53,231 bases of DNA from Chara braunii (Eukaryota > Plantae > Charophyceae): NCBI GenBank assembly GCA_003427395.1, contig BFEA01000002.1, positions 2,829,739 through 2,882,969 on the forward strand. The letters run 5' to 3'. The translations under genes and the position numbers were made by a program. The notes under the pieces were generated by a model. That model saw only the letters and a list, made by a program, of their open reading frames with translations, had not been told where the DNA came from and did no database searches. The first letter of the stretch is position 1. Every line of letters begins with the position of its first letter. This document shows, in pieces, positions 1 through 53,231 of the stretch.

Positions 1-88
<88 letters not shown>
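1..88. repeat. (GA)n microsatellite
   Basis: Pure GA dinucleotide run. Similar runs lie at about 1096-1117, 1383-1441, 10476-10541, 18217-18247, 51453-51536 and 51987-52042, mostly bordering N-gaps. Confidence 0.98.
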
Positions 89-93
<5 letters not shown>

Positions 94-470
94 TGAATGA
101 CAAAATTGAAATATGGGTCATATTGCAGCCCCGATCTATTTCGTAGTTAAAATAAAATTTAAAACTTTATTTAATAATTTTGCTGGAAAGATTACAACAA
201 AATTTACAAGCAATCCAATTTTCAGCATTTTCCATGCATTCTTCAGAGCGCGAAAAATCACTTATGTTGGAGTACTTTTTCCTTGGCCCACACATTGTTG
301 AGTGTCAAAAATGAAAAATGTGCCGAATGTGCGCGATGATTATTTATCTGTCTTAGTGTTTTTTTTTTAGTGTTTCTGATATTTTTCATGGAAAGAACAC
401 GACCTAATCAACGGATTCTCAAGTTTTCGTGATTTTCTGCGAATCCTTCTGAGCACAAAAACTTGTGAAA
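89..470 (+). repeat. Dispersed AT-rich repeat directly following (GA)n, copy 1 (copy 2 at about 1441-1810)
   Basis: Both copies begin ...gaa(t/c)gacaaaattgaaatatgggtca right after a GA run and stay alignable through ttctgcgaatcctt...gcacaaaaa. Confidence 0.85.
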
Positions 471-471
471 G

Positions 472-1026
472 TTGCCTCTTCCAAATTGCAGGACTGAACC
501 CGCCGGTACCTTTTTTGTGTAGGGGCCTCGTGGAACGCAATGTTCATGCCCGTCCGCACTAGACCTTGCCTTAACACTTGGGCTTGAGGGCATTGGCCCC
601 TTTCTGGGGGGGGGTCCGCTTCCACCCGAGGACCGGTCCTTCCTTCTTCCAAAAGTCCCAGTTCTACCAGAGCTAGATGTACGTAGTCCGCAATTTTGCC
701 AAGGAACGGTCCCCCAAAACGTTTTGCCCCTTAAGAGGCCACTTTGTGTCCTGGTTGACCGCCCCTGAAAATGTGACACCTTGACACAGACGTCGAACCC
801 CACTATACCGCAGCCCTAAGCAACTAGCTCTTCTATAACCGGGACTTTTGGAAAAAGAAAGAACCGGTCCTCAGGTGGAAGCGAACCTCACAAGAAAAAA
901 GCCAATGCCCTCAGACCCACTCGTTGGGGCAGGGTCTGGTGCGGATGGGCGTGAACGTTGCCTTCCACTAGGCCCCTACACAAAAGAGGTACCGGCTGGT
1001 GCAATCCCACAGTTTACAAGAGGCAA
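472..1026. repeat. Long imperfect inverted repeat (foldback/MITE-like); arms about 472-686 and 816-1026
   Basis: ttgcctctt (472) pairs with aagaggcaa (1018-1026). cttccaaaagtccc pairs with gggacttttggaa. gaggaccggt pairs with accggtcctc. tgtgtaggggcct pairs with aggcccctacaca. Confidence 0.85.
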
Positions 1027-1382
1027 GTGTCTATCGCGTGGGCACGGGGAACACAACCTTAAGGTAGCCAAAGCAATAAGACTAAGCGCGCGCATGAGAG
1101 AGAGAGAGAGAGAGAGAACAAAAAAAGAGACANNNNNNNNNNNNNNNNNNNNNNNNNNNNNNNNNNNNNNNNNNNNNNNNNNNNNNNNNNNNNNNNNNNN
1201 NNNNNNNNNNNNNNNNNNNNNNNNNNNNNNNNNNNNNNNNNNNNNNNNNNNNNNNNNNNNNNNNNNNNNNNNNNNNNNNNNNNNNNNNNNNNNNNNNNNN
1301 NNNNNNNNNNNNNNNNNNNNNNNNNNNNNNNNNNNNNNNNNNNNNNNNNNNNNNNNNNNNNNNNNNNNNNNNNNNNNNNNNN

Positions 1383-1440
<58 letters not shown>

Positions 1441-1443
<3 letters not shown>

Positions 1444-1810
1444 TGAACGACAAAATTGAAATATGGGTCAGAATATGGCTGCGATCTATTTCGCAGTTAA
1501 AATTAAAATATATATATTTAATATTTTTGCTAGAAAGATCACCGCAAAATCTACGAGCAATCAAATTTTCAGCATTTTCCACGCATTCTTCAGAGCATGA
1601 AAAATCATTGAAGTTGAAGTACTTTTCCTTGGCCCACATATGGTTGAGTGCCAAAAATGGAAAATGTGCCAAATTTGCTTGGCGATTATTTCTCAATCTC
1701 AGTGATTTTTTTAAATGTTTTTGATTTTATTTTTTTGTAAAGATCACAATCTAATCTACGGATTCTAAAATTTTTAGATTCTTCTGCGAATCCTTTTTAG
1801 CACAAAAAAA
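1441..1810 (+). repeat. Dispersed AT-rich repeat directly following (GA)n, copy 2
   Basis: Alignable to 89-470 over its length. Confidence 0.85.
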
Positions 1811-2595
1811 CGTCAGGCATGGGCTCTTAGGAGGGCAGGCAGTCCATGTAGACACAAAACCGGTATTGGTCGAGGTCATGGGAGAAAACTAAGATGGTGC
1901 AGTGTTGTCACGAATACCCTTGGAAGGGTATCCGCCCTGATTTTTACGAGTGACAAAAATGAGACTTGAATTGAAACAGGGAAGCTTTGAATTAGAGTGG
2001 TTGTTTTTCCGACGGTTAACAATGCGTTAGACGGTACGAGAAACAGAGTGCGTGGGCGCGCAAGTTTTAGGCACGTGTGATTTTGTTTGGTATGTATAAA
2101 TCGACATTTTGATTAAATTAGGATTTGAAGGTCTATTTGTTTAGTTCACATGTCTGTTTTTGATGCGTGTACGTGCGCAGATGCGACTTTCGTCATGGCA
2201 AGTGTTAGATCTAGCTACCGGTGTTGCGTTTTAAAAGTAACTACATCGGATTTTATTTGAGACGTTGTTTGAAGTCATGTAGTACGTAATGATGATAGGA
2301 CACCTTGTCGTGGTTGCCCACTAGTATGAATTATTTCACTGCCTAGGCAAAGGCATGCGTCAATAAAGATTAGCATATATAAAATTTAACTTTTCACCGC
2401 TAGAATGGTAAAGGTGTGGCTTTGGAGTGAGGAGTAGTGTGTACAACGGATGTCAACGGAACCAGGCCCTTAGTTTGGCGAGTGTCGGCGTTCGCAACCG
2501 TGGATTCGGCCGGTAGGCGAACAATTAGCCCTTGGGGCGTTTCGGTAAACCCACACATGACAAAAAATGAGTTATATGGATTTATTTGTTTACTA

Positions 2596-3170
2596 CCGTC
2601 TTGACCCGAAAATAATGCCCGGGTGTTATATTTAACTTACCCTAAAAATATGAAATTTTTGTTTTTACTCATTTTTTTATAAATAAAACGCCCTTTCGAA
2701 CAAAACATATGGGCATTATATTCGAACAGAACGTCCGTGCGTCATATTCGAATGGAATGCTCGGGCGTTATATTTGAATGTTTCATGGGCAGAGTGTCTT
2801 GAAAAGGTAGTATACATGAGTTTTAAAGGACGGTAAAGGGGGTACATGAGTTTTGAAAAGGGTTGAATGGGGTTTTGACTTCCAAGGGGTATATTTCAAC
2901 TTGATTTTTTATTTTTATTTTTTATTTCTGAGTTTGAATTATAAAGTGACCCTCAACCAAAAGTTAGTCTCATTGCAATCTTAGACAACACATTATTTTT
3001 TTCAGAATTTTTTATTTTATTTTTTTTGGAAATTGTGGGACCTCATTAAAGTTATCATAAATCTACTGAATATAACTTTCAGGTGTTATAAACGGATAAA
3101 ACGCCCGATGGGCGTCCGACGGGTGTTATATTCGTAGACAACGCCTGGCGTTATTTTCGGGTGAAGACAG
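2596..3170. mobile_element. Tc1/mariner (pogo-like) non-autonomous element / MITE
   Basis: TIRs ccgtcttgacccgaaaataatgcc and ggcgttattttcgggtgaagacag, each flanked by TA (2594-2595, 3171-3172). Internal subterminal repeats gg(c/t)gttatatt(c/t)g. Confidence 0.8.
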
Positions 3171-3559
3171 TAGGTTCAAACTTTCTTAGACCTATTGGTT
3201 ATGATGTTGGACTTTCAGACGACAGACAAAGGGATCAAGGCCAACAGGCAGCAATGAAGGAGTAGCAGAGTGTGGTGGAGGAAACTGAGAGGTTGAGGGT
3301 CCAACAAGATTATCCCCGTTGGTTTTATTACCGATCTATACCGCGAGCCTGACCGATGGGACCAAATGGGTGTCAACGGTCTCTTTCTCCTCTCTCTTCC
3401 TAGTTCCTCTTCTTATTTCATTTTCTTCTCTTTATTTTTTTTTTTTTTTTTTTTGTCCTATTTTTTTGGGACACGGTACTAGTTCTAGTAGCGGTACTGA
3501 GACCTGTTATGAAAACAACTGGCCAAGCTATCTCAAGGTCGTCGCCCTTTTTGTTGGAC

Positions 3560-4003
3560 GTGGGATGACCGTCATGGCAGTCGAGGACCTTGAGCACGTA
3601 CCTCTTTAGGCTGGCACATTTGGGTGCTTGCGTGATCAGGATGCTGCTGAAATTCTTGTATCCGGATCGCCTTAAAATACGGACCGAGGAGGTCAACGTG
3701 CATGTGACCCCGTGGGGGCTTGACCCACGAGGTGAAAGAAACCTGAGTAGTAAGGACCCCCAGCAGGTGCACCTTCTGCCAACCTTAATCTGCTGTGAGA
3801 GTTTTTAGTGTGAGCATGCCTGTTGGGATCCGAAAGATGGTAAATTATGCTTGAGAAGGGCGAGACCCGAGGAAAATCTAGTTGAGGCTCGCAGTGATAT
3901 TGACATAAAAGTCGTTTGCGGGGCTTGGGTACAGGGACGAAAAACTGATCGAATCGTCTAGTAGTTGCTTCCCTCTGAAGCTTCCCTCATGATAGCTGGA
4001 GCT
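3560..4003 (+). pseudogene. Degenerate 28S/26S (LSU) rRNA fragment, end of D2 through post-D3 core; 5' boundary approximate
   Basis: Decayed universal LSU motifs: cgccttaaaatacggaccgaggag (canonical cccgtcttgaaacacggaccaaggag), ccgaaagatggtaaattatgc, gatcgaatcgtctagtagttgcttccctctgaagcttccctcatgatagctggagct. Confidence 0.9.
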
Positions 4004-4151
4004 GCAGACCAATTTGGTGCACTGTAATAGCCCGACTGCGCTAACTGAAAGAGAAGAACTAAACCCGAACACGGATCCGTGTCAGGTGGGTTTAAAGGCG
4101 GAGACGGACGTGGCAAAGAATTATGGCGAGGGAGAGACTGCACACCTCGCT

Positions 4152-4555
4152 CGTTTTTGGATAAATTTCAGCGGGGAAAAGTGCTATGTAGTTTTTTTTT
4201 GGTTGTGCGGATCGAATGGCGGATGGGATTGTATATGGGGAGATAGAAGAGAAAGAGCGATCGAGAAAGTGTCAAAGGAGGCGATGAGGTGGAAGGAGGG
4301 AGTAAAATCTCGTATCTCGGTTGTTTCTTGCCCCTTTTTTTCTTTAAGTAAGATGCAAAATGGGGGTTTTCATGTATAGTGAATCGGTTTTCTCATATTA
4401 ATATCGATTTTAGCAAGTAGTATGGGTGCAAAATAGAGGTTTTCATATATGGTGAATCGGTTTTCTCATGTTAATATCGATTTTAGCAAGTAGTATGGGT
4501 GCAACAGGGGTTAGGTGCTCTGCGAGGGGATGTACCTCCCCGTGTTGTCGCAAAA
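4152..4555. repeat. Left arm of a diverged inverted repeat pair (right arm about 8170-8415); includes an internal ~52-bp duplication (4380-4430 / 4452-4503)
   Basis: catgttaatatcgattttagcaagtagtatgggtgc...gggttaggtgctctgcgaggggg aligns to the reverse complement of cccctcgcacaccacctaacccatatagcacccatactagctaaacacgatatttaacatg (8197-8256). Confidence 0.75.
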
Positions 4556-4721
4556 GGTTCAATATCATTTTTGAATAGTTTGTGAGTAGTGGAATGTGAT
4601 CCCTGGTCGTGCGCTCATCATCATGATAGTCCTCGAGCTGATCGTAGTCATGTTCGTCATCAGGTTGATGGTCATCGTGTCCTTCATTGTGGTGGTGGTC
4701 CCGTTCATAACGAAGTTCGTC

Positions 4722-6492
4722 GTGAAGCTCGTGATCCTCGTTTTCGTTCTCGGTGCTTCTCATTGAGTTTGCTATCCTGATCCCGGCGGAACTCTCATTG
4801 AGGTCTCATTAAAGTTCATCGGTGCGGTCGTCATTATCCTGACCCTGTGACTGTTGTTCGTAGGGAGCATGGACGTGTGGTTGTTGGGTGCACGGTTGAT
4901 CAGGGTTGTCATCTCGATCATTATGCTGCTTGGCTTCGTACCTGCCCAGGTGCGGATCGTCATCGTTTCGTTTTCGTCTGAGTGTAACTCGTCATTGTGT
5001 TCATCGGGCTGCTTTCGATCCCACTACAATATAAAGCCGTTAACATGGTCCCAATCTGACAGTGATTGTTGCAGTGGTCTTAGTGGCAGTAGAGTCTTCT
5101 TTCTTGTAATATGGCGGCTTTAATTTGAACGAACCTCACCATGTGAGCAGCCATGTACGTTCATACACATGAAATCACTAAGGAGTGGAGAGTGTTAGTA
5201 AGTGTGAGGCCAAACAGAGGGTGTGTACGAGAGAAAAAGGAGATACAAGGAGTCAAGGAGGGGTAGCAAGGAAAACGAAGTATAAAACGGAGAGAGGTAG
5301 AGGCGAGGCAACTATACGAAGGGGCCAACGTCGGGGCCACTTACCTGGTATGGATAGTGGTGATGTATTTGGCCATGTCCTGGTTAGTGATTCGTTCCTT
5401 CTCAGTTTGCACATTCGGTGAGTAGAAGACGCTCTCATTGTGGTGATCACAGGGTTGAGCTGCTGCACAACCTCGCCATCACCTTCGTGACCATGCTGCT
5501 TGTATTAACGGCCGTCCTCGTGTGGTCGTCATCTTGCAACCCTTGTCCAGAGGGCTGGCCATCATCTCGATTGCGGATGAATCAGGCTTGTTGCAGGGAT
5601 CACTTTCCTCCAGATGGTCGTGTTATACTTGCCCGCCTTTGTCGTCGTGTTGTTCACTTTGATCGCAACTCTCATTTCAACAGACAAGTCCGCTTTGCCT
5701 TTTGAATGAACTAGATCGCATGGGCGGTAATGTGTACTCGACAAACAGATGTATTGATCCGTGCATGTGAAAGAGAGAGAGGGGGGCTTACCTGGTAGCG
5801 CCATTGGAATCAGGCGACCTTCTGCCCATATTCTCACACATATTCAACCCCATTTTGCAAATCGGAGAGAAGCAGAAACCACCTTCCGCAAGGTTGTTCT
5901 CCTGCCTGCACTGCTAGGCACAATTGCCATGCTTTTCCTCCATTTCATTTATATCAATTGCTTTGTGCTTGGCATCTCAAGAAACTTTACTTGTACTTGG
6001 TTGAGGATCAAGCTAGGTGCATTAAGGAGTAGGTACAGTAACTGAAGACGAGAGCACATGAGGAGTAGAGATGCACAAACGTGTGAGCAAGAGAGAAAGG
6101 GAGGGACATGGTGAAGATCACGACCATCCTCGTTTGACAGCAGCATCAGCCTTTCCAACAATACCAATGTTGCTTCGTTGTTGACATCACGAGAGTATGC
6201 TTGTCGACTTACTGCTCACGATCATGTTGTTGTACATAGCTATGGTTTTGCTCATAGTTATAGTGCTACTCGATACTGAAGCCTTGTAGGTAGTAGTCGT
6301 GCTACTCATTCAAAAGGGCAGTTAAGCTCGGTGTTTGATTGAGGTTGGTATTCCCTCCCGTGCTCGTCGTCGAAACCTGTGTTGGTTCTTACAAACGTGC
6401 ACTGCGGTTAGGAGTTGTGCTCATTGGAGGGTATTCTCCTTGGCAAGTACCTATATTGCTGGCAAACTGGTTAGGTAAATATGAAGTTGTAC
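4722..6492 (-). pseudogene. Copy 1 of a ~1.7-kb duplicated segment; probable decayed spliced gene for an Asp/His/Asn/Thr-rich low-complexity protein
   Basis: Colinear with 8770-10472. Minus-strand frames read DELRYERDHHHNEGHDDHQPDD (4443-4763 ORF, overlapping the segment start). Minus-strand donor-like CAG|GTAAG sites lie at about 5340 and 5790. The duplication is certain; the gene interpretation is inferred. Confidence 0.5.
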
Positions 6493-8169
6493 TGCCTCGA
6501 GGGAGTTTTCTGCTAATTAGGAGGGACCTCCACCTAGGGCCGACTTCGTCATCAGCATGCTACTACGTCGACTTATTGTTGTTAACTAAGCAAACCGAGG
6601 ACGTTGGTGCCAAGTTCAAACTATGGAAGGTTCTTGACGCCAAGTTCAACAAATGCTGATTTATTGTTTCCAAAACGAATGCGAGTGGTTGTTGCTACCC
6701 ATTGCAAAAGGGTTGCTGCCGCTGGGCTAAGGTCTGACGGTTATTACCAGTCTTGGGTCCAAAAGACATTGTTGTTGCTATTGAGATTATGCTCCGGACT
6801 GCTGTTGTTGTTCTTCGGGTGGAGGTCAGTACTCCATCAGATCGGTGCTGGTGTGGAACTGCGGAGAAACTTGTTGCTACGACTGCAGTGCCCTTACTGA
6901 CTTCTACTGGTGCCTTGAAGTTGCCATTATTAAATGGTGTAGTGTTGCGACAACACTGCATTTAGACGCTGATAGTGATCTTCCCGCCGGGTTGACGTGA
7001 TCACTATTCTGTTGGAATGTAATAGCTCATAATATTATTTGAATTGGGCACAAGGGTGTGCTCTATTCGAACACAACCTTTCTAGGCTGTGTAGCGACAG
7101 TTTACTCAGAGATTGGAGTAGCGCGGCTTACAGAGGTAACCAAGCTCTACAAAGGGGTTACTGTTGCAACTTGCAAGATTGTCAGAGTGCAGTGACTCTG
7201 TATTTTGGCAGAGGTTTGACCATCTTACTACGTTTATAACCGCCATTGCAGAGCCATCAGGGGATTGAAGTTTCCAAGGCCCTCTTCTGTGAGTCTGAGT
7301 TGAACCCCTTGCATATCTTGAGAGACTGACCTTGCTTGCTCTGCCCTTCTTATTCTCAGTCTAAGTTTTTGGTTCAAAGAGAAGGCGGCAAGCAGGATTA
7401 GAAACACTTAATCTGTACCAAGGCCTCTGTGGGAGGTTCACCCCACTGATTGTGGGAGTCCTGGTGGAACCTAGGCATGGTTCTGGAGGTAGGGAACTGT
7501 CAAGTATACTTTCTCCTTCTGTGTGAAACCATTATACCGCTAACTTTACATCTTTTCGGTTTGACTGACACGTATTTGTCCATCCCTACAAATATTTTGT
7601 TTTTTTCATGATTTAGTCAAATTAAGTAAACGAAATGCATGTATGAAGTTTATTGACATTTTTTGTTTGAAGTCAGAGTAAGGGATGAATTGGGGGCAAG
7701 GTGAGAGGAAGGTGCCCTTACTTGTGTTTGACTGGGTCATCAAAATTGTCAGATTTTGTTTTTAAGATGAATGATACAATTGTTATATTTGTTTTGTTTT
7801 TTGAAGGACAAAGCATTGTTTCTAAGATGAATGGCTTGGTTGTTGTATTTCTCGACCTATTTTTTTCCCAACCAGACCATTTTTATAAGATGATTGGTCT
7901 GGTTGCTACTTCTTTGGGGTTCTGTCTAAATGGTTTTGAAAGTAAGGTAATGTTTTTAAGATTATCGACCTAACTGCTTATTTACATACCTGGTTGGTTT
8001 CTGAACGGATTTTGGGCATTGTTTATAAGATGAACAACCCATGGTTTCGTTTTTTTTTTTGTTGTGGAAGTGAGCCTGAGTGTTAGGTAATGTTTCTAAG
8101 ATGATTGACTCAACTCTCTACATGTTTTTTGTGAGGGAGATTCAGGCCAAAGGGCTAAGTAATATTTTT

Positions 8170-8415
8170 TATCCGCTACAACATGAGAAGGTAAATCCCC
8201 TCGCACACCACCTAACCCATATAGCACCCATACTAGCTAAACACGATATTTAACATGACAGATTAAATCGCCATACATGAATCCTTCATCTCATCGCATG
8301 CTTCGGTACTATTGTCGACCCTCTTTCTCTTTTATCTCCCTATACACTATCCCATCTCACTCCGACTCCTGATAAGACTAAGTATAAACCAATCGCTGAT
8401 TTATAAAAAAAATAA
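8170..8415. repeat. Right arm of inverted repeat pair (left arm about 4152-4555)
   Basis: Reverse-complement similarity to 4152-4555, see that entry. Confidence 0.75.
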
Positions 8416-8469
8416 GGAAAATTTTGGCAAAATCGATTTTCAAAGTTTTTCCTAATTAAATCTAGAAAC

Positions 8470-8765
8470 TTTTCGACAACACTTCTCTTAGAGAAAGTAC
8501 CTTTTCAGAATTTATATTAGGCTAAATATGAAATATAAAATAAGATTTTGACTTTACAAAGTCAAATTTTATCCAACGCCCTGAATTAGTAAAAATATTT
8601 TGACAACACTTCCCCTTGAGAAGTAGGCTTTCAAGATTTATATTAAGTCAAATATACCTTAAAGACAAAAGTTGAATTCTGCAGAGGCCAAATTTAACAA
8701 ACTTTTTATATTTGAAGAAATTTTGGCAACACTTCCCTTAACGAAATTGACTTTCCAAGATTTAT
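8470..8765. repeat. Degenerate tandem repeat, about 3 units of ~125 bp
   Basis: ttt(t/c)g(a/g)caacacttc...tt(t/c)(c/a)agatttata recurs at about 8470, 8598 and 8722. Confidence 0.75.
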
Positions 8766-8769
8766 AGTC

Positions 8770-10472
8770 TTGAAGCTTATGATCGTCGTCTTTATTCCCA
8801 GTCCTTCTCATTGCGGTCGCTATCTTGATCCTGACGAAGTTGCTGGTCGCACGGTTGATCGGACTCGGAGTTGTTATCTCGATTGTTATGCTGCTCAACT
8901 TCATGTCTGCCCAGGTGCAGATCGTTATCGTTTTCGTCCGAGTGCAACTCGTCATTGTGTTCATCAAGCTGCTTTCGATCTCGCTGCTGCATGAAGTCGT
9001 TGTCATGGTCATGAACTGACAGTGATCATCGAGGTGACCTTATTCCCACTCATCACCCTCAGTGGTGGTGGGGTCTTCTTCCCTGTAATATGAGGGTTTT
9101 GATTTGGACGAACCTAGCCATTTGAGCGGCCATGTACGTTAATACATAGGAAACCACCGTGACTAAAGAGTGGCGCATGTGAATAAGTGTGAGGCAGAGC
9201 GGAAGTTGCCTACGGGCGAGAAAGGGGATATAAGGAGGAAATGAGGAGTCAAGGAGCGATAACAAGGAAAATGACGGATAAACGGGAGAGAGGGAGAGGC
9301 GAGGCAACTATACGTATGGGGCAGCGTCGAGGCAACTTACCTAAGTGGGATAGTGGTGATGGGCCTGACCATGTCCCAACTAGTGTTTCATTCCCTCTTA
9401 ATTTGCACATTCGGTGAGTGGAAGAGGTGGTGCTCTGATCGCGGTGATCACAGGGTTGGGCTGCTGCACGAACTCGTCATCACCTATGTGATCGTGCTTC
9501 TTGTATTAACGGTCGTCCTCGTGTGGTCGTCATCTCGCAATCCTCATCCAGAGGGCTGGCCATCACCTTGATTGCCGACGGGTCAGGCTTATCGCAGGGA
9601 TCACTTTCCTCCAGATGGTCATGTTATACTTGCTCGCCTATGTCGTCGTGTTGTTCGCTTTAATCGTGGTCCTCGTTTAGGCAGACAAGCCCGCTTTGTC
9701 TTTTGAATGAACCAGACCACATGGGCGGTTGAGTGCAATCAACAAACAAATGTGCTAATGCGAGCACGTGAGAGAGAAGGGGGGGGGGGACTACCTGGTA
9801 GCGCCATTGGAATCGGGCGGCTTTTTGCCCATGTTTCGTGCAAACTTATCCCCATTTTGCAAATCGGAGTAATGCAAATAACGCCCTACGCAAGGCTGTT
9901 CACCTGCCTGGAGTGCTAGGCACAGTCGCCCTACTTTCATTTGAGTCGGTTGCTTCGTGTCTGGCATCTTAGGAAACTTCACTCGTACCTAGTTGAGGAT
10001 CAAGCGAGGTGCGTTAAGGAGTAGGTACAACAATTGAAGACGGGAGCACATGGAGAGTAGGGACGTACGAGTGTGTGGGCAAGAGAGAAAGGGAGGGACG
10101 TGGTTAAGATAACGACCATCCTCGTTTGTTAGCAGCATCAACCTTACCAGCAATACCGAGGTTACTTTGTTGTTGACATCATGAGAATATGCTTGTCGAC
10201 TTGCTGCTCACGATTGTGTTGTCGTACATTGTTGTGTTATTGCTCACTGTTATAGTGCTGCTCGATATCGAAGCCTTGTTCGTAGTAGTCGTGCTACTCG
10301 TTCAAGAGGGCAGTCAAACTCGGTGTTTGGTTGAGGTTGGTATTCCCTCCCGTGCTCGTCGTCGAAACCTGTGTTGGTTCTTATGAACGTGTACTATGGC
10401 CAAAAGTTGTGCTGGTTGGAGTGTTCTCCTCTATATTGCTGGCAAGCTGCTTGGGTAAATATGAAATTGTAG
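8770..10472 (-). pseudogene. Copy 2 of the ~1.7-kb duplicated segment, cut off by (GA)n and a gap
   Basis: Colinear with 4722-6492, e.g. identical gggatcactttcctccagatggtc and ttgaggttggtattccctcccgtgctcgtcgtcgaaacctgtgttggttctta. Confidence 0.5.
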
Positions 10473-10474
10473 TG

Positions 10475-10541
<67 letters not shown>

Positions 10542-11880
10542 NNNNNNNNNNNNNNNNNNNNNNNNNNNNNNNNNNNNNNNNNNNNNNNNNNNNNNNNNNN
10601 NNNNNNNNNNNNNNNNNNNNNNNNNNNNNNNNNNNNNNNNNNNNNNNNNNNNNNNNNNNNNNNNNNNNNNNNNNNNNNNNNNNNNNNNNNNNNNNNNNNN
10701 NNNNNNNNNNNNNNNNNNNNNNNNNNNNNNNNNNNNNNNNNNNNNNNNNNNNNNNNNNNNNNNNNNNNNNNNNNNNNNNNNNNNNNNNNNNNNNNNNNNN
10801 NNNNNNNNNNNNNNNNNNNNNNNNNNNNNNNNNNNNNNNNNNNNNNNNNNNNNNNNNNNNNNNNNNNNNNNNNNNNNNNNNNNNNNNNNNNNNNNNNNNN
10901 NNNNNNNNNNNNNNNNNNNNNNNNNNNNNNNNNNNNNNNNNNNNNNNNNNNNNNNNNNNNNNNNNNNNNNNNNNNNNNNNNNNNNNNNNNNNNNNNNNNN
11001 NNNNNNNNNNNNNNNNNNNNNNNNNNNNNNNNNNNNNNNNNNNNNNNNNNNNNNNNNNNNNNNNNNNNNNNNNNNNNNNNNNNNNNNNNNNNNNNNNNNN
11101 NNNNNNNNNNNNNNNNNNNNNNNNNNNNNNNNNNNNNNNNNNNNNNNNNNNNNNNNNNNNNNNNNNNNNNNNNNNNNNNNNNNNNNNNNNNNNNNNNNNN
11201 NGTTTTTTGTTCTATTTCGTTTTTAGAATCTCGTTCGTTATTTTTATTTCAATTTTCGGCTTTTTCGGTTATTATTATTTTTGTTCTTAGAAACAATGAC
11301 GTTCCCGCTACCGGTAGCCGGAGGATCGGCTTGATAGATGGGAAAGGTACTGGTGGTTCAACGAGGTGATAAGAGCATCACCGTCAATTGCGCGCGGGTG
11401 GTGAAGGCTCCGTCTATTGCAGCACCTGCTGGAAATCAGGTCCAACGTCCCTGTGTAATACAATACAATATGTTTATGCATGATGCTCGAGGTTGGCTCC
11501 AGCAATCATGTAGAATACCATGTGTCCATGCATGATGTTAAGATATGATTTGAGGAAGACCCATTTCGTCCCCAACTATTCGGATTTGTAGGGAGTTGTA
11601 ACTGCGAGTTATTGCTTTCAAATGGGCGCCCGGGAGGGCCCACGATCTTCCCCCAGAAGCGCCTTGCTATTCTCGTTGCCTTGTGTTGGGAAGGCCGACT
11701 GTGTCTAGGCTATGGGCTTGATACCATGGGTTCCAGAAATGCCTTCAAGTTCAAGTTGGTGTTGTTCATTTTTGCCTTAAGCTCAGAAGGGCGACTTTGT
11801 ATAGGCTTTGAGCTTGATACCTCGGGTCTTCTTGTGCCTGCAGGGTGTGGTCCTATCTGCTGTTCATCCTAAAAATTAAT

Positions 11881-12211
11881 GCCCATTTCGTCAAAATGGA
11901 CATTTTTTATTTTTTGAACGAAATTGAAACCGAGTTTTTTGTTTAAAAACTCGTCAAAATTTGTTGTTCCTGAGGGTCCAGTGTTTGTAAAACGCTGGAC
12001 CCCCTGGATGTACATGGACCTAGCTTGACACCTGACACGTCCAGGCAATCCTGCTTGGAGGTGCCTAGTCTCAAGCTAGGTCCATGTACAGCCAGGGGGT
12101 CCAAACGTTGGACCCTCAGGAACAACAAATTTTGACAAGTTTTCGACCAAAAAACTCGGTTTCAATTTCGTTCAAAAAATAAAATATGTCCATTTTGACG
12201 AAATGGCAATT
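11881..12211. mobile_element. Near-perfect foldback MITE (~330 bp)
   Basis: ccatttcgtcaaaatggaca (11883) pairs with tgtccattttgacgaaatgg (ends 12206). Pairing continues inward to tgtacatggacctagcttga / tcaagctaggtccatgtaca. No clean TSD found. Confidence 0.85.
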
Positions 12212-12479
12212 CTAAGGGTTTAGGGTACCAGTCCTTAATAATTTTGCCCTAGGATGGGAGTCCTTGCTTGACCGACAACCACGAGTGGGGTGGCGATTTG
12301 GTATGAGGAGAGGAAGGGGGGGGGTCGGGGGGTCAGAGGGGGAAAGGTTGGGAAAGCGAGTGGTGGCAGACGGGAAAGGGGAGTGAGGGAGGAGGAGGGA
12401 GATGATTTAGGGTGTTAGGGGTGGTAAGGGGTGAGTACTCCTAACCCGAGACGAGGATAAAGTTGGTTGGATGGAAGGG

Positions 12480-12982
12480 GACGATGAAGTGGGCCCGTGG
12501 CAGGTGTTCCCATCGCCTTTTTGTAGTCAACCATGATTTCCACCGCAGTTGGTTATCCTGGGTCAATGCGCAGAGCCTCTCAGCATTGTCCACCCATAAG
12601 GAGTGGAAGTTAGGAGAGAGGTCACTGCGTTTGATAATTTGATTTCATTAGGCTCAGCTGACAGCATTTGTCTAAGTTCCTTCCAGGATGCATGTGTATT
12701 CGCTGTGATTGTTTCCACGACTGGTGCTCTTGCCTCCATGTACTCGTATATGTGCTGCTTGCGTTCATAAGCACACCTCATTTGCCATGCTGCCACAAGC
12801 ATTGGCAGACATGTATAATTGAACAGGTTCGTCATGAAGGGTGACCGTGGGCAGCTTGTGGAGGTGTTTCTCCCAGCAAGTTAGTCTTGAGGTCCCACGT
12901 TAGATGGATGCCTTAGGTAGTGCCTCGCTGCGTCCCACCAGCTCCACAGTTCGGCCACCATTGGGCAATCCAAGAGGCAATG
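12480..12982 (-). mobile_element. LINE (L1/Tx1-like) ORF2 3' remnant, downstream half of a zf-RVT split by the 12983-15694 insertion
   Basis: Minus strand reads HCLLDCPMVAELWSWWD, then NLFNYTCLPMLVAAWQMRCAYERK. Homologous to the LINE at about 43000-43680. Confidence 0.85.
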
Positions 12983-13928
12983 TGTGACGAACCACTTCCT
13001 GACCCCGTGCTATCTTTCGTACCCCTTGACTCAATTCCCCCTTTTTGTATTATACCGACCCAACAAAGCCCCCGTCGCTTTTCTTGATTTCAGGTGCCTT
13101 GTTTAGGCCCCCAGTTTTCAGAGGTTCTTTTGATTCTTGGAATTCTGCTTTTTGTAATTCGGGAAATGCATGGGAAATTACGCGCGCCTTAGCGAGCACA
13201 CTGGGAATCGGGCTCGACAGTTAGGAATTCCGGAATAAGCAGAATCCGACGTGTCTTTTTCTTTGCATGAATGTTCTCGGTCACGTCGGAGAAAACTCTA
13301 GGAATATTGTGAAAATACGGATAGGCATAGGACTTTCTTTTCCCGCGTCGATTTTCGCGCGCGGATATGGTGATTTCAATTTTTGACTTGGTGTACGGCA
13401 TAGGCAAGCTGTAACTGTTTTGGTGCCTTTTTTGTTGTCGACGCCAAGCATGCGAGCTTCCTTCTCCTTATTTCCCGCGTCATTCTTCTCTCTCCCTTCT
13501 CCCTCTTCTTCTTCTCCTATCGCAACTGTTTTTCCCCCTCTCTGCTTTTTGCGCGCTTGTTTCCCTTCTTGATCATCTGAATCTTGGACCCGTCTCGCGC
13601 TACTTTTCGCGCCTCTTTCCTTCTCGCTCTTCAACCTTGGCTCACGAAACCCGGTTGATCCTTCGATTACCCTCGCTCACCAATCAGACGCGTTGAGCAA
13701 GAGGATTTTTCTGTTGCGCGACGAATCTGATTGGCTGAACATTGAGTTCCGAAGGATCAACATGGCTTCCCTTGTGCACCCCTCGCTGAATCTTCTCCTC
13801 TTACACCTCGATTTCCCCTCTGTCTTCTCCCCCGTCTGTCTTCTTTTTTGCAACTATAAATTCCGCAAGCGCGCCCGCAAAGCTCTCTTACGTTGTCCAC
13901 TCGCAAGCCAGCTTCCGGGAAGCAGTGG

Positions 13929-14818
13929 CTAAGTGATGCGTTTGGTGCGAGTCGAAAAGTCCCGTCGGACTGACTGTGCGCTGGCCGATTGCGTGCTTGA
14001 TTGCCACGACGGACTGTGGGATCCTGGCGAGCCGTGTCGAGCTTGCGTCAGCGGGGTGACGATCGCAGCGGCGGAAGTTAGCATGCGACGGCCGGGATCG
14101 TTGGTGCGGGTACGAGGATCGGTAATTGGAGTTGAGTGGATGATTGGTCCGGGGCCATACTGGAATTTCACGGCGAATGCGCCTTCATGGTTGCGGATTA
14201 TTTTTTTCTGGTGTGAGTTCATGACTGCGAAGCCGAATGTTCCCTTGTCGGATTCCGGTGTCTCCTGTCTCGACATTTCTTGTCTATCTCTCCCATCTGT
14301 CTCTCTCTCCGATTTGAATGACGATGTGTTATGAGTTTGTCTCTCCTGTGAACCGAAGTGAATTCTTGTGATTTCTTGCGAAGAAAAACTTCTTTCGGAA
14401 CTCTTCCATTAGTTTCCTGGGTAATCCCCGGATGTAAAGGAACTCATTCCTCTTGCCTTGTAAACGGTGGATGCGTGTGTACAATCCCCCGATTTATTTC
14501 TGATTTGTGCACCATTGTCATTTTCGCACCTTCCACAGTGGATGTATGTATAAAAATGCTTGTATTTTTGCATTGATTAGACCCATCGCTCGACGGGATT
14601 TTGTTCGAGAATGCAAGAGTGTTTAGATCTGTCATTCTGAATGCACTGCGCATGCCATCTGCCTTATACTGCACGACATCTGCAGACAGTCTATGGGGCA
14701 ACCTCGAAAAAGCCAGGCGCCTCGGGTTTTTGTCGACCTGGTCTGCTGAACTGAGTCGCGGGTTGATCTCTCGAAACTTCAACCCGATTATTGCATGGTT
14801 GTACGAACTCTGTAACAT
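13929..14818 (-). pseudogene. Disrupted ORF of unknown function inside the TG...CA element (pieces 14444-14818 and 13929-14276)
   Basis: AIVTPLTQ is conserved with the copy at about 38920-38946 through third-position changes (ccg ctg acg caa vs cct cta act cag). PRLSSAD aligns to TRLSSLD. One stop and one frameshift separate the pieces. Confidence 0.6.
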
Positions 14819-14922
14819 GCTTCCCCTGTGTCGAAGGGAAGGAAACTACTAGTTAGTTCTTTTTTGATTGTGCTTTTTGATGACATCTCAGAGTTTTTGC
14901 AAACTCATTTTGATTGATTGAT

Positions 14923-15462
14923 ATGTGGACTGACGACCGTACCTCGATCGGGCGCCAACCTCCCGTATCTCCCTCGCCAACGCGCCCCTTCCCTTACAAC
15001 GAGAAAAGGACACGTGTTTGCGAGCGGGACGTACGAGAAGCTGTCGCACGGATCGGCGGACGATATTACTTCCCTCCCGAAAATCGTTGTTCTGGATTCG
15101 TGGATGCGGGCTTTTTCATTGTCGATACGCACTACCCACCCTACTTAGTACGATTGCCATTTAACGAGCTGATCGTCATTCCGTGGACGGCAGTGGCGCC
15201 CCATTGGCCTCGAACCCTGTGCACGGAGTGCCAGCGTCTCGATCGCCACGAATCAAAGGGCTTCCACTACCGGATACGGAGTGAAGACGAGCACAAGGAA
15301 AGAGCCACGCAGCTGAGACCCTCCACGTCGGACTCGGAACTGACCAACGAACGACGTCGGGACTTGATACGGAAACGGGACACGCAGAGTGTACCGAAAC
15401 CCTTCCGCTCTAAACGAAGATCCACAGCGCGGTGGGAAGTTCGACAATACTTTTTAGATTGA
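14923..15462 (+). CDS. Intact 179-aa hypothetical protein inside the TG...CA element
   Basis: ATG to TGA open frame. A frameshifted homolog at 39678-40205 shares MWTD, RPFPYNE, RVC..DVRE, YYFP.E.RC.GFV.AG..IVDTH.PPY, FNELIVIPW.AV..HWP.TL, KGFHY, KERAT.L.P.TSDS. Confidence 0.75.
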   Translation: MWTDDRTSIGRQPPVSPSPTRPFPYNEKRTRVCERDVREAVARIGGRYYFPPENRCSGFVDAGFFIVDTHYPPYLVRLPFNELIVIPWTAVAPHWPRTLCTECQRLDRHESKGFHYRIRSEDEHKERATQLRPSTSDSELTNERRRDLIRKRDTQSVPKPFRSKRRSTARWEVRQYFLD

Positions 15463-15694
15463 ATTTGGATTTCTCTCTTTTCGCGCCGTGCCCGCGCGCG
15501 CATTTCGCGACGCGCGAAAGCAACCGACTTACTTCATCGGGCCAACACGGGGGATTTCAGTTCTGTCTGCGTCCCCACACTCAATTTTCCAAAAATCCTT
15601 GGCACACCCCATCTCGCTGTTTTTCTGGGCCTTCTTTCCGCACCTTTAGCACTCCGAACGGAAGACAGTACAGGGCGTGAGGTTGCGCGTCACA

Positions 15695-16800
15695 AGTGCT
15701 CCAGCGTGGCCTGTTTCTTGGGGGAGGACCTTCCACAGGAGGTACATAATGGAGACAGCACCTCTCGTGTTTCCAGGTTCATTCTGGATGTGAGCCAGTC
15801 CGGTGGCATGCATTTGGTGAATAATCTGCCATTGCAGCGCTCTGAGGTTGGTGGGTCGAATGCGTGAGTATGTGGACCATTTGGGTCTTTGGAGGTCCTC
15901 TCTTTTGAGAGGCAAGTCTTGGGCCCAACAAGCTTTGATCGGGTCTGCGATTTGTACCATCTTATATGCTGTTCTGTATCCGTTCTTTACTGTGTATTGC
16001 CATACCTGATGTCTGCGGTCTCCCCCCATGTCCAATTCCCATTCCTGTGGGTCGAATGGTAGTTGGGTGAGGGGTGTGGCAGTCCCACATGTGTACAGTC
16101 CTCATCGCCATCGTTGAGCACACAAACTCTGGTGAGTCCAGTCAGGGGTCTCTGGTGGTCAAGCTCCTCATCTCTGCGTAGCTTAGACCATCATTCCCCT
16201 AGTAGCTGGGGTCCATAGGCCTGTAGGCATACCAGCTGTGTGTTTATTTCGTCTACGTTGTACACTGTCATCGGGATCAGCCATCCTTCTAATATCGGGA
16301 TAACCCAGTCCCCTTGTCTCACTGTCGGTCCTTCCACCAGTACTTGGCCCAGCTATCGGCCGTGGAAAAAAATAGAGTAGAAACATTTCTAGTCCGACGA
16401 ATTTGGGTGCTCCTGTAGTGGCCCGTATGTTTCCTAAAATCGTGGCCCGTTACCGGGCACGCCTTTAGAAAGTACTGGTGGTTTAAGCTGCAAGAGTCAT
16501 ATGAGCGGGATGGCCTCTTGAAGTTCTTGCAGGCCTTCCTCTAGTTTCCTGATATGGGATATCTGAGGCCGGAGGTCAGTGTATAACCCCTTCTTTACCC
16601 AGGGGAGCCCTCGCGAGTGGGTGTGAAGAGAGAAGGGGTTGCCTGTTCGGTCTAGGAGGTGTGGATTGCCAAATAGGTGGTGACGCCATATTTCCTCCCA
16701 TCTCAGCGGGACAGGTTTTTGGGTCGGGCCTCTTTCTCTCCAGAGTCGGGGGATTGACAGCCACAGGGGATCAGTTCTCAGATCCAATCTGGCAGTGGAT
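15695..16800 (-). mobile_element. LINE ORF2 remnant, upstream part of the same LINE as 12480-12982
   Basis: Minus strand: WRHHLFGNPHLLDRTG...WVKKG, then LRALQWQIIH, then LCTSCGRSSPKKQATLEH (zf-RVT CxxC...H). Confidence 0.82.
16334..16481. mobile_element. Small TIR element inserted in the LINE
   Basis: ccaccagtactt / aagtactggtgg inverted ends and gtggcccgt subterminal repeats. No convincing TSD. A similar element (tagtacct...aggtacta) lies at about 18467-18657. Confidence 0.4.
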
Positions 16801-17234
16801 GTGGTTGTACGGAAGTGAAACTGCAGAAATTTTGGAGAAGAAAATAGTGTAGTTGAAAAGAAAAGGAAAGAAAAGAAAAAAGAAACAGAAAGAAAGGAGA
16901 CAATTCTTTTTTTTTTCTTTTCTTTTCTTTTTGAACTCGTTGATATATTGAAGAAGTTTCTCATTTGTCCATCAGAAGGGACCTCACCTTGTGGAGATGT
17001 CACAAGTGCTAAGGTCTCTGACCATAGATTTTAAATTTGGATGGCCAGAAACAAATATTCCAGATAAGTGGGACCTTGCTTAAGGAGTTTTAAAAGTTAA
17101 AACACAATAGAAACATGTCTGAAGTTCTTAAGACATGTAGTCTCAGAGCACCATGAGCTTTCCAAAACAGCTGCTGAACCTTCACCTTCTAGACATAAAA
17201 AAACAAAAAAAAAGAAAAAAGAAAAAAAAAAGTT

Positions 17235-17357
17235 GACATTGCTTCTTTCTTTCCTGAAAAAGAGGCATTAACCCTTAAACCTTATTGTGTCCATCCGACA
17301 TTGCTTCTTTCTTTCCTGAAAAAGAGGCATTAACCCTTAAACCTTATTGTGTCCATC
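17235..17357. repeat. Exact ~62-bp tandem duplication
   Basis: gacattgcttctttctttcctgaaaaagaggcattaacccttaaaccttattgtgtccatcc occurs twice. Confidence 0.92.
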
Positions 17358-17417
17358 CGATTCCCTCTGCACTCCAACTCATGATCTCAGTCCCGATTCC
17401 CTCTGCATTCCAACTCG

Positions 17418-17453
<36 letters not shown>

Positions 17454-17992
17454 AGGCTCCGTCTATTGGTGGGGAGCAGCACCTTCTGGAAACCCGGTCC
17501 AGGGTCCAACACATGATCTGGTTCTCAACAGTTGCATGGGTGTTGCGTTCAGCCACATAGGTGGCGGTTTTTTTTTTCCAAAAGAAAAAAGGCCAGTGTG
17601 AAGCTGACATTCTTTGCAGAACAGCACAAGCATCCAGGGGCGAGGTCCCACTAGCAAAGAGGATTGGATTGAACGCCTGAATCTGGACTTGTTTGTGGAA
17701 AGGTGCAGAATGTCGTGATTGAAGCCTGATACACTGATGTTATCTGATGGTATCGTAAAAAAGAGAAGAACAAAGAAAGGGTAATGGTGCCCATAGTATA
17801 GAATGGCTAATAGAACGCCGAGAATTGGGAAAGAAAAGGGGTGCGGCGTGGGGGGGGGAAGGAAGAAAGAAAACGTTTCTTTTCTAGGAAGATGCAGAGA
17901 TTCACTGGGGAGCTTCCCCAATGTAGCAATGAAAGAGCAGTTATCAGGGACCTTCCCCATCGTCTGAAAAAGAGAGGAGAACTCAGAACCCT

Positions 17993-18027
<35 letters not shown>

Positions 18028-18163
18028 NTGCCTGAATATTTCTTCCCACCTTTATGGTACTGGTCGCAGTGGGGGAAGAAGTTTCCTCCATGTGCGTATA
18101 AGGCGCACCCACTGTCTGTCGGTTGGGTCCCCATTCCTATATTTCCTTGGTATCCTCCAGTAC

Positions 18164-18201
18164 CTGTCTCTTATACACATCTAGATGTGTATAAGAGACA
18201 G
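18164..18201. other. Nextera mate-pair junction adapter (two Tn5 mosaic ends); sequencing/assembly artefact
   Basis: Exact ctgtctcttatacacatct + agatgtgtataagagacag. Confidence 0.99.
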
Positions 18202-18212
18202 GGGAGGGACTG

Positions 18213-18249
<37 letters not shown>

Positions 18250-19559
18250 AACCCGAGGGGATGCTAGGGGTGTTTGTAGGAGGAGGCACCACTAGCACTT
18301 CCGGGAAGTCTCCGACTATTGGTGGGAGCAGCATCTGCTGGAAAGCGGGTCCAGCATCCCTGAACACTGGAGAACCCTCCATTGTGTTTTTTTTTTTTTT
18401 TTTTTTTTTTTCTTGGCCTGAAAGGCTGTCCTATCCAGATTTGACAGGTAATTGAATTGTTGGGCTTAGTACCTCACCCAGTGTTGGGAAATTAGGGAAA
18501 ACTGGCAGTTTTCCCAAACTCCTTAAAATTCGGAGGCCGGGCCCGACAACGGCTGCCATTGATAAATCTGATCGGCGGCGGTTGTTTCGTTTCGGCCATC
18601 CGAAAAGGTCGGAGGCCCACCCGAGGCCCGCTATTTTCCCACGCGGCAAAGGTACTAGTGGTTTAGACTAAAAAAAGACTAAAAAAAAGCAAAAACAACA
18701 ACATAGTACCTGGATTGGTAGGAGCATGCCTGATATGTGAGGCTCTCTTTGCGACGACTGCTGTCTATTGGTGGGGAGCGACACCTCCTGGAATACAGTC
18801 CAGCACCAAAGACAGATGGAGTGTGAAAACACTGAGAAGTAGTTTTTCTTGTTTTTCTGAGAAACATCCTGTGTGAATGAGGCCTTTATTCCGTCTTTTT
18901 TTTTTTGTACATACTCACGAGACTCCCATCCTACCACCCCTCTCGACGATAGACCCCCACTCCTCTTTTTTTTTTTCCCCCCTTTAATTTTAAACACCCC
19001 CCGCAGTGCTAGTGTTGCTGGTAAGAGCAGACAGCACTAGCACCCAGGGAGAGACTCCATCTATTGGTGGGGAGCATCACCTGCTGGAAAACGGGTCCAG
19101 CGTCCCTTATCCACAGAATGAATCAGGATAATGTCAGGAAAAGCAACTGAGAAAGACACCTGCCAGAGGGAACCTCTTCACCCTATGTCACGTGCCAGAT
19201 ATGCTGCTACTACACACTGGTTCCTTCCCCCTTCTGCTATCCCAATCCCCTTGTCATTCTAATCACCCTTTGTCCGTTTCTACTCCTGACCGAACCATTG
19301 TACTTCCACTATTGCTGTGGCTGCCGGGGGAAACATATCTGGAAACTCCTCGGGTCTCTTCATCGGAATGTTGGAGTCGACCTGCAGACAATCCTTGAAC
19401 CTGAGGTTGTAGTCCTTGGTGAGGGTGCCACCTCCCCCCTCATCCCCCTTCTCCCCAGGCCATTCGACCTGTGCGATCTTGCTGCCCGTCCCCCACCAGC
19501 CAATCTGCGCAGAATGTTTGTATTTCCTCGACGATATCTGCTTTTGTGTGAAGTGTTCC

Positions 19560-22500
19560 ATTTTTTTTTTTTTTTAAGGCCCATGTGCAAGGCCTCTATC
19601 CTGGTGGTGGTAAGAGAACCACCGAGATTGAGGCTTTGCCTGGCGGGCCGCTCCATCTATTGGTGGGGAGCATCACCTGCTGGAAACCGGGTCCAGCGTC
19701 CCTTGAATACATCAATGTAATACAGTACATCGTTGAAGGTGGCGCCTTTGTGCTGGAAACCGGGTCCAGCGTCCCATATCCAATCCATACTTCCAATCCT
19801 AACCTGCGGCAAGGCCGGGCGATGGGGGGGGGAGAGTCACTCGGGGGCACCAGTGGAGTCTCTCTCCATCCCCCGGCCCCTACCATCTACCAACTATCCT
19901 CAAGGCGCTTGACCAGCAAAATCAGCTGTGAAGCAGTGAAACTAGAGCAGAGAGAAAGTAGAAAAAGAAGCAGAAAAAGAAACAACTGCTACAAGTATAA
20001 TATGCGGCAAAAATCAGCAGTGAGACATCAAAGACAGAGCCGACAAAACCAGAACCAGAAAGAACCAATATGCCATCCACCGCCCAGGCTTATGACAATG
20101 ACAGTGCTTCTACCAAGGACAGCGGGTGGGGGGGGAAGGGGTCTGCGAAGTCCTGAGCTGGTCGTAGCTGGTCGTCGGGGTCCACCTTGATCCAGTCGTG
20201 AAAAGTCAATTGGTAATCTCTTGCTATTCCTTCTCGAAGTTCCTCTTGTGGTTCCTCTTCAGGTCGACAATCCCCGGACCATTTTACCTCAGCCACCCAT
20301 CCCTCTCTCTCCCCACCCAGCCAGTCTCTACAGAAACGGGATATAATCTTGTTCATGTCCCCCCAAGTGTGTGACTGATCAAGTCTGTCCTTAGCTGATT
20401 TCAATTGGGATGCAATTTCATGTTGGACCAATGTTTGCACTTGTTCCATAATTTCCCCGTCATCTACACCTGCCCTCTCTATCTCAAGGATACATCGTCT
20501 CCACCATATGGTCCATAGAATGCTTCGCCTGCCCAATTTGAACATATTTTCCACGAATGCATTTTCCGGGAGTTGAGGGTAATATCCTAGGAGTATGCCC
20601 CTCCAATCCCAGGGCCATGCCGCGCCGGGCACAATATGTCGCCAGATCCGGTCCCAGCTTCTCCATAGCAGTACTGACGCGGGACATTGGAGAAAGATAT
20701 GTTCAATGGTCTCCGCTCGTATCATCCCGGGGAAGCCCTTAAGGCATTTGTAGCACCATGGCAATGCTTTCCCTTGTTGCTCTAAAGACGTGTGGTCTAT
20801 CATCCAGTCATTGGTTGGTAGACATCTGTGTTCTATTTGCCACTGAAGGGCTGAGATTTTGGCGAGTCTGCAGTTATAGTGGCCAAACCATCCGATAGGT
20901 TTGAGCAAACCGCGGTCTATGTTAAGATGACGATACCATCTGTCTTCCACTTGGTCCCGCAGTCTGCGTTTAGGTCTGAGCATCTGGTAAGCTGATTTAG
21001 TTTTAAGGCTAAGAAGTGTCAGCGTGTTTGCTTCTTTTTTCCTGGCCCAGTTGTCTTGACTCCATCGCCACTCGTCTGGGTCTAATGGGAGGTCCTCGAT
21101 CGGGATCATAGGGCGGTACGCCCTCTGGAAGCATCCCTCCTCCATGACCCTGATGCGGTACACCCCCTTTCGCTCTTTCCATGTGAAGGGTTGTTGATTC
21201 CACTGTAATCTATCGTCCTTTTGGATGGAGAAAACTTCAAGTAGCACATGTGATGGACTCGTAATGTGCACACGCCCCACCTCCCTCTCCAGGTCAGGTA
21301 TCCCCACCCAGTCACCTTCCTTTATGCAGGGGCCTTTTCTGAGGGTGGTGTACTAATGAAGTGGGAAGCTCTCAATAAGCTCGTTGAATGCTTCCTCGGT
21401 GTGATGACAGTACCGCAACCATGTGCGTATCCTCTCTATGCTCTTCCAACTTCCCGTCTCTTTATCCCAAAGGTCCCCAACCCTTCGCAACCCATGTTTC
21501 ACCCAACCTTTCCATAGGGCATCTGAGTTGTTCCACACACGCCCCCTAAAGTCTGTTATTAAGCGGTTGCCGAAAAGGGGTTGCCTGAATATTTCTTCCC
21601 ACCTTTATGGTACTGGTCGCAGTGGGGGAAGAAGTTTCCTCCATGTGCGTATAAGGCGCACCCACTGTCTGTCGGTCAGGTCCCCATTCCTATATTTCCT
21701 TGGTATCCTCCAGTACCTATCTTCAAGCCATATACGTGGATCAGTTTCTGGTGGGGTTTCTGGGGCCAGGTCAGAGATTTGTGCCAGGGCTAGTGGGACC
21801 CACGGGGACGATGAAGAGAAAACAATCTGTTGTAGCCAGCCGATTGTGAGGGTCTGACATTGTGTGGCCGGGTCTACAATTCCAAGTCCTCCTCTACTTA
21901 TGGGTTGAATCACGGAGTCCCATGCCACCATGCTTATGGCGTGAGCTTTGTCACTGTCGCCTCTCCAGAGGAAAGCCGCCAGTTGCTGTTTTAGAGCCTT
22001 AAGGCCTCCTTCACTTAAGGGTCATAGAATGACCTTGTACCAGAGGGTGGCCAGGACCACGTTATTGATGACAAGTGCCCGCCCGAAGATCGAAGTACAT
22101 TTGTTGTTCCATTTCTCCAATTTGTTCTGTGCTGGTCCGACCAACCATTCGTCATTCGATGTTGGTTTCCCACTTGCTGTGATTAATGCCCCCAGGATTC
22201 TCAGGGGATCGTCATGGGGGAGCCATGTGATTTGTGGGTGTTCCGGGGGTCTTCCTCCTTGGTGATGCATCCACCATCCTACAGTCTTCTGACCCCAATT
22301 TATCGACATATCTGATAGCTGTCAGAATCTGTCCATGAGCCGCTGGATTTATTCCATATTGGATTATGTTGCTTCTGTCATTATCGTAAGGTCGTCTGCG
22401 AACAGAGAGCAGATTGGGATCGCCTCCTCGTGAATATTAGATATCTTGGGTCGTCTACGAACAGGGAGCAGATTGGGATCGCCTCCTCGGGAATATTAGA

Positions 22501-23140
22501 TATCTTGATGCGAGTAAGGTCTTTGTTTTGACGAAGGTTAGCAGACAGTGCTTCCATTATCACCAAGAAGAGATAGGGGGCAATGGGGTCCCCTTGCCTC
22601 ATTGATCGTTGAAGTTCAAAAGGCGGTGCTACTGACCCATTAACCTGAACACAGGTAGAGGCATGGTTGTGGAGGTGGGTCCGAAGTTCATTTTTTCCAA
22701 ACATCTGTCTAAAAAATCCTAATCTACGTGGTCATAGACTTTTTCAAAGTCTATGAAAATAATGGCTGCATTGGCCCGATTTCGGCGCGCTAGTTGGACC
22801 ACGTCGTTGACAAGCAGGATGTTCTCTTGTATATTCCTACCGGACATAAATCCTGTTTGTGTTGGTTGTATGACGTCCTCCAGAACTGATACCATACGGT
22901 TAGTCAGTGCCTTGGAAAACATTTTATAGACGACTGTGAGCAGTGTTATAGGTCTGTAATTTTTTATGTTCATTTTATCACCTTTTTTGTATTGAAGAGA
23001 TAGCACACCTTTCCCTACAGTTTCCCCCATTTCCCCGGCCTCCCAGACGCCCTGATAATATTCCTACAGATCAGTACTTAGATCTGTCTATGTGGCTTCC
23101 CAGAATTCCTTGGGGAAGCCGTCTATACCAGGAGTTTTCT
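19560..23140 (-). mobile_element. 5'-truncated L1/Tx1-clade LINE: RT, zf-RVT, 3' UTR and poly(A)
   Basis: NYRPITLL, QTGFMSGRNI, FIDFEKVYDHVD (22719-23030). SMRQGDPIAPYLF and LF(A/V)DD (22381-22704). FGRALVINN, GGLGIVD. CYKC...ETIEHIFLQC in the 405-aa ORF 20090-21307. Poly(T) on the + strand at 19559-19575. Confidence 0.95.
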
Positions 23141-24180
23141 CTTCCTTCATTTGGAGGAGTGCTGACCATATCTCTTCTTTCCTTAGTTCACTCTCTCCAT
23201 TTTGCTCTGAACCCTTTTCCATTGTATCCTTATTTCTGTTTCGATAAATTGCCTGACAATGTCAGCTGGTTCCCCTTCCCCCATTCTGCCCCCTTCCTGG
23301 TCGAAAACACACCTTACCACCGCCTTTCTGACAGTGGAAAAAAGGTTATTGGCATAGTGGGATGCTTGTGGTCTATGCCACTCACCTAATAGTGTTGTCT
23401 CCCGATGCCAAGACCATGCCTCCTCGGTTCCTAGTTGTGACCAGATGCGGTCCCACCATCGCCACATCAGTACATCCCCTGGGCATTGGAGGAAGATGTG
23501 TTCTATTGTCTCACATATTCTTTGACTTGGGAAACCTGCATAGCAGGATTTGCACCATGGGAGAGCGTCCCCCCTTTCCAGGTTCGTTCTGTCGATTATC
23601 CAGTTGTTTGTGGGGAGGCACCTATGACTGATTTGCCATTGCAGGGAGGCGAACTTCGCTGGTATCTTTTTCACGCCCTTGAACCATTGTCGGCTTCTAA
23701 TCTGATCGTTACCTAAGTTTAAGTGTCTCTTCCAGCTGTCCCTTATCCCTGCCCATACATCCACCCTGGGTCTAATCATCCTATAGGTGGTTCTTACTGA
23801 CAGTTCAACAAGTTGCACTGGTTGCCCTTGCCGGCCCTCTCCCATTGTCATTTGAGTGGGTCCAGGGCTAAGCAAGACAGGGGGGGTTGCGGTCGGTAGA
23901 CTTGCCATTGAGTCCTTCCCTCCTTGAGGCACTGCAACACCTGGATTCGGTAAAAGTTGGTTTTGTCATGCCACTGGACCGAGTCTAGGTGGTATCTGAC
24001 CAATGTGTCGTCCCCTCTTCTCTCAAAAAGGTTGATCATCGCCCCTTTCGTTTCGACTTCCACTACGAAACCTAATTGTAGGGGGAGCTCCTCTACCCTG
24101 ACCGCTACCCAATCCTGTTCCTGAAATAACGGTCCTTTCCTCAGGATTACCACCCAAGCTAGGGGAGTCGATAATATCAA
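23141..24180 (-). mobile_element. Fragment of a related LINE (ORF2 C-terminal / zf-RVT region)
   Basis: SLQWQISHRCLPTNNW...PWCKSC...ETIEHIFLQCP is clearly paralogous to 20090-21307. The upstream continuation probably lies at 26105-26330. Confidence 0.9.
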
Positions 24181-24699
24181 TTGTTCTAGAGCGTCCGCCA
24201 GCTTGCGAACGTGGGGAAGGCAGGGTCTGAGTTTTGCTTTTTTTCATTTTGTTTTTTTTTCCTTTGTTTGTCTGCTACATGCCTTCACCGAGAGCACACA
24301 TGAAAACAAAAGTTTCACTACATGATAAACCCCGATTCAACCCCAAATTCGCCTATACAACACACATGAAAACAAAAGTTTCACTACACGATAAAATTTT
24401 CTGGAGTGAAGTGCAACCTCCTGGCTGCGTACAAAACGTCCAGACATGGGACCTAGCCCCCCCCCCCAATGGCGCACCGAGAAGTGTCTAAGAATTGTTA
24501 CACCCAAGAGTTATCGAGAAACAGATCGATGGTCGAATCCATATACCTCCACAAGAGTTGTAGCATCACAAGTTTCCTCCAACAACAATGTTCGGTCACC
24601 CCTCATCATCATGATGAGGGACTGATACAAGCCTTGCTCTTGCATCGTTGCTATGGTGTAAACATATCTCGAGGGGTGGGAAAAGTTTCATGTCTCGTT

Positions 24700-24893
24700 G
24701 GTGTTCCCCCCTTACTATACATAGACTAGCGAGAGGATGAGATAAATGGGTGTTCCCCCTTACTATACATAGACTAGCGAGAGAATGAGATAGATGGGTG
24801 TTCCCCCTTACTATAAATAGATTAGCGAGAGGATGAGAGAGATGGGTGTTCCCCCTTACTATGCATAGACTCGTGAGAGGATGAGATAGATGA
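24700..24893. repeat. Minisatellite, 4 units of ~48 bp
   Basis: ggtgttcccc(c)ttactata(c/a)ataga(c/t)tagcgagaggatgaga(t/g)a(a/g)atg repeated. Confidence 0.92.
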
Positions 24894-25038
24894 GTAAAAT
24901 ATGTATATAAAAATAAATTGACAGAAGAATATACAAAAAATACAAAAAAAGAAAAAAATACAGTCAGAAGACAATAATAAAGCATTTTTGAAATACATGT
25001 GACCGGTCAGTTCAATAATGATATCTAGAGGGCATTCC

Positions 25039-25069
<31 letters not shown>

Positions 25070-25107
25070 AAAACATCAGTACGCCATCCACGGATTCATG
25101 TAGGATT

Positions 25108-25175
25108 CAGCTGCAGTCAATCCAGTTTGTAAGGCATGCCTAAGAGGTCTTCGGTTCAATCCCCATTGACCTCAT
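25108..25175 (+). other. Possible degenerate tRNA-derived (SINE head-like) sequence
   Basis: B-box-like ggttcaatccc (about 25153) with a weak A-box-like tccagtttgtaagg upstream. No full cloverleaf. Confidence 0.3.
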
Positions 25176-25820
25176 GTACTTTACTGGATAAGCTTGGCGC
25201 CTGCTGCCTAGAGATAGCTCGTTGCTCCCCCGACCCGCATTGAGCACTTACTGCTAACCAATCCAAAGTATCTGAACTCTATGTGATCACGACAGCGAGG
25301 TCGCGGGTGCAGGGGGGGGGAACCAAGGGATGGAAGGGTCAATGTTCACAAAACGTGGACGACAAGAGGTAGTAGGCGATATCCTGCTCAACATCCTTTT
25401 AACTTACAAACGCAGATATTTTTCGCCTTTATAAGTAACATGCCGCAATCAAAACCATAAATATAGAGTTACACCCAATAAATGGTCAAAAGTAATGAGG
25501 TAAGTACGTGCCTACGTGTATTCTTGGAATCAATATGTTTCAACACAAAGTGTATAAACCTAGTGACCTGTCCAATATGACTCTCTCTCAACATGAGAAA
25601 AGGGGTACTGAGGAAGGAGGGTAGAGGAGGGAAAAGTGATACATAGGTCGGTAGGTGCCTACATTTATTTACAGAATCACTGTGTCTAAGCACAAAGAGT
25701 AGGCACCTACTGACCAGTCCAATATTACTCGACTCAACATGAGAAAAGAGGCAGAGAGAGGGTAGGGAGGATGGGGGAGGGAATGTCGTATATAGGGATA
25801 TGGGTAGTACATAGCGATAT

Positions 25821-25825
<5 letters not shown>

Positions 25826-25869
<44 letters not shown>
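25826..25869. repeat. (TA)n microsatellite
   Basis: Pure TA run. Confidence 0.97.
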
Positions 25870-25871
<2 letters not shown>

Positions 25872-26104
25872 ACTCACAAGTGTACAACACGATGAAAGTT
25901 GAGACTAGTTGAAATCGTGTTGAAATTGGTTGAAACCTGTTGGAACTTGTTGGAATGTGTTGATAAACATTTAAGAATTTCCTCCAATCATTTTAAGCCC
26001 ATTACAAGTTGTTTGTAACCACATGAAATCGTGCTCTCCGTTTATCGACAATTATGGCAAATTAAAAACCCGTCCATCTTGCCGACTTTTTTTCTGTTGG
26101 ATTT

Positions 26105-26330
26105 TCAATCCTTATTTCCTTCATCCCATATGTCTCCTACCCGAAGAATCCCGTGTCTGACCCAGGAGGACCAACGAGGGTCTGAACTATAAAAGACCCA
26201 TCCTTGCCTGTCCGTGATTGCTCTGTTTTCAAACAGGGGTTGGCGCAGAATTTCCTCCATGCGTTCTGGGGACGGTCTATTAGGGATCGACAACATTTTC
26301 CAATTCGGATGAGGTTGACCTAAAACTTGT
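26105..26330 (-). mobile_element. LINE ORF2 fragment
   Basis: EEILRQPLFEN...WVRHGILRVGDIWD is paralogous to WVKHGLRRVGDLWD at 21353-21538. Confidence 0.85.
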
Positions 26331-26759
26331 CATTGATCAGGTTTTCTTTCTAACCAACTGCAACCCAACAACGCTCGTTACCATATCCCTTCCTCCCCTT
26401 TCGTCTCGCAGAACCTCTAACCCATTCGATAGCTGACATATGATGGGCAACGACATGCCCAACTGTGATGCTATATGGGGGTTGGGTATTGATACTTTTT
26501 CGAAACCGGTTAATGGCATGTCCTTCTTTTTTTATATTTTTGTATGCAATGAGGATAGTTAGGGAACTTGCTTGTTTCTTGTTTGTTGTCCTTTTGCAAG
26601 TAGGATTCTGTAATTTATTGAAAAGAAAAGTGGGTGGGGTCTTCATAGGGGTTCATCTGAACAACCGAGTGACCGAGTACTGTGCGTGACTGCCATCCGT
26701 CTAGTATCCCACCTCTATAAAAACTTGGGATTTGTAAAAAAAAAAAAAAAAAAAAAAGG

Positions 26760-27150
26760 ATTCAGGAGTTTACATTTTCGCGCCTTAGTGAGCGCATGTA
26801 GATTTTTGAATTTTCCTAGATCCTACGAGCGGATTCGCACGCCGGAATTAACGCACCACCTACCTCCTCTGGTGGTTCGCCTAACATTGCCTTTCCATTC
26901 TGTATTTTCTTTAATTCTTGTTTTTCTGTGAATGCGGTTCTTGATCCTTTTTCGCTTGCGTGCGACACCTTTAAATTATATTTTTTGAAGCATCTTGCCT
27001 TCTCTTTTTTGCTCGAAGTCTTAACTGTCTTTCTGTTGCTTTCTTCCTCAACTCTCTTCTATGTTTCCATGCCATCCTTCTTCTCGGTCTAGAAGTTTTT
27101 TTCCCGCTTTCCCTCCGTTCATCCTGATTGGCCAATGATTTTGCATGTCG
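26760..27150. mobile_element. Probable left portion of a second, diverged copy of the TG...CA element
   Basis: cgcgccttagtgagcgca matches cgcgccttagcgagcaca (13183). The same pyrimidine-rich tract follows, ending in ctgattggc (compare 13727). Confidence 0.5.
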
Positions 27151-27639
27151 GCTTGTAGTGTGGAGAGTGGCCGCATCCCTCACACTGCAACTCGTTTATG
27201 CAAGGCTTGCATCCCTTCTCTATGTAGTAGTACTCTTCACCCGGGTGTAGGACCGGACTATTTTGTTATTGTTTATTGCCTGTGGGACCAGACCATCATT
27301 ATATTCCCACAACTTGGTACTCTGTCCAGTCCGCTACCAGGCTGGTACCAGTCTCATCCTGTTCGGTTAGTCTGCTAAGGGTATACCCCACCAAAAGCAA
27401 CGATCTGTACCTTGATTTACTCTGCATTACGCTTGTTTGGAGTACAGTTGTATGCAGTGCGATTTCATGGTGTGTGTTGTGTGTTGTCTTTGTTCTGCTT
27501 TATCAGCCTCCTAACTCCACTTGCATCCCCACCATATGCTCTCTCTCTCTTCTCTGCAAATCAGGATTTGCCACCCCAGTGGCATTGTAGTACACTCTCC
27601 CTCCTACCCTCTTCCTTCTCGACTTACACACGCTCTACT

Positions 27640-28176
27640 AGCATGTGACTCAATCTGTTCAAACAAGCCAGCATGACTATCCTAATGGTAATATGGAGGA
27701 TAAGATGCTCTTTTGAAAGGAAAGAATTCTCGTTTGGTTTCCCTCAAGCTAACACAGAGATTGTAGAAGTCATGCTAGTCAGGGAAGGAAGAAGACTGAA
27801 CAACAAACCCAACACATTAAAGGACCAGGTTGTGAGACAACAGCACATCAACGCATTCAAGGACCATTGGATATACCCCTACAAAAACTTGTGTGACATG
27901 CAGGAGGACGGGAGACTGGTCTGGAAGAACTGGCTAACACTTAAAAAATTATGGGCCCTGAGACCAATAGACGGCTTCAGTGCACCCGTGCCAGGTCACA
28001 ATGAACTGGCATTGAGCGACCCCGGAATGCACCCACTCTCCGCCCATGATGCTAGTGAACCAGCCCCAACATGTGACATGCTAACCCCAATGCATGAACG
28101 AACTTCTGAAGCTCTGCAACCACATCCGGAAAACTCTCTCTCAACCCATCTGCCATGTGCAGGAAGTAGTGGTTAG
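27640..28176 (+). mobile_element. LINE ORF2 C-terminal fragment
   Basis: NLFKQASMTILMVIWRIRCSFERKEFSFGFPQA parallels IKCSHERNGCAFSFPQA (minus strand, about 43320-43375). Confidence 0.8.
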
Positions 28177-31100
28177 ATGACAAGATGATCAGCGAGTTGG
28201 AAAACCCTGACAAACTTTAGTCTTGCGAGGCAGGCCGGTTTTGATAGATCCAAGGTTGTGAGGATATGTAGAGAGCGCCTAACGCACGCGCACCAAGAGC
28301 GGAGGACCTTAGTGATGCCATGACACAGGCTGACACAACATCATGCTAGATTGAGGAAGATCATAGACGGGGGGTATTCGACTTCTATCGTTTCCTTAGT
28401 TCCGTAGTGAGTTTCCATAGTTGTCGTGAATCAAACACGGAGTCAGGCCGATGCGTGTTGATTAAAGGTCAATACGGATGGGAGTTGCGGAGAAAGTCTC
28501 TGAGTAGGTAAAGTGTGTGTTTTGAGGTGCTTAGATTCAAGAATGAGGTATCCATGGAAATGTCGTATAATTATTGGTGAATGGGAGGATATGACGATGG
28601 ACATTATGATCTGACATTTGAAAGGAATGGTGAAAGGGGTTAAGATAAGTCGAGGTAATGGTCGGGAGGAGTTGCGTGGAGGACGGGAGAAGTTAGAGAC
28701 GGGAAGAAAGAGTCAAAGCAAAAGGCGCATAATTCATGATACAAAAATATGATGTTTCACTCATCATTGTCACCTGGCAGATGTGAACGGAATATAAGTA
28801 GGTAGAATGAAGGATAGTGAAAGAAGAAGAGGCGGATGGGGAGTTGAGAGGGTAGTATTTCAAGAGGTAGTTTGGATATATAGGAATCTCTCGATGCAAC
28901 ACAAATGAGCGGTGTACGAGTGTAATGTCTGCTACACTTGAATTGTTACTGATTTAGAGAAGATATTTACAAATATTTCAAGGAAGAAACTCTCCAAGGA
29001 AGGAAGAATGCGGAGGCGAGGAAGAGATTTACAAATATTTACATCATATACAAATAGGAAGAGAAACGAAGGAGAAAAGGAAGGTAGGAAAAAGAACAAG
29101 GAAAAAAGGAATGATGTGGTGTTAAATTTATGTATTGGCAGTATAAAAACGTCAAATGAGGAAAGGAGGTAGTATAAACGGACCAAGGATCTAAGAGCAA
29201 GGAGGGAGGTACGGAAAAAGGGAGAATTTTAAGGCATTTTGGGAGGATGAGCGAACTGAAGTAAGAAAAAGGAGACAGGATCAAGTAGATAGTCATCCAC
29301 GGATGTCGAAGCTTATAAGCCAGGAGCAGCATATGGAGACAAGAATAAGGAAATAGCCATTTACGGATGCTGAAACATATAAGCCAGGTGCATCAACATA
29401 TGAGGCTTGTACCCCCCTTCCCCTAAATTTGTTTCTCACTTTCCAAGCCTGTAACCCAGCCTCACCTCTCCATATTATATTACCGATCGTTGAAGTATCA
29501 GTCTCCCGAAGATTGTGACTGGATGTAATGCCAATATAATTGGAATCTAGATTCATATTCATCATTTTGATTGTGACGGTTCTACTCCTGGGAGTTGGTC
29601 CTATAAACTCTGAGTAAATTTAAATTAGTCTAAGTTATTCTGAGTTATTAAAAATAAAAATGAAAAAGGGACGATAATCAAGGAGAAGTTATCACAAAAC
29701 ATTGAGCATAATGAAGATGGGGTTCCGTCGTGTGCAAGGGCCAGATTCTATGCTATTTTATCAGGGAGCGATGCGCCATGTGCTATACAAGCACATGGGG
29801 CTCTTGCCCTATGCCGGACCGGAAGCTGCTGATAGGACCAAATTACTTGGTAAAAATCCGGAAGGAACATTAGTGAAATGAGAAAAATAGCAGACGAGAT
29901 TGGAAAGGGAAAATTGAGATATTCAGAAGATGGAAATTCAGAAAGAAAGAAATAAGAGAGATCGTGCCTCTTGCACAAGGGAAGGAAAGTGAATATCAGA
30001 CGATGAACAAAGGCAATGCAGATTACACCAACACCCAGAGTACCATATCTGATTTGGAAATGGAGGAAGGAGATGACAAAATTCTAACTTAGGAAGAGAA
30101 GAATCATAGAAGAACTAAGGAATCAAATTTTTTTCCCCAAACGACAATTTTTTTGAAAGAGCAGAAAACTGGGAACACTTCTTAAGGACATAACAAAAAG
30201 GAATCATGGGCACAGAAGGTACGAGAATCATATACAACAAAACACTCAACATCAAGCCACCAGCGATTGACGGGCTAGGATCTCGAGTGGAGAAACTGAA
30301 AGTGCGCTTGAGGAATCCGTCGTCAGCAAGAGCGTATTTTCTTTCCCTGTTCGTCTTCCATCGGACCAGTTGGTTACAGAACAAGGGGTAGAAAAACGCT
30401 GATGAAAGCTTACCCACCAGAAAAACTGGTGCAGAGGGATGCAACGTACACCCAGCATGACAACAATTGAATTTTTTATGATGGTGCTGCATACAAGTCG
30501 GTAAATGATAAGATTAAATACATCTGTAAGAGATTGGAATCGTTGAGGGATGGTCTAGAAGGAGTGACAATTTTTTTTCTCATTCAGTTTATCACACCTA
30601 CGGTTTTCACAGTGCTGAGCATGTTTGATCAGGACAAGGCAAAGATAGATGGGTGGAAAAAACTTCAGTGGGATGAATTTGAAGTTCGTATCTACCATTG
30701 GCTTTCCAAGAAAGTTGGTCCTGATGAGAGAAGGGACCAACTAATGAGCGACTTCTACTGGGTCGAATTGAAACACATCCCTATTGAAGTGCAGGCAACC
30801 TTTACCCGTGATTTTGGTCAACAATTCTAAATTGCTGACTTCATTAACCAGTTGTCGTCCTACGTGGCGAAGAGAGACGATTATCTCATGCTCGCATTTG
30901 AGTTGCCTAAAGAACATGTGTTTTCCATCGACGACATCATCTCATTCAAAATGGGCGGTCAGATTTATCAGGTTCATACAACCCACAAGTTCCACCCCTG
31001 GTATTTTAAGTGTGGGGCGTATGGACACCTGAACTCTGAGTATGTCTGTCGATCACACCCTCAACATGCGGTTCAACTTGAAATGCATCTTAAAAGAGAC

Positions 31101-31750
31101 CCCCATAGATCTAATTGTTGGCTTCCAACGATATTGGGCTATGAGGGTTGGGTCTATCGAGAGGAGCTCAATCCAACGGGACAACCAGTAGGATGGTCTC
31201 GGGAAGGGAGGGGCGATTTTAGGAAAACACCCAGACCGCCGGCAGACTGGATACCGCCATCACCATTGTCACAATCGACTTCTCCTCAAAAAAATGAGAA
31301 AACCTTAGTTCATAAATGGAACACCCCACACAACAGTCAAGAGAACCACGAGCAGGCAACCTTAAGTGGGAGGCAAAAGGCTGCCTCGGGGACAACAAAG
31401 GAAGAACAATAAGGAATGGAGAAGCACACAAGCATAAGAAGTGGAGGTGGAGGGAGAGGGCAGACTGGAATGGGGAATGGCAGGTTACAAAAGCAGAAAG
31501 TTATGGCTGCTCCACCAAACGGAGAAAACAGAAAGGATGTTGGCCCAAAGGCGAGAGATTACCTTCCCAAAGATGGTACAAAAGGCATAATAGAATGGAG
31601 GGAAGTGAAACGAAATGGGGGAAGAAGGCAAATGGAAACTTCGTTGAACAAGAAGGAAGACATTAGTGAAAGAGAGGAAGTGGGATCAGAAAAGATAAGG
31701 GAGGTAACAAGGGAGAGACTAAGAGGATCAGAGAACGGAAGAGCAAGAAC

Positions 31751-32279
31751 AATCAACGGAAAAAAATTCCAGAATTAAATATTCATTCTATAGTAAAATT
31801 ACATTCTAAATTTCAAATTTTCATTCCATCTTAAAAAATGTCATTCCAATTTTAAACTTTTTCGTCTTACTTGAGAACTTTCCTTCCAAGAATAGGGTAT
31901 CCCTTCTTATTTGAACTGCATGCTAGAGATGGAATGAAAGTCTGGATGAGTTCATGAAATATTTTAATTGGAATATCATTATAAGTAAGGATTTTCATTC
32001 ATAAATAGGTAAATCCAATATAAATTAGAAGATATTTGTTGTAGTAGAATGAAAGTTTAATTAAAACATTTCATAAACTCGTCCAGACTTTCATTCCATC
32101 TTGAACAAATAGATGTAGTTGGAAGGGAAAACTCATATTTAGACGGGAACTTATCAAATAAAACTAAAAATTGTAAAATTGGACAAACATTAGAATGATA
32201 ATTTATAAATATGAAGGATTTTTTTTTTTATGGAATGTTTTTTCAACTTTCATTTCTCGCGGGAATTTTTCTGTTGATG
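31751..32279. mobile_element. AT-rich foldback MITE inserted in LINE ORF1
   Basis: Ends atcaacggaaaaaaattcc / ggaatttttctgttgat. Internal arms atggaatgaaagtctgga(t)gagtt / aactcgtccagactttcattccat. Confidence 0.75.
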
Positions 32280-35200
32280 AAGGGAGCAAAATTAAAAGAA
32301 AAGGAGTTATTGGAAGAGAAGCATAATGAACATCAGTGGTCACAAGTAATACCGATGAAATGAAATCCGCTGCAGGAGCTATTGGAACTACAACCAATGG
32401 AGATAAAAATACCACAGTCAGCCTCCCCATCCCCACAAGTCTTGCCTGCGATAATGGATGATGCAAAAAGAGCATTGGACTAACAAACAATTAATTTTAG
32501 AGTGGTTGATTGGTTGCTATATAATTTGAAAAAACAGCACCCTGAATTCATTGAGATGGAATGACCGAAGGTTTTTAAAGATTTGTTTGCTTTTATAGAT
32601 AGCAGTAAGCGCCTGATAATGGTTTTGTAGATGAGACCTCCACAAGAAATAACATGGGAAGAAATCGAGGAGGAAACACATGAGGCTACACAGGGATGAG
32701 GGAGAGGGGTCAAACGTTTGAGGGGGACTGTTAGAATGAAGGAAGTGAAATATTGCCTCCTTCCCAACAGTTCTTAAGTCGACACAAGCTGATATGGGAA
32801 AGCCTGAAAAGTTACAGGTGATGGACAAAGTCATGAGAGAGACAGATAAAAGTGATGATAGGAAGGAGAATCGGGATTAGGTGGGAAGGGTACAAGACAA
32901 TCAAGACAAAACGATGAGAGCGGAATCAGTCCTAATGTTGGGAGACATAACACAGAAGGATACACAGGAGGAAGGGAGAGGGGTCAACAAGTCGAAGAGA
33001 GACTGTGAGAATGAAGGAAGTGAAATGTTGCCTCCTTCCCAACAGTTCTCCGAAATGTCTGATTCAATACAAGATGGTACGGGAAGGTCTGGAAAGTTAC
33101 AGGTGTTGGTCGGGAAGGAGAATCCGGACGCAGTATTGACAATGGTGAAATGGAATCAGCAGATAGTCGATCTGACGGAAGCTTTCCCTAATGAGGAACA
33201 CTCTGCCCCCTTTGAATCAAAACTTATAAGTAAAAGACAAAAATTGAAACACGGACTGCAAAAAGGATAGGGAGAGCTTTCTCCACATAAATGAGGAATT
33301 GTTCTCCTTCCGGTCAGAAATAAAAAAATGGATATGGGAAGTTGAGTTGTCTGAACCACTGGGGGTTGCATATGGGGAAGTTACACTCTAGGGTACGACG
33401 TCATCTTTTTTCTTCTCACCTTCCACTATGGGTCGACTATCAGAAGAGACCCGCCTTAAAGAACAAATAATGTACCTTATTCGGGAAAGTTGTCCGGAGG
33501 GAGGAACAACTATCCTTATGGTTAATCATGGATCAAAGATAATAGTTGATTGTGAGATCTATATAAAATATGGAGCTTCCAAACAAATAGAACGATGGTT
33601 CACTCAAGAATCTTAGAAAGAATTACAACTTTTCAAGATAAAAGCAAGAAAGTTTTGGTCAGAGACAAACGTTAGTACTCTCATGGTCAGAATGTTGGGA
33701 TATAGTATGCTAGAACAAGGTGAACTTTTGGAAGAAGGAGAATGACATGAGTTTTGAATTACGAATCTCAGAATTAATAGTGATTATCGATGAAGTGAAG
33801 AGTGGGGCTGGCTATTTTGAGAAAATGGAAGGCGGAAAGGTAATAGATGCATTGTCTAATAAGGATAAATCGTTTGAATAAATTGATAAGAGAAACAAAT
33901 TTAGATCCGAGATTCTTAAATGTAAATGGACTAGCCTCAACCAAAACCCAAAAGAGAAAAACCATTTACGATCAACTAAAAGGGATGATGGGAGACACTG
34001 ACCGGATATTATATGTATACATGAGACAAATCTTATGGATACGGAAATACATAATCATTGTCACAAAAAAATGGCCTCATACATCCTTTAGAGCACATGC
34101 CTCTAGACCTGGGAGTGTTGGAGTTGTGATTTGAATCCCTTCAGGATCCAGAGTAGATCCAATCAACTGGGAGGTAGATAAAAAAATAAGGGCATGTGGG
34201 TTTATATTTTAGCCATGTTAGAAATAGAGGTGGTTAGTATCCTATGTGTCTATGGGCCAAATGAGGGAGCGCGACAACGGTTTTTCGAAGGTATTATACC
34301 TCAACTTCTAGAAGGAATTCTCATTATTATAGCAAGTGATTTCAATGCAGTCCCGGATAGACACTTCGATAGATGGCGAATTCCTTCTTCATGCCCTGTG
34401 TATGTGGAAACACATGAACTCATAATAGCAATCACTAAAGTTGTTTAACTCTTTTCGCAGGGTTAATCCCACGCAACGCAAGTTTACCTGTTTCAGGAAA
34501 GGTCAATCTGAGTTTTTGTCGAGATCGTGTATTGATTTGATTCCAGTGTCAGAAGATATACTAGGTGTACTTCAAGTAACAAAAAAAATTCCTCGTCCTC
34601 TTCCTGGTTTGAACCATGCAATGTGCATAGTCATTCTTCCTTTTCGGAAAAAAAAACAGATAAAATAAAATAATTTTATAAATTGAATACATCGCATATG
34701 AAATTTCCCAAATTGAACACTATCTTATTAATGTATAAACCTTCTGGAGATAACAAAAGAGTAATATACAAAATGATATTGAGTGGTTCAATAAGAGTTT
34801 TTTTTTTTTTTTGCCGTAAATGCAATGCATAGTCCAAAATCCTAGCAGCACAAAGACATTTCACAGAAAAACAACTTCAAGAAATAATTCAACAGCTACA
34901 AATAATAGAGATGGACTCAAAAGAAGAGAGTAACAGTGAAGTAGTAGCTCAAGGATTACAAGAGCTGAAAAATCAATTATTGAAAACGATGGAGTATAGG
35001 TGGCAAGGTGCTAGGATAGGCAAGCTCAGTAAGAATAATGTTGAAGGTGCTATGGACGCAATATTTTTCGCAATGGCAAGAGCACAAACATGTAGGACAA
35101 TTATTAAAGCACTTGCTCACCTACAAGAACTAAATGAACATTGGAAAACTTCAACAACAGAATGTACAAAGATTGCGAGTTTTTTTTTTTAAGACCTGTT

Positions 35201-35713
35201 TACATTAGGAAATAAGCACATACAGGTGGATCAACGTAGAAGAGAGATAAATGAATTTTTTATCCAAATGTCCAAAACACTTTCTGACGAACAAAGAGAA
35301 CAATTTGAATATTCGCTTACTAAAGAGGAAATATGAACGACCCTCATGATGATGAAGGAAGAAAAAACATCAAGGATCGATGACCTTCCCAAAGAATTAT
35401 GGGAAACCCTTGGAAATTTCTTTTGATTGATCTAATGGAATTCTATAAAGCGGTATGAGAGACAGACGGGATGGGAGAGATAGTACGTCAAAAATTTCTT
35501 ACACTGATATACAAGAAAATGGCAAAATCGAATATTCGTAATTATAGACCCATCACTCTAAAACACACGCCAACAAAATGAATAAATTTATGACAGACAT
35601 TATTCACCCTACTCAGACATGGTTTATTCAAAGAAGGAATATTCATGATAATATCTTGCTTGTCAATGAACTAATTAGACTCTCGCGTCAATCCAAAAAT
35701 AATACTGCATTTA

Positions 35714-35965
35714 CTAGGCTACCAACCGGGCCGCCCTATTTTCCCGGGCGGCCCGGCCGTGCAAGGCATAGGGAAGGTCCCAGCCAAAAAAATTCCGAAA
35801 AAAAATCTGCATTATGCAGAAAAATAAATTGAACAATTTTTGTCTCAGGATCACCTCGAAATTCTTTACCAAATTTAAAATAAAATTTTAAATTAAAAAA
35901 TATATATTTTTTATTTCTTTTTGGCCCGGTCGGGCAAGTGGACCCGGGCAACTCTGGTAGCCTAG
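35714..35965. mobile_element. hAT-superfamily MITE (252 bp) inserted in the LINE RT domain
   Basis: Perfect 11-bp TIRs ctaggctacca / tggtagcctag. Perfect 8-bp TSD tgcattta (35706-35713 and 35966-35973). Removal restores NTAFIFIDFEKAYD. Confidence 0.95.
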
Positions 35966-38855
35966 TGCATTTATATTCATCGATTTCGAAAAGGCTTATG
36001 ATAATGTTGACTGGTTCTTCCAAAAATAATGCTGCATTTATATTCACCTTGATAAATATATGAAAAAAGTCAAATTTTGTCTACGCTGTAGAGAATGAAT
36101 TCAAATTTTTCTTCATAATGCAACAACGAGTGTTATGGTGAATGGTAATGTGACACAAATAATTTCCTTAGAAAGATCAGTTAGACAAGGGGATCCAATT
36201 GCTCCCTTTTTGTTCGTTACAATTATGAAAGTCCTAGCAACAAACTTGAGAAAGAAATAAAAATATCAAACGTATTCAAATCTCATCTATTCAAGAGGAG
36301 GATATCCTGTTATGCTTTTTATTTGTTGATAATCTCTCACTAATGGTAGAGGCTTCTCAAGCCAATTTGGATGCAATCAAAAGAACAATGGATAAATTTT
36401 GCCTTTTGTCCAATACGAGAGTAAATTGGGGAAATAAGACCTTAGGATAGTGGATACACTACGAAGGAGTGAGACCACCAGAACAACCCCAAATAAGGTG
36501 GCTCCCATTATAATTTCCTATCAGAGTTATAAGAATCTCCTTATCAACAAATGGAAAACCAGTGTTTAATAATGAAAATCTTATGAATTAAACCAAGAGA
36601 AAATTTGAATTATGGAAGCATAAACAAACATCGATTATGGGAGAACATTGGTTATCAATAATGTCGTCCTTGCTTCTATATGGTATAAATCTGTAATTTG
36701 GGCAATGGATAAACCTACTCTTAAAATCTTTCAACGTCAACTAGCTGTCTTTCTGTGGCGGGGAAATCATGAATTACATAGGACTATTAGTAGAGTGGCA
36801 TGACTATCATTGATTCAACCAAAATCAAATGGAAGGTTGATAATAATCAATCGATCTACTCAAGCTATGGTCTTATCCATACAGTGGTTCAAACGACTTT
36901 TGTTCGACCCTCAGGTGTGATGGAACAGTTTAGCAAGTGAGCAGATCGGGAGATTGACACCCATAACTCCAGAAACGGTGAATCTGCTGATGTGGTTAGA
37001 AAATCGTTATTGGTCCCTCCCAAGAAAACCTAAGAAAGAAACAGTACATCTTCACGAATCAGACAGACAAGCGGTTAGACGAGATCTAAAAAATGACTCC
37101 TTCTGGATATACATAATTAAAACATGGAGAAAATTATCACCTGCAGACAAAATTCTCACTCAAAAACGGGAAGAAGTGTGTCAACAACCCTATTTAATAA
37201 TGTTTTTCTAAGGAATTCTGAAGGATGTGTCTTACATTGTACGGATTCTCTCTCGAAAGGGTGGGTTAAGAATGAAGCAATTAGAATCAAAGATACTTGG
37301 GATAAAGAAGGAAGAGACCGAATCTCTCTCTCAGACTTACATACCCGTTTTCGTTATTGTCATCATTTGGACTGGGCCCTGAAACAAATAATTGATATAA
37401 TTCTTATAGATTGAATTCGTATTTTTAGGAGCGGGCATAAGTTATATGTTTCAAATTGGGTAGCTATAAAATGTCAGACTGGTGTGGTAGGGAATGTTAT
37501 TGAATATTTCAACACTGAGTCAATTCTGTTAGAAATTTATGAGATAAGAATAGATGAGTTTGTGTTATCCTCTCAAAAGAAAAACACAAGATGGATATAA
37601 GACACTCAAGTATTCAGATTTAGGGTCTTACAGGTTAAGGAGAAATGACTAACTTTCAAACCAGAGACCCCTATATCTTCTCGACCAATAGACCCAACCA
37701 TATGGAGACGAACGAGTCAAGTGGGGAAAGGTAGATCATGCTCTATAGCGTTGCACACACTAAAAGTCAAATCAACCTATAGAATGCTGAGACAAAAGGT
37801 CAATATTAAGGAAAGAGTAAAAGACAAATGGATGAAACATCTAAATGTGCACAGAGAGGAATTAAAATCAATCCAATGGTTTAAAAATAGTAATTTAAAG
37901 CCAACAAAAGTAGATTTCTTACAATAGCAGATTGTTCACAGATGTCTCCCTACCAATAATTGAATTATTGACATAACCTCTCGTGAACAAAAATGTTTAG
38001 TTTTTCCTTGGTGTAAATTCTGCGAGTCTGCCTTTCCAAAGAGGCTCATTCCAGAAACCATTAAACATATCTTCCTTCAATGCCGAGGAGCGGTATGGTT
38101 ATGGAGTTGGTGGGATAAAATTTGGCAACAATTTGGTACTTCTCATACCTGGCCATGGAAGTGGAGAGCGTTGCTCCTTGATTTATGGAACCCAAAACAT
38201 ATAGATGAATTCACATGAAATTTATTCATTACTGGTAGAAGGGCAATATTGTGGGCAATATGGATAAAACGATGTACTCACGAGATGAAAGGTGCACGAG
38301 TGGATGAGTCTGAGATCACAGAAACTACTAAACAACAAATTCAAACTGATATTTTATCTAGATGGGAGAAAGTCAAAGAAAAAGTACAATATATCACATC
38401 AAAGAAGGAGATTTGGCATCATATCCAGTTGTTTAATCGTAACTGGATTGGGGGGGATCAGGGAGGGAGAGTGGGGTAGGTGAAGTGGGAAGGAGGACAA
38501 GTAAGAGACCGGGAGGAATTTCAAAGGAAATATCGCCTATCTTTCAACAACTGGATTGAAGTCGACTCTACAATCTCACTACGACCTCTTGCGGAATTCC
38601 CAGATCCTTTCCCCTTGTCGAACTTTTGTATGGTTCCCAGATCATGGTATGGGTATGAACGAGACATGTACGTATCTGCGGATATATGTGCTAGGGTGAA
38701 ACGACTTTTAGGCGCCCTATTTAGGGTGAAGAGGCATGATACAAGCTAAAGTGGACTACTCCGGGTAGAATGCGAGGACCCCGACCTCAATATTTTTAAA
38801 ATTAATATCAGCCTTGGGTACTGGGCCCTTGTTGGTAAAAAAAAAAAAAAAAAAG

Positions 38856-40837
<1,982 letters not shown>

Positions 40838-53136: not shown

Positions 53137-53231
53137 AAACAACCCGAGAGGATGCTAGGGGTGCTGGTGAGAGAAGACACCACTAGCATTTCCTAGGAGT
53201 CTCCAGCTATTGGTGGGGAGGAACACCTGCT

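Follow-up and report, generated by a model that had tools for sequence, protein, structure and literature searches.

A probable orphan gene inside a solo long terminal repeat of the charophyte Chara braunii

Our analysis of a 53,231-nucleotide window of Chara braunii (assembly GCA_003427395.1, contig BFEA01000002.1, positions 2,829,739 to 2,882,969) makes it likely that one genuine orphan gene lies inside a solo Chara long terminal repeat (LTR) at 12983-15694, and that the minus-strand open reading frames (ORFs) of the same repeat arose by chance. The gene is the following feature.

14923-15462, plus strand: LTR-borne accessory gene, 179 aa, recognised from homologues and dN/dS

As originally predicted, this ORF is intact and open from its ATG, and it corresponds to positions 1941-2480 of the 2712-bp LTR. 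It was found in each LTR copy examined: intact copies are present at loci L001, L002, L003, L004 and L005, and the frame is open in 4/4 A-type copies as well as in the P0002 and P0004 lineages, with start and stop kept across diverged LTR families. Intact homologues of 164-179 aa come from two C. braunii scaffolds, unplaced BFBZ01 contigs (an accession for which we found no mention in the literature) and one ENA metagenome contig, with identities of 71%, 49% and 25-33%. The homologous proteins are P0001, P0002, P0003 (residues 420-578), P0004 and P0005; the exact protein of the window has no record in the assembly index.

Selection on this ORF is visible at the codon level. Across five pairs of diverged copies dN/dS was 0.15-0.21, with bootstrap intervals for pN/pS all below 0.42, which upholds the earlier proposal of purifying selection. 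Over 15000-15450, pN/pS was 0.23-0.24 in frame +1 and 0.26-0.34 in the complementary frame, compared to 1.06-1.59 in the other frames, and the signal at 14923-15462 is confined to the ORF's own frame. Mismatches to the L005 copy fell at codon positions 1, 2 and 3 in numbers of 23, 18 and 60. Alignment with the homologue at 39678 likewise bears out the observation that all seven codons of the RPFPYNE motif differ at the third base alone. Judged by these substitution patterns, the ORF is a genuine protein-coding gene family kept by selection, and the 49%-identical metagenome contig suggests that the family predates the C. braunii subfamilies. The family has diversified and several of its sub-lineages are under purifying selection, which argues that the protein matters for propagation of the element. 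The window copy itself is nevertheless a decaying relic whose frame is still open: it carries W35R, a position occupied by Trp in all other aligned copies, and it seems to have diverged from its nearest relative almost neutrally.

The homologue at 39678 (copy B) belongs to a second, more diverged LTR-like unit of the window, of which three parts could be recognised.

38876-38979, plus strand: remnant of the unit's non-coding block, from local alignment to 13999-14099
39678-40205, plus strand: pseudogene of the plus-ORF family (copy B)
40279-40303, plus strand: post-ORF block GGGGGATTTCAGTT in remnant form, scoring 30 where shuffles reached at most 26

Copy B had been taken for a maintained relative of the plus ORF. 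The homology is real (67% nucleotide identity over 428 columns by blastn; tblastn E = 1e-24), but the locus is a pseudogene, with two frameshifts, one of them from an 8-nt gap near 39798, and an internal stop at 39997-39999. It lacks both cysteines of the CxxC pair, reading LFSDY where the plus ORF has LCTEC. Its two readable pieces gave pN/pS of 0.34 against the plus ORF (pS 0.63, pN 0.21, 104 codons).

The original prediction placed the gene in an LTR or a small TG..CA element, and the setting proved to be a retrotransposon LTR lodged in a LINE.

12979-12982, unstranded: left target-site duplication AATG, with the LINE zf-RVT frame restored on excision
12983-15694, plus strand: solo LTR, 2712 bp, ends TGTGACG...CGTCACA, delimited by end-to-end alignment of copies
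15463-15694, plus strand: conserved 3' portion of the LTR, with blocks GGGGGATTTCAGTT and CCCCACACTCAATTTTCCAAAAA and the terminal 45 bp, p-distance to L005 0.135
15695-15698, unstranded: right target-site duplication AGTG, pairing with AATG at 3/4 positions
15695-16035, minus strand: interrupted LINE, upstream part of its C-terminal zf-RVT region, continuing at 12982 and below

When 12983-15694 is excised together with 4 bp, the LINE zf-RVT motif (C..C...EH....C) is back in frame, and the joined translation matches a zf-RVT ORF at 23183-23932. Full-length copies aligned end to end at L003:41280-43994 (88%) and L005:8107-10779, and the L001 copy is cut at its 5' side. Both TGTGACG...CGTCACA ends occur in the window and at L005, the 5' end at L003 and the 3' end at L001; the L005 copy is flanked by a perfect 4-bp duplication (GGCC/GGCC).

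The internal region came from L003, on C. braunii scaffold 18. Here the 2712-bp unit is followed directly, on the same strand, by a primer-binding-site (PBS)-like sequence TGGCATCGGAGCC, then by a zf-CCHC (gag) ORF at 44657-45565 and a retropepsin ORF at 45722-47014 that matches RVP_2 and gag-asp_proteas; the unit is therefore an LTR. The PBS-like sequence differs by one base from the PBS TGGTATCGGAGC, which comes after the ...TAACA end in another Chara LTR element (L005:40211). We found neither reverse transcriptase nor integrase at L003, where the 9 kb past the protease contain no ORF of at least 90 aa, and no tRNA gene matching the PBS in the loci examined. The retrotransposon that owns the LTR is probably Ty3/gypsy-like, a placement for which the domains seen are CCHC and protease only.

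A different reading of these loci is that the 2.7-kb unit is a free-standing, non-autonomous TG...CA element with a gene of its own, mobilised in trans, and that its position at L003 is coincidental. Three of the four copies examined (window, L005 and L001) are solitary and a full two-LTR element was not seen among them. Neither the window nor L003 (90 kb) nor L005 (47 kb) contains a direct-repeat pair of the unit; at L003 no second copy follows within 46 kb downstream, and the final 9 bp of the unit are missing where it meets the PBS-like site. Solo LTRs, however, are commonly more numerous than full elements, and coincidence would have to account for the shared orientation at L003, a PBS-like site immediately after the unit and one base off a PBS used elsewhere in Chara, and the gag-CCHC and protease ORFs beyond it. 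The 4-bp duplication, TG...CA ends and 7-bp inverted repeat are moreover typical of integrase products, and we regard a free-standing element as unlikely. On the LTR interpretation, which we consider likely, a Chara retrotransposon inserted into the LINE with a 4-bp target duplication, and its 2712-bp repeat persists as a solo LTR, encoding one gene, on the same strand as gag-pol, for a 164-179-aa orphan protein.

Two open frames lie on the opposite strand of the LTR.

13929-14276, minus strand: 115-aa ORF holding PLTQ, broken in other copies and read as a chance ORF
14444-14818, minus strand: second ORF (124 aa), with its start some 100 bp away from the plus ORF, likewise read as a chance ORF

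A selected minus-strand gene holding PLTQ had been proposed to start about 100 bp from the plus ORF and to form a bidirectional two-gene cassette with it. The PLTQ ORF starts about 650 bp away; a stop interrupts its frame in L003, and the L005 and L001 copies carry frameshifts. In this region pN/pS was 0.66-1.23 over all frames and 0.74-1.23 in the ORF's own frame, and neither the claim of a selected gene nor that of a cassette survives these broken frames and the lack of codon-level constraint. What does hold of the PLTQ conservation is residual DNA homology between 13999-14099 and 38876-38979 (Smith-Waterman score 47, maximum 34 in 100 shuffles); its coding interpretation fails on the same stop, frameshifts and pN/pS values. 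The second minus ORF, for which no homologue was found within the window, falls where the LTR is least conserved and rich in indels, a part that L001 has mostly lost and L005 has lost to some extent. Two divergent accessory genes driven by one bidirectional promoter at about 14820-14920 would agree with the open minus frames of 115 and 124 aa in the window and with conservation of the block under the 115-aa ORF, which has a remnant beside copy B. That arrangement is most improbable given the L003 stop and the L005 and L001 frameshifts, pN/pS of 0.7-1.2 in all frames of the 115-aa region and the position of the 124-aa ORF in the most variable, partly deleted region, and the putative promoter at 14820-14920 itself falls in the least conserved LTR part (identity 0.0-0.33). 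From the comparison of copies, we take both minus ORFs to be chance ORFs, the conserved-looking one overlapping a non-coding block.

That block and the promoter-like motifs near it are as follows.

13680-13734, plus strand: inverted CCAAT-box pair (CCAATCAG ... CTGATTGG), an inverted repeat found in 4/4 LTR copies
13850-14200, unstranded: conserved non-coding block, holding most of the 13929-14276 minus ORF
13852-13862, plus strand: TATA-like box CAACTATAAAT, in 3/4 LTR copies (TATGAA in L001)

The p-distance to L005 was 0.18 in the block, compared to 0.34-0.43 in variable parts of the LTR and 0.335 at third positions of the plus ORF, and codon periodicity was absent from the block. RNAalifold, run on five sequences of the block, returned a positive (penalising) covariation term, with only 3/51 pairs changed on both sides, and so lent no support to an RNA structure. 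This pattern points to a block that is constrained as DNA or RNA rather than as protein and that starts at a CCAAT/TATA promoter-like site; the CCAAT pair may act in a promoter, judging by its consensus. No AATAAA/ATTAAA signal is conserved in the LTR, and a possible splice acceptor, the CAG at about 14888, showed no conservation in the other LTR copies. Since about 22 ATGs intervene between the TATA-like box and the start of the plus ORF, simple cap-dependent translation from a promoter at this site is unlikely.

Transcription was assessed with RNA-seq reads from three oligo-dT runs carrying the same species label. Coverage of the LTR by poly(A)+ reads was low and confined to the LTR, and most reads were 90-95% identical to it and therefore derived from other LTR copies. 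First mates mapped to both strands in similar numbers, so that the reads are no guide to divergent transcription, and no splice joints, start or end pile-ups or transcript ends were listed over the LTR. The low coverage, the origin of reads in other copies and the mates on both strands mean that these data do not reveal the strand, start or splicing of the ORF transcript.

The plus-ORF protein is basic (pI 9.8, GRAVY -1.0) and has no hydrophobic segment. A core of about 100 residues holds its four cysteines (positions 33, 56, 100 and 103), in the pattern C-x22-C-x43-C-x2-C, which includes a CxxC pair. All intact copies have C33, C100 and C103; C56 is retained in close copies and in P0002, with no P0004 cysteine aligned there. 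The basic C-terminal tail, which is probably disordered, contains a bipartite NLS-like motif at 150-167.

Neither sequence nor structure searches placed the protein in a known family. Pfam gave no match for any ORF of the 13929-15462 region (no family at E <= 1 for the full plus ORF), consistent with the original remark that it resembles no gag, protease, reverse transcriptase, integrase or transposase, and the sole match for nine core sequences was a chance hit to zf-ChsH2 (E = 0.29). Searches of PDB yielded nothing by sequence and, at E <= 10, nothing by profile, and an ESM Atlas feature search gave no usable match. Only members of the plus-ORF family itself were recovered by a profile search of 1.84 billion representative proteins and by searches of a collection of 5.8 billion clusters. 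AlphaFold2 models were poor, both for the full protein (3-row alignment; pLDDT 41) and for the 103-aa core (8 rows; pLDDT 50, pTM 0.42), and for this reason the structural comparisons (Foldseek against PDB, best E = 1.3; Atlas shape search, TM by query <= 0.43) were uninformative. Nef chains appeared among the Foldseek rows at E-values above 3 from a low-confidence model and are meaningless. Since no relative was detected beyond data derived from Chara, the protein is a candidate for a fold and a function not seen before, in a lineage near to the land plants.

As to function, the protein is probably a nuclear, zinc-binding factor working in trans for the element. Such a protein would be directed at nucleic acid or chromatin and might, for instance, take part in transcription, handle RNA or shield the element from silencing. 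The anti-silencing or targeting role suggested originally is speculative. Since the gene lies within the LTR, both proviral LTRs and every solo LTR would bear a copy. A bolder extension, which we hold to be possible though doubtful, is that each LTR, solo copies included, is a self-contained unit (CCAAT/TATA promoter, constrained leader block and ORF) that feeds a trans-acting, lineage-specific, four-cysteine nuclear factor of orphan fold to the whole family. If so, an LTR-resident trans factor might counteract host silencing or license genomic-RNA expression, for example, and such units would represent a novel class of accessory gene among retroelements and give solo LTRs a novel means of remaining functional.

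Some vertebrate retroviruses offer partial parallels. The sag gene of mouse mammary tumour virus (MMTV) encodes a superantigen within U3 of the LTR, and like sag, the Chara ORF is complete, in sense orientation, inside the LTR, duplicated with it and separate from gag-pol. The products are dissimilar: Sag is a membrane glycoprotein of about 320 aa from a vertebrate retrovirus, whereas the Chara protein, from an algal retrotransposon, is 164-179 aa long, basic and cysteine-bearing, without a hydrophobic segment. No Pfam match links the two, and sag lies in U3, whereas the Chara ORF is placed only within the LTR as a whole. In HIV and SIV, nef is a 3' ORF that overlaps U3 of the 3' LTR; as with nef, the Chara accessory ORF shares sequence with the LTR, but it lies wholly inside the LTR and does not simply overlap it.

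Closer in lineage are the additional ORFs (aORFs) known from LTR retrotransposons of plants, among them Grande (gene23), RIRE2 and Retand. They are family-wide and have no homologues in databases; some encode nuclear proteins, and they are suspected of regulating retrotransposition (PMC7264820). The Chara ORF resembles them in being conserved, present in the copies examined and orphan, but the reviewed aORFs are internal to the element, for the most part in the stretch from pol to the 3' LTR and frequently antisense (PMC7264820), whereas the Chara ORF is in sense orientation within the LTR itself. A functional precedent for the trans role suggested here is CERV of the Caenorhabditis elegans element Cer1, a novel element-encoded nuclear accessory protein that acts in trans on Cer1 RNA and is made from a spliced mRNA of the internal region (PMC10309623); sequence likeness between CERV and the Chara protein is not expected. 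We found no description of LTR-resident ORFs in Chara in the literature. Accessory genes of LTR retrotransposons are poorly understood, and the LTR is an unusual location for one, those of plants having been described in the internal region instead (PMC7264820). For a selected gene inside the LTR, dosage and trans-complementation would not be the same as for an ordinary accessory ORF.

Two annotated C. braunii proteins, P0003 (CBR_g19774) and P0005 (CBR_g17916), contain the plus-ORF domain, and retrotransposons are known to transduce host sequence (PMC7264820), as would be expected if the ORF were a captured host gene fragment or a domesticated host gene. We consider this very unlikely. In both proteins the DNA encoding the domain lies inside a copy of the 2.7-kb LTR, no stand-alone host homologue occurs among the 1.84 billion representatives or 5.8 billion clusters searched, and the ORF is present in all copies examined, with its start and stop kept across diverged LTR families. 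The two gene models, which span 78 kb and 27 kb, respectively, are chimeric, with the plus ORF of an LTR taken in as an exon (fused to DCP1 in CBR_g19774). Recognising the LTR-borne ORF would thus improve the annotation of C. braunii at CBR_g19774 and CBR_g17916.

The plus-strand ORF carried by the 2712-bp LTR is a real gene that has been under purifying selection across sub-lineages, and the two minus-strand frames proposed as its divergent partner are not genes. The features of the LTR are as follows:

12983-15694, plus strand: LTR unit, 2712 bp, with ends TGTGACG...CGTCACA
13680-13734: inverted CCAAT box pair, about 120 bp upstream of the TATA-like box, in 4/4 LTR copies
~13852: TATA-like box CAACTATAAAT at the start of the conserved block, in three of four LTR copies
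13850-14200, no strand: conserved non-coding block, p-distance to L005 0.18
13929-14276, minus strand: open frame of 115 aa, holding PLTQ
14444-14818, minus strand: open frame of 124 aa, starting ~105 bp from the plus ORF
14923-15462, plus strand: plus ORF, 179 aa

The plus ORF lies in sense orientation at positions 1941-2480 of the 2712, with its stop 232 bp short of the LTR end, and is open from ATG to stop, as first described. Translation of the related loci yielded intact ORFs in L003, L005, L001, L002 and L004; these loci come from Chara braunii (GCA_003427395.1) and from BFBZ01 contigs, the latter filed under metagenome contigs, and have repeat families in common with the window at 75-88% identity. 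Two homologues of about the same size were present in a 5.8-billion-cluster collection (P0001, 173 aa, 71% identity; P0002, 175 aa, 49% identity, from an ENA metagenome contig). Among 1.84 billion representatives, a profile search picked out P0003, a C. braunii gene model of 1077 aa with the domain at residues 420-578, and P0004 (164 aa, 25-33% identity), the type of a more distant subfamily to which a metagenome scan added two members; a region search found the domain in a further C. braunii model, P0005. Both gene models look chimeric: CBR_g19774 (P0003) spans 78 kb (L003:6001-84218) and combines a Myb/SANT-like domain, the LTR-borne ORF and DCP1, and CBR_g17916 (P0005; 920 aa, L005:10001-37224) also contains the LTR-borne ORF. 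The Myb/SANT-like type at the N-terminus of P0003 also occurs in a 333-aa ORF of the window (49695-50696, plus strand; PF13837, E = 5e-7).

Nei-Gojobori dN/dS between diverged copies of the plus ORF was 0.15 (window-L005), 0.21 (window-L001), 0.16 (L003-L005), 0.16 (L003-L001) and 0.18 (L005-L001), with bootstrap 95% intervals of pN/pS below 0.42 in all five pairs. A sliding scan over all six frames of the window-L001 alignment gave pN/pS of 0.23-0.24 in the ORF's own frame, 0.26-0.34 in the complementary frame with the same third positions, and 1.06-1.59 in the remaining four. The closest pair, window-L003 (88% nucleotide identity), gave 0.37 with an interval reaching 0.70; its divergence was near-equal across codon positions (0.10, 0.095 and 0.14) and appears to reflect mainly neutral decay since insertion. 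The window copy has Arg where every other aligned copy, including the homologue at 39678 (copy B) and the distant P0004 lineage, has Trp (RVCEWD), which marks it as a relic. The evidence for selection covers the family's active history, not the window locus today.

Copy B is the sole DNA-level relative of the region inside the window (14923-15341 versus 39678-40090, 67% identity; protein-level match E = 1e-24), and alignment confirmed that the seven RPFPYNE codons differ at third bases only. The original prediction treated it as a protein-coding homologue, but it is broken: an 8-nt gap near 39798 shifts the frame, a stop codon stands at 39997-39999, the C-terminal part reads on in a third frame, and the CxxC cysteines are replaced. 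The LTR-like unit of copy B also contains an AT-rich segment of ~165 bp (40305-40470, plus strand), probably plastid DNA inserted in the nucleus; by eye, its translation looks like the C-terminal portion of ChlN, a plastid-encoded subunit of light-independent protochlorophyllide reductase, and its one tool match is weak (Pfam Oxidored_nitro, E = 0.45).

The supposed minus-strand partner, a single ORF starting ~100 bp from the plus ORF, proved to be a merger of the PLTQ-containing frame (13929-14276) with the nearer one (14444-14818). The 115-aa frame is interrupted by a stop in L003 (88% identical) and frameshifted in L005 and L001, and pN/pS over 13800-14250 ranges from 0.66 to 1.23 whichever of the six frames is read, so that purifying selection, predicted for both strands, holds for the plus ORF (dN/dS 0.15-0.21) and not for the minus frames. 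The 124-aa ORF occupies the least conserved region of the LTR unit, most of which is deleted in L001 and some of it in L005. The PLTQ match is nonetheless real homology: a local alignment pairs 13999-14099 with 38876-38979, in collinear position to copy B, and its score of 47 exceeds the highest value (34) among 100 shuffles. It belongs to the conserved non-coding block, whose p-distance to L005 compares with up to 0.34-0.43 in variable LTR parts and 0.335 at plus ORF third positions. RNAalifold gave no covariation support for RNA structure in this block.

Judged from consensus motifs, the CCAAT pair and TATA-like box may be the core promoter of the LTR, and the conserved block after them a constrained leader or R segment. 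Since ~22 ATGs lie between the TATA-like box and the plus ORF ATG, translation from such a promoter would require that the transcript be shorter or spliced; alternatively, the ORF is part of U3 and its message comes from RNAs that include the 3' LTR. Poly(A)+ reads from three runs under the same species label cover the LTR only, not its flanks, come from both strands and mostly from other copies, and contain no splice joints.

The plus ORF protein is basic (pI 9.8) and hydrophilic (GRAVY -1.0), with exactly four Cys (33, 56, 100 and 103, the last two in LCxEC) and conserved core motifs RPFPYNE, RVCEWDVRE, GFVI, FPPY, LPFNELxVIPW and HWPRxLCxEC; both an acidic serine patch (STSDSEL) and a bipartite stretch resembling an NLS (RKR-x11-SKRR) lie in the C-terminal third. 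No match emerged among protein families, solved structures or Atlas clusters, in line with the prediction that the protein has no known retroelement domain; the proposed AlphaFold and structure searches were run, but both models were of low confidence, leaving the fold searches uninformative. The product is probably a nuclear, zinc-binding factor that would act in trans for the element, and every LTR, solo copies included, would carry a potential copy of the gene. The sag gene sits in the MMTV LTR and is the nearest positional analogue. Conceptually closest are the additional ORFs of plant LTR retrotransposons, which lie in the internal region (PMC7264820), whereas the Chara ORF is inside the LTR; Cer1 CERV, an element-encoded nuclear regulator (PMC10309623), is akin in concept. 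A phrase search, far from exhaustive, turned up no plant or algal retrotransposon described as having a gene within its LTR.

The predicted location inside an LTR was supported. The unit is inserted in the zinc finger of a LINE, with a duplication of 4 bp, and excising it plus 4 bp joins ...ATLE to HCLLDCP..., a sequence matching the CxxC...EH....C motif that the zf-RVT ORF carries at 23183-23932. Full-length copies occur in the C. braunii scaffolds BFEA01000018 (L003:41280-43994, 88%) and BFEA01000198 (L005:8107-10779, with a perfect GGCC duplication and inside a LINE too), and BFBZ01005442 (L001) has a 5'-cut copy with a nested insertion. TGGCATCGGAGCC directly adjoins the downstream side of the L003 unit, on the same strand, and is one base off the TGGTATCGGAGC that comes after the ...TAACA terminus of another LTR element in Chara (L005:40211); beyond this PBS-like site lie a CCHC zinc knuckle ORF and then a retropepsin ORF (matching RVP_2 and gag-asp_proteas). 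This succession has the anatomy of 5' LTR, PBS, gag and protease, which argues that the unit is an LTR rather than a free-standing element. Because the L003 LTR stops 9 bp short of its full end at this junction, its internal region stops after the protease with no 3' LTR, and no LTR pair occurs in any locus read, we retain the free-standing alternative as an unlikely one.

The PBS-like site forms part of an imperfect palindrome (L003:43993-44027; CATCGGAGCCGACACG / TGTCGGTTCTGATG). Both solitary end-intact LTR copies (window:12983 and L005:8107) lie inside LINEs near the RT/zf-RVT C-terminus, in differing orientations, duplications and sites, which may reflect either a target preference or coincidence in a genome rich in LINEs. 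A fragmented P0004-subfamily four-cysteine ORF (L001:2614-2940, minus strand) directly adjoins the end of a window-like (A-type) LTR, suggesting nesting of one LTR family in another. The insertion nested in the L001 copy is a 527-bp AT-rich element (L001:1980-2506), an unclassified small repeat that recurs in the window at 31752-32279 (88.6% identity, opposite strand). Assembly gaps (N runs at 1133-1382, 10542-11201, 44418-45087 and 51537-51986) produced a spurious 8-bp-spaced repeat family (D1) and several spurious long ORFs. A piece of eukaryotic large-subunit rRNA (3693-3968, plus strand; Rfam RF02543, 136 bits, model positions 675-954) also stands isolated in the window, outside any rDNA unit.
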